64,000 nt of DNA from Octopus vulgaris. Its lineage: Eukaryota. The position numbers and the translations under genes are program-made. Location: positions 52,886,001 to 52,950,000 of the forward strand of contig OX597821.1 of NCBI GenBank assembly GCA_951406725.2, read 5' to 3'. This document shows positions 1 through 64,000 of this stretch, in pieces; within the stretch, counting starts at the first letter, position 1; each line of letters starts with the position of its first letter. Below the pieces are notes generated by a model, which did not search any database, was not told the origin of the DNA, and saw nothing but the letters and a program-made list of their open reading frames with translations.

Positions 1-91
1 CAACGATGTAAGTTAAAAAGTTAAACCAAATTGTTGACATTATTAAACAAATCATTAATTCATTAATTAAACTGCAAACTGAAAAACCAAC

Positions 92-806
92 CTGCATAGC
101 GTAGCCCGACGCTTTCCTTTAAGACATGTTTGGCATCTTGAGTATGTTCGAGCCAGATATGCTCCTCGTATCGAAATCTTTTCGCTGTCATATGTTTAGC
201 AATTGCACTGGAAGCCAAATAACAAAAATTAGGTGAAATACTGTCATATCCTTTATATTGGCTGATGAGTTTGGCCCGATCCCATTTATGGCCCTTAAGG
301 ATCTGTAAAAAGTAAAATCCCAATGTGTCAAATGTAATTCCCATCCGAGTAAGCGTTTTATATTCATCCTTGGGTTCAGTTTTTGCAGCAAAATCGTGCG
401 CCATTGCCCCCGGGGTGACGACGGGTAGATTCCAGTACACTGCATAACGTGCCACCGGTGCAAGGCTGTAGTCGCAAACAGGGCCGAAAAATACATTCAC
501 TGTTTTGTTACTGTAGAAATCGAAAGCTCTGATGGGTCCAAGCTGGCTACTGCAACGAGAATCTGCATATAAAGCCACGATCTCAACATCCGATGGTAAG
601 ATGGTGTGTCTGACTTTTTCTAGTGCCACTGTTATTGCTGGCTGGGTGCGATCCAAAGAATAGAGTCTACTATTATCACTCGGAATAATTACAGCCATAT
701 ACACTGTTTGGACGGCATGATCCAATTTTGCCAAACTTAGAAGGATGCCGAAGATAGTAAGACAACTATAGCATGTTGTTTTCGTTGACATTTTATGAAC
801 TTTCAT
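92..806 (-). CDS. First coding exon of an atrial natriuretic peptide receptor / receptor guanylyl cyclase-like protein (signal peptide plus N-terminal part of the ANF-receptor ligand-binding domain); gene continues beyond the window start
   Basis: 247-aa ORF with a hydrophobic signal peptide (CLTIFGILLSLA) and motifs YADSRC, FFGPVCDYSLAPVARYAVYWNLPVVTPG and EYKTLTR, which resemble vertebrate NPR1/NPR3 ([28 protein letters not shown]). Splice donor GCAG|GTTGGT at 92/91, phase 1. Start is the ATG at 806 or 791. Confidence 0.88.
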
Positions 807-1364
807 TTAGTTTTAGCAAAAAGCTAGAGATTCTATTACTAAATATTATCAAATGATAACCGCGCTTGATTCCACGTTTCGCTGTGTTTTAAAAATTTGA
901 TTGTTATCATTAGTTATCTGTGTTTCGTTGTAGCCAGCAGAAATTAGTATAGAAACATTTTATCTCGTAGGAACGAACTATTTACCACTGAAACACGCTT
1001 AGTGTCATATTTCCACTTGCTCACGAGACATACTAAATCTCCGTGTCATAGTTTCCCTCAAAAAAAAAAAAAAGGCAACCAAAAATAACAAAAAGAAAAA
1101 TCAATTAATTAAATTGAAACCTGCTTTTACAGTGAAGCTAGAACCGGCATCTGTAAACGCATGCGGCTATCTATATTTTCTCTACACTAAACAGTGTGAT
1201 CGCACTCACACAAATACACAGGCAAACGGATATTCACAAACAAACGCGCGCATAAAAAGACGCAACTACGGATACGCATGCTTAGAAACTAAGTATACAC
1301 GCATACAGACATATATACACACATACATATACACACACACTCAATCACACATATACACACACAT

Positions 1365-1448
<84 letters not shown>

Positions 1449-1613
1449 TCAATCACACACAGAGCTAAAGCTAAACGTGGAATAATGTAAAACTATGTGA
1501 CATATTTAAATACAAGTAAATATTTATATATTCCCGAAGAATTTCATATTTTATATAAATATTAAACTTTCAAAATACAAATCGCCGTTTCGCACTCACT
1601 CTGTTTCATTCAT

Positions 1614-1670
<57 letters not shown>

Positions 1671-2109
1671 AATACACACGCACACTATTCCTCTTACACT
1701 ATGCGTATATATAATTGTGTGCGTGTGTGCGTCTATGCATGTGTGAGCGTTCGCGCGTGTGTATGTGTATGTATGCGTGCATGTGTGTGTAGGTGTGTGT
1801 GTAGGTGTGTGAGTGTGTGTGTGTGTGTGTACGCGCTTTATAATGCTGTTTGGTTATTTAACAAACGAGTAAGTTATTCCGTCTATGCATTCCTCGGCGT
1901 GGTAAGATCATCAATGTGAAGTCTCCCACATTTATTATATATACAGGAGCAGAGAAAACACTCCACTCAGACGAATAAACACAAACAAGCGCGCACGCAC
2001 TGATAGATAGATAGAACCACACAAACACACATATTCACCTTAATTCATTCTCTCTCTCTCTCTCTTTCACCCACTTTATCTCACTGTCTATCTCACCCGA
2101 ACCTCCTCC

Positions 2110-2290
2110 GTGGCTCACTCACTCACTCACTCACTCACACTTCCTCCTCCTCCTCCTTCTCCTCTTCTCCGTCTCTCTGTCTCTCCGTCTCTCTCCTACC
2201 CTTTCTACTTATCACGCGTGTCTTGCCTCTACCTCTCACGTTATCTTTCTACTTATCACTCGTTTCTTCTTTCTCACTCTGTCACACCTA
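2110..2290. repeat. CT-rich low-complexity tract upstream of the receptor exon
   Basis: (CACT)n, (CCT)n and (CT)n runs are visible directly. Confidence 0.6.
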
Positions 2291-2994
2291 ATTCTATCAA
2301 AACAAGCGCCTGCGCACACTTTTCAGTTGCAGCGGAGGAATATTATACGTACGTTCATTCATTCATACATAAAATGTGTAGGAAAAGTCCTTTAGTTTCT
2401 TTCACTCTTTCACTTTCTCTTGATTTTCTGACTAACTCTGTCTCGATTTCAACCACCGCCCGCTCCACAAAAACACACACGTCGATATACACGCACACAA
2501 CGTTTTATTCTTTTCTTCTTCTTCTTTTTTTCCGAACTCCAAAAGCGAAAAGATTAGTGGGGGCAGATTACTTCAACATAAAAAAGGGGGGGGGGAAGTG
2601 AAGTTTTGCATTAAAAACAATCCAAACATTTTGACTTATTTAGATATAAGGGAAAAATTTAGATATAAATAAATTATGAAGCAGACACTTGAAAATCTAA
2701 GTTACTGTGACAGACGTGTATTATTCGTTTATTGTTTGATTTGTTGAAGTCATTGCACTGTAGTAACTAGTTTTAATAAGCCTGATGGCTTATCGTATTG
2801 TTTCATTTTGACAAACTGCTAGCTTTACAAGGCCAGAAAACAAAACGAGAACAGGTTGCCAAGAGCTGGAGAGAAACAAAAAGGAAAACAAAAATGAAAA
2901 AATATAACAAAAACAAAACAAAGTGATCAAATATCTAAGCACTATAATAACACCCATGGCGTTATTTATTTACATGTATAAATAAATGAAAAAA

Positions 2995-3015
2995 ATATAT
3001 GTATGTGTATGTGTG

Positions 3016-3090
<75 letters not shown>

Positions 3091-3160
3091 ATATATGTGT
3101 GTGTGTATATATATATGTATACATATATTAATACATATATATATATATATATATATATTC

Positions 3161-3195
<35 letters not shown>

Positions 3196-3230
3196 CAGTC
3201 ATACATACATACGTACATATATACATATTT
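2995..3230. repeat. Compound (TG)n/(TA)n microsatellite
   Basis: Direct inspection. Confidence 0.95.
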
Positions 3231-3357
3231 GTGCAACAAAATAAGCACATAAATGTGAAACAAGGTGGAAAAAAAGAGTACTCGAACACCGGAGATAGAG
3301 CAATATGCTTTATTATTATTAGAGCTGCAGAAACATCAGAAAAACTATCACAAAAAA

Positions 3358-3393
3358 TGCTACTCAGAGTTTCACGTTTCCGTTCGTCGGACA
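3358..3393 (-). ncRNA. Minimal hammerhead-like motif with variant core CCGACGA, inside a ~200-bp insert between microsatellites
   Basis: Minus strand: TGT-CCGACGA-ACG(GAAA)CGT-GAAA-CTCTGAG-TA-GCA. Helix II is ACG/CGT, helix III is the palindromic ACTC-T-GAGT, and helix I is 3 bp. Confidence 0.5.
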
Positions 3394-3447
3394 GTTTAGA
3401 TGGTACAGTATTTTTATCGCAGTATCGTTTCATATATGTATAAATGA

Positions 3448-3514
<67 letters not shown>

Positions 3515-3554
3515 TGTGTGTATGTGTGTATGTGTGTGTTTGTGTGTATGTGTG

Positions 3555-4125
<571 letters not shown>

Positions 4126-4399
4126 ACGTATCGATACATACATATATATATATATATATACATATGTATGTATGATCTAAGGACCGAGGTTTAGGAACAA
4201 AGTTAACTTCAATCAATTCGTAGTAAATATAGAAAATATACTTTCAGGGAGATTAGTGGTTTATTGAAACGGGATGTTATGGATCTTTTCTTATCGAAGT
4301 ACGATAAACTGAAAAAAGTCCGTTTTACATTCCACGGTAGGCAACCAGGGTTATCAGTTGTGCGAATACGAATACAAGAGTTAAGGAATGGTGTATAAA

Positions 4400-4783
4400 G
4401 GCACAGGCGTGACTGTGTATTAAGAAGCTGACTTCTCAACGACATGGTCGCAGGATCAGTCCCACTGCGTGGAATCTTGGGCAAGCGTTTTCTATTATAG
4501 CCTCAGGCCGACTAGAGCCGGATACTGAAAGAAGCCTGTCGTACATATGTGTATAAGTATATACATATCTATGTGTTTATCTTTGTTTGTGTTTTTCTCC
4601 CCAAAACCGGTGCTAGTGTGTTTACTTCCCCTTAACAATGCGGTTTGGCAAAAAATACCGGTAGAATAAGTACCAGACTTATAAAAAGAATGTACTGGGG
4701 TCGATATATTGGACTAAAATTTCTACAAAGCGGTGCCCTAGCGTGGTGCAGTCTAATGACTCAAAGAAGTGAAACATAAAGGA
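4400..4783 (+). mobile_element. SINE family B (tRNA-like head GGCGCAGG.GTGGCTGTGTGGTAAG..., CTTGGGCAAG motif)
   Basis: Aligns by eye with the copies at 11031, 13525, 18671 and 47062. Confidence 0.8.
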
Positions 4784-4799
4784 TATATACATACATACA

Positions 4800-4843
<44 letters not shown>

Positions 4844-4918
4844 AATAATGAGGGTGATTAGATCGTAAGTGATCTTCTAGCATATTGGATGTCCACTTAG
4901 TGGTTATCTCTTATTATA

Positions 4919-4989
<71 letters not shown>

Positions 4990-5231
4990 ATATATGTATA
5001 TATGCATGTAAGTGTGTGTGCGCGTGAGTGTATATAAATGTTTCTGTTGTGCACTGACTGACATCCCGTTTCGGACTGATTACGTTCCCGTAACAGCCAT
5101 TCCGCAATTTGTATATTTATATATACGTGCGCGCCTCTGTGTGTGTGTGTGTGGGGGGGGTATAATTGTAATTAAATAATACTTATCTAAATAGTCAGTA
5201 CATTAAATATATGATGATATCCATCTTTCAC

Positions 5232-5367
5232 TTTCAAACTGCGCCTAGGTCGATCTGCCTTTCATTCTTCTGGAGCCAATAAATTTAGTACCAGTTAAAT
5301 ACTTGCGTCGATATAATAGAATTACCCTCGCCACGGAATTTGGTGACCTTGTGCCAAAATGTGAACC
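5232..5367 (+). mobile_element. Partial SINE family C (Meta/Sauria-like central domain)
   Basis: GGTCGATCTGCCTTTCATTCTTCTGGAGCCAATAAATTTAGTACCAG resembles the copies at 26440 and 48755. Confidence 0.6.
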
Positions 5368-6211
5368 CTGTAGTTAACTCTCACGAGTTACAGTACTTTT
5401 TTTTGCTGAGAATACCAGTAACAGAACAATAACCTGTATAAATATATGAAACATCACTAGTCCTAAATAGGAAATATACGTAAACGATAGTCATACCCCA
5501 ATACCCACAGTTTATATATACACAGGTACAGGCTGTTATGCAGATGTAGACGTATATATATATGTATATATGTGTTTGTATGTGCGTATGTGTGTATATG
5601 GGGGGTAATGGATATGTAAGTAAACAGATAGATTCATACATAGGTAATATCGACAGACAAGCACACACACACATATACGCAAATGATCCTATACACATAC
5701 ACACACTTCACACATACACAAAGTCACATGGAGACACGCATCTATATATAACAGACACACGTACATAGTCGCACAAACCCATACACATAGAAATACTCAA
5801 ATCATGCATACACAAGGAGACAGAGTTACATGCACAATTACACACATACATAGATACACACTCGCATACAAACACAAATACTAACACACAAACACATGAA
5901 TATGCAGAATACGTACTTACATACAAATGTACACACATGCATACATATATATATATATGCATACACATACAAGCATAAACACACGTAAATACATGCATAC
6001 ATATGCACACTGACGCACGCACATGTGCACAAACAATCAAAAAGAACTCACTCTGGTAATGGGCTAATCAACTGCTATTGAAAAGGTTGCATGACGCAAC
6101 GAAAACTATAGAAAAAAAATTATGGAGTGGAAATCGAACCGGTGAGTGTGTTAAATGATAAGGCACTAAAAAAGAATGACTCTCCCCAGACACAATAATA
6201 TTATATATATA

Positions 6212-7075
6212 CAGGGTGGGGTAGCTAAACTTGGAAAATGATAGATAATTCACCAAATTGTTTACTTTACAAAAAGCAGCCTGTTATAAATATAATTTTA
6301 ATACTGGTTTTTACGGGCATAAAGTGAAAAATTATTGAATATGTCCGCCATCATTGTTCTCTACAGGCTTTACACGCCGCCTAAAGGCATCACACATCTT
6401 CAAGATGAAGTATTCAGACATCTTGTCCCACTCTTCCCCCAGGACTTGCTTAACATGATCAACACATGGATGCGAAGCGCTGTTGGTAGAGTGCTCCAGT
6501 TTGCCCCATACGGCATAGCCCTTGGGGTTCAAGTCTGCGCTGGGTAAAGGCCTTGGCAGGCCAAAAGTCAGTGAAGTGGTCTTCGCAGAATTTCTGCACT
6601 TTCTTCGCTGCATGAGCAGGCGCACTATCTTGATTCCATACACAATTATCGTTGGGGATGTTAGACTTCGGCCAAGGCAGAACCTTATACCGCAAGAATT
6701 TATAATAAATTACAGTCCTAACATTTTCTTCAGACTTGAAAAAATGGAGAGGCATCTTTTTTTCCGTCAGACACCATGACTCCGAGTACCATGACTTGAG
6801 CTGGGTGTTTGGTCCTAAAGACGCCTTTTACTTCAGAAGGTTACTTAGCAATACATCGATCGTTGCGAGGGTAACAATTTTATCATCTGAAGAGATTTTC
6901 ACGGTTTTCCATTGTGCTGCAGGTATCGCAACACTTTTTGGGCCCTTTCATTCTTTCTTTCATTGCATGAGTCAATAGATGTCCTCATGTATGATTCCAA
7001 CTGTAAATCAGTGTATACAGCATTTCTGATCGTCTTTAGATCAACTTTGATGTCCATGGACAGATCCACGTACAA
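6212..7075 (-). mobile_element. Tc1/mariner transposase relic (DDD-type, maT-like), frameshifted
   Basis: ORF fragments WNQDSAPAH..FWPA and SADLNPKGYAVWGKLE..FRRRVKPVENNDGGHIQ; TA-CAGGGTG terminus at 6210. Confidence 0.85.
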
Positions 7076-7082
7076 ATATATA

Positions 7083-7393
7083 CAGAGTGATTCAAAAGTC
7101 TCCATACATTGGAAAAATTTATATTTTTATAAGTAACAGTTTATAAGATCACCTAGATTCTCTGACCCCCTCTTGATTTCTAACTTTGCGGGTATTTGAA
7201 AGGCATGGTGTATCGCGGAAAGATAAAAGACATAGATCATTTGAAGGAACACATCATCAACTCATTTGCACACGTGTATTGAAAACAATGGTAACCATAT
7301 AGAGCTTGGTAAATAAATAAAGAAACTGTTCTTATAAACTGTATCTTATAAAAAAATAAATTGTTCCTATGTATGGGGATTTTTAAACGACGC

Positions 7394-7395
<2 letters not shown>
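7083..7395 (+). mobile_element. Internally deleted Tc1/mariner element (MITE-like) with ~27-bp imperfect TIRs
   Basis: CAGAGTGATTCAAAAGTCTCCATACAT versus the reverse complement of ATGTATGGGGATTTTTAAACGACGCTG; the interior encodes a decayed PLDF..GYLKGMVYRGKIKDIDHLKEHI. Confidence 0.7.
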
Positions 7396-7432
<37 letters not shown>

Positions 7433-7452
7433 CCTTACAACAGGTTCATAAT

Positions 7453-7499
<47 letters not shown>

Positions 7500-7518
7500 A
7501 TACCTTTACAACAGGTTC

Positions 7519-7557
<39 letters not shown>

Positions 7558-7562
<5 letters not shown>

Positions 7563-7839
7563 CTTGATCACTGTGACCGACCAGCCGATCAGATGTTGCT
7601 ACACAACGCTGGTCACAATGCACTTCGCATTGTTTTAGCCTTGAAATGACGCCACCCCGCTGGCTAAGCGAGCAGGCCAATAGAAGAAAGAGTGAGAACA
7701 AGTTGTGGCGAAAGAGTACAGCAGGGATCGCCACCACCTTCTGCCGGACCCTCGTGGATCTGTAGGTGTTTTCGCTCAATAAACCGCGATCCCACAACCG
7801 CGAGTCCGCTGCCCTAACCACTGGGTCATTGCGCCTCCA
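7558..7839 (-). mobile_element. SINE family A (tRNA-Arg-like head), tail type 1
   Basis: Head TGGAGGCGCAATGACCCAGTGGTTAGGGCAGCGGACTCGCGG; body and tail shared with 61558-61825. Confidence 0.85.
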
Positions 7840-8517
7840 CATATATATACATATGTGTGTGTGTGTGTGTGTATAAAAGTTATAAAGATATATAAAATGA
7901 AATATACATATATACATATGTTAATTCATTACTGGTTTACTTGTTTCGGCTTGTAAGCTGGTGCCATGCCGGGTCAGCGCTATTGATGTTTTTGCATCTC
8001 AGGTAATCTTACTTTAATATTTTGCTTAAGTTTTGGGACAAGTCCTTCTTGGATCTTCCAGATGTATATCACAACACATCTTGCCTCTTTTCACTCCAGA
8101 GTCTTAATCATTTGAATCTTTCCCGCTAGCTAACCTACTACGTTGAGACGATCTTTGTATCGCTTCGTTTCATTGCTCTTGTTTATGTCATTTATATTAC
8201 AATGTAGTTGGAAGCAAAAGACAAAACAGCTTAGGACGAATATCCACCGAATGAAAATCATAGTTCACTCCTTTCTTAGAATTTCCCCCCTGCAAACAAC
8301 CAAAATGTCATGCCAAATAGCTAATACACACATCAAATAATGCACCATCACTCATGCCAATGCGCAAGACTTATTCTGACTTGGAAACTGTATTGTATAG
8401 TGTCTGTAATACATTTTGCTTCGATGTTGTACGGTTTGAAATTTGTCAGCATCAACCTACGTGCTATTGTCTCCAATCTACTTGTGCATTGCAGATAACT
8501 CTTGGCACAGTTTTGTG

Positions 8518-8555
<38 letters not shown>

Positions 8556-9477
8556 ATGTGTGATTGCGTCTGTATGTGTGTGTGTGTGAACGAGCGTGTG
8601 TACGTGTGTGCATGTGTACGTGCGCGTGTGCGTGTATGTTCATTCAAATATATATTATATAGAGAGATACAATAATTACATAAACAACGACAAACACACA
8701 CACGTTTGCGTGTGTGATTGCGTGTGTATGTGTGTGTGTGCCTGAGTGTGTGTGTGTGTGTGTACGTGCGTGTGTGCATGTGTGCGCGCGTGTGTGTGTG
8801 TACAGGGAATTGTCAGTCCTGCATGTGTAAAAGAAACTGAAAATCATTACAACAATGGAGTATCATCGCAACAGCTTACGCATTCATGGAAAATGAAAAC
8901 ATATATATATAATGAATAAATAATAAAACAAAAATATGTAGGCTTTGCACAATAAACGGGATTAATTATTTCTTGCAAATAAAATATTACTTAATCGAAG
9001 AAGTGATTTGCGTCATAGCCTTCAAGGATAAATTTATCAACCTTTTCAGCTTTCTTCGAAATAACTCCAGGTAAATGGACAGCCATAGCACAATTAATTG
9101 GCCAGTAATAATTTATCCACAAAACGGAAGTTTATATCATACTAACACCCCTATTACCGGATGCATGTGTTTATACATGGCTGCTTCTTTGGATATTTGT
9201 ATATATGGGTGTGTTGATTTCTATATATATATAACAAACAGGGATGTATACATCTTGTATACAATTAAACATTAATCGCTGCCTATCTATTTATTTTCCA
9301 ATATATCTACAACTATATCCAAATCTCTATCCATCCATCTATCTGTCTGTCTCTCTGTTAATCTATCTGTGTCTCTGTTAATCTATCTGTGTCTCTGTTA
9401 ATCTATCTGTCTATCTATCTATCATCTATCCATTTATCTATATAGCTGCCTATTTACCTATCTATCTATCTATCTAT

Positions 9478-9559
<82 letters not shown>

Positions 9560-11030
9560 GGTGAGCGAGAGCGTGCGTGCGTGCGAGTGTGTGCTCTATG
9601 TTTGTTTGTGTGTGTGTGTGTAATTCTGTACGTTTAGGGTGCATATATTTGTGCGTGTATATCTGTATATGTATGTATGTATTATGGCTGTTTACTTCTG
9701 TTTGCAAAGATAATACGTAGATATAAAATTGAACAGAAAATATATACCGGTTGCAATGTTTTATGGCTGTCTATACCCTTTACTAGTGAACTTTAAATCA
9801 TGAAAGAAAAACAGCTGATAAAATAACCCAATAAAACTATTAATCAAAAAGTGGTTTGGTATTTTTATTAACATTCTCTCTTGCAACATTTTTTCTGCTG
9901 TCTACATCTTCCTGATGGTTTTTGTACAAATTTTCCCAACAGGTATCAAATAAAAGTTGCTTCTTCTAGTTAATTACTTAGAATCTCTTGCCATTTCCAC
10001 GATGATTGACTCTCACTCTCTCTCAGCCGTTTTTGAATTCAATAACTTTACCTGTTAAAATATAACTACCATATATAACAACACAGACATACACAAATGT
10101 GTCAGTGTGGGTGTGTGGGGATTCAGCAAGGCATGCCTGAAAACGACCATCACACTGTAGCCGCCTCCGTGCAGGGTAAGGGCTGAAGTCTTTCAGTAGC
10201 ACTCTCTAACAGTGCCCGTTGTCTCAGTCCCTAACGCCACTAAACTTATGCAGAAAGGGTCTCGTTGTAGGTATTGGTGACTTGCTCTGTTGAACAAAGA
10301 GCACAATGGATATTATTAGTTTTGGAGCCAAGATTTGTGCTCCAAATCAAAGTAGCAATGGTCTGGTACAAGTGCCATGGGCCCAGTAATTACGGAGATG
10401 CAGTATTTTTTCTGTAGTTACCTTCTTTTAGATCAGCAGTTAAAGAGCTGATGGACTTCACTTGCCTTTGGTCATTTGGGTCGTGTATGAGAAACCTTCT
10501 TCCAGTAGTGAATCCATGACATACGTATCAGCACATAGTTGAGACCCTAGTAAGCACTACTATTCCGGGTCAGTGTAGATCTGTGAAACATTATGGCTCA
10601 GAGGTAATTCCACACCCACCAAAACTCAGGGTCTCCTGAACGAGAGCCATACTAGCAGATGTATTATATGTACATACATACATATTCAAACACACACGCA
10701 CATATAAATGTTATATATGCTATGAATATATGAATACAACATATGTAATTTTTGGGGACTAATGGGTATATGCAAATTATTGTGCTGAGTAAAGCAAGTT
10801 CACAGTTTGGGCTACCTGGAGGGGTATATTTCTGCTAGATTTACTTTAGGGATTCTGTAATATTAGTTGAGATAATAATAATGGATGTAGGAAACGGAAG
10901 ATCTATCTGGTACTAGTCTTTATAAAGTACCACATTAATCTTTCGTTTCCTTCATCAATTATTGTTAAGAATGCAACACATATACAATGTGTGTATGGGT
11001 AATATATATAAATATACAGCCCTCTGCATA

Positions 11031-11442
11031 CATTCTTTTATTCTTTCACTTGTTTCAGTTATGTAACTGCGGATCTGCTGGAACAGCGCCTTAACGGGTT
11101 TTACTCGAAAAAATCGACCCTAGAACTTATTCTTTGTGAGCCTAGTAATTATTATATAGGTGTCTTTTGCCGAACCGTTAAGTTACGAGGACATAAAAAC
11201 ACAAAACATCAGTTGTCAAGTGATGGTGGGGAGACAAAGACACACACACACACACACACACATATATGTACGACAGGCTTCTTTCAGTTTCCGTCTCAAG
11301 GCTGCCTCCCCTCACAAGGCTTTGGTCGGCCCAAGATTATAGTAGAAGACAGTTTCCTAAGGTGCTATGCTGCGAGACTGAACCTGGAACCATGTGTTTG
11401 GAAAGCAAAATTCTTACCACACAGCCACGACTCGACTGCGCT
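11031..11442 (-). mobile_element. SINE family B
   Basis: Similar to 13525-13917 and 47062-47476. Confidence 0.85.
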
Positions 11443-11529
11443 TATCTATATATGTATCATACATTGATAGATATGATGAGTATATATATATATAGATATA
11501 GATATATATACAATAGGTATATAATTTAC

Positions 11530-11644
11530 ATACATACATGCATGCATACATACATACATACATACATACACACATACATACATACATACATACATACATA
11601 CATACATACATACATACATACATACATACATACATACATACATA
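11530..11644. repeat. (TACA)n tetranucleotide microsatellite
   Basis: Direct inspection. Confidence 0.95.
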
Positions 11645-13524
11645 GAATGATGTAGACGCATCAGGTGAGTATACACAAAGGTACGAAAATTGATTAAGGT
11701 TGTTCATCATTTTCTCAGTCTGCGGAGAAATAGCTAAAATTTGCCCTGTTTATAATTATACCATATGTTACATCCATACTTGCTTACATACGTGCATGCT
11801 TCCATGCATTCATACTTACCATACATGTTCAGTCGTGTGGTTTATTGATCAGCATGTTGCACACATGATCGTAAGATTTTGCTTTCAGTTATTAGAACGG
11901 ATGACATGTTGTGATCTTGAGAACAGTACTTTATTTCACATTGTTTTTAATCTCCTCACCTGCCAAAATCGAGGCCACCCAGCCTTCAAGCGGTATGGAA
12001 TATTGAGATAGAATGCAGGGAAACCGGCCAAAGGAATATGTCTCGGGAAGAACCACTTTTTGATATACATGCATAAGTATCTAAGGCACACTCACATACA
12101 CAGAAACATCTGTTTATATTAGATATTAGTTGTATACATAAGCAATATATACGCATGTATATATATGTTTTATATAAATATACACATACATACATATATA
12201 CATACATACATGCATACATACATATATATATATGCGAGTGTGTCTGTATGTGGTGTATGTATGTATGAATGTATATCCACAATTATGTATATATATCTTG
12301 GTTACGCCCTTCACACAATTCCAAACGTACTTCCTGCATATGCACGCATATATACAGTGACTTAGAAATTCTTGTAAACAAAAAATAACCTTGTAATTTG
12401 AGAACTTTACTAACTATAAAAACTTGACAGAATATCAGTTAAGTTGGTTATGTTTTAGGTACACACTTTAAATTATCTATTCATCGAATTGACATGTATA
12501 TGGCCGCATATACTGCAGCAACGTGTACTCTTAACTGAACTCTCAGAGAGTATTTGAAAAAAGCTATTAGAAACAATGCTAGATCTACGAACTGAGGTAC
12601 CATTCAGCCGACTGGCTTCGACACATTTTTCTTCGTTTAATTTCACTCATAATACGTTGTAAAGGACACTTCTTTTGGCGGTTATGTAATAGTAGGGGGT
12701 CCTATAATATCATTATATAGAAACAAGCTTCTGAATTACTCGTTATACTCACACAGAATATATAGATTTACTTGTACTCTCAGCAGGTGTACTGAATATT
12801 GAGCTATGCCTGTCTGTCTGTCTATTTGTGCATCTGTCTATCTTTCTCTTACATGCAAATATGGTCTTACAGAGCGAGAGAGGGGGCGAGAGAGAAGGAG
12901 AGAGAGAAAGATGGAGAGAGATTTAATAACGTACACGTGTTTTGGCAAATTACATTATGAACCTAATAATCTCTTCGGCGTTGCACAATAAATGCAATAA
13001 TCAGTATTGAAGGCTCAGTATATATTCCCGTTATGCAAATTGGCAACACACTCGCTCGTTGAACAATGTCGCAGAAGACGACCGGCTTTAAATAATCAAG
13101 GCTACGCCACCCAACCCAAAGTGTGCAAGGAAATCATATCAGTAACAGGAATAATAATTACAATGACAATACTGATAGCAGGGACTTGGTTACAGTTCTG
13201 TCACATAAAATAGGGCGAGATAGCCTGGGACCTGTTGATTGTCAAGTTAAATGGCAAAGGCACAGCCAGTCAGTTATGTAGCAGATAAGGAAAGAGTCGA
13301 TTTCAGCACACAAACGCGCTCGAGCACACACACACGTGCGTATATGCACGAATATGCTCATATGTATACATACGCATATCACACATATGCACATGTGTAT
13401 ACAAACACTCGCACACACCATACAGATGTGTATACACACATAAATATACACAGCTATACACGCACAAAGACACACAAAAACACAGACATATATATATAAA
13501 CACATATAGACAAATTTATACATA

Positions 13525-13917
13525 TACTCTTTTATTCTTTCAGTTGTTTCAGTCATTTGACTGCGGCCATGCTAGAGCACCGCCTTTAGTCGAGCAAATC
13601 GACCCCAAGACCTCTCCTTCGTAAGCCTAGCACTTATTCTATCAGTCTCTTTGGTCGGACCGCTAAGTTACGGGGACGTAAACGCACCAGCACCGGTTGT
13701 CAGGCGATGTTGGGGGCGGGGACAAACACAGACACACAACCACACACATATATACATATATACCACGGGCTTTTTTCAGTTTCTGTCTACCAAATCCACT
13801 GACAAGGTTGTGGTCGGCCCGAGGCTATAGTAGAAGACACTTGCCCAAGGCGCCACGCAGTGGAACTGTACCCGGAACCATGTGGTTGTTAAGCAAGCTA
13901 CTTACCACACAGCCACA
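13525..13917 (-). mobile_element. SINE family B
   Basis: Near full length, high identity to 47062-47476. Confidence 0.9.
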
Positions 13918-13999
13918 CACACACGCGCATGAATAGAGATACACACGCATATATACACATATACATATACACACGTCTAAATACATTTGAAATATAGAT

Positions 14000-14192
14000 A
14001 CAACAGAAACAGGAAGATAGAGAGAAAGTTGTGAAGAAGTACAGCAGGGATCGCCACCACCCCCTGCCAGAGCCTTGTGGAGCTTTGGGTGCTTTCGCTC
14101 AATAAACACTCACAACGCCCGGTCTGGGAATCGAAACAGTGATACTACGACCGCGAGTCCACTACCCTAACCACTGGGCCATTGCGCCTTCA
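14000..14192 (-). mobile_element. SINE family A, 3'-truncated (start of tail type 2)
   Basis: Head and body match 58633-59019. Confidence 0.85.
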
Positions 14193-14790
14193 CTCAGTGA
14201 GATATAGTTGAACCAGAAAGACCAATAAGAGCTTATTAAATAACATACAAGATAAATACGTGATTTACTGAATGACCTTAGTATACTAGGATCTTCTCCA
14301 CTACCAGAGAATGCGAACCCATTAGTGTGTACCAACCTCGCATAAGAGGGGAAGAAAATTTCAAGGCAGAAAAATTCTCGAAATTTCTCATGCCATTGAC
14401 AATATGACATTCTAATTGTACATGTATTGTGTTGTTCGTCGATGTGAGTGTGTGCGCGAGCTCGCGCGTGTATGTATGTATGTATGTGAGTAAAACAGAT
14501 AAATAGACAAGCCGAGAGTATATAATTCAGAAATTTGTTTTATAAGCACAATTATATAATTATTTTCTTGTGTAAAGAGAATGCTCAATAAGAATGGAGT
14601 AAGGAGAGTGCTCAATAAAAATGAAAGAGCGATTGTTAGAGTATATTAACAACAATGGGGACAGTAAATTAACTAAAGTGCCTTTACTCAGCAATATAAA
14701 ACGTACAAGCGTAGACCTTTGATATTTTGGTTGCATGTAAGTAGATTTTTAGAAATTATGTCTTCCGATTGTAACTTGTGGAGAGGGGAC

Positions 14791-14847
<57 letters not shown>

Positions 14848-15282
14848 TAAACGGTGGAGGATTGAGTGCAGTGCGTACGTCAGATATTCAAAAATAAAAT
14901 GCTTTGTAGTATTTAATCTAGTTTTGTACTAAGTTCAAATTCGAAGTCACCTTATGCTTTCGTCCTCTTAGTGTCATTACAATGAAGTACCATTATATTA
15001 TTCAAGGGCCATTCTATCGCCTAACTCTTTCCTCTCAAAACAGCTAATTGTGATTAAATTGAGAACCATCATCTTCGTCTTCATCATCATCATCATCATC
15101 ATCATCAATACGCACACATGGATATACATTTAAACTCACTTATTTCTACAAATATGTGTGTATATGTGTGCATACAAGCACTCACGTACGCACACGCAAA
15201 CACACATGCACACACACACGTGTGTGTTTATGTATGTATGTATGTATGTATGTATGTATGTATGTATGTATGTATGCATGTA

Positions 15283-15341
<59 letters not shown>

Positions 15342-18300
15342 CCTTAAAAGATTTTCCAATTCTTCCTTTCAATGGAATTTTAAAAAAATTCTCCTCCGAG
15401 TTTCTTACATTCCCCCCCCTCTCTCTCTCTCTGACTCAATTTGTCTTCCTTCCTCTGTGTTACCACCCCACTTCTTTCTTCTGATTTTATCATCATGTCT
15501 TTTATTTCCTCTGTCTTTTGCTCCATCAGCCTTGCCATTCTTTCATAATATTTTACTTAATTCTCACAACAATCTTCTCATTTAAGTCTTCAACTCATTT
15601 TCATTCATTCTTCATTACATTCCAACACATTTTCACCTTAATATCGCACACGACTTCCATTAAGTCTTTCTTTCGTTCTCCTTTCTTCCTTCTTTCTTTC
15701 TTTCATTCTTTCATTCGTTCTTTCATTCTTTGTTTTTCTTTCTCAACCTGCTTATCATTGTTTACTGCTGTCTTCCGTCAGTGCACGCATTCTTTCTCTC
15801 TATCCAGATCCGTTTGAGATTCTCCTGGCCTTCAATCTTATCTCACACTCACCTCGCTCTCTCTCTCTCTCTCTCTGTCTTTCTCTATCTCTCCCTTTCT
15901 TTCCATCTCTCCAATATTTGCCTTCTCTAAGCCTCCTACACTGCTTTACCGCAACAGCATTTAACAGCAGTAATAATGATGACAGTGGTGGTGCTGGTAA
16001 TGGTGACAGTTGTGATGTTAATAGTGGCGGTGGCAATAATAATGGTGATAGTGGTATCGGTGTTAGTGATGGCGACCTTTAGTATTTCGATCCATGAAGT
16101 GGTGTCAAACTACTCTGAGTATAGAGTGAAATGTAAGATGAGGAGAGATGCAAACGGTAAAATTTCACAGTAAGGGAATGGAAGGAAATTGCAGATAATT
16201 ATGAATTACTATAACAATAAAACAAATACAGCGTATAGCAAAAGTTGTTGTTGTTGATGTTGATGTTACTAATGTCGATGTTGATATTATTGGTATTGTT
16301 AAAGTGTTTCCTGTGTGGCAAAGGCTGTTTTTTTCTTTCTTTCAGTGTGGTAGGGTGCGATTTGAGGGTCATTCTATTGATACTTCTTGTAGGATGTGTG
16401 AGAAGTCTCTCGGTGACACGTAATAAAAGAGGCGGGAAAAGTATAAGAGTGGTATGTTTAGAAACAGCAAAAAGAAAAAAAATTAAGAAAAAAGGGAAAT
16501 GGAAAGATTGGTAATTAGAAAACTGGATCGAACGATACGTGTTAATATTGTTGATGCTTTTGTAAGCGTTTCGAGGAAATACGCGTGAAAGAAAATTTTG
16601 CAGCGTGACAGCATTGAAATACCGTAATACACGGACACACACACGGGCATGAGTACACACTCAACGGGTATAGTAAAGCGGCAATTCATAGAACCTGCAC
16701 TATGACCACTTTAATTACCTGGTTTTCAAGTATCGGAAGGCACCAAATACGATATTAATTATGTAGTTCGTGCCACATTACGTCCTTTCGTAGCATACTG
16801 AAGGGAACCGAAGCCCTGTTCACTGTGAAACATCCTCACTCAAGAATAACAAACGGAACTACTATAGCAACCTCATTTGTCCGACAAAATCAACCCAACC
16901 AATCCAGCAGCAACCCTATCAGCAAAAGAATTCTTGATAAAATATTCCCACTTTCAAAATAACACACTCAGTTTCACTTGCAGATTATTACCTCTAAGGT
17001 GGAACACTGATACCGGAAAATTGAAAAGGAAATCAGCTAAATTTATTCAGTTTGGCGACAACGATTTCTATTCGCTCATTACACAAACAAAGCGGGCAAC
17101 CGTCCTACGATTTGCTAAGAACATTACTAGAGGCGACGCCTGGGATATCAGTTATCATTCTTTATGCTTGAAATATGGCTTCAAAATTTTAAAATCTCTT
17201 TGGAATTAAGCAGAAGGCTATTTGAAATCAGCATGTGTGTTAGCCACCTGGTTAAGATGACCTACGCAACTGGATTATATGCCTTTAACATAGTGAAGGA
17301 AACGTTCCTAATGATAAGTCGATTGTACCGTTACATCAAGCTTATTACGTTTACCAATTACAATCCACCGTGCAGAGACTGAGTAAGAGAAAGATATCCA
17401 ACGATTTTGTTTTTACCTTTACTAAGAACATGAATTTAAGTTACGCAAACCACCACCGACTTTCTGAAAGTCAACCTTGGCCTCTCTAACGAGCTCTGAC
17501 ACACAGCAACCGAATGGATCTATACAGTGCATGCCCAAACACTCAAATCACCCATGTTCTGTGATTACTATAATGATTAAAAATTATCTCACGGCTTTTA
17601 TCGCGACTTTCCACAAACAAACAAATTTGTCATGAAAACGCGTCATACTAAGTACTGTGTAAAAGTGGGTTAAATGAGGTGATAATATAACCATTCCTCA
17701 CTGATCAACGATACAGCTGAGGGAAGCCATGCAGTAGTCCTTATAAGAGGTCCATTATAAATAGGCTACAAATCAGACATCGCGTATTCCATTGTCACAA
17801 CGTATTTCTCCCTTTACAACATGACATATCTGCACACAGTCACTTTGAGAAAATCTTCAATAGAAACATTCTGAAGTCTTCATACGCTGCAGCACTCATC
17901 TTAGTATAGACCATTACAGCTTCCAACATCGCAAAACTCAACAGATATAGAACACATTCGTATATCTCTGATAACTGAGCTAATTCAATTACTCTTCGTA
18001 CACAAAAAACTGCCTTCCTAACTCTTATTACCTCGGAAAAATATCATTAATAAGAGGAACTTCATAGTAAAGAGCTCCGATAGATTTACACGGGTCTCAT
18101 TGCAAACTAATTCAAAATCAGACTTAATAGTATGCATGTACTTTCTGAAACCCAGATTAGAGAATCACCCTTCACTAACCGCATGCATCTGCCATTTCCA
18201 TAAAAGTGACTCTTTACATGAGCTACAATGGTATATTATTACGAAAGACCAACGATATCATTACAGTCGCAGGTGCTGTTATTTATATGGCGTAGAAGTT

Positions 18301-18670
18301 TTTTTCCGATATATTTGCCGCGAACAAATATTTAAGCATTTCTCTACATGCAGCCACAATGTAATAGAGAAATACAAGAGTGCACGCATAGGTATACGCG
18401 TGCACACGCGCACATACAGCTGATATACGCCCACACATACACACCCAAGTACACAAGTACATACACTCCAACGAGCTGATGTCGTCAGCTCACACGCAAA
18501 TGCTTGCACATACAGCAGATGCATCACATACGCACACTAACACATCTCTGCAACAAGTATACCCGCATACACATCCACACCGGGATCTGGTGTTTCTGAA
18601 AAAACTCACACTCCGTTTACTTTGAGGCGAAGCAAACATTTTCTCTAACTACGCAGTCCGAGAAATGCAG

Positions 18671-19049
18671 CTCTTTCACTCTTTTACTTGTTTCAGTCAT
18701 TTGACTGTGGCCATGCTGGAGCACCGCCTTTAGTCGAGCAAATCGACCCCAGGATTTATCCCATCGGTCTCTTTTGCCGAACCTCTAAATTACGGGGACG
18801 TAAACACACCAGTATCGGTTGTCAAGCGATGTTGGGGGGACAAACACAGGCACACAAACACACACACACATGTATATATACATATATATACGACGTGCTT
18901 CTTTAAGTTTCCGTCTGCCAAATCCACTCACAAGGCTTCGGTCGGCCCGAGGTTATAGAAGAAGACACTTGCCATAGGTGCCACGCAGTGGGACTAAACC
19001 CGGAACCATGTGGCTGGTAAGTAAACTACTTACACACAGCCACTCCAGC
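18671..19049 (-). mobile_element. SINE family B
   Basis: High identity to 47062-47476. Confidence 0.9.
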
Positions 19050-19447
19050 TGAGGATTTCTATTTGATGTATTTGATGTCGCTGATATTATTTCAGTATAC
19101 ACTTCAACAGCAAAATGTGACCCGTCTTCTCAAATAGCAGCCCAATCTATATTACTATAGTCTTGAAACTCCTCCATCTCCCCTTTTGGCTACTGTGCTT
19201 CACGAGCTTGGTTCGTGCGAGGAACCTACGAAAATTTAAGTTGCATGTGATGGAATGCAATGGCTATTAAAAAATGACACATACATACGCACACGCACAC
19301 ACACACACACACGCACGCGCACAAACTCAGACACACACACGAACACATACACACAAACACACACACACATATAAGCATACATAAATTATACACTTTAAAA
19401 ATGAGTGTTAAACACCACATTTTCTGGGTATGCGTTCGTATGTGTGC

Positions 19448-19494
<47 letters not shown>

Positions 19495-20379
19495 TTGTCC
19501 GGCAAGTCTGGCATCCACATGTATGGATATTCATAAACGGACGCTTACACAATTTTATCACACATATATATGCTTTAAAAATAGTAATCACACATTCGCA
19601 AAGCACTTGGTGGTTTACATACTCGATTAGATACGCTCCACATTCAACCACACATATAGTATACACTCACATGCATGACCACACATATACACACATGTGC
19701 CCACATATCCACCGTATGTCCTCATATCTTCATTCACGCATCTATTCACACACCTTATGCTAATACACATACTAGTGCAGATAGCTCTCATCTCTCGTGC
19801 ACAGCACAAAATATGCATTAAAAAAATCACTCACACAATGTATAATTCAGTTACTGCAATCATACACATAAAGAATAAATCCATAACAGGCTCACTGAGT
19901 AGCACAGACATAAACGAAAACATCGACCGCAATGACTGCCCACAATAGTCTCCAGGCCAGTAATATAATACCTATTCTAAAAGATGCATCTAATCTCTCG
20001 TTCATTCAACCATAGTATCTTCTCGTTGCTTCTTCTTACACATATGCACGCGCGCGCAAAAGCATAACGAGCAAGTACTTCAACCAAAAGCATCATGAAA
20101 TTAAACTTACATATTCGCTCGCATACACACGCGCGCCCACACACATGCTCACACACACACACAAGAACTATAAAATGGTGCTTGAGAGAATATTACCCAT
20201 AGTTTGTGAGAATCCTGCGGATACACACAAAATATCGGAATCCAGTGATTATTTACCCATAGGCACCTGAAATGGGCAGGCTGTGTGTGGAGTAGTTGGC
20301 CACTAATAAACATACACCATTCATGGAACACTGGTATTTAACCCTTATTCAAAATATGGCCTTCTCAGTACCATAATGG

Positions 20380-20800
<421 letters not shown>

Positions 20801-21689
20801 ATCGCTCTCGTTGCTCACACGAGACCATCTTACTTTCCTGCACGGACGTTCAAAGGAGTGGACATTTTTTTCTCTCTCTCTTCTATCTTTCTCTCTTCAA
20901 AGAAAATATGTCTCCAAACGTTCACAATTTTTCTCTCGTTCTGGTCTAACGACCCTCCATGGTTGTTTTCGTTCGGTTTCCTTGTATGTCCCCACTATCC
21001 TATTTTTGTTGTCAACTTTCACAAATTGTATTTCAGAATTTGTGGGAGCAACTGTCTCTGAAGACTCATATTGTCATTGAATGCAAGAAATGAGTAGACA
21101 GACAGCCGACAACTGATGAAAGGTCGTTTCTCTGTGTTTACTTGTCCTGTTTTCCATTTTTTCTCTCGTTGTTTATGTATTTAACTCGTTTGTCTACGTA
21201 TTTTATGTTGTTTATACAGTTGGTGACGGTCTGTAATCATATATGCATACACACACACACACAAATACACACACACACATACACACATATATATACATGT
21301 ACGTATGTGTGTGCGTGTATGTATCATGTACGTATGTATGAACAGAAGAGAAATTTAGGTCATTGGTAACCTAAACTTATAAGTATGATGTCTGAGTGCT
21401 CTAAATGATAAACTTCCAGGATCCAAGTTCACAACGGGTCCTGGACTTGCAGTAGCCATTGTCCAGTAGGGAGATAACCGGTAGGGAGATATTTCCTTTC
21501 CAATTGAGTTTTCCATATCTTTTATGATGCCTTTGTGTATTTAATTCTCTTTCTGTCACACATAGTAAATCCGCGCAGATCTATGACCGATTCTTGCTAA
21601 CACATGTCATATTATTCACATGAGCATCAAACTACTTGTTCAATTTCCCTTTTCTCATATGGACACACTATTCAATCCCCTTTCTGAAC

Positions 21690-22569
21690 CATGGCCTGTC
21701 TTCACCGCCCGCCTCCGTGGGGCACGACTACAGTGGGCTACACAGCACCGACATTGCCGGCATCAACAATGATGGTCGATAGTCTTCTCTGACGAGAGCA
21801 GGTACGCGTTTCCACCTCGGATGGCAGAGTGTGGGTGTGGCGTAGGTGGGGATGAACGCTAAAGCGACGCATATGTCATTAAGAGAAACGCGTGGGGTGG
21901 CCAAACCATCATGGTTTGGGGTGCTATAGGCCTGAATCAGAAAATTGTGCCCCGTGTGTACCAAAATGTTGTTAGAGGCAGAGGGAAGAGCATCACAACA
22001 GAGCGCTACGTTGACCAGATTCTAAGACCTCACAACGTTCCCTTCGCGCATTACTGTAGCCGCGTGTTCCAGCATGACAATGCTCTCCTCCACATGGCCA
22101 GGGTCACCATGGACTTCTTGTGTCAGTCTAACATCAGAATCATGCCATGGTCAGCTCTCAGCCCGGATTTGAACCAAATTGAACACCTGTGGGATGAAAT
22201 CTAGTGACGGCTGAACCAGGTGGTGCTAAGGCCGACAACTCCTGTGAAACTGGAGGCAGCTTTCCTAAGGGTGTGAGCCCAGGTGCCATTGGCTTTTGTG
22301 AACCGCCTCATACACTCCATGTATCGACAGTGCATGGCCGTAGTGAACACCCAGGGAGGGCTCACACGGTACTGAACATGTCAAACCCTACAATCTCAAT
22401 GTGCTGGATGTGCCCACTACCCGAACACATGAGAACGACCGATAGACTGTAGTCAAAGTGCATCCAAGAAACTGATTTCATCAGATTTATGAAAATATAT
22501 ATCTGACATAATGAAATTAAAACATATTTCACAGTCAAACACGTCCGGCATTTCTTTTGCGGTTCAGTG
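21690..22569 (+). mobile_element. Tc1-type (DDE) transposon relic with right terminus
   Basis: VFSDESR at ~21783, then MVWGAIG, FQHDNA and SPDLNQIEHLWDEI; ends ...TTTTGCGGTTCAGTG followed by TA. Confidence 0.88.
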
Positions 22570-22593
22570 TATATATGTATACGCACGCACACA

Positions 22594-22690
<97 letters not shown>

Positions 22691-23096
22691 GTAAATCCCA
22701 AAATACAAAACTGGAAAGCATTAATCTGTTCTACGTACACAGTGGATATAATTGATTGTCGCTCAGTGAAAGTTTTAGATGGGAAAATAGGAATCGAGTA
22801 ATGACGGATAGACGAAAATGTCCAGAGAGAAGGGAGAACATGAACAAGCAAATAATCTGAAGAAAAGCACGTATGTCGTTTCATGGCCTAAAAACCGAAA
22901 GTTTAAGAGAGATAAAGAATGTGGTATTTGAAGAGAAGAGTGTGTGTGTGTATGGTGGTAGGGGGCATAGTTGTGCGTGTGTGTGTGTGTGGCATGTAGA
23001 TGTGTATGTGTCTATATTTCTTTTCACGTGTGAGTAAGCGCAGGTTGTGAGTTGCGTGTTTGTATATTAGAGAGTGCTGCGTAAGATAGTAGTATA

Positions 23097-23878
23097 CGCG
23101 GTCCTGTCTGATCAATAAGTATCCGGACTAAAGCACTATCCAAAACTGAAGCACTTCTGCTGTTTGTAACAGTGCTTGGAAGGAAGATGTGTAGCATGTG
23201 ATCATTACACTGACCATGATAGAGAAAGTTGAGTAGAAAATCGGCATCAAATGTTGCTAAAAGCTTGTTCAGAGGCCTATGCAAAGTTTTCAAAAAGTTT
23301 TCATTGTTCTCAACATAATCAAGGAGATCTTGTGCAATTGAAACCCGAGTGTCTTTTTGGACAGCTGAAAGCAGTTTTCGCACAAACTTGACAGACAAGC
23401 GTCTCATACCCAAATCTTCAGTCATAATGGACTTAAACTGAACCGTAACTAATCTGCATAACCTCTGATAACTCACGGATGGTGATTCGATGATCTCCCT
23501 TCACAGACGCACGCACATCTGCGATATTTTTCTCAGTTCTACTGATTGAGGGTCTCCGAGAACGTTTATCACTATCGACATTTTTTCGGACATTTTGAAA
23601 ACGTCTGTATCACTCGTACACTCCTCACCATACACTTTCTGCAACTTTGCGTAGGTTTCTGAGTAGGTATGACAACTTTCTCTGTGATGGTCAATACAAC
23701 GACCTCACGCTACACATCTTCCTTCCAAGAACTGCTGCTAACTAGCTGAGCTAGAACGTTCAAACTTCGTGCGCATGCGCAACAGAGGTTAAGGGCAATC
23801 TTCGCCAAGCGGCTTGACTATATGTGCTTTAGCTTCGTTACTATGCCAATAGTCCGGATGCTTATTGATCAGACCTCG
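23097..23878 (-). mobile_element. Non-autonomous mariner element (N-terminal HTH part of the transposase) with TIRs
   Basis: TIR core GTCTGATCAATAAG(T/C)ATCCGGACT at both ends, flanked by TA; peptide IMTEDLGMRRLSVKFVRKLLS resembles the mariner WVPRLL region. Confidence 0.85.
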
Positions 23879-24199
23879 TATGTGTGCATGTATATTTGAG
23901 TGTGCGTGTGTATCGCGGTGTGTGTACGTATGTTTAGGTGTGCGTGCTTATACACGCGCGCACGCGCACACACATATAGTATCTATATTTATTTATGTAT
24001 ATTGCTTTTGAACGACAGAAGTTACAGAAGTGAACGAAAGGTCGTGAGTTTCGTGCCAACCATTCACGAAATTCTCGGCCTTGTCTGACTTTCGTCCGAT
24101 TAAAATATCTACTCATGCATTGGATTTTTAAAATTTCTTCTGCTTGATCTGTCATGCTCTCTCCGTCTCTCTCTCACATATACACGCACGCACACATTC

Positions 24200-24231
<32 letters not shown>

Positions 24232-26439
24232 TCAAATATATATATGTATGTATGCAGAGTAATAGTGATGGTGGCGGTGGTAGTAGTGACAGCAGTAGCA
24301 GCAATTATGCTAGGTTAGTGTGGTGTCGATAGCCGTACACTGTTTACTTAGCTGTTGGATGTCACTCAACAGCCGTCTCGTGTAACATCTAGAAATAAAA
24401 TCTAGAATCGTTTAGATATAAAGAGAAGTTTGTAGTATTTTTTTCTTAGTTTCCCCTTTACGTACCAGCAGGAGCAAAGATTAGATGAGCTTAGAAGCGA
24501 TCAACCCACGACATCCAAAGAAACGTGGTTTCGATTTCTGGTCAGATTAACTTTTTGTCTAAGTATTAAACGTAGACTATTTTAGAATTAAATCGTAATT
24601 CCTTCGTATAAAAAGGATAGGGATTTAGATAATGTACATTTGAGTGGGGGCTGGGATGGAGAGTATAATATTGGAAATAAAGAGGGAGACAGAGAGGGGG
24701 AAGAGAACAAATAAAGAACGAGTGAGTGGAAGTAAAAGAGGGAGATGTAGAGTGGAAAAGACAGACATACAGTGAGAGAAACATATACGATGAGAAAGAA
24801 CGTAAATAGAGAGAGAGAGAGGGAGGGGGAAAGAGTGAGGGAGGGAAAGAAACAAATAGCTAGACTGATAAACAGACGGTAATAGACAGACAGACAAATA
24901 AAAACAGACAGACAAATAAAAATAAGCATAAACAGAGTGAGAGAGACAAAGAAAGGGACAGCAATTAATATTTGATACTGATGAGGTCGATGCAGGCGAG
25001 TTCCAACCCATTCCATCAGCAGAGCTTACCAACATGCCGGGCGTCGCAAGGTGGGGTAGGCGGAAGGTTATGGAGACAAAAAAGATGGTCCCGGGTGGTT
25101 GTGGATCTAAAGGAGTGATCCTTGGAAGGGGTAGCATTATCTATGTTAGTGCTAAATGGATACAAGCTGGGGTTGATCAATGATAGCTAGATCCCTCGGA
25201 TGGGCATGTTTGATAGCTGAAACGTGTCCAGGTACCTCATAAGATAATTCTTTAAAATACTGTAATATATGTATTTCATTCTATATTATCAAATATCTGA
25301 TACCTCCATATTTACCTTTACTTGAAACTAAATCAAATTTGCAAAATTATTATCAATTTTCTAAAGGCTCTTGTCTTTGTTGTTGCTGTATAGGGAGAGG
25401 TAACTTTAACTCTTTATACAGAACCACACTGGATCCATCGGCAAACTATCCAGAACCTCTTATAGATGAATTTATAGTGTGTAGTGCTTATGGCAAAGAT
25501 AGTCGTGTAGGGGGCTCACTGGGCAGGTTTAAGTAGTGATCTTCTCGTTTCAACTAAGCCCCTTCAACTTTTTGAAGATCAGCTTCATATGATGAAGAGT
25601 GTTCCCTAGGGTTTGCCCTTCTCCACTAAAGTAAACAAAAACAAAAGGCAGGTGTGATCGGTGAAATCGATCAAGCTAAATATGTCCACACTAACAATGC
25701 AGTGGTGAGTTATCGGCAATAACTGGGGGAAGGTTCTTGTCTGAAGAACGTCAGAAGAATATGGGACTGTGCGTGGTGGAGGTCAAGCAATAAAACTATG
25801 TTATCATCATCTGAGCCTTTTTTTAGAGCGAAGTAAGACTTGTGGTGGGTGGCGAGTAATTGCAAATTAAACATGACTCATGCTATATCCACAGATCAGA
25901 TATCCACATCATCCTATATCCACTGATTTTGTAGGAACGTTCGCAATACAGTGGATTCCTCTAAAGACACCCATCTAACGGCATATTTAATTTGTAAGTT
26001 AAACTTCCGCTGTAGTCAGCTTTGCCTTCCACCAGCACTGGATAGGTAAATAAAGAATTTGACCAAAACATTACTCCATTTATCCATCACCATCTCTCTC
26101 TTTCTCTTGTGCCGATCTTCCTTCCTCTCTGCCTCTCTCCCAGCATTGCACCTGTATTTCAAAGGTCTAGTTTTATCACATGATGTAGTATCACCTTGGT
26201 ATGATAACTGTATTACACTTACACATAATTGCGGAATAATCAGGCGCTTACAATCAATGGTTTAAAAGTAATTTTATTTGAGATGTCGAACTACGAAGCA
26301 ACAATGTGTTATGTTATTATCTGGTCTAGAATACAGAGTGTTGAGAAATTAACTGGTAAGAAATACTGACAGAATTTTTAAGGAACATAATAATATGAAA
26401 TGTAAATATTTTTAGAATTGTTCATTCTACATATACTGG

Positions 26440-26651
26440 TCTCAAAATTTGGAACAAGACTAATAATTTCGAGGAGGAGGCAAGTCAATTACATCGACCC
26501 CAGTGCATAAAATGGTAGTTATTTAAACGAACTCCGAAAGAATAAAAGACAAAGTCGACCTCGTCAGAATTTGAACTCAGAACGCAAAGGTAGTCGAAAT
26601 GCCGCTAAGCATTTAGCCCAACGTGCCATCGATTCTGCCGATTCGCCGCTT
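26440..26651 (-). mobile_element. SINE family C (Meta-like domain)
   Basis: Minus strand: GCGGCGAATCGGCAGAATCG..TTCTGAGTTCAAATTCTGACGAGGTCGACTTTG..GCACTGGGGTCGATGTAAT. Confidence 0.8.
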
Positions 26652-28315
26652 TATGAGATGTATCTATATCGACTAGTGAAGATAGACGCCTGTTATGACC
26701 ATGGATAACTTGTTTAGTACTATATTTTAACTGATATGAAAACTTGGCGTATATCAAAGCTTTCACTTTTATAGACAATAGCTATATTTAAAACGTTGTA
26801 CTAAAGCAAAAACTAGGCATGGATTAGAAAATACGTAACTTCTATGAACATTAGGTATATTATATTTAAGAACGTAACATAGCTGATATGGAAATTACTC
26901 CAACTTTTCATTATTGAAAAAGAAAAAAATTGAACATAAAATATGAGATATTGAATTATTCATACTATCAGTGAGGTAATGTCTCACCCTAAACAGTCTT
27001 CGAGAACATTCTTGATAGACAAAAATATATAAAATATATAAAAGCAACAAAAACAACAGATATAAAAACATATTTGGACGACAAAAAATATTGATTGTAC
27101 GAAGAACAGCAAGTTTGCCGAGACAGAAAATAAACAAATTTTGAAATAATGATTTGATCTCATTTAAATTTCAATTATTCTACATCTTGACACAGAGTTC
27201 ATAATGATTGCGACATAAGTCAGTTTTTCTTTGGAATTGTGTTTGTGTATTAACTAAGTTTTACCTTTCTGATGCAATTCTATCATATAAAGTATTATAT
27301 ATACAGTACATTTTTCATTGCTGTACATTGCTGGATGAAAAAAAAAATCTATAGCTAAATTCTGTAGCAAAAACATAGCCCTATTATAGAATATGCAAAT
27401 AAATAACGGCGAATTATGTGCATGGCTGTGTGGTTAACAAATTCGTTTTATGCTTATTTAATTCAACTCCAATTTGTACCACATGTTGAAAAAATGCCTT
27501 TCCTTCTATTCTTGAGTTTATCTTGCTACAAGAATTGGGTAAGTAGGAATGATGAAAAATATCGTTGTTTATGTGTGTGCATGTGTTTGTTTGTAAGTGT
27601 GTGTGCGTGTGTGTGCATGTGTGTGTGTATGTATGTGTGTGTGTGTGTATGTGTGTGTGTTTGTGTATTTGCTCTCATTCTTTTTTTTAATTCCGAGTAA
27701 ATTTTGACGAGCCAGCTTCTTGATAGCAAGATTGTGAAAGAAAGCATATTGGTTTTAACCATCAGCCTCTAAAGCTTAAGAAGGTCTTGCAGATGTTTTT
27801 GTCCCGGATATCGTGATCATTTGCAAGGTATGAATTAAAGGTTACATTCCCTTCCCAAGAGACGAACATCAGCCATACTTTGCTCCTGAGTGTGTCATTA
27901 TGTATCCTGTTGCTCCAATAATATTCGTTTCTTTATAATAAAAATCATTTCATTTTTCGCCAGCTACGATATATATGTGAAGTTTAGGAATTTTAGTGCC
28001 CATGACGATCTGTGTACTTTTATGCACCTAACGCCTATATGAGAGGACCTATCAAGGCTAATAACGCAGTAGTCGGTGTAGTAGCAATACATCCGTGTTA
28101 CGTTGGGTATATAAAGATTATCCTTTGGTAGCAAAACTGTTTCCGTCGCTAATATTTAATATATATATATATATGTTTTATTTATATTTCCTGAGCGCCA
28201 TACTAATACAATTGTTCGTTTGTTTTCCACCTGCCTTCGTCTTTTGTTTATTTTCATAAAGCTTCCCGTTATATATATATATATATATACAATATGTTAC
28301 ATTACTCGGTAGTCA

Positions 28316-28378
28316 AGATAAAACTCTGAGTTTCAGATACCGAAGTGGAAATCCACAACACCATCTCATCGGTTATCT
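28316..28378 (-). ncRNA. Hammerhead-like motif with variant core CCGATGA
   Basis: Minus strand: AGATAA-CCGATGA-GATG..GTGGATTTCCAC..TATCT-GAAA-CTCAGAG-TT-TTATCT. Helix I is 6 bp and helix III is palindromic. Confidence 0.55.
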
Positions 28379-28928
28379 GGCTATTTGAAAACGCTAGGAA
28401 AAAATACCGTTAAATGAAGGGAAATTACTCTGTTATAACTCTGTTTGCCTGCGTACTTATACATCGCTCGCATTTTTCGTCATAAAAATTATATAAAAAT
28501 ACATAAAAAGTATATAAAAATATATAAATTCTTCTTGGGACATAATATAGAAAGCATGTTCTATCTGTTTTCTTTAGGGGACCAAAAACGTAACAGAAAT
28601 TTAGTCACATGTGGGCATGATCCGAAAAGCTCTGTCCTTGTATTTAGACATGTAGTAGGGTCTGTTTGTGTGTGTTTTTTTAAGCGCGTATTTGTGTCTG
28701 TCTGTCTGTCTCACTATATATATACATATATATATATACACATATATATATACATATATATATATATACACATATATATATACATATATATATATATACA
28801 CACATATATATACACACATATATATATATATATATATACATACATACATATAGACAAACATATATATATACACACATATATCACACACACACATATATAT
28901 ATACACATACACATATATATACACACAC

Positions 28929-28975
<47 letters not shown>

Positions 28976-29271
28976 CGTATTTGTTGGAAAACTGTTACCT
29001 ATAGCTCACGAAACTAGTAATGGAGGTTGGATTTGATCTGCTTATCATATTGAATGATCAGCCAAACAGTTTTACTAGGACACACCTTGTTATTCCCTAA
29101 TCCAGAAATCACTGTATGGGTAAGCCTTCTTTAAAAAATCTGATTGATTCAGTAGACTGCATTCGTAACGTAATATGTGGTCTATATTAGCGTCATTTTC
29201 AGTATATTGGTATATTGGTGTGCTCGCCCACACCCTTTTGCTGTTATTGTATCTTTATAATTATATATAAC

Positions 29272-29341
<70 letters not shown>

Positions 29342-29444
29342 TTAATTAGAGACAAAACCACTATTATGCAAATCAAACAAAGGAAGACTTAATCCAATAC
29401 ATAAAAAATTTTATATAAATTAAATAAAAATAAAATTAAATTCG

Positions 29445-29490
29445 CCACTACAATTGTTTCGTGTCTCTTCTAAAGACATTCATCAGGTGG
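29445..29490 (-). ncRNA. Minimal type I hammerhead ribozyme (Penelope-like) in a ~240-bp insert within (TA)n
   Basis: Minus strand: CCAC-CTGATGA-ATGTCTTTAGAAGAGACAC-GAAA-CAATTG-TA-GTGG. Canonical core, palindromic helix III ACAATTGT, predicted cleavage after GUA. Confidence 0.75.
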
Positions 29491-29564
29491 TTTTCAGATC
29501 TTCTATTCAATTTTAAGTTATGAATCTGATTTTTCCCTGTAAATTTGGATTTATTCCCTAATAT

Positions 29565-29674
<110 letters not shown>

Positions 29675-31379
29675 TATATATATAGCTGTGTGTGTGTATG
29701 TATAGAGCCCCACACATACATATATGCATGTATATTGTACGTATAACCTCTTGCTGTATCAGAAATGAATGTTAGCTCAAGTGCGGCTTTGTTGTTAATC
29801 ATCCTTTCAGGTGAATATCAACATCTATACGGAAAACCTTGAACCTGTGAATTCCAGCCGCGTCCTAATTAGACGAAACCGTGATGCATGAATATCCGCT
29901 CTCGAATATAGTTAAACAAACGTTAGGATTGCGTTAATTTGTATATGAACGTGCTTTTTTCTGTCTCTGAATGTAATTTTATAAATGCTTTATATGAGTG
30001 TGTGCGTAAGGTTGTGTATGCATGTGGCAACATGGACTTTTGTGAAGGTTAGTATGTGTTTATTTATATAAGAATGTTATACTTAAAGTATTTATGTCAG
30101 TTTGTGTATTTTTAGCAACTACTCATGAGCGTGTGTTTACTTATGCGCGTTTTTTCTTTGTTTGCTTGTCGTATATGTATACATAAGTAGGTGTGCAGGC
30201 TAATACCGTGCAGCTGTGTGTGCGTATAATTTTCTCTGTGTGTATCAAACAACTACACATAATATATATATATATATATAATCAGATTATGGGTATGCTA
30301 TCTGATATGTGTGAATGCAAATGTGTGTATATATATATATATACACGCACACACGTAAATATCGAACGATAAAATGAGTGTTCAACACTGCATTGATTGA
30401 TATATATATTATCTTTATTTGTGAATGAAGGCTTTCACACACACACACACATATATATATGTATATACGTATGTATGTATATTTGAGTATGTATATACGA
30501 ATGATATAATATATACACATACACCCACATGTATGTATGTTCGTATAATCTTTCTATTTCAATTCTCTGCATTTTTCTACAAACCGATGAACTCAAATAA
30601 ACAAAACTCGAGCACTAGAATTTAGATAAGGAGTCAGTCATTGTATTTGGCCGAAAGTCTTTTATGCGTATTCGGTTCCATTTACAAACTCAATATGGAG
30701 GGTGTAAGTTAAGTAATCACCTTCTCTGCCTTAGAAATCTATCCTTTCTAAGGTATCTATTTGGACGTGATTATGTTGTATGTATGCTTTTGATTTCTGT
30801 TTTTAATTTAAAACGAATACTGATCGGCCATCTGCTTGATAACACGGTTGCGAATGAAAGCGTATCGCTTTGATAGTCATATTAGGACCGCCATGCAGGC
30901 TTTTATGGTCTCACAAATTGTTATCACTTGTAATGCATGAATTAAAATGTGTTATCTCTCTAAGAAACTAATTTCAGCCATCCAATTTTCCAGGCGGTTT
31001 TGGTTCGCATCCTGTTACTCCAGTAACAATTAGTATATAGTTGAATGTATATCTTGGGTACTGGATTTGTAAGCTTCTCCTCAATGATATCTAGATGTCC
31101 TGATTTTCTTTGTATGCACATATACATATGTGTAAGCATACATATATGCATATATGCATGTATTTGCGTATGTGGATGTATATATCTCTGCATGAATATT
31201 TTGCATGTATGCGAATTGCCTATTGATATATGCGATTTTTTGTTTGTTTTAAGTAACATAAGTAACATTGTAACAATGTAGATCTTGCTAAAATATTACC
31301 TTCAAAATTAGACATATATTTGCTTCACCGTATCTTCACATACCTGTCTATTCAATGTTGTGTTACATCTATTTGTGAA

Positions 31380-32045
31380 CGTGGCACTGTTAGTTAGAGA
31401 CTCAAGGAATAGTGAGAGGTTGGGTCGCATTCGTTGTGGTTTTTTTCCAAATGGCTTATCTGGTATCTTAAAACAAATACCTGTCGATGGTTTTTAAAAG
31501 TCTTCAGGATACCTTTGTTCACCTATTGTAATCTCTTTGACAAACAGTTTTTCAAATAGTTACATATAAATGCTAAACTCTTGCAGTAGAAGTACCAAAA
31601 ACCAGTGTTTGAGGAAGAAATTCATGCTATTCCATAATACCTCTCATTATTGTTACCTTTCTCTCTTGTATGTCAATGCTTGGAACAAGATTTTCAACAA
31701 TCTTCGACATATATGCGATGACATTTCGGCACACCTGGCTTTCCAAAGCATGTACACAGAATAACCACGGGCGTTCGAAGCAGTTACCAATTTGATTCTT
31801 ATCAGGTGGAATGTCTTTTGCAATACTTCTAGTTATTAGTTAAGACGAGGGCTATCAGGAAAGCGTACCTATAACCAGAAGCCCAGAAGACACAAAAGAA
31901 AAGGTTTCAACGTATCATTATGACTGTCAGAACACAGTACTTGTTCTTAATAATGTAGAAATTCTCAGCTATCAATGTACTATCTTCCGTGTATGTTCGC
32001 ACTAATAGTTAGTTTTCAATGAAATGGACACATTTGGATGGCCAC

Positions 32046-32046
<1 letters not shown>
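31380..32046 (-). mobile_element. Heavily decayed 3' part of a CR1-type LINE
   Basis: Decayed C-terminal motif RYLFKIPDKP (~31455-31485), matching IPDKP at the end of the LINE at 54.7 kb; WPSK..RTYT next to the array. Confidence 0.5.
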
Positions 32047-32082
<36 letters not shown>

Positions 32083-32303
32083 ATCAATATAGGGTGGCAA
32101 AAAAATTTTGTAGAATTCTTTTGCCACCAGCGGCCTAGTAGGAAAAAATTAAATAGTCATAAACTATTTTTACGTTCAACATCACAATCAAGGAACGGCC
32201 ATAATAGGCCATTCACCCACTAGAAATAACAGCCAAAAGCTTTAACCGCAAAATAACATTAATACCGTAAACCAGGAGAAAATTGAAAAACTTTTACCCT
32301 GTA

Positions 32304-32410
32304 ATTTCTTAGACGATGCACCGTTTCATCTACCGTTTAATGGTAAACTAACCTGATTAAATTAAAGCAAGCCAATCCACCATAGGCCCTTAGACTCATC
32401 AGTAAGAAAT
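32304..32410 (-). ncRNA. Type I hammerhead ribozyme (inverted copy)
   Basis: Reverse complement of the plus-strand motif; predicted cut after the C opposite position 32312. Confidence 0.85.
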
Positions 32411-33162
32411 AGCCAAATCGGAACAGATATTTTTCACGAGGCATTCCTCTTGCTACCTCGGCAATATCTGACCTAAAATTTTCAAATCGTCGCACTCGCG
32501 CCAAATTTATCGGCAGCAAATAAATATAAGCCACCGATTCCTTTACGGAACTAACCAGAAAATTCATAATTAATCAATATAGGTGGCAAAAAAATTTTGT
32601 AGAATTCTTTTGCCACCAGCGGCCTAGTAGGAAAAAATTAAATAGTCATAAACTATTTTTACGTTCAACATCACAATCAAGGAACGGCCATAATAGGCCA
32701 TTCACCCACTAGAAATAACAGCCAAAAGCTTTAACCGCAAAATAACATTAATACCGTAAACCAGGAGAAAATTGAAAAATTACAGGGTAAAAGTTTTTCA
32801 ATTTTCTCCTGGTTTACGGTATTAATGTTATTTTGCGGTTAAAGCTTTTGGCTGTTATTTCTAGTGGGTGAATGGCCTATTATGGCCGTTCCTTGATTGT
32901 GATGTTGAACGTAAAAATAGTTTATGACTATTTAATTTTTCCTACTAGGCCGCTGGTGGCAAAAGAATTCTACAAAATTTTTTTGCCACCCTATATTGAT
33001 TAATTATGAATTTTCTGGTTAGTTCCGTAAAGGAATCGGTGGCTTATATTTATTTGCTGCCGATAAATTTGGCGCGAGTGCGACGATTTGAAAATTTTAG
33101 GTCAGATATTGCCGAGGTAGCAAGAGGAATGCCTCGTGAAAAATATCTGTTCCGATTTGGCT

Positions 33163-33269
33163 ATTTCTTACTGATGAGTCTAAGGGCCTATGGTGGATTG
33201 GCTTGATTTAATTTAATCAGGTTAGTTTACCATTAAACGGTAGATGAAACGGTGCATCGTCTAAGAAAT
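33163..33269 (+). ncRNA. Type I hammerhead ribozyme, copy 1
   Basis: ATTTCTTA-CTGATGA-GTCTA[58 nt]TAGAT-GAAA-CGGTGCATCG-TC^TAAGAAAT. Helix I is 8 bp; predicted GUC cleavage after 33261. Confidence 0.88.
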
Positions 33270-33652
33270 TACAGGGTAAAAGTTTTTCAATTTTCTCCTG
33301 GTTTACGGTATTAATGTTATTTTGCGGTTAAAGCTTTTGGCTGTTATTTCTAGTGGGTGAATGGCCTATTATGGCCGTTCCTTGATTGTGATGTTGAACG
33401 TAAAAATAGTTTATGACTATTTAATTTTTTCCTACTAGGCCGCTGGTGGCAAAAGAATTCTACAAAATTTTTTTGCCACCCTATATTGATTAATTATGAA
33501 TTTTCTGGTTAGTTCCGTAAAGGAATCGGTGGCTTATATTTATTTGCTGCCGATAAATTTGGCGCGAGTGCGACGATTTGAAAATTTTAGGTCAGATATT
33601 GCCGAGGTAGCAAGAGGAATGCCTCGTGAAAAATATCTGTTCCGATTTGGCT

Positions 33653-33759
33653 ATTTCTTACTGATGAGTCTAAGGGCCTATGGTGGATTGGCTTGATTTA
33701 ATTTAATCAGGTTAGTTTACCATTAAACGGTAGATGAAACGGTGCATCGTCTAAGAAAT
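33653..33759 (+). ncRNA. Type I hammerhead ribozyme, copy 2
   Basis: Same motif; predicted cut after 33751. Confidence 0.88.
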
Positions 33760-34141
33760 TACAGGGTAAAAGTTTTTCAATTTTCTCCTGGTTTACGGTA
33801 TTAATGTTATTTTGCGGTTAAAGCTTTTGGCTGTTATTTCTAGTGGGTGAATGGCCTATTATGGCCGTTCCTTGATTGTGATGTTGAACGTAAAAATAGT
33901 TTATGACTATTTAATTTTTTCCTACTAGGCCGCTGGTGGCAAAAGAATTCTACAAAATTTTTTTGCCACCCTATATTGATTAATTATGAATTTTCTGGTT
34001 AGTTCCGTAAAGGAATCGGTGGCTTATATTTATTTGCTGCCGATAAATTTGGCGCGAGTGCGACGATTTGAAAATTTTAGGTCAGATATTGCCGAGGTAG
34101 CAAGAGGAATGCCTCGTGAAAAATATCTGTTCGATTTGGCT

Positions 34142-34248
34142 ATTTCTTACTGATGAGTCTAAGGGCCTATGGTGGATTGGTTTGATTTAATTTAATCAGG
34201 TTAGTTTACCATTAAACGGTAGATGAAACGGTGCATCGTCTAAGAAAT
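34142..34248 (+). ncRNA. Type I hammerhead ribozyme, copy 3
   Basis: Same motif with one C>T in the helix II extension; predicted cut after 34240. Confidence 0.88.
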
Positions 34249-34631
34249 TACAGGGTAAAAGTTTTTCAATTTTCTCCTGGTTTACGGTATTAATGTTATT
34301 TTGCGGTTAAAGCTTTTGGCTGTTATTTCTAGTGGGTGAATGGCCTATTATGGCCGTTCCTTGATTGTGATGTTGAACGTAAAAATAGTTTATGACTATT
34401 TAATTTTTTCCTACTAGGCCGCTGGTGGCAAAAGAATTCTACAAAATTTTTTTGCCACCCTATATTGATTAATTATGAATTTTCTGGTTAGTTCCGTAAA
34501 GGAATCGGTGGCTTATATTTATTTGCTGCCGATAAATTTGGCGCGAGTGCGACGATTTGAAAATTTTAGGTCAGATATTGCCGAGGTAGCAAGAGGAATG
34601 CCTCGTGAAAAATATCTGTTCCGATTTGGCT

Positions 34632-34738
34632 ATTTCTTACTGATGAGTCTAAGGGCCTATGGTGGATTGGCTTGATTTAATTTAATCAGGTTAGTTTACC
34701 ATTAAACGGTAGATGAAACGGTGCATCGTCTAAGAAAT
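34632..34738 (+). ncRNA. Type I hammerhead ribozyme, copy 4
   Basis: Same motif; predicted cut after 34730. Confidence 0.88.
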
Positions 34739-35121
34739 TACAGGGTAAAAGTTTTTCAATTTTCTCCTGGTTTACGGTATTAATGTTATTTTGCGGTTAA
34801 AGCTTTTGGCTGTTATTTCTAGTGGGTGAATGGCCTATTATGGCCGTTCCTTGATTGTGATGTTGAACGTAAAAATAGTTTATGACTATTTAATTTTTTC
34901 CTACTAGGCCGCTGGTGGCAAAAGAATTCTACAAAATTTTTTTGCCACCCTATATTGATTAATTATGAATTTTCTGGTTAGTTCCGTAAAGGAATCGGTG
35001 GCTTATATTTATTTGCTGCCGATAAATTTGACGCGAGTGCGACGATTTGAAAATTTTAGGTCAGATATTGCCGAGTTAGCAAGAGGAATGCCTCGTGAAA
35101 AATATCTGTTCCGATTTGGCT

Positions 35122-35228
35122 ATTTCTTACTGATGAGTCTAAGGGTCTATGGTGGATTGGCTTGCTTTAATTTAATCAGGTTAGTTTACCATTAAACGGT
35201 AGATGAAACGGTGCATCGTCTAAGAAAT
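35122..35228 (+). ncRNA. Type I hammerhead ribozyme, copy 5
   Basis: Same motif with two substitutions in the helix II extension; predicted cut after 35220. Confidence 0.88.
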
Positions 35229-35611
35229 TACAGGGTAAAAGTTTTTCAATTTTCTCCTGGTTTACGGTATTAATGTTATTTTGCGGTTAAAGCTTTTGGC
35301 TGTTATTTCTAGTGGGTGAATGGCCTATTATGGCCGTTCCTTGATTGTGATGTTGAACGTAAAAATAGTTTATGACTATTTAATTTTTTCCTACTAGGCC
35401 GCTGGTGGCAAAATAATTCTACAAAATTTTTTTGCCACCCTATATTGATTAATTATGAATTTTCTGGTTAGTTCCGTAAAGGAATCGGTGGCTTATATTT
35501 ATTTGCTGCCGATAAATTTGGCGCGAGTGCGACGATTTGAAAATTTTAGGTCAGATATTGCCGAGGTAGCAAGAGGAATGCCTCGTGAAAAATATCTGTT
35601 CCGATTTGGCT

Positions 35612-35718
35612 ATTTCTTACTGATGAGTCTAAGGGCCTATGGTGGATTGGCTTGATTTAATTTAATCAGGTTAGTTTACCATTAAACGGTAGATGAAACG
35701 GTGCATCGTCTAAGAAAT
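35612..35718 (+). ncRNA. Type I hammerhead ribozyme, copy 6
   Basis: Same motif; predicted cut after 35710. Confidence 0.88.
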
Positions 35719-35867
35719 TACAGGGTAAAAGTTTTTCAATTTTCTCCTGGTTTACGGTATTAATGTTATTTTGCGGTTAAAGCTTTTGGCTGTTATTTCT
35801 AGTGGGTGAATGGCCTATTATGGCCGTTCCTTGATTGTGATGATATATATATATATATATATATATA

Positions 35868-36075
35868 CGTTCACATAAAGGCAAGTGACGTGTATATTAC
35901 CACTTATGTACGTGCAAGTACTAAAGGCAAACTTTAAGATTGTTTTACATATTGTCACCATGATGTTAATGGCCTGAGGTTGTAATTTTCCATTTAAGAA
36001 TGTCCCTTCTGGCTTGTTGATGCATCTCCTTAACATTTGTGCCGAGGCAGTTGGTGCAATGTATCAATGTAGACA
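35868..36075 (-). mobile_element. Decayed LINE fragment, probably the upstream continuation of 31380-32046
   Basis: Peptide QAINIMVTICKTILKFAFSTC weakly resembles the post-RT CR1 segment that precedes the W-S-P motif. Confidence 0.35.
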
Positions 36076-36271
36076 CAAATGGACGTACGCATGTATCTAT
36101 ATATGCACACGTTGTTGCATATATACATACTCACATATATATCTATATACATACATCCTTACATATACATGTATACATACATACATAGATGTGCATACAT
36201 ATGTATACATAAATACATCCATACATCCAAGCATATATACATAAACACACACACATACACACACATATATA

Positions 36272-36420
36272 TTCTTTTATTCTGTTGCTTCTTTCAGTCA
36301 TTTGACTGCGACCATGCTGGAGCACCGTCTTTAGTCGAACAAGTCAACTCCAGGACTTATTCTTGGGAACATAAACTAACAAGAGTTATCAAGCGAGGGT
36401 AGATAGACAAACACAAACAT
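36272..36420 (-). mobile_element. SINE family B 3' fragment
   Basis: TTTCAGTCATTTGACTGCGACCATGCTGGAGCACCG matches the family B tail. Confidence 0.75.
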
Positions 36421-36447
36421 GCAATTACATAAATACATACATACATA

Positions 36448-36512
<65 letters not shown>

Positions 36513-36678
36513 ATTGAGGTAATCAGATCAGATGGTTCATATTTGTAGATATTTATTTATATATTACATTTTTTACATATATATCATATCATTTGGATTA
36601 GCGCTTGCTCCCATTCTAGTGGGTTTTCAAATCAAATCAGTTGTGGGTAGTTTGAACCTTTTTATAGTTTCGTAGTAG

Positions 36679-36735
<57 letters not shown>

Positions 36736-37224
36736 CCTTCAGCAGCAACTCTCTTTCCTTCCCTGTCTATAGCACACTGTATGTAGCTTTTAGGAAAACG
36801 ACTACGGTGAAACACTGACAGGGTTCGAAATGCAGTCCACTAAAATCTATGGCAAAGTGTGATAGCCAGATAGGATAAAAGAATATCATTTTTAAATTCC
36901 CAGCTGCCAAACCAAACAATAGAAAACAGTCAGAAATTCCACATTTGCACGTGAGAAAAACAAAACGGGGCTTGACTGTCTGTCTTGGACCGTAGCGAAA
37001 ACAGTAAATGTGATTACATAGGGGACAATTATGCGAGGCATTTTGATTCTGGATCTATATAGAAAAGATGAAAGATGCAAGATATTCCGAAACCACATAA
37101 GAAGTTTATCTCCCTTCTCGCTCTCTCCGTAACTTTAGTTTCGAAAATCGATTAGGATTGTTCAACGTTTCTTCAGTCAGCGGAGAAATGGCTAAAATTT
37201 ACCCTGTTTATAATGATAGCATAT

Positions 37225-37320
<96 letters not shown>

Positions 37321-38552
37321 ACAAATTGGGCTTTGGTGTAGTTTCCACCAACTAAATAACTGTGGCATTGTTAAGACCAATGCCGTAGTGAAATACACCC
37401 TAATTGCCTCTGAAAAGTAACGAACACGGCACTATGTAGTTGTGCAATGCTCACTTTGACCACAGTACCATGCCAGCGACCACATAGGCGCAGAATCAAT
37501 ATTTAATGTGGAAACGTAATTTCTTTTTCCCCCCTTGCTTTTGTTCAAGAACTTAAAAGGGAGACATCTATATACTTGGAACTGTTTCTTTATGAAGCAA
37601 ATCTTCTTAAGTTAATATGATTTCGTTGGTTTCCGAAGTTTCCTGAATTTATGTGGATTTCAATCAAACGTTCTGCTATGTTCCTCTCAGCTTATCACAC
37701 ACCAGTTAGAATATATTACAATTCTCTATTTATGTTTCACACTTTTGCAATTACTTGTTCTCTTCTTTCTGTCTCTTTCATCCCTTTTGTTTCCATTTTG
37801 ATTCTTGGAATTTACTCGTCCTCAACATATTTTCTTTTCTTTTTACACACAACCGTGTAATAATATGTACTTTAAGAATTTATATAATCATTTCTCTATT
37901 ATGCATTTTTATGCTCTGTTGCTATCGTTCCTAAGTTTCACTCTCCCTTGCCACACTTACTCCTTCTCCTTGTCTTTTACTTCCTCTATCTTGTTTATTT
38001 CTTTGCAATGATTAGCCTTTAATGATTTCTCACCGTCATCTCATTCCCTAGCAACCGAATAACAAAGCAATAAAAAAACGGTAAGAAAGTAACTACAGCA
38101 GCAGCATTTCGCTGATAATTCAAGTCTCCCGTGTTACAAACTGGAAAGGCATCTGTTAGATGTAGCATCTAAATCTATTTCATATCATTCTCTATGCGTT
38201 TTGCATTGGACAACGACGTCCTGGATTAACTGCACTTATGAATTAGCCGAGATGGTTACGACTGGAATGATTGCGATCATAGGTGAGCTCCATCGCGATT
38301 GACCATGGGCTAAATAAAAGCAATAAGTGCAACAATGACAACCAGAACTACTGATATCTAGAAAGTAGTTGCTGTCTAGGTTAAGAAACTGAGAATTATT
38401 CGAACCAATGCCAACATGTAACAGCATCTTTATACTGTCAACTTTCATTATTTCAAATAATTGTTCGATTGAGTCCTATTCTTTATTGTTATCAAAACAT
38501 AAAGAAGAGTAGCAGTAGCAGGTATAACAACAAAGGCAATGACAATGTCATC

Positions 38553-38583
<31 letters not shown>

Positions 38584-40713
38584 ACATATATATTGCAGCA
38601 TCAACTCTGATAGCACAATAACAACGACATCAATATTATCAGCAGCAACAGTAAATATATATGGAACAAAAAGCCATGTAATGAACGAATAAAATATATC
38701 GGTTCGCAACAATGATTATTTTAACCTCTTCTTATCTCTCTGTTCTTCATGCAGCAGGGGTCCCTAGGTATTTTTCTGCCAGTAAATATTTACAGATGTA
38801 AATATATGAAGATAATAAAGTTTAAATAATTAAAATTTCATAGTTATCTCCTTTGTTTTGTGGAGTCGTATCAATATTTCAGATAGTTTTCTCTTCTCGC
38901 TGTTAGCGAAGTATATTTAATATTTCTCGTTTCCCAAACGTCAAGTATGTTAGCCCCGAGTTTACTATTGGTTTTAGATGCTGTAGACATCCAGATGTTT
39001 TCCGCTCTCAGCAAATAACTCTTGGAAACAACAAAATCCTATTTCCCATTTTGTTATTGCTACAATCAAGGCTACTTCAGAAAAATAACATCTTCCCGTT
39101 TCCATATCTATATCAGAGGATAATCCTATTATTCGTAATAAAACTAGCTTCAGTCTCCCTTCTAGTTAACTGGCGGCTCACGATCAATGATTTGACCTGT
39201 CATTCGCTACAAGAAGTAAGACATTTCCTACAAATCAAACTTTACCGCCACAAAATAGAAAAGTATAGTGAAGAGTATAGCCTTAACATATATTTCAAGC
39301 GGTTACCAGTTATTGATCGGTATTTGTCGAAAACATTTACTTGCATATACAATTTCATACACAAATACATACATACCCGACACATGATCGTTTACGAGCG
39401 TTCAAGAAATAGCGTAGGATCATGTTAGACTGAATGTAATCCAAATCATTTTCCTACAATTTTAATATAATTATTAAGGTTTAAACTTTATACAGGTGGC
39501 AACTTTTCAAAAAGAAGGGAAATGCTTCTGTTTCCTTGGATTAATTTATGATCAGCTAGACTTTTGTAGCAACATGAAATTAACTCTGATTTATATCTAG
39601 ATATTCGCTCAAAATGGAACCGAATAACCTTTATTTCAGATAAGCTAAACTGACGAATTTTACTCAACAACTTGGTTCAATTTCAAGCTGAACATTCTCC
39701 ATTTTATATCAAAACATAAGTATATGGATTTATAAATATTTGCAGACATATACACAAACACAAATTTAGTAAGTGAATATCATTAATTTATAATTCAACT
39801 CAGCATTCACATTTTCATAATCTTGTATATAAAGCAGAGACGTTAAATTATGATGTGAATATGTATTATACAGCTATTAATAAACAATATATATATATAT
39901 GCACATAAATATCTGTGCATGTGGTGTATGTGAGTGTGCCTATACTATCTTGTGTACATGTCATTGGGAACACCTCTCATTATATTTATATATGGGTATA
40001 TTTAGATATGTATTTATTCCTCGTCAGTTTGTTACCCATACCACCATAAATATTGACTTAGTTCCTTACTATACATCACAAATGTTTTTCAAAATTCTTT
40101 TATCGATACTTTACTTTTCCTGAGAGATCTAATTTCTTTTGTATACCCGCCAACTATTAACGTTTCTAAGGGAATCACGTGTGACTGAGGTTGACGAAGA
40201 CTTGGTAATCGTATCACGTATTGCTTAAACATGCCTGAGGGTGATAACTGATATCTGCATTCTCTTACATAATTCTTTGTTAGGTAACACGAACAGCTGT
40301 TCGAAGCATCACTTTTATCCAAGTTGAAGCAAATATAAAAAAAACTCTTTACGAGGAGATTGCTTTTAAAGATTCACAATTTAGATCGCCATTTGAGGAA
40401 AGCAAAGCATTTTAAAGAAAAAACAAAATGATAATAGCGTGATTAGATATAACGAAAACCGTTTAAAAGAAAGAGGGTGACTAACGATGTATGAAGGGTA
40501 TTTTAAATAACTAAATGGTGAAATTGTATAAAGTAATTAGCAAGAGGTGTACAGTCTGTATATGAAGCTACAGCGAGTTAGGAGAATATCAAAGATAACT
40601 TGTTTATGTGTGTTAAAGATAACTTACATATAATATTATTCTACGCGTTGCTGCACTCTGTGTCTTGCTATTGTGTTACTCTTACGCCAAGGGCGGTAAT
40701 AATTCGAATAAAG

Positions 40714-40747
<34 letters not shown>

Positions 40748-41032
40748 GGAATGGGAAACTAAGAGAGCGAGAGAGAGAAATGTAAACCCAAGGAGAGAGA
40801 GAGTGAGAGAAAGAAACTGAGAGAGAGAGAGAGAAAGAGATTGATAGAGTGAGAAAGAGTTTGAGAGAGAGAAGGAGAGAGAGGAGAGAAGGGGGTAGAT
40901 AGATGTAACAATAGATATGCAAGTAGATATGTAGCTGAACGGAAATGAAATGAAAAGAAACGAAAATAATCACAATTGGTATATAAATTTGACTGAGATT
41001 CGACAGTGGTTGGACAGCGAAAAGTGTAGTTA

Positions 41033-41033
<1 letters not shown>

Positions 41034-41113
<80 letters not shown>

Positions 41114-41172
41114 GTCTGTTTGTCTGTCAGTCAGTCTGTCTCATTGTTTGTCTATCTATCTATCTATCTATA

Positions 41173-41237
<65 letters not shown>

Positions 41238-41486
41238 TTTATATATTTTGATCCCCCTTTAATTTTCTTAAACTATAATGCACATCATATCTGTCCAACG
41301 TATCAAAAGAAGGAAAATGATTAATACTTTCTGAGTTCATTTCGATTATATTTGAAAGTACAGTCTTGATTAAATGGCTGGATTTCAAAAGAACTTTTGG
41401 AAATTCATTGCATGCGTTTAATATAATAGCATAATATTTCCAAATATTGCTGACTTAAGCAGCGGAAATTCCACAGGTCCCGCTAG
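41034..41486 (+). mobile_element. Probable non-autonomous Helitron containing (TATC)n/(TA)n
   Basis: 3' end AGCGG..CCGCTAG-T (subterminal hairpin plus CTAG); the 5' TC start is uncertain. Confidence 0.45.
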
Positions 41487-42000
41487 TTTATATGATTATA
41501 TGAATTGGGGTGATAATCTTCTTACTTCTTTGTTCGAAGACTACCAATGCTACATATCGGTGCAGATTTATGCTAAACATCACAAAAATATGTTGGGCAA
41601 AACAGCTAATAGAAATGTAAAGTCTTACACTGCTTAAAAGCAGAGATACCGAACTATAGTTGCTTGGATGCTGGGCTTAACATTCATAACGTCATAAGAC
41701 CTATTCCTACACAGGATGGCATGTTGTACCTTTCAGTAAAGCCCTTCATTTCGCCTTGCTTTAGCTCCCTCTCAACATACGAGTAGCACTGGTAGTAACA
41801 GTAGCTGCAGCAGCTGCAGGTTAACCTTGATGCAGACTGGCATGCAGCACAAGAGTCCTCTATATTCAGTTGCTTAGAGATGCTGGAGTATGCACCTAAT
41901 CAGTCAACCTGTATGCTTTCCATGCATGCATATATAATGCACACACATGCACATACACACACATGCACATACACACACATGCACATACACACACACACAC

Positions 42001-42051
<51 letters not shown>

Positions 42052-42737
42052 AGGAAAGCGACGACGGAGAAAGAGAGAGGAGGAAAATAGCGGCATTTAT
42101 AAAACAGGAAATGACAAACAATATTATTTGTAATTAGAATGTTAAGCTTAAATAAAATTCACGTACAAGTGGAATAAGAAAACAACAACACTAGTCATTT
42201 AGTCAACTCTTTTACTTCTGTCAGACAACCAGCCCAAATAACTTTCGATGAGAAAATACCTTTCTAATTTAATATTCAGGAGAAGCTGGTCGATATCTGC
42301 ATATAAAGTTTATATATGTTCAGTAAAACTGATTATATAAATAGAATGGTAAGTGTTACTACTTCGTATTTCGAAAAGTCTGCAATGCCACAAGCTGGCT
42401 TTTGCTGATACGACATCTGAAATATTGGCCTAAAGGAACTTATAACAGTGTAAAGTTTTCAGTTGCTACAAACAACACATAATGAATTTTACATTTAGTA
42501 TTCTTACAGTACATCAACAAATTCCCCCACGTCCCACGCGCATGCACACATGCGCATACACATCTACTTTGGATGAAACAAAATATCTGCCTTGGAGAGA
42601 TTCAAACTCAACGTAGTACAGTTATGTTATTATATGCTAAGAGCTTTCCTACTATGGTAAATAGAAATTCCACAAATTGGAAAAACCCTGCAAATCGATA
42701 AAAGGATAAATTCTATTGAACTCATTATATATACGTA

Positions 42738-43132
42738 CTAGCAGTATCGACCGGCGTTGCTCGGGCTTGTAAGGGAAATAACTATATAAGCATTTTAGAG
42801 AGTTATAGCCAAAAAATAGCAAAAAAATACATTAAAAATGGAAAAAAAATGATGGTAGTTTTTTTTTAAATCGTTGACTCATCGTAGACATTTTTAGAGA
42901 GTTACTTCCCTTATATAATAGCGAAAAAATGCATTAAAATGGAAACAAATGATCGTAATTTTTTTTAAAATCGTAGACTCATCGTAGACGCACGCTAATA
43001 CCTAGAAGGGCTCGATATGAATCACGACTATAAGATACCCGAATTTGGTTAAACTGCACCACAAAATGTGGGAGTAGTTAGGAATCTAAATCGTAGGAGA
43101 CAGACACACAACCTCTCTTTTATATATAAAGA
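42738..43132 (-). mobile_element. Non-autonomous Helitron
   Basis: Minus strand: A^TCTTTATATATAAAAG ... hairpin CCCGAGCAACGCCGG ... CTAG^T, inserted between A and T; internal tandem duplication of about 100 bp. Confidence 0.8.
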
Positions 43133-46100
43133 TATACGTGCGCGCGCACACACACAAATACACACGCATACACATATATAATGATCAAGATGGTATGAAA
43201 CTCCAATTCGAAACTGCTGTTAGAAATATGGAAAATGAAGGACGGAAATGAAAATCCTTTTATTGACGGCGTCGTACTATCACTTACAAATCTTTTCCGA
43301 CGTTTGGTTGCCGTTGACTCAGTTACTAACAAGTTAATTTATAGTGGATGTATGGAGACTATCACGTGATGGTGGCACATTAATACAACGAGAAATCGAA
43401 AGCAATTATCAGGAAATAGTCATTAATGCTTTCCTTTGTAACCGTAGACAGTAATTTATAAAATATAACAAATGTAATATTCTACATAGTGTAATTAATT
43501 GAGGTTATCTTTAATGTTCTAGAATAAGTTGGAATTTAAAAAGAAATATTTATTTTATTATTACGAATACACACACACAAGCACAATATATTTGTGTGTG
43601 TGTGATATTAGTTTTACATTTTATATTTTTATTCTTGGTCTGCTGCGATTGCTTAAATTTCTCGTGTGATATCATAAGTTAAAATAAAAACTAAACTTAT
43701 TGAGTTCCCATCAAGCCTCAACTGATCGAGCAGTTGTCGTTTGATCTCATGTCAATCATTGTGTGTTGATCTACGGCCATTGGCTTTGGGCCTCTGAACA
43801 TCAAGTGGTTTCTTTTAATTGTGTTGTTTCATGGAGGAAATATTGCGCCCATTGTCATCGAGGTGCCTCGAAAGCCAGTGAGATAGATGCCGTTGATAGA
43901 TGCCACTTTAAGCGTTGCAAGTAGGATACTTCAGGAACGATATGTGTAGGGAGGAAATTGCAGTGGCTAGGCATCGTTGAAATTATGGACAATAATAATG
44001 GAGAATGAAGTGACAAGGGTTTAGAAACAATATGAGTGATATGAGGACGAAAGAGAAGGACTATCCAATAAAGCAAATAATTAGAGACATAATTGTATTA
44101 ATGATTTTCCTCAATATTGATGTCCTGCTTAACCCGAAAGCAGCCCCAATCAGCGAGAACTATGATAAAATATTATAAGCCGATTGTTATCATATCAAAT
44201 TGTTTTATATGACTAATGTGTTTAACATTACATTATTAAATAAGTTCAGTCCTTTTCATGATTAAAGTATATAATTTCTAGAAGATTCAATGGACATTCA
44301 AGTACTTCCTTGTTTTACGTGACTTTAATTGATATTGATTTATTATACTTGAGATCAAATTGCTCGTTAATGACAGGAAATCTACTATCGATTGGCATGA
44401 CCTTGTGAACTCTAGCCGTCAAAATTTTACAGAAAATTTAATTCGGATTACTGGCTCACAATGTTAAACTATGTCTTAGATTTTTGCGTTTATAAGGAAA
44501 GCCGATGTAAAATTCAATGAAAGTTTTCTAATTCCTGGCAACGGTTTTTATGGTTACATTTGTTTATGTTGATAATGCATTTGTTCGTTATTCTGACAGG
44601 AAATATTTCTTAAGAAAATTATTATCTTCAGAAAGTTATGGCTTTACAAATCTCCACTAACAGTTGAAATTTGTCAGTTTTCACACAAAAAATGTTGTCT
44701 AATATCCAAAACCATTCATCTATAAAGCTAGTTGGATTTTTGCATATCTGAAAACAGCATCGTGCGTTAGCACAAATGTTTAACTTCATTTATCTTCAGA
44801 AAACATCGTTTGTTTATCGTTTAGAATAAAACCTAACAGAGACACTTAAGATACACTATACAAGCTCCTTAGTGACATTTAGCAGCGACCATTCTATAGC
44901 AAGAATTCAGCCCACATCCCCGGTTTCAGGATTCCTTTCCTTCTCCCACCACCGGCCCTAAAGCCACACAAAGAGTCATGGACTCTACCCTTCTTTTTCA
45001 CCATAATATTAAAGTGAATTCTCAAATATCATACATGAACAACTTTTATAATTATCGAAATTCAATATTTTCTAGGTTTTCGGCTGGATATGGTCCTTAA
45101 TTTCTGTATTTTCTCCGCCAGCGGCATATGATTAAGCTATCGAGGAAAGACTGTTGGTAAATATGCAGACAATGGTGTGCGTGTTGGGCTATTTCTGAAA
45201 TCGATTTTCTTTGGGTGTCTGGTATTACAGTCTCTTGTTGACCAAACTTTGTGGGGGTAATCGGATGTTGTATGGAATTCCATCGGTGTTTCTCCCACAC
45301 ACGCACACGCATAAGGGCACACACAAATACATATAAGACATGATTGTGTTACTCTACCATTGTGTGTAAATGTCGTTCCAAATTGTCTCCCTCTATATCA
45401 AATATGTAATTCACGTATTTCAGAAACAGAGATTGCTAGAATAAGTACCTAATTGAATACGGGTAGTACGACCGACTAAATTACTTTGAAATTGATGTCC
45501 CAGCACGGACACATTCCACACAATGACTGATAGTGGTAAATTTATAAAAATAAAAAAAAACAGTAGTGTTTATTTTGTGTCTATGTGCTATTATGTAGTA
45601 TTTCATTTATAAAAGAGAATCGTGTAACATAGTTTTGAGCAATATATTACTGAGTTAAGATTAGATAATTGTTCTCATTGTTGCCCACGACAGAGTGAAC
45701 TTGAAAGCCTGATAAAATGCTAAATAGACTACGTTGACTGCAGATAAAATATGTAAACAGCTTCCAAAATATATCTATCTATCACAGTGATATTTAAAAA
45801 GAAAAATGAAGCTAATGTATATGTCTGATAAAAACTCGAAACAGCGAATTCTAATGAAATTCTCAATGTATAAAAAAAGAATTTACATATTTCTCGCAAA
45901 AATTCATATAGAGTAATAAGTATACCATAAATCAAAAACTCGTCTGTAACTACAAGTATAGAACAATCTAGTGTAATCTGTTGCGCTCTACGAATTGAAT
46001 AATATGATATCATGATAGCAGTACGTCGCGTGATATGTGATATCATTGGTGCTTTCTATGCTTCAACAATAAAGGATATCATAAACGTCATATTGTGTCT

Positions 46101-46471
46101 ACAATTGGATGTGAGATTTGTTATGTGCTTACCATATATTATTTGTCACGGGAACATAAAATGCAGTTTTTCATAATTATAAAGTGCATGTTTCTAGAAC
46201 AATTATCAAGTGTTTTCAGCACAAAGATAGCAGATAAGAGCACGTAATTTATGCATTTAGAGAACGCGAAGAAAGTACTGTCACCAACCGATTGATTGAC
46301 TAATTGACAAAACGTGTCATCAAAGAATTTCTAAATTAAGCGCTGAATTAGTTAAATGGTGATTAAATAAAAAAAAAATATAAAATACACCCAATATGTG
46401 TCTGATTCTTTCATAAAATTATACTCCAGAAGTACTATACATACATACATACATACATACATATACATATG

Positions 46472-46732
46472 TGTAAGCTCAGGGGGTGGGGGCAAACCCT
46501 GTTGTATTCTTTCCCCACAACTTTCTCTCACCCATCCTTCTGTTTCTATTGTACCAGTATTTCAAAGGCTCAACCGTGTCACATTCTGTGCTACGCTGAA
46601 TCTCCCTTAGAACTACGTTATGTGTACCCGGGTATGTAGAGTGCTCAGCCACTTGCACGTTAAGTTCACGAGCAGGCTCTTCTGTTGATTGAACCAACAG
46701 GAGCCCTCGTCGTCGTAACCGACGGAGTACCA

Positions 46733-46734
<2 letters not shown>
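46472..46734 (+). mobile_element. SINE family A 3' part (tail type 2)
   Basis: Matches 58750-59010 (..TCGTCGTCGTAACCGACGGAGT). Confidence 0.8.
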
Positions 46735-46803
<69 letters not shown>

Positions 46804-47061
46804 TATATATATTACACACATATAAGAGGGATGACCACTAAGTGGACACCCATAATGCTAGAAGTAGACCCCCTATGGACTTACCTCTAAGAAAGGATTG
46901 TTCTCAAGATAATTTAGCATACCTCTTATATGTATGCAATATAATTTTTCTGAATCTTTAGATTTTTCAGATCACTGGTTTTAAATTGATAAATCAAATT
47001 CATATTCAATTTTTCATCTTTATTATTTTAAATATATATATATATATATCCACAAGCATAT

Positions 47062-47476
47062 AACTCTCTTTTACTCTTTTACTTGTTTCAGTCATTTGAC
47101 TGCGGCCATGCTGGAGCACCGCCTTTAGTCGAGCAAATCGACCCCGGGACATATTCTTTGTAAGCCCAGTACTTACTCTATCGGTCTCTTTTGCCGAACC
47201 GCTAAGTGACGGGGACGTAAACACACCAGCATCGGTTGTCAAGCGATGCTACTGGGACAAATACAGACACACAAACATATACACACACATACATATATAC
47301 ATATATATACATATATACGACAGGCTTCTTTCAGTTTCTGTCTACCAAATCCACTCACAAGGCATTGGTCGGCCCGGGGCTATAGCAGAAGACACTTGCC
47401 CAAGATGCCACGCAGTGGGATTGAACCCGGAACCATGTGGTTGGTTAGCAAGCTACTTACCACACAGCCACTGCTG
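47062..47476 (-). mobile_element. SINE family B, well preserved
   Basis: Minus-strand head GTGGCTGTGTGGTAAGTAGCTTGC..GGTTCCGGGTTCAATCCC with box A/B-like motifs; GAGTAAAA-repeat tail. Confidence 0.9.
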
Positions 47477-48035
47477 CTGAACATTTTATGTAAGTTTCTT
47501 TTTATATGGGTGAGTTTGTAAGTGTAGCAATAGCCATTGTCTTCTGCAAAATATCTTTGTTATTAGTGACTGATGTATTCAAACTTTCGACCCTCTCACA
47601 TTAATTATGCCATAGTTTCAGTAAAGCAATTTTCAAACTTTTTTTAGCCGTATTCTATATTGCCCAATCTCCAGCGGTGTAAGTGTTATAGATTGATGTT
47701 TATTTCTATAACAAGACAATCAATTGAATACAACTGCTCGTATAGATATTGCTTTAAGCAAACTTTTATGCTTCAATGTAAACTCATGAAACTAGAATGC
47801 AATATATAAATTCCTACATACAGACATATACTTACACATAATATCTTGAACGCACATACTTGGACTTGCTTACTCAAAGATAAGAAACTCACTGATATAT
47901 ATATATATATATATACGCACAAAAAGTGACGTATTTATTTCATGTACATAGTTATTTGTTCATCTATTTTATATATAACTATGTATATTCGTATGTATGC
48001 ATATACGTATTTATGTGTATATGCATGTATATATA

Positions 48036-48088
<53 letters not shown>

Positions 48089-48754
48089 ATGCATTATAGA
48101 AAATTTGCAAGTAGATGAAAAATTCCGAAAACAGAAAATACATACAATCGTCCATTGAGTAAATAATAGGAATGGTGTTATAATATCTATCTACAGTTCT
48201 ATAACACACACACACATGCTTACAAACACACATATAGGCACATAAACACTAACATACACATACACATTAGTAGGTTGCAAACACTCTAATAATGTTTACT
48301 GTGTCCATATATACGTAGATGTACGTCTATATTTTGAATGTATATTCATGCACACATACACAAACGTATACACATATACATACATTTATGTGTGTTTTTT
48401 GTGTGACTGTACTTGTGTATTTATGCATGTCTGCACAAGTCCATGCCAAATGAACACCCACACATATAGACACGCACCGACACATAAGTTTGTATAACTT
48501 ACATTAAAATATTTTTATGTTGTTGGGTGTCAAAGAATGAAATAAATATGAACTTACTTCTGTGTGCTAAATTATGTATGTATGTATGTATGCATGCATG
48601 TTTTTATGCATGCATGTATGAGAGTGTCTGTGCCTAAAATAGTATGATTGGTAGCAAATTCAACGTTCATTGAGAAATGAATTTAGTAGAAGAACTTTAG
48701 AAAAATTTCGAAATGGATATAAAAGAATAACAAGCACCCAAAATGTTAGTTTTA

Positions 48755-49062
48755 AATGTTTCGCACAAAGTCAGCAGTTTCGAGAGAGGGACTAAATAGA
48801 TTACATTGCCCTTAATGTTCAACAGCTGCATATTTCATCGACCCAGAAAGGGTGAACTTTGACCTCGGTGAAATTGGAACTCAGAACGTAAGGACGGACG
48901 AAATATCCTTTCTACCGTAGTCACAACTGGAACTTATTTCATCCACCCCAAAGAGACGATAGGCAAAGTCGACCTCGGCGGAATTTGAACTCAGAATGTA
49001 GAGACAGACGAAATATCGACAAAAAAATTGCCCGGCGTGTTAACTCTTCAGCCAGTTTCCAG
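48755..49062 (-). mobile_element. SINE family C with internal duplication
   Basis: Two successive GACCTCGG(T/C)G(A/G)AATT(G/T)GAACTCAGAA blocks at ~48861 and ~48971. Confidence 0.75.
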
Positions 49063-49379
49063 TCTGAAGGTGCAGAAAATATTAAAGGGTGTTATCTCTC
49101 TCTTAATTATTGACAAAGATTCGTGGGGCACATCAGCATTGAAGTGATACTAGGGACATTTTACAGTAGAATATAATGAGGGTGACTATTGGCAAAACAC
49201 TTTCTCAGTGTGTAACTCTTTGTATACGAATTGACATCCTAATCCTGCATGCTTTGTTCTTTATGTTTATTTGTCTCCCAGTGTAATTTGGCTTTTTTCC
49301 TCTCGAGCTCTCCCTTTTCAGTCTTACATTATTTTATTTCTCAAATCCTTCATCTCTAATATGAGTGTGTGTGTGTGTA

Positions 49380-49411
<32 letters not shown>

Positions 49412-49787
49412 TGTGTGAGTATGCATACGTGCGTGCACGTGCAAGGTCTGAAATTAAGAGAATAGTTTCGAAACCACATGGCTCAGTCACACTGTGCATT
49501 GGCCAACTATTTATCTATGTTAATAAGTGATTTTGGTGCATTTTCAGGACAATCAATTAATCAGATTTACCAAAGTACTTTCGTTGCAGACTTATCAATG
49601 ACACCCTACCTTTATTCTGCATCTGTTTAGATATTAACATACATAGACACATATACACGTGCATACCTACATGTATATATGTATGTGTGTTTTGTGTGTG
49701 TTTTACGTGTGTTCCTCACTACTATAAAAATGTACCTGCCTTACTAACCCTCTCACAGTCCATTTTCTGAAATCAATAAAACAGCAA

Positions 49788-49890
<103 letters not shown>

Positions 49891-50621
49891 ATATATATAC
49901 ATACATATATACATATATATATACATATACATACATACATATACATACATACATATATAATACACACAACCTTATGTATGTAAATACATTGTTATGCATT
50001 TGCCTTCATATTTTACCCTTTATCTACCTTCGCTTCTGTGTCTGTATGTCCAATTTTCAATAAATTTAGTCGATATATCCTTTTACCTCCCGCCCTCCTT
50101 TGTCCCCACCATAATACAAAGAACGAAGACAAAAACACTTTTTCGTTTCTCTTAATTTTTCCCTTTTACAACTTCTTTGTAAATATCCGGTTAAATTTTC
50201 CCTATTACCCCTTTTGTTTTTCCTTCTTGATTTTTATTAATAACTTCTTTAATGTCATTTCCTTCAATTCTTCACGCTGACGAAAATGACAATAGATAAC
50301 TTGAATTATAATTATAATGATTATTATTATTTTTACATAATTTTAATTTCCTTCTAATCGTTCGTATGTGCTTATTAAATCAAATTTTGATTTTTTAACA
50401 TCTCTTCTCCATTTCTATAACTGTCTATGGTATTTTTATACCTATGACGAACTTTTTCAATTTGCTATTTTCATATTCTTATTGCTTGCACTGTCAGGAT
50501 ATTTCTGAATATGATGAATTTTTATTAGAAATTATTTTCTCTCTTTTTGGACTCCTCCAAAAGTTTGAATTGCTGTACTTGAACTTATCTTTTTATCATA
50601 TATATATATATATATATATAT

Positions 50622-51060
50622 AAGTACCGATACCTTACAAGAAATAACAAAAGCTCCAGATAAATATATATTATAAATTAATAAATAAATTAGAATAAAA
50701 TAGTTTAATTATTTTTACTCATGATTAGAATAGAATTTACTACTTGACTATTCTTATAATATACGCGTTGGATGTCGTGAGGGGATTAAAAATTGACTTT
50801 TCTTGGATCTATACGTGCAAATATTTGTATGTAGACGAGACGTCTGAACCTGCTTTGACGGTAGGTACCGTTGTTTGGACTTGTATATCACTCGTGTATT
50901 GTGTTGACGAAGGAAGAAAGCTTATTTTTTCCTTTAATCCAGAAATTGAAACCAATTCACAATTAACGTGAAGTCATTTTAATTTCTCTTCACTAGCTCG
51001 CTTTCAGCCATGTGCATATTTGTGTGGAGGTTTTGGTAGTTTTTTAAGGTATCGGCACTT
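50622..51060 (+). mobile_element. Penelope-like non-autonomous fragment with ~45-bp inverted repeats and a decayed hammerhead (50898-50963)
   Basis: AAGTACCGATACCTTA.. versus the reverse complement of ..TAAGGTATCGGCACTT; motif ATTGTG-TTGACGA-AGGAA..TTCCT..-GAAA-TTG AAAC CAA-TT-CACAAT. Confidence 0.5.
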
Positions 51061-51226
51061 CATGTATGCCGGAGATAGATCGTTTTCGCCCTTGCTCCCT
51101 TAATATAATTATATCCATATGTACATTGTTATTAATTTGATGTATTAACTGCCTATAAATTTTTATAGCAAGCTGACTGCCTGAAAAAATCATTAACGTG
51201 ATTTTTATCCTTATAATCTATTATGA

Positions 51227-51346
<120 letters not shown>

Positions 51347-53139
51347 GTTTTGATAAGACTCACTGTCTGAAACATTGACATTATCCACAATCAACATCTC
51401 TCTTTCCGTCTCCTCAATCACCATGTCCTCCCACCCTTTCTCTTCTCCATTATCTTATCTCTGACGTTCATCGTCTTCCTCATAAATCTCCACCTCTGTC
51501 TCTACCAAATCATAATTTCTCTTTTTGTTTTCTCCCTGCCTGTCTTTCGACTCAATATTTGTCTCTTTTCAGTTTCTCTATTCGAAATCCATTATTGAAG
51601 ACTTCTTATATCAATAGTTTTAGTGAATTCCCTAGCGTATATTTGCATGCTTTGTTGTTTGTATGCAGTGTCTGTTTATATGCTGATATATACTTCGGTA
51701 TGTCTTAATCTGTATGTATTTGTATATGTATGTGTATGTGGGTATCTGTGTGTTAGAGAGTGAGAGAAAGAGAGATAGAAACAGATAGAGAGAAAGAAAG
51801 GTGAGTTTATCAGTAAACTTGTTCATAGTGTCTCTGAAACACGTCTCTGTCAGTCTCTTTTCCTCCTCTCTCTCCCTTCTTCTTCTTCCCTCCTGTCCTC
51901 TCTGTCTTCCTCCATCTTTCCCCCCCCCCTTCTTTTTGTATAACTTTGAGCATACAGATGTAAAAAGGTCTCATTAAAATGTATTTATTTTTAATTATTT
52001 CCCGGATATTAAATTCACATTTGTAACACTTTATAAAACGTTTTCCCAATCTTGAAGACCTAAACCACTTCTACAAATATCAACATTTGATAATGCAATA
52101 CTTTCTTTAATGAATGATATTCGTTAGGCATCTAACTATTGTTGCATTTACTAGTAAAGAGGTTGTTTTTAAAAGCTAGTTTCTTTTACATTCTGTCATT
52201 AAAACACACTCAATATTTTTTAGCGGACGATATATTAAAAAAGAAGAAAATTGTTTGTATCATATAACATCAACCAACGATTGGAAACTTGGTTTAACAT
52301 TACACTTTTCTTATTAAAAAGAATTTTATTTAAAGGGGAAATGCGCACAGATGAAATTTGCTGCAACATTGCCTGGATTCGACTTCGAACACACTGCGTG
52401 TCAAGTGTTACCTATCTAAACTTGGGTTGCTCTATGTCTCGTCAATGGAATTTGGCAGACGGATACCATGAGGAAACCTTAGAGGGAACGTTTTAGTTAT
52501 TTCTGGTCGATTTAATCCATTCTCTTTATTAACGTTTCAATTTCACCCAATAGCGTCTTTGAAGAAGGTTTTCTTCCTGGCTAATCATTACAAAGACTTG
52601 TTTTTAAAAAAAATAGCTACCACTGACTTTTACTAATATTAATATCGCTTTTCATATCCGTCTTTTGTGTTCGAAGATTTTAAAAATTCTGTAAATATTC
52701 CTTGAATTATAGTATAAGGTTTTATAAAGTGTGTAACTTATATATACGAAATTATGATATAAGGTGACCATGCGGTATATATGTATACTCACATACATAG
52801 ATATATTTACTTATGTTTAATGCGTAACACATAAATCGCAAAACCTTACCAGGTGAAAGAACTACATGTATACCTTCTTTCAATGCTACTGAATTGTAGG
52901 AAAATAGGTGGAAACTGCTGGTCATACCACAGTTTTATTTCCGCTCTTCGGCAGATTTGAATCCATCTTCCTTCCCCAGTCAATGGCAAAGCATATGTAA
53001 ACTAGCATATGTAAACTAGTACACCAATGAATAGCCTAAATTGCATATACTTGCTTTTAAAACTTTATCGTTAAATATTCAATATATTTTTATACGCACA
53101 TAGTGTAAATGAGAATTCGCACTCACATACAGACAGACA

Positions 53140-53223
<84 letters not shown>

Positions 53224-54639
53224 CTCGAATGATGATAGTATAATCTTGTGGATTTATCCACTCATTTTGCATGAGAAGAAAAATTAACATATACAGACTG
53301 TTGTTTCATCATTTAATATAAAAAAAGATCTAAACTTCTATGCTCAATATATTGGTTAAGCCGTAAAATCTAGGCAATATTCAGATATTGAAAGACACTT
53401 CTTTTTTCTCTTACTTCAAAGCTAATTTGTCAATGCTGAGCAAATTTACGAAATAATCTTTTGTAACATTCCAATGAAGTGTCAGATTTTTAAAGAGAAG
53501 AAATAGCAAGTGTGAAGCTAGGGTTCTTCGCAAGAAAATCTCTAAGAAAATTACAAACTACAAATAAGATATAACATCAAAGACACAAACAGATGATAGC
53601 ATCGCAATGTGTCAGCAAAAAGGTTACAGCATAACACTAGAGTAGATTATCTGTCAGCAAATCTAGAAAACAAATATGGCCTTTCAAAATCCCAGATGAT
53701 ATTTCTTAGCAGTGTTAGCGTCTTTATACCTCATAATGTCAAAGAAACCATAAATTTGCATTTATCTCCATGAATCAATTATCCTGTAATAATACTCTGT
53801 CAATACTTGTAGGATCTATCTTTGCACATTCAACAAACGAAGTATTTGAAATTAATAATTGAAAAATTTGAACTAATTATTTCGCTACCAGTAATATCTT
53901 ATGATTACACTAGATAGCATTTTTTTTTAATCACAATTTTTTAAAAATCACATGGTTATTAAATCGATACACTTAATATTTTTTCTATCAGAGTCACAAA
54001 GACAGACATTTGCGCCGGCGGCGATTAGTTAATATTATCAACCTCCAAAACTTGATTGGAACTTTATTCTATCACACATCAAAAAGAGTAAGAAAATATG
54101 ATCTCGGTGAAATTTAAAATTTCTAAGTAAATAGCCAAAACGGATACCGCACGTCAGTTTGCAACAGACTCCCACAATACCGATAATCTATCACCCTTTT
54201 GACCTCACTAATATAAAAATAAAGTTTATCAAAGATAATAACGCGCAATTAATTTATTATTCATGAAACTATCAAAAATATATTACATAACAAAAATTAA
54301 GTTTCTTCTAAAAATTTGTATTATTCTGTTTATTTTAGTTTAGTTCATGCATATTTTCTTTGAGCATAGAGATGATTATATCTAGATGCAAGCTATAGTA
54401 TATTTTCTGGCCCGTTAATTTAACTCATTTATAACCTGATTGTTGATAGCATTTATAAAAATGTATGTTGCTTTAACCGAAACAACGAGGTCGAAGTATA
54501 ATAGCATTTAACATTCTCAGGTCCGAATATGCCGGAACGTATTAAAAATATATATGTAGCAATTGACATTTACGTTTCGGTGAGAATTGGCTCACGCCAT
54601 AACTAATTTAATACCAAGACATTTCTTAAAATAATTATT

Positions 54640-57600
54640 TCTTGGGCACCATAGCCCATTCGAGTACAAGGTTATTGGTTGCAGAGATATATTCGGGTGT
54701 AGATGGTTTATCTGGAATTAACTGGAGATATCCTTCGAAGAACATTTCGAATGTCATGAGATCTCATGTGTCTTATGTTAATGAGAGTTAGGCTAATTGA
54801 TGTAAAACAGTGTTATGATGTGATGAGAGCATGAATTTTGTAGAGGAAGGATGTCACGGGGACCAAGCTTTGGGTGTATTTTGGTATTGGAATATTCTAT
54901 ACACCATATAATCAAGATGTGTCATGTCTATTTCTCTTGTGATCGCTCTGTGGGTTGCGTCAAATTTTATATCTCGTTTCGTGTAGGGAAACCACAGTGG
55001 GGAACAGCATTCAAGGTGATGACGGGTGGAGGTGAAGAGAAGGGTAGTGCTATGAACGTCTCTAGACTAATTAGTTCTGAGAATCTAGGAGCACGACCTG
55101 TGGGCTCCTCGACTTTGTTGTTTATGTTGGCATTCCAGCTGAAGTTGTCAACAGTTACTTCGAGGCCTCTAACGGTGTTTGGTGCCACGGGGTTTTCACC
55201 CAAGGGAAGAGGGTATGGTAGCTTAAGTGCAGCCTCTTCGCTAAAGTGGATTAATTTGAAATTATTCTCGGTTAGCTGCATATTGTGTTTTTCCGCCTAT
55301 CAGATATCAGCGAGCAGATCCGATTGGCGATTAATCCGGTCTCCAGCCCTGTCAACAACCTTCAGAATCTAAGTCATCCGCGAAAATTCTAATTCTACTT
55401 GATGTGTTTGATGACGTCAACGATGTCATTGATGTATATAATGGAAAGAATTGAGTTCCGTTCAGTGTCTGGTGGGACTCAACTGATGACTCTTACCGAG
55501 CTTGATGTAACACTATTACCGCATGCTTGTTTCTGTTCGCCAGAAAACATTCAATCCATTTAAATAGTTTTCCTTGGACCCCAGTGCTGGATAGTTTATT
55601 TAATAAAATGCTGTGGTCAACCTAGCTGAATGCCTTGCTGAAGTCAAGATAGATGACATCTGTATTGGCGCTCTCTCTCTTTCAGATCCTTAGGATGCTA
55701 TCAAAAATGATTGCAGAAAACATGCTAGTTGGGAATGGATAGGCTGTTACCTTTCAGGATGTGAGTTACTCGAGATCTCACTACTCTCTCAACTAATTTG
55801 ATGATAAGAGAAGTGAGGTCGGTCGGCAATTCACTACAAGTGATTTCACATAGGACAGTGGCCCTTTGCGAAAACCGGGACAATCAACTGGGATAGGAAA
55901 TTGTCGGAAATATAATCAGCGTCTAATGATTTAATCCAGAGAATACCTAAAGAGAATGCCACTTGATGTCGGCACTTCTTCAAAGCTCTAGCAGGGAACC
56001 TGTCGGGCCTACAGCTGAGTTTGTAATTTTTTTTATAGCCGCTTTGATATCCTGGACGCCAAATGATATATCGCACAGTGTGTGCTGGGGGTTTGTTTCA
56101 CCAATGCTGTCAGATTTAACCATGATGGGATTCCTGAAAGTGAAGCAACATTTCTTCTGTAGTGTCTCAACTATGGCTTCTGCATCATTATGCAAAGTGT
56201 AGTCTTCGTCTATCAGAGGTCTGACAAAGAACGCAGTGACCTTATGCTTTTGACGAACGAGAAGAACAGTTTGAGGCTGACTTATTTTCTCTATGGCCCA
56301 CTTTTCTTCTGCTGTACTTTGACTATCGATAGTAGTCTTCGTGCAGTTTTGAGGATGTTTTTTTGATCCCAGTAAAGCTATATCTGTCAAGTACGGGTGT
56401 TGCAGCTGACAATACTTTATCTGGTTGACACTTAAACCGATTATTTTTCTTATAAGTTCTCTCCTCTTATCTGGGAGCCTGTGTTTAGTTTTACTTATGC
56501 ACCATAATGGAGTGTGGTGTGAAAATATATTCATGACAACATCCACAAATAACTGTCAGGGTCTATTGATGCGGCTTGATGTGTGAAAGGAAGGGAAAGT
56601 CCAATCAATAGGTGAAAGATCGTGGTTGCTTGCCTTCCAGTTAGCATTGTGTGCCTCCATGAGATGTGCTGGAGCAAGATCGTTACTTTTAGTTGTCGGA
56701 ATCTCAAATTACTGAGAGCCATACCATGGCTGGAAAAGAGTTTTTCTTTCCCTGTAATATTACGGATGGTGTTAGTATGGATACTAAACGCTATTTAATA
56801 TATTTTTGTTGAAGCCCGTTGACACGAGCACCAACTGGGACAGGAACAATTCGTTCATGAATTAGAAAAGGGATTTCACCTGTGATTTCATACCTGACTT
56901 CAAGGTATAAGTAGATCAGTCAACATAGGGGAATTTAAAGTCATTCTTATTAAAACATCATAAGAATGGTACATTTGAATCAGAGTAACATTCTTTGAAA
57001 CATAAATGTGGTTCAATATTTGCTAAATAATAAGTTTTATTATACACAGGCAGTGATTCACGATGGCCACTGGAGAATGAGACATTGGTATCTGAAGTAA
57101 ATGTGTAAGGAAAATAGCTGCTCCTCCCTTCTTATGGTGGTATGATTCTTCTCTTTTACTTCAACTTCCAAGTGAGAGTTATTAAGATGGGTATCAGTAA
57201 GAACGAAAAAGGGAATGTGATAAATGTGGTCGAGAGCCTAATCTTCAATGAACTGAACCATCCATCTTTTTGAATTGAAGGATAGACTGACGCCTGGTGC
57301 TTTCAGCAAAATGTTGAGAATGGAGTAGTGCTCGAAAGAGATTGATGGCTTAGTGGCAGCGAGGAGAGTTTTTTCTGCACTGGAATAGGGATTGGTGCTG
57401 TGTGAGAGCCTAGATACATTTCTGAATCTCTTTTGCTATGTTCTGTACGACTGAAAAATAATTTACCTAGTTAGAGAGAATTCGGTGGCTGAAGTTGTAG
57501 TTATGTAGTTACACTGACAGTCTTGCCGGCAGTTCGCTTTGTTAGTGTTGCAATTAAATGTTCTCAAGTTAGACGGGCTGATGGAAAAATTCGCGCTAGG

Positions 57601-58230
57601 GCTGATTTTGTTTTTGTGCTCGCTGGGTGCCTTCATGTTATCTGAGTTGTGGGAAAAATACATGCCAGTACAGCTGGAACGGAATATGAATGTATGGAGA
57701 TTTGGGGAGGATGCATGTACATACAATCTTGGCGGAGAGATTGGTTCAGTTACGAGAGGTGTGCTACGACTGGAATTACATTTTTTAAGTGAGCATCTTG
57801 CCTGGTAGGTGAGTGAAATTGCAGTCACGGTATGTGCATAGATTCGTGCATAGAGAAGGGTGGCATATTTTGGGATGTTTTTGACGTGTGGGTTTTAAGT
57901 GTCAGTGAATTGTAAATAGATTTTGGTTTAGATTTGTTTGGTGACACTGGGGTAATGGAGAGGTAAAAAGAAAATGTAACTGGCTGAAATAGTAATATTA
58001 GAGATAGGTGAGTTTGACAGCATTTACGTTGAGGCAGAGGTGACGGGTGAGGGAGAAAGAAGGAGTAGTTTAGAAAGATGAGTGAAGTATGGAGTGTTTG
58101 AGGTTCGTCACGGAGGTCATAACCGTAGGAAAAGAATAAAATAAAAAAGTAGTAGTGGTGTTAGTAATAGTAGTGGTGGTGGTGGTGGTGGTAGTAGTAG
58201 TAGTAGTAGTAATAGTAGTAGTATTAGTAA

Positions 58231-58283
<53 letters not shown>

Positions 58284-58620
58284 ATAGTAGTAGTAATAAA
58301 CGGTAGCAGCAATGGCGATGTGGATGGTGATAGTGGTAAGTCTTGGTAGTACAGTGGCTGCGATCGCCGTAGCTGTTGTAATGGTTCCAATTGTGTTGAT
58401 GTGTTTGCTGTTAATTCTGTTAGTGCCGCTAATTGCAGATACATGGTTGTTAGAAAGGTTTGAGCAAGTTTATCCACGTGCTTAATTATGGCATGATGTG
58501 AAGTAGTAATTTCTTTCAGTTAGAAATATTCTCTCTTGGCTGTGATATTTATACACAGGGCATGGATGTTTTTATTTTGAGAAAGAATGAACCATGCATT
58601 AATGAGAATGGCGATTTCAC
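54640..58620 (-). mobile_element. Decayed near-full-length CR1-type LINE (ORF1-like region, endonuclease region, RT)
   Basis: RT motifs on the minus strand: DVIYLDFSKAF..VDHSILLNKL (~55600-55660), IIYIND, FADD (~55380), KNSAVGP-like and IVPVFAKG, with a C-terminal IPDKP. Many stops and frameshifts; 5' boundary approximate. Confidence 0.8.
58150..58297. repeat. (TAG)n/(TGG)n trinucleotide repeat
   Basis: Direct inspection. Confidence 0.95.
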
Positions 58621-58632
58621 TGTCAGACAAAG

Positions 58633-59019
58633 TGGAGGCGCAATGGCCCAGTGGTTAGGGCAGCAGACTCGCGGTCGTAGGGTCGCGGTTTCGATTCCCA
58701 GACCGGGCGTTGTGAGTGTTTATTGAGCGAAAACACCTAAAGATCCACGAGTCTCCGGCAGGGATGGTGGTGATCCCTGCTGTACTCTTTCGCTACAACT
58801 TTCTCTCACTCTTACTTCCTGTTTCTGTTGTACCTGTATTTCAATGGGCCGGGCTTGTCACTCTCTGTGTCACGCTGAATATCCCCGAGAACTATGTTAA
58901 GGGTACACGTGTCTGTGGAGTGCTCAGCCACTTACACGTTAATTTCACGAGCAGGCTGTTCCGTTGATCGGATCAACTGGAATCCTCGTCGTCGTAACCG
59001 ACGGAGTGCTTCCACCACC
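58633..59019 (+). mobile_element. SINE family A, full length (tail type 2)
   Basis: tRNA-like head with box A TGGCCCAGTGG and box B GGTTTCGATTCC; TCG in the anticodon-like loop. Confidence 0.9.
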
Positions 59020-60354
59020 TTCGCGAGATTGTAATACACTCGAACATTGCATTCGACTATCAATTCTGTCGGGAACAACTATTTACGCGTTGTTGGTACA
59101 ACAACAACAACAGCAGCAGCATCAGTAACGTAGCCGGCAGCAACAACAGGAATTCAGCGATAAAAGTAACAGCAGTAACATCAGCAACAGCGTCAGTAGA
59201 TAGAGTTTGAGACTTTTTGGTGTGGTCCATATGCCCCTCTTAGTTTTCTTTGCTGATTTGGCATCACATGTTTAAGCCTTCAGACATTCTGAAGCGAAGA
59301 AATTTTAAACTATATGAATGTTTGGTAAATCATTTTAAAATCTTCTCTGTTATAAATAAGTGGTTTTTCATCATATAATGCTAATAACTCTTATTTATCT
59401 TCTGATATTTTGCAGTGCATCTGTACTATATAAAAATATTCAACCCCAGTTGTAGTTACCCTTCTCCTCCTCGCTTTTTGCTTTTGAGTGTGTTTTTCTT
59501 CTTGCGTATGTAAGTAACTGAGTGTTTTCCTTTCATTGTATGTGTTCTTTTTACCTAACATTTTAATGACTAAATCTCTTCCTGTAACCGAATGATTCTC
59601 TGTGTGTATATGTGTACATGTCTTCGGCGCCAAATATTGCCGGAACAGCTTCTCTACTTAAACAACCGTAGCAAAACTGGCACCTGAATAGCTGCCCCAA
59701 ATAATCCTATTCTCTTAAAAAAAAACCCAAAAAAACCGTTATGTGCTTAGTCAATGGTAAGAAAGAACAGCTATATCCACCTGTTCTTATAGCCAAAGGC
59801 CTTTCAAAATTAAAACGACTGGTTGATGTAGTCCTTCCTTTATTACACTAATCACGAAACTTAAACCGGAAGATTCTGTTGGCTAGAATATCTTCCATTA
59901 CATATTTATTCGATCAAAGTTCAACAGGGTCTGAAAAAAGGCGCAACAAACACAAAATATGAAAACAGCGGTATATAACCTGCTAGTTTTCAACCGAATA
60001 TATCATTTGTAGCATATCTGAAGAAATATCTAATATGAGGGATGTGGGTTTTTGGTTTTGATTGTTAATCAGCAGTAGCCGAAGAAGGAGGTGGTGAAGA
60101 AGAAGAAGAAGATGGTGTAGGAAAAGAAGAGGAAGAATAAGAAAAAGACGGGAGTAGCACGACAGTAGTAGGTTGTTGGTGGAGTCCTCTTAAATGGTCA
60201 AGTGCCACAAAGTGAACTGTTGTGGTTATAGTAGTCATGACTGGAGTTGTTCTGAATAAATTCGTGGATAGTGACTGTTCTGAATATATAATATTTTAAT
60301 ATTTGCGTGGGTATTATTCTAAGGGCCTTTTAGTAGAGTCATTTATGGTGAAAG

Positions 60355-60605
60355 CATTCAAACGTGGTTTACATTTTGCGATAAAATATGACTCTTTGCT
60401 AATGCGCTGATTATAGGTTGCATCGTCCCTGAATTTATAAAAGGGAAAAATTCTGAAGTTGGGGTGATAATGTCGATATGTTCGCTGAATGCTATTTTTC
60501 TGTATTCCAAAATTTTAATCTGGGATCTCTGTAGGGTCATCATTTGGCGTAAACTGTTCTTGGTTTGGCCTATGTATAGCTCTCGATACCATGAGCAAGT
60601 TAAGT
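60355..60605 (-). mobile_element. Penelope-like element GIY-YIG endonuclease C-terminal fragment (frameshifted)
   Basis: LTCSWYRELYIGQTKNSLRQMMTLQRSQI..SEHID, then in a shifted frame NFRIFPFYKFRDDATYNQRISKESYFIAKCKPRLN, typical of PLE C-termini. Confidence 0.8.
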
Positions 60606-60751
60606 TTCTTCTTCTACTACTACTACTTAAGCTACTGCTGCTTAAACAGTCAAAACCAAGAAACCACATCCCTCATATTAAATATTTCTTCAGCTCTGCT
60701 ACTACCTGCCTACCGAGTTTTCACAAAAGTGAGAGAGAGAGAGAAAGACAG

Positions 60752-60952
60752 AAGAAAGGAAAATGTCCCGAATATTTGAAAATTATGGAAATATTAAAAA
60801 AAAACATTTCATTTAATATTTCCACAATTCAATTGTTTTTCATGCTTTATTCTAAGTTGAAAAAATCGCAAAGTCTGAAACCGGTTCTAAAATGTTCTTC
60901 ATGATAAAATTACTTTAGCATTTCTTACCTTATCCTATTTTACTTATGTATG

Positions 60953-61004
<52 letters not shown>

Positions 61005-61012
61005 TGTATGTA

Positions 61013-61056
<44 letters not shown>

Positions 61057-61469
61057 GATGTATTTATACGAAAATATTAGTGTATATATATATATGTGTG
61101 TGTATATATATATATACATATGTGTACATGTGTATATATGTACATATATATGTATATGCATATATACATATAAACATATATCTCTGTCTCTCTTGTCTAC
61201 TCTTGTGGGTTCGAGAGTATACTGCGCAGAGTTATTCAACGATCTCGAACCCACAAGAGTAATCAAGAGAGACAGAGTCAGGCAGAAACAACGAAAATGC
61301 CCCTTGTATTTGAATACTATGCAAATATTCTTTTAAAAAACGTTTCTTTTAATTTTTCCAAAATTTTAATGTTTTCCATACTTACAGTTGAAAAAGTCTC
61401 AATGACTAGAATCGGTGCTGAAATGTTTTTTATAAAATTATTTTAGCATTTTCTACCATGACGTTTTTT

Positions 61470-61470
<1 letters not shown>
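60752..61470 (+). mobile_element. Two diverged ~185-bp direct repeats (60752-60935 and 61282-61470), each with a decayed minimal hammerhead; probable Penelope pseudo-LTR pieces
   Basis: Shared GAAAATG(T/C)CC..TATTTGAA..TATG..AAATATT and ATAAAATTA..TTTAGCATTT blocks; motifs TTGAAAA..GAAACCGGT and CAG-TTGAAAA-AGTC/GACT-AGAA-TCGGTG-CTG. Confidence 0.5.
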
Positions 61471-61508
<38 letters not shown>

Positions 61509-61515
61509 TCCCCCC

Positions 61516-61557
<42 letters not shown>

Positions 61558-61561
<4 letters not shown>

Positions 61562-61822
61562 CCATCAGATGTTGTTACACATCGCTGGTCACAATGCGTT
61601 CGCATTGATTTTAGCCTTCGAATGACGCCAACCCGCTGGCTAAGCGAGCAGGCCAACAGAAGAAAGAGTGGGAGAAAGTGCGGTGAAAGAGTACAGCAGG
61701 GATCACCAGCCCCTGCCGGAGCGTCGTGGAGCTTTTAGGTGTTTTCGCTCAATAAACACTCACAACGCCCGGTCTGGGAATCGAAACCGCGATCCTGCTG
61801 ACCTAACCACTGGGCCATTGCT

Positions 61823-61825
<3 letters not shown>
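61558..61825 (-). mobile_element. SINE family A, tail type 1
   Basis: Matches 7558-7839. Confidence 0.85.
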
Positions 61826-61898
<73 letters not shown>

Positions 61899-62624
61899 GT
61901 ATGTATATATACACATACATACACACGAAAATGTATAAATACATATACGCACACACATATGTATACATATTTATATTCACACACGCACATATACGAATGC
62001 AATTAGTGCTGCTATGTCTATATAATTGTATTTTTCATAATCTTTCCTTTTCAATCACTTCGATATCCGTGTATAGTTCGTTGATTTCTAGTATATTTTC
62101 TGATGAACAACTCTGCGCCGTATACTTAATATCCAGAAAACTTGATATTAAAAAAGGCAAGTATTCTGATAGAAGAGAAAGTGAAAATTCTTGGCTTTAA
62201 AGATTTTTCTCTGGTCGTGATTTAATTTATACTGAAAAGGAAAAAAGATACTATGTTGGTAGATTAAATAGTTTCTCAGATATCCAGTGTGAAAATTTAT
62301 GCCATATAATCAATCAATGGAACAAAACCAAAGGCAGATCAGCTCCTACTAATTTGATAGCTGTGCAACTTACATGAAACAAATGATGGTAGACATGCAA
62401 ATGTACTTTCATGTCTATCTAATTTGGCACGGTGTTCCAGTATCTCTGAGAAAGCATTTTTCAATCTGGGCTTATGGAAGAAAACCTTTCGATAAAAAAG
62501 ATGAATAGATAACTGAAGTGAAATGTCTTGAACTTAGAAAAGAAATTGTTTCCAGATAAAAGCACGCTATATTCTTATTTCACATCCCATGGCACAGATC
62601 ATAAAAGATTGAAATATTGCTTTC

Positions 62625-62745
62625 TAATTTTGGATACAAACCCAGCAATTTCGGGGCAAAGGTTAAGTAATTTACATCGACCCTCAGTGATCAGTTGGTA
62701 CTTATTTTACCGACCCCAAATGAATGAAAGGCAAAGTTGATTTTG
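62625..62745 (-). mobile_element. SINE family C fragment
   Basis: TTACATCGACCC..TGGTACTTATTTTACCGACCCC..ATGAAAGGCAAAGTTGA. Confidence 0.65.
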
Positions 62746-62833
62746 AACAAGTGTTTGCAAGCATAGCTGATGGGCGACCATAGCGTGGTGAATGAATCTG
62801 CTTGACGGAAACTGAGAGAAGCTTGCCGAGTAC

Positions 62834-62865
<32 letters not shown>

Positions 62866-62944
62866 GTGTATGTATGTATGTATGTATGTATGTATGTATG
62901 TATGTATGTATGTATGTATGTATGTATGTATGTATGTATACATA

Positions 62945-63214
62945 CAGGATGCGGTGAATACATTGACGTCTAAATTACGCAAAAAGGAAAATAACACTGA
63001 CATCTAATTTTAACAATTATATTTACCAAAATTACATAGAAATATCTTGAAATACTAAATAGCAAATTTATTTACTCTTTAGTATAGAGTAAATCTATTT
63101 CGTCATTGGCTTCAACCACAGCCTCCAGACGACTTCGGAATCTCTTGCAACTCTTTCGAACTGTCTGCTTCATCAAGTTAATGAATGTTGCCATCTTTGC
63201 TACCTTCAGTTCAT
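62945..63214 (-). mobile_element. Mariner/maT-like transposon 3' fragment
   Basis: ELKVAKMATFINLMKQTVRKSCKRFRSRLEAVVEANDE is a typical C-terminus; TA-CAGGATG terminus. Confidence 0.7.
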
Positions 63215-63750
63215 AAAAACTGCAGTTACCGTGGAAAAAATTTCTCTTATGATAAATGGTGCGAAAACTCACAGTTCGTTCATTGTCGCCATCTGTTAGG
63301 AATACCAGGCATCGATTTTTCGAGTTTTTTGACGACACTGAACGAACTGGGTTTTTTCACAACTTATTCCATAAGAGAGATTTTTCTCCACGGTAACAGC
63401 AATATATTAACCTTTTAGCAATTGAAATATGTAACAAATATCTTTCACCTCACCTCAATTCTGGTCATACCTAAACACTGCTTCGCGCTAATGCTTCGTT
63501 GTTTGCCTTGATCGGGCGATATACTAGCGCAAATCAGTCAGTGTGTTGACTGAAATATATATAAAGCTACAGCTTTAAGTTCGTTCAGAGTAGCTTCTCT
63601 TAGGTACATCTCATTTATAAGAGTCAAAAAACGTCGATGTCTGGAATTCCTAACAGATGCCGGCACTGAACGAACTGTGTGTTTTCACATCTTATTACCG
63701 CGCTAACTGCTGTATATTTGTATTTTAACAGTTGAAATATGTGACAAACG
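63215..63750 (+). mobile_element. Element with inverted plus direct terminal repeats (Penelope-like architecture)
   Basis: 63225-63288 is inverted relative to 63333-63397; 63333-63440 recurs directly at ~63661-63750; 63265-63325 is the reverse complement of ~63627-63680. Confidence 0.55.
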
Positions 63751-63765
63751 TATTTGTGTGTGTTT

Positions 63766-63804
<39 letters not shown>

Positions 63805-64000
63805 GTATATATTATTATTTCATTTGATTTTTTAATACTATATATATATATAATTATACAGTATATATTTATTATTTCATTTGATTTTTTAATAATATCC
63901 TAAAATACTGTCGTAACAAGCACTTACCAAAGATTTGACTTTCACGTAATGCGAAGGTTTATAGTAGATCTGATGTGTAATAATGCTTCATTGATTTCTT

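Follow-up and report, generated by a model that had tools for sequence, protein, structure and literature searches.

How did two copies of one repeat come to be joined head-to-head, and why does their junction lie almost upon a predicted ribozyme cut? The question is raised by a 3.8-kb insert at positions 32076-35842 of a 64,000-nt stretch of Octopus vulgaris DNA (the window), where it is flanked on both sides by (TA)n. The insert is built from tandem 489-490-bp units with a hammerhead motif in each complete unit, and no open reading frame (ORF) of at least 150 aa was found over it. The 2-kb bins containing it have a GC content of 0.35-0.36, under the 45% limit for animal non-LTR retrozymes. 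Unit positions are numbered from the first base 3' of the predicted cut (GTC^), which is position 1. The features are collected in Table 1. Elsewhere in the window, a frame at 63-803 on the reverse strand matches the ANF_receptor ligand-binding domain (E 2.5e-16) and is probably an exon of a receptor gene.

The first-pass annotation had described a direct arm starting 4 nt past the predicted GTC^TAAG, an AAA shared by both arms and a palindrome with arms of about 700 bp around a 14-nt spacer, and all of this is confirmed from the sequence. The direct arm (arm B) starts with AAATTACAGGG at 32777 (unit +5), so that only TAAG is missing after the predicted GTC^. The palindrome arms measure 704 bp, 32076-32779 mirroring 32794-33497 with three internal differences and one at the (TA)n edge. 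The outer end of the inverted arm (arm A) is the long fixed end of the family described below and that of arm B (unit 132) is the short fixed end. As the final 4 nt of arm A overlap the left (TA)n, its exact end lies at 232-236. Intact predicted cut sites have been read through six times in arm B and once in arm A. Target site duplications are unreadable in (TA)n.

Table 1. Features of the insert and its flanks (positions in the window; unit positions counted from the predicted cut).
Feature	Position	Strand	Remarks
Left (TA)n target remnant	32047-32079	.	overlaps final 4 nt of arm A
Arm A ('inverted')	32076-32779	-	704 bp; unit +22 to 490, then 1 to 236
15-bp hairpin (unit 184-219)	32093-32128	-	prediction; just inside the long end
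Arm A type I hammerhead motif	32304-32410	-	predicted cut 32312/32311, intact, read through
Arm A unit position 435 = C	32367	-	mirror unit has A (33206)
AAA microhomology	32777-32779	.	joins the inner ends of arm A (+22) and arm B (+5)
Arm B ('direct')	32777-35842	+	3066 bp, 6.3 units; unit +5 through to 132
Unpaired palindrome centre, 14 nt	32780-32793	+	TTACAGGGTAAAAG; unit +8 to +21, here in arm B only
First arm B hammerhead	33163-33269	+	cut predicted after 33261; CTGATGA and GAAA core, helix II long, helix III self-complementary
Further arm B hammerheads	33653-33759, 34142-34248, 34632-34738, 35122-35228, 35612-35718	+	
Arm B fifth unit, position 435 = C	35165	+	same base as arm A
Right (TA)n target remnant	35843-35867	.	

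The predicted type I hammerhead, open at helix I, is complete: it has an 8-bp helix I, CTGATGA, a 5-bp helix II that a 19-bp hairpin prolongs, the GAAA, a helix III that is short, and GTC. No Rfam hammerhead model matched at the curated score in the 64-kb window, a miss likely due to the long helix II. The hammerhead-constrained fold has an energy of -30.8 kcal/mol against -34.7 kcal/mol for the unconstrained one, and the minimum-energy fold is a different structure. Among 16 variants, hand-picked from 77 distinct ones to span the subfamilies, 96% of helix cells pair and nine double changes are found, and every slid control scores far lower; the relatedness of the variants inflates the shuffle control. 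The core is invariant across the 16 except at its N position. The two commonest variants have a helix III with 12 nt of self-complementarity (duplex -17.5 and -13.6). Dimeric hammerheads are described as cleaving poorly as monomers in the account of them given in PMC4209133. The self-complementary helix III fits this class, and much of the RNA would then stay uncut.

Judged by its sequence, the insert is a member of a non-coding hammerhead retrozyme family, dispersed and multicopy, that lives beside autonomous Penelope-like elements (PLEs). An autonomous PLE was considered for the insert itself and rejected, as it has no ORF with reverse transcriptase (RT) and GIY-YIG domains. The 2.8-Gb genome holds 2960 exact matches of a 22-nt unit motif, and by exact matching at least 795 long ends and at least 393 short ends are joined directly to (TA)n. 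We sampled 160 genomic stretches: the 40 best-scoring candidates (L005 and L030-L068, this locus included), a set biased towards full units; 40 of the 44 new places among the first 100 motif matches (L069-L108); 60 consecutive new places among 100 listed long ends (L109-L168); and the first 20 new places among 100 listed short ends (L169-L188). Arms were mapped to one natural unit and merged over subfamily indels, and for ends near the cut the mapping was repeated with 177 natural read-through stretches as reference. Arms with <85% identity or without a canonical outer end are excluded from the end statistics.

The outer ends of these insertions are not scattered. They cluster at unit 126-132 (short, B) and at unit 231-236 (long, A), and in stretches L030-L108, which are not end-anchored, 125 of 128 outer ends fall within the two classes. 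Two outward-facing arms are present in 119 of the 168 insertion groups. Of these, 107 pair A with B, in 12 one end is atypical, and A+A and B+B are both absent. Sampling anchored on A ends gives 44 A+B groups of 49, and sampling anchored on B ends gives 14 of 17. Groups with a single end comprise 30 A-only and 17 B-only cases and, because each end occurs alone, either can be the primary start. The two strands of (TA)n are equivalent, so the pairing of long with short would have to come from the enzyme-RNA complex. The long and short ends are offset by ~105 nt, and this offset is the family's version of the one-sided Penelope 'tail' as portrayed in PMC8557442 and PMC3846280. The Penelope-like behaviour noted by the first-pass annotation thus extends beyond this locus, with an inverted arm, a one-sided tail and an AT-rich target here, and (TA)n at the outer ends of the A+B groups.

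Older sister families with 73-87% identity were seen at L032:4742-5391, L145:781-1347, L125:2543-2995 and L142:5734-5911. The sister copies in L032, L145 and L142 are also long+short and head-to-head, and two of them adjoin a young copy in the same (TA)n. At L061:3775-4078 a short-end arm has many small deletions patched by TA-rich letters, and its partner arm is 99% intact.

The inverted arm had been ascribed to fold-back self-priming in the first-pass annotation, and self-priming is also put forward for Penelope inversions in PMC3846280, as far as that account goes. At this locus, long-arm cDNA would have reached the cut end, lost 4 nt, snapped its TTT back onto AAA, copied itself for 704 nt and then been joined or cut at the long end. 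The letters at the junction match the product expected of such a snap-back. The geometry is permissive here too, and this is where the locus is unusual: among 99 simple pairs, 24 allow arm A to have been made first and three, including this one, allow arm B. With a loop of up to 30 nt, 72 of the 99 pairs fit neither direction, and a loop of up to 100 nt still leaves 61. Containment of one arm in the other thus fails as a general rule. At this locus it holds geometrically but with sequence differences, arm A departing from its mirror unit at 164, 218 and 435 (3/469), two of which are homopolymer indels. The forced 3-bp snap-back is also unfavourable (+1.7 kcal/mol), and the copying would have to halt precisely at the other fixed end of the family.

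The arms elsewhere in the family also tell against copying of one from the other. Once the 105-nt offset is allowed for, arm A exceeds arm B in length in 21 of 78 unbiased simple pairs and falls short of it in 31, and an asymmetry of >50 nt is found at 44 of the 78 junctions. In the 15 single-pass pairs with both arms near the cut, arm B lies nearer to the cut in 12 while unit 132-236 is held by arm A alone, so that neither arm is contained in its partner. The +22/+5 junction points of this locus recur in L149, joined through a 44-nt templated insert, and the L149 arms of only 218 and 124 nt are too short for either to have copied the other. In L119 the +22 and +5 points are swapped between the arms.

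Some observations do lean towards fold-back. Mirror-like junctions, within 25 nt, number 29 of 78 across the family against 10.9 expected, and away from the cut they number 14 against 6.1 expected. Short templated inserts (L149, L146) show that 3' ends can re-prime locally. The mirror-like excess would be given by two RTs running off one broken RNA, by annealing at local palindromes or by occasional fold-back. With outer ends that are fixed and arms that are paired heterotypically, the origin proposed by the first-pass annotation for the inverted arm is not upheld, and we regard it as an unlikely account of this locus.

The two arms are nevertheless close kin. Arms of one insertion differ by 0.45%, which compares with 0.40% for units within an arm, and the partner arm ranks among the top three of ~150 loci in 53 of 77 cases; to judge from such sequence comparisons, both arms of an insertion derive from one source. 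At this locus the kinship has a twist. A C at position 435, found in none of 142 units of 46 other young loci, is shared by the inner unit of arm A and the fifth unit of arm B. Such sharing agrees poorly with both arms running off one RNA end, and to account for it sister RNAs, gene conversion or a polishing error must be invoked; the pattern points to sister RNAs or to conversion at a later time, more than to one end common to both arms. The priming register was sought in variants shared between arms at six loci, with offsets from the outer ends of +1, 0, -1, -1 and 0 and one ambiguous, by a hand estimate too few for significance.

The second half of the question concerns the cut. Taken alone, this locus is only suggestive, as one arm has a chance of ~8% of ending in +1 to +36 under uniform stopping (17.2/204). 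The first-pass annotation had proposed a check for ends gathering at the cut site across copies, and at the family level the coincidence of junction and cut does exceed chance. Inner-end stops were normalized to the number of times each position was passed. In the unbiased set 49 of 204 arms end in +1 to +36 against 17.2 expected, a rate ratio of 3.4, with a sharp edge at the cut. There is no upstream excess, 11 arms ending in -25 to 0 against 10.8 expected. Both arm types contribute (A arms, 26 against 8.1; B arms, 23 against 8.9). The +1 to +36 window was picked after the data had been seen, and a scan of all windows has its maximum there, a value reached in 0 of 2000 simulations. Both arms end near the cut in 15 of 78 pairs, against 6.0 in age-stratified shuffles (0/20000). 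Since they do so here too, which uniform stopping would give in <1% of pairs, a cut end was probably involved at this locus. When the unbiased set is restricted to its 42 young arms, the best window lies at 196, and the cut window holds 7 arms against 2.5 expected.

The two-end priming set out below could be correct and the pile-up still have another cause, namely stalling of the RT at the foot of the hammerhead or an A/T-rich patch that offers microhomology. Exactly +1 is the end of only 3 of 266 arms and most near-cut ends lie 5-36 nt past the cut, while helix I spans +1 to +8; the A and T runs of the patch recur in junctions. Moreover, the excess is significant in two-armed copies only (45 against 15.5), single-arm copies having no significant near-cut excess (4/23 against 1.8). 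Neither cause explains well why the edge falls at the cut, with -8 to +3 empty of ends in the unbiased set and the structure itself free of any excess, nor why two of the three arms at exactly +1 are joined blunt without microhomology (in L045). All 177 of the listed read-through stretches have GTC or GTA as the cut triplet, within a search pattern that itself demanded GT followed by C, A or T, and the helices covary. We hold stalling or patch microhomology to be an improbable source of the pile-up.

Least probable by far is that the palindrome is a fold-back read or an assembly artefact: long palindromes can arise as sequencing artefacts, and none of the short-read contig pieces listed from four runs spans 32779/32780, though pieces in the repeat fit several places and bridging is not expected; an artefact would mirror one end together with its flank, whereas here the arms are non-identical with two canonical ends and different unique flanks (the left one present in short-read contigs of all four runs, up to the (TA)n), and 107 groups on many contigs share this architecture.

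Ends near the cut are a minority. Against the 49 near-cut stops stand 199 cut sites that were read through, so most of the template would have been uncut multimer or circle and a minority cut-ended. We infer ribozyme activity in the template RNA indirectly, from the clustering of inner ends after the predicted cut. The cut sites that were read through bear no extra indels (6 per 3374 positions against 292 per 105746). Two arrays on different contigs, L031:3403-5930 and L037:3172-6157, have a 6-bp deletion (unit 272-277) in most units that is absent from one unit per array, a mosaic which implies copying from heterogeneous templates. A rolling circle of a single monomer is disfavoured by this mosaic and by the minority alleles, 79 of 209 of which match the majority allele of another locus against 52 by chance (maximum 71). 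Mosaic arrays argue for multimer templates over one rolled monomer.

The joints themselves are varied. Among 110 simple two-arm junctions, 32 overlap by at least 2 nt, 14 overlap by 1 nt, 15 are blunt and 49 have inserts. In L149, L146, L140, L092 and L119 the inserts, of 12-44 nt, are repeated copies of adjoining sequence. The repetitive templated inserts of the first four presumably resemble joins made by polymerase theta. The cleanest junction is at L045:4318/4319 (G000:C14 near 56,934,318), a spacerless perfect palindrome with both arms at the predicted cut and joined blunt.

Our preferred reading, which we consider likely, is that retrozyme inserts arise when a Penelope-type RT-endonuclease primes from both (TA)n ends at unit ~236 and ~131 and the two cDNAs are joined by microhomology. 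The enzyme, which would belong to a Penelope-like family resident in this genome, would cut both strands of a (TA)n tract, and cDNA would start at two RNA sites, one for each DNA end. The templates would be RNAs in multimeric or circular form, in some of which the ribozyme would have made the 5' end, and both primers would usually sit on the same RNA molecule or on sister transcripts. On reaching a ribozyme-made end the RT would run off at +1. The free cDNA 3' ends may then be trimmed, here by 4 and 21 nt, and anneal through TTT/AAA, and host end joining, probably of the polymerase theta type, would unite them. A broader proposition is that asymmetric double priming is Penelope-type integration as such, with one RNP and two start sites, one per end, on the same RNA, and that ribozyme-cut linear RNA is a real template in vivo. 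On this we are evenly divided.

Candidate sources of the enzyme exist in the genome. A GIY-YIG search gave many intact copies of a 781-aa frame with an RT, scoring just below the Pfam cut-off, plus a GIY-YIG domain at its C terminus. A 479-aa frame of no clear family lies upstream and overlaps it, making a two-ORF layout. This PLE also sits in (TA)n, with two ends 40 nt apart, and is long+short in all three two-armed copies examined (L209, L211 and L221) and in all five outward-facing pairs among 118 listed ends, L209 being counted in both sets. A DNA or pLTR similarity of the retrozyme unit to PLEs was found in none of 35 GIY-YIG stretches of 6136 candidates, so that the 781-aa-frame PLE shows the pairing rule and not a partnership. 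The young family of this PLE is seen at L217:2289-7510 and in L204-L222, with 519 short and 106 long ends by exact pattern. Upstream of single-arm retrozyme copies the flanks are mostly (TA)n and then unrelated repeats; no PLE-type ORF was found beside those inspected, the two longest neighbouring ORFs being APE-type LINE ORFs. Hammerhead motifs with a long extended helix II lie beside a PLE relative at L197:455 and in a reverse copy at 208, and a comparable motif lies near a PLE on the reverse strand of L212 near 1533. These motifs are a lead to the partner family of the retrozyme.

The tail, the inverted copy, the two start sites and the hypothesis linking retrozymes to PLEs are already known. 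Strict long+short pairing in retrozymes and the clustering of insertion ends at the cut were not found in the open-licence PMC and bioRxiv literature searched. The origin of inverted arms and one-sided tails, the role of the hammerhead in vivo and the identity of the retrozyme mobilizer are among the questions raised in PMC8557442, PMC11167929, PMC7229834 and 10.64898/2026.07.22.740005, as these sources frame them. The octopus family offers >100 independent and measurable insertion events in one genome, which tell two-end priming from self-priming and yield a quantitative sign of cut RNA as template. Two predictions follow: strict long+short pairing, and loss of the +1 to +36 peak with a dead ribozyme. 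If true, asymmetric double priming would replace self-priming and account at once for three traits of PLEs and retrozymes, namely their inverted copies, one-sided tails and tandem arrays, and retrozyme insertions would preserve in the genome a record of germ-line hammerhead cleavage.

How does this family compare with known systems? Animal retrozymes are described as head-to-tail arrays, linked to PLEs by co-occurrence and pLTR similarity (PMC7229834; 10.64898/2026.07.22.740005). As these accounts present the non-LTR retrozymes of animals, the octopus family resembles them in that its tandem units, a few hundred bp long, are non-coding and each carry a type I hammerhead, and also in its low GC, its dispersal and the presence of PLEs. 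Unlike those described there, it has two fixed ends, strictly paired head-to-head arms and inner ends that gather at the cut. For retrozymes, bioRxiv 10.64898/2026.07.22.740005 suggests that tandem arrays grow locally once inserted; the octopus arrays end at fixed sites, which points to insertion as multimers.

Twin priming of the L1 type was rejected as a candidate. In L1 twin priming the internal site at which the second primer anneals varies, and there is no overlap between the two parts, whereas here the second site is fixed and the arms overlap in sequence, often over several rounds. What the two have in common, on the description in 10.1101/2024.12.14.628481, is that both target strands prime, that the cDNAs are joined by microhomology and that a 5' inversion results.

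PLE insertions are the nearer relatives. PMC8557442 and PMC3846280, in their treatment of insertion structure, report an inverted 5'-truncated copy and a one-sided 'tail' of 30-40 bp, often at one end only, and explain the inversion by self-priming and the tail by resolution through the endonuclease. Head-to-head arms, one longer end, (TA)n targets and tandem copies are shared between PLE insertions so described and the octopus retrozyme, which differs from them in having no ORF, a tail of ~105 nt and many units in either arm. The geometry of its arms contradicts self-priming with endonuclease resolution as a general rule.

The biochemistry of a PLE also bears on two-end priming. In the in vitro experiments on Poseidon PAc reported in PMC11167929, both target strands are cleaved and extended, and two internal RT starts delimit the tail. 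The AT-rich targets, the two start sites and the extension of both strands are as in the octopus, and PAc is predicted to be a dimer. In the same experiments, as there reported, the start sites had no strand preference, the hammerhead was dispensable and no RNA reads ended at the cut. The octopus insertions, unlike PAc in vitro, use one start site per end and over-use ends close to the cut by ~3.4-fold.

Follow-up and report, generated by a model that had tools for sequence, protein, structure and literature searches.

The window considered here is a 64,000-nt stretch of contig OX597821.1 from Octopus vulgaris, and it contains a non-coding insertion in which the same hammerhead motif occurs seven times, split over two oppositely oriented arms. 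Positions in the repeated unit are numbered so that +1 is the base following the predicted ribozyme cut. The insertion has these features:

32047..32079: left (TA)n tract, likely target site
32076..35842: the whole insertion, non-coding, two head-to-head arms of 490-nt units
32076..32779, minus strand (ribozyme sense): short arm, about 1.4 units, 704 nt, ending at site B (+236 from the cleavage site)
32304..32410, minus strand: hammerhead copy in the short arm
32777..32779: inversion junction, where the two arms overlap by 3 nt; their starts, at +5 and +22, lie just past the predicted cut
32777..35842, plus strand: long arm, 6.3 units that are 99% alike with a period of 490, ending at site A (+131/132)
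33164..33268, plus strand: type I hammerhead, the studied motif, with a predicted cut between 33261 and 33262, after GUC
33349..33497, plus strand: "tail" domain A-B of one unit, in which a helix surrounds site A (about 33392) and a hairpin; a long GGUG...CACC hairpin (33444-33480) comes next, followed by CUAUAUU at site B (about 33497)
33653-33759, 34142-34248, 34632-34738, 35122-35228, and 35612-35718, plus strand: five more hammerhead copies
35843..35867: right (AT)n tract, likely target site

No open reading frame of 120 amino acids or more overlaps the element (32076-35842), and the 490-nt unit folds better than 100 of 100 shuffled versions (z -4.81). A non-LTR retrozyme is recognized by tandem, non-coding units that measure about 50-970 nt, two or more of them in succession bearing a type I hammerhead, and this arrangement is found here. 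The insertion is likely to be a non-autonomous Penelope-like element (PLE), or non-LTR retrozyme.

Two other parts of the window were recorded. At 29440-29494 (minus strand) a second, short hammerhead-like motif lies between two (TA)n tracts; it has CUGAUGA, a short helix II and the palindromic ACAAUUGU, with a cut after GUA, and it likely marks where a further PLE-type element ends. The other is an ORF at 63-806 (minus strand), about 31 kb away from the insertion, which starts with a signal-like sequence and contains an ANF_receptor domain (E 2.6e-16); a receptor guanylyl cyclase-like gene likely has its first exon here.

The studied motif is built up as follows, all on the plus strand:

33164-33170 with 33262-33268: stem I, UUUCUUA/UAAGAAA
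33171..33177: core CUGAUGA, in which N7 is U, A or C across families and U4 is C in family F4
33178..33245: helix II, 68 nt, consisting of the three parts below
33178-33182 with 33241-33245: basal helix II, GUCUA/UAGAU, 5 bp, with G-U at 10.1-11.1
33183-33189 and 33234-33240: internal loop of helix II
33190-33208 with 33215-33233: G-U-rich hairpin of 19 bp
33246-33249: GAAA
33249..33260: helix III, ACGGUGCAUCGU, self-complementary; 4 bp and a tetraloop when alone, 12 bp between two copies

The hammerhead motif is real and of type I. The core CUGANGA, the GAAA, and the UH are present in type I order (33164-33268), as an earlier note on this DNA had read from the letters at 33163..33269, and shuffling argues against a chance occurrence, as does the genome match control given below: the motif fold has a z of -3.38 with 0 of 200 shuffles equally stable, and a descriptor fitted to the motif found 0 matches in 20,000 mononucleotide-shuffled units. 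Self-cleavage at 33261/33262 is a prediction. A conserved GGG is seen beyond stem I.

The same note had described a 68-nt helix II with a long G-U-rich hairpin, and this description stands (33178-33245, hairpin of 19 bp). There is no terminal loop at the usual position of loop 2; a conserved CC/UAA internal loop is found. Other details of the early reading need correction. The proposed CC/GG helix does not hold, since GG is present in only one of 13 family representatives, while CC stays, and RNAfold pairs one lone C-G. Helix III is self-complementary as claimed, but the 2-nt loop ascribed to it cannot close, and the monomer forms 4 bp with a UGCA tetraloop. The 10.1-11.1 pair of hammerheads is usually G-C, although not absolutely so, and U-U is known. 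The window motif has G-U in place of G10.1-C11.1, and this closing pair had been regarded as a defining oddity. Among the 13 representatives the position is A-U in three, G-C in three, G-U in one, and unpaired in six; G-U was accordingly rejected as a family mark, being merely a variant of the subfamily in the window. Many copies (six of 13) are without a Watson-Crick pair at 10.1-11.1, and their activity may be lower for it.

The Rfam hammerhead models gave no match at gathering score in the 64-kb window. The motif is therefore hidden from standard models, as had been foreseen, and the long helix II is the likely cause. In the accessible text of PMC4209133, PMC3088659, PMC6765202, and PMC13725137 a "long" helix II means 6-8 bp, while that of PMC8557442 notes half-cores 35-50 nt apart (HHR_half_core) in Naiads. 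Given helices of the present length, counts based on descriptors (e.g., with the 7-17 nt spacer in the accessible part of PMC8557442) therefore underestimate the number of animal hammerheads.

Conservation and covariation of the motif

The genome (2.8 Gb, 227 contigs) is rich in microsatellites. A 20-mer covering helix III and the cleavage site has 2,364 genomic matches at two mismatches or fewer, and the reversed control pattern has none. A query with the unit returned 663 first-look candidates, 40 of which were scored, and the matches listed are 95-100% identical. A pattern for sister families gave 469 additional matches, including a 474-nt unit that is about 72% alike. Among the near-identical copies, 117 of 136 (40 loci) are invariant over the motif, and these copies therefore say little about selection.

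Covariation, a check suggested by the earlier note, was assessed in 13 representatives of four related families, F1-F4, and the number of independent events is consequently small. Altogether 93.4% of the cells are paired, and 10 of 36 pairs display changes on both sides. The covariation score is 0.312, compared to 0.222 for shuffled alignments (0 of 500) and at most 0.105 for slid controls. Paired changes are found in all three helices: four of the seven pairs in stem I, three of five in basal helix II, and two of five in helix III. Basal helix II is under-counted, since pair 20-89 was entered one column off and MAFFT mis-registers part of this helix in F3 and F4. The long hairpin is 92-99% paired and has mostly changed on one side, from G-U to Watson-Crick pairs, with a single both-sided pair. 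In the eight sister rows that were folded, helix II is always 64-73 nt long, and helix III forms a perfect palindrome in six and has two G-U pairs in the rest. Helix III is palindromic in each of the 13 representatives, and in F2 its loop has changed from UGCA to UAUA with the palindrome retained. Judged from these substitutions the long helix II is a selected structure, and its job would most likely be that of a folding or protein-binding module in place of loop 2.

These data also bear on a reading in which the hammerhead is a dead remnant, or passenger, of a PLE terminal repeat, so that uncut RNA moves and the hairpin aids only overall folding. The arms do contain up to six uncut sites, sister families show 10.1-11.1 mismatches and the U4C core change, and ribozyme mutants of a lizard PLE left insertion in vitro unaffected according to the available text of PMC11167929. 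Yet the core is kept at about 72% unit identity, with N7 being the position of the core that varies freely (F4 has C at U4), stems I-III covary, and at three loci described below both arms meet at the predicted cut. A passenger hammerhead is in our view decidedly improbable.

Contigs from public sequencing runs cover the unit, but these runs are not on record as RNA, and strand, ends, and transcription are unreadable from them. In run X17 (organism C) the summed contig depth is about 10^4-10^5 on the unit and about 5 on the unique flank, with A dominant at 10.1; depth is not copy number, and the figure hints at a much larger expansion in a related species.

Folding of single and tandem motifs

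When two copies are placed in one RNA, the computed energy of a double-hammerhead fold is -188.3 kcal/mol and that of two single folds -172.4 kcal/mol, and the double hammerhead is thus favored by 15.9 kcal/mol. The minimum free energy (MFE) structure of the two-copy RNA, at -189.8 kcal/mol, includes a 12-bp helix between the copies. Helix III alone (4 bp and the UGCA tetraloop) contributes -0.2 kcal/mol, and the 12-bp duplex of two copies -17.5 kcal/mol. In the MFE structure of the single motif (-34.2 kcal/mol) the core is paired with helix III. By default the single motif and the monomer circle alike adopt a form in which the core UGAUG is paired with CAUCG, and the core of the circle is thereby sequestered. 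These computations agree with the proposal in the earlier note that tandem copies may cleave as double hammerheads while a monomer or circle is protected. That hammerheads with a palindromic helix III work as dimers, leaving the circle protected, is a published model for animal type I hammerheads (PMC4209133, and likewise PMC6765202, in their accessible text). The folding results suggest that in multimeric transcripts cleavage is likely to proceed mainly through the double hammerhead, and the double change from UGCA to UAUA in F2 is, from the sequences, of use to the dimer only.

The active monomer fold, at -30.3 kcal/mol, lies just 3.9 kcal/mol above the MFE, so monomer cleavage may still take place, and in F2 the active fold is itself the MFE. 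The ribozyme might then be active as a monomer, giving a monomer circle as the template for rolling-circle reverse transcription, with the dimer pairing incidental. Helix III with its 4 bp and tetraloop exceeds the 1-2 bp of the known dimer-dependent motifs described in the accessible text of PMC4209133, eight variants private to a locus are present in every unit there that covers them, and circles of non-LTR retrozymes have been published (PMC7229834, available text). However, the palindrome has been kept even across the loop change in F2, and the fold of both monomer and circle sequesters the core. Furthermore, in L054, L066, and L079 a variant is found in unit 1 of each arm and in no other unit. 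Such variants fit a mixed multimer, while the window, L033, and L072 break register. A circular template would be compatible with the twin priming discussed below, so that only the dimer part is at stake. Cleavage as a monomer, although deserving serious attention, appears doubtful to us, and mainly dimeric cleavage is retained in what follows.

Insertion ends, arms and junctions

Sixty-nine loci were mapped, comprising the window, 38 loci that were top hits, and 30 taken from the pattern matches listed first; they are not a random sample. Locus L006, at a contig end, was excluded from the end counts. Two divergent head-to-head arms are found in 44 of the 69 loci, five of which have one atypical end. 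All of the 39 classifiable two-armed loci have one end near +131 (A) and one near +236 (B) (P=1.8e-12 against 50%), none being A+A or B+B, and the tail of about 105 nt is thus confined to one end in every case. The sister loci L100, L104, and L126 are likewise A+B. The 25 one-armed loci end at B in 17 cases and at A in eight, with a short B stub opposite in three of these eight. An (AT)n tract is found at one end or both in 62 of the 69 loci, and at both ends in 41. The overlap at the junction is 0-5 nt in 29 of the 44 two-armed loci, and most of these 44 junctions join differing unit positions, L054, L079, and L045 being symmetric. The longer arm is the A arm in 15 loci and the B arm in 24.

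The arms of one locus differ at only three of 629 comparisons (20 diagnostic sites, 40 loci), while shuffled arm pairs differ at 37% (minimum 22%), and six locus-private variants are fixed across both arms. Such likeness could also come from gene conversion between the inverted arms.

The 5' starts of the arms were compared with the predicted cut. Fifteen of 111 arm starts fall at +1..+25, where 5.7 would be expected; one of the four starts at +1 in this set, L062, is a degraded copy. A genome-wide pattern for starts at +1 gave 11 matches, of which nine are arm starts at seven loci and two are a deletion and a variant. As run-off controls, the pattern for +91 gave ten matches, eight of them real, and that for -20 one match that was not real. 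The two arms meet at the predicted cut in three loci (L045; L219/220; L225/226). These starts are suggestive of a cleavage footprint, but the evidence is mixed, since the +91 control has eight starts compared to nine at +1.

Inverted repeats can arise as artefacts of long reads, and the units here are 99% alike, as would also be seen in a satellite amplified at the DNA level. Neither of these explanations is credible to any appreciable degree, and both were rejected: copies of the element, each with unique flanks, lie on at least 25 contigs, its ends are fixed and unequal while the junctions vary, the same two-armed build recurs in five or more families, and in contigs from other public runs the unit passes into (AT)n in the same way (loose ends found at 33497 and 33882).

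Our preferred explanation, which we consider probable, is that the hammerhead with the 68-nt helix II belongs to a 490-nt repeat present at hundreds of (AT)n sites in this genome, that it cleaves mainly as a dimer, and that the repeat is inserted by a PLE enzyme with reverse transcriptase (RT) and GIY-YIG domains acting through twin priming. The array would first be transcribed. According to the fold predictions, neighboring palindromic helices III would then pair over 12 bp and the RNA would be cut after GUC slowly or partly, yielding monomers, possibly circles, and uncut multimers. The PLE protein, probably as a dimer, would bind the folded domain with sites A (+131) and B (+236); the A-B tail domain (33349..33497) may thus be the platform for RT binding and initiation. 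As judged from the ends, both strands of an (AT)n tract would be nicked, one priming at A and the other at B. Both cDNAs would run toward the 5' end of the same RNA and stop at variable points, sometimes at an end cut by the ribozyme, before being joined, mostly with 0-5 nt of overlap, into a head-to-head insert. For this last step the ends, junctions, and shared haplotypes are observed, and the chemistry is what we infer from them.

With the same element and PLE partner, the inverted arm might instead derive from fold-back self-priming of one cDNA, or from an antisense template, with the tail difference arising from endonuclease cutting during resolution of the intermediate, as was earlier proposed for PLEs. 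Fold-back is put forward in PMC3846280 and PMC8557442 (available text), it accounts for shared haplotypes, the junctions at L054, L079, and L045 are symmetric, and the arm lengths permit it in 33 of 39 loci. The other six are incompatible with fold-back in either direction, either arm may be the longer one, and different unit positions are joined at most junctions. Two RT start sites have moreover been demonstrated in vitro for a PLE (PMC11167929, available text). Fold-back seems rather unlikely to have produced these arms.

Twin priming is otherwise known from LINE-1, where both target strands prime on one RNA and an inversion results. The second LINE-1 primer anneals internally, at no fixed position, and there is no overlap between the two cDNAs, whereas the two starts of the present element are fixed and its cDNAs cover the same sequence.

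Candidate partners, known systems and other families

A GIY-YIG search of the genome gave 6,136 candidates, of which 150 were scored. They include a young two-ORF PLE family in which a 781-aa RT-endonuclease (EN) frame is intact in 16 of 20 fetched loci. One locus of this kind (L161:244-5460) is Neptune-like, with a 479-aa ORF1, the 781-aa RT-EN frame, and many intact copies; its pLTR contains a seeming hammerhead, read by eye, with a U3-A8 core swap. A related protein matches GIY-YIG and, below the cut-off, RVT_1, and it has the CX4CxxC linker that the accessible text of PMC8557442 ties to Neptune and Nematis. The intact RT and GIY-YIG elements in this genome also end in (AT)n, and in four of four two-armed PLE copies a tail of about 30-35 nt is found at one end only. 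Hammerheads with the U4C core (CCGANGA) occur in several PLE families (L067:2640-2690; L052; L144) as well as in F4. PLEs are thus co-resident with the dispersed retrozyme family, and the mover is likely a borrowed PLE enzyme. No nucleotide likeness between PLE and unit was found in the best 30 of the 6,136 GIY-YIG loci or in 20 longer loci, a sample outside which most PLE families lie. Locus L130 gave a strong match as partner PLE and was rejected, as it is a piece of the element itself.

The element resembles the non-LTR retrozymes (Cervera and de la Pena 2020, PMC7229834; Li et al. 2026, bioRxiv 10.64898/2026.07.22.740005; both from the available text) in having low-GC tandem units without coding capacity, each a few hundred nt long and with one type I hammerhead, dispersed as dimers to multimers, in a genome containing PLEs, from which those retrozymes are proposed to originate and which are the proposed mover. 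It differs from them in its helix II, which is 64-73 nt as opposed to a few bp and a small loop, and in its head-to-head insertions with two fixed ends in (AT)n, of which the available text gives no description; the present element is known from DNA alone. In the available text of Li et al. (2026), one of nine frog retrozyme dimers cleaved in vitro. The link between retrozymes and PLEs rests, in what is available of the same two sources, on co-occurrence and pLTR likeness.

With the EN+ PLEs of Neptune type (PMC3846280, PMC8557442, and PMC11167929, accessible text) the element shares partial tandems, a head-to-head inverted, 5'-truncated copy, a tail at one end, (TA)n targets, and a hammerhead upstream of the ends. 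Unlike these it has no ORF, its tail is about 105 nt and not the reported 30-40 nt, and it has no sequence likeness to the autonomous PLE loci compared. A purified PLE was found to start reverse transcription at two internal sites bounding the tail and to extend both strands (PMC11167929); the PLE was modeled as a dimer, and the available text does not note a strand difference between the start sites. The dimer-cleaving hammerheads of PLEs and repeats (PMC4209133; PMC3088659; Lunse et al. via PMC6765202; accessible text) are, like the present motif, of type I with a palindromic helix III and a predicted double fold, but here helix III is longer (4 bp and a tetraloop) and 10.1-11.1 is variable, whereas it is mostly G-C there.

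The class, the dimer cleavage, and the one-end tail are thus already known, and the new features are the long helix II, the long tail, and the strict pairing of ends. A literature search that covered few subscription papers, with supplements and Repbase outside it, found no helix II of 60-70 nt in animal repeats, no 100-nt tail, and no strict A+B pairing on one haplotype; such families may already be in the lists of PMC8557442 or PMC7229834 or in Repbase. The oddity of the ribozyme is by itself modest, and the stronger part is the support that the end pairing lends to twin priming by PLEs. The origin of inverted PLE copies and of one-sided tails is called open in the accessible text of PMC8557442 and PMC3846280, and the present family, which is young, targets (AT)n, and has strict A+B ends with a single haplotype in each insertion, constitutes direct genomic footprints both on this question and on the retrozyme-PLE link. 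It also offers a small RNA for testing the two.

A long helix II is likewise found in three or four families of unrelated sequence, among them X, Y, and the one at L089; the number is a lower bound, as the covariance model was run on 11 sources. Family X (L181:1659-1753, L187; 1,995 first-look candidates) has a 60-nt helix II in a 583-nt tandem unit. Its ends lie near +193 and +296 and are paired in three of three distinct two-armed loci, and its site B is CACCCTATATT after a GGUG...CACC hairpin, in common with the 490-nt element. Family Y (L053:2960-3490, L204, L136; 1,960 candidates) is two-armed with a helix II of 57-59 nt and has ends near +35 and +153, with two arms in seven of 20 loci, where the query selected for the long end. 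The two ends are 103-118 nt apart in X and Y, and helix II at L089 is 46 nt. No RT or EN match was found within 1.5 kb of 20 loci of each of families X and Y. It may be that several unrelated, recently mobile retrozyme families with a long helix II, comprising thousands of motifs that escape Rfam, have converged on one folded platform with two sites, where a dimeric PLE enzyme starts two cDNAs about 105 nt apart on a single RNA, from both strands of an (AT)n break; this generalization is tentative, and we would stop a little short of calling it probable. Were it true, one step of twin priming would account for the PLE tail as well as the head-to-head inversion, and the 490-nt unit would be a natural substrate with which to rebuild PLE integration in full in vitro.

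Different families often adjoin in shared (AT)n-rich spots (L093, L089, L136, L204, L032), which is expected if each insertion renews its target. Further hammerhead-like motifs with a long helix II, from older or other families, are seen at L069:8418-8517 (plus strand) and L089:8420-8500 (minus strand).
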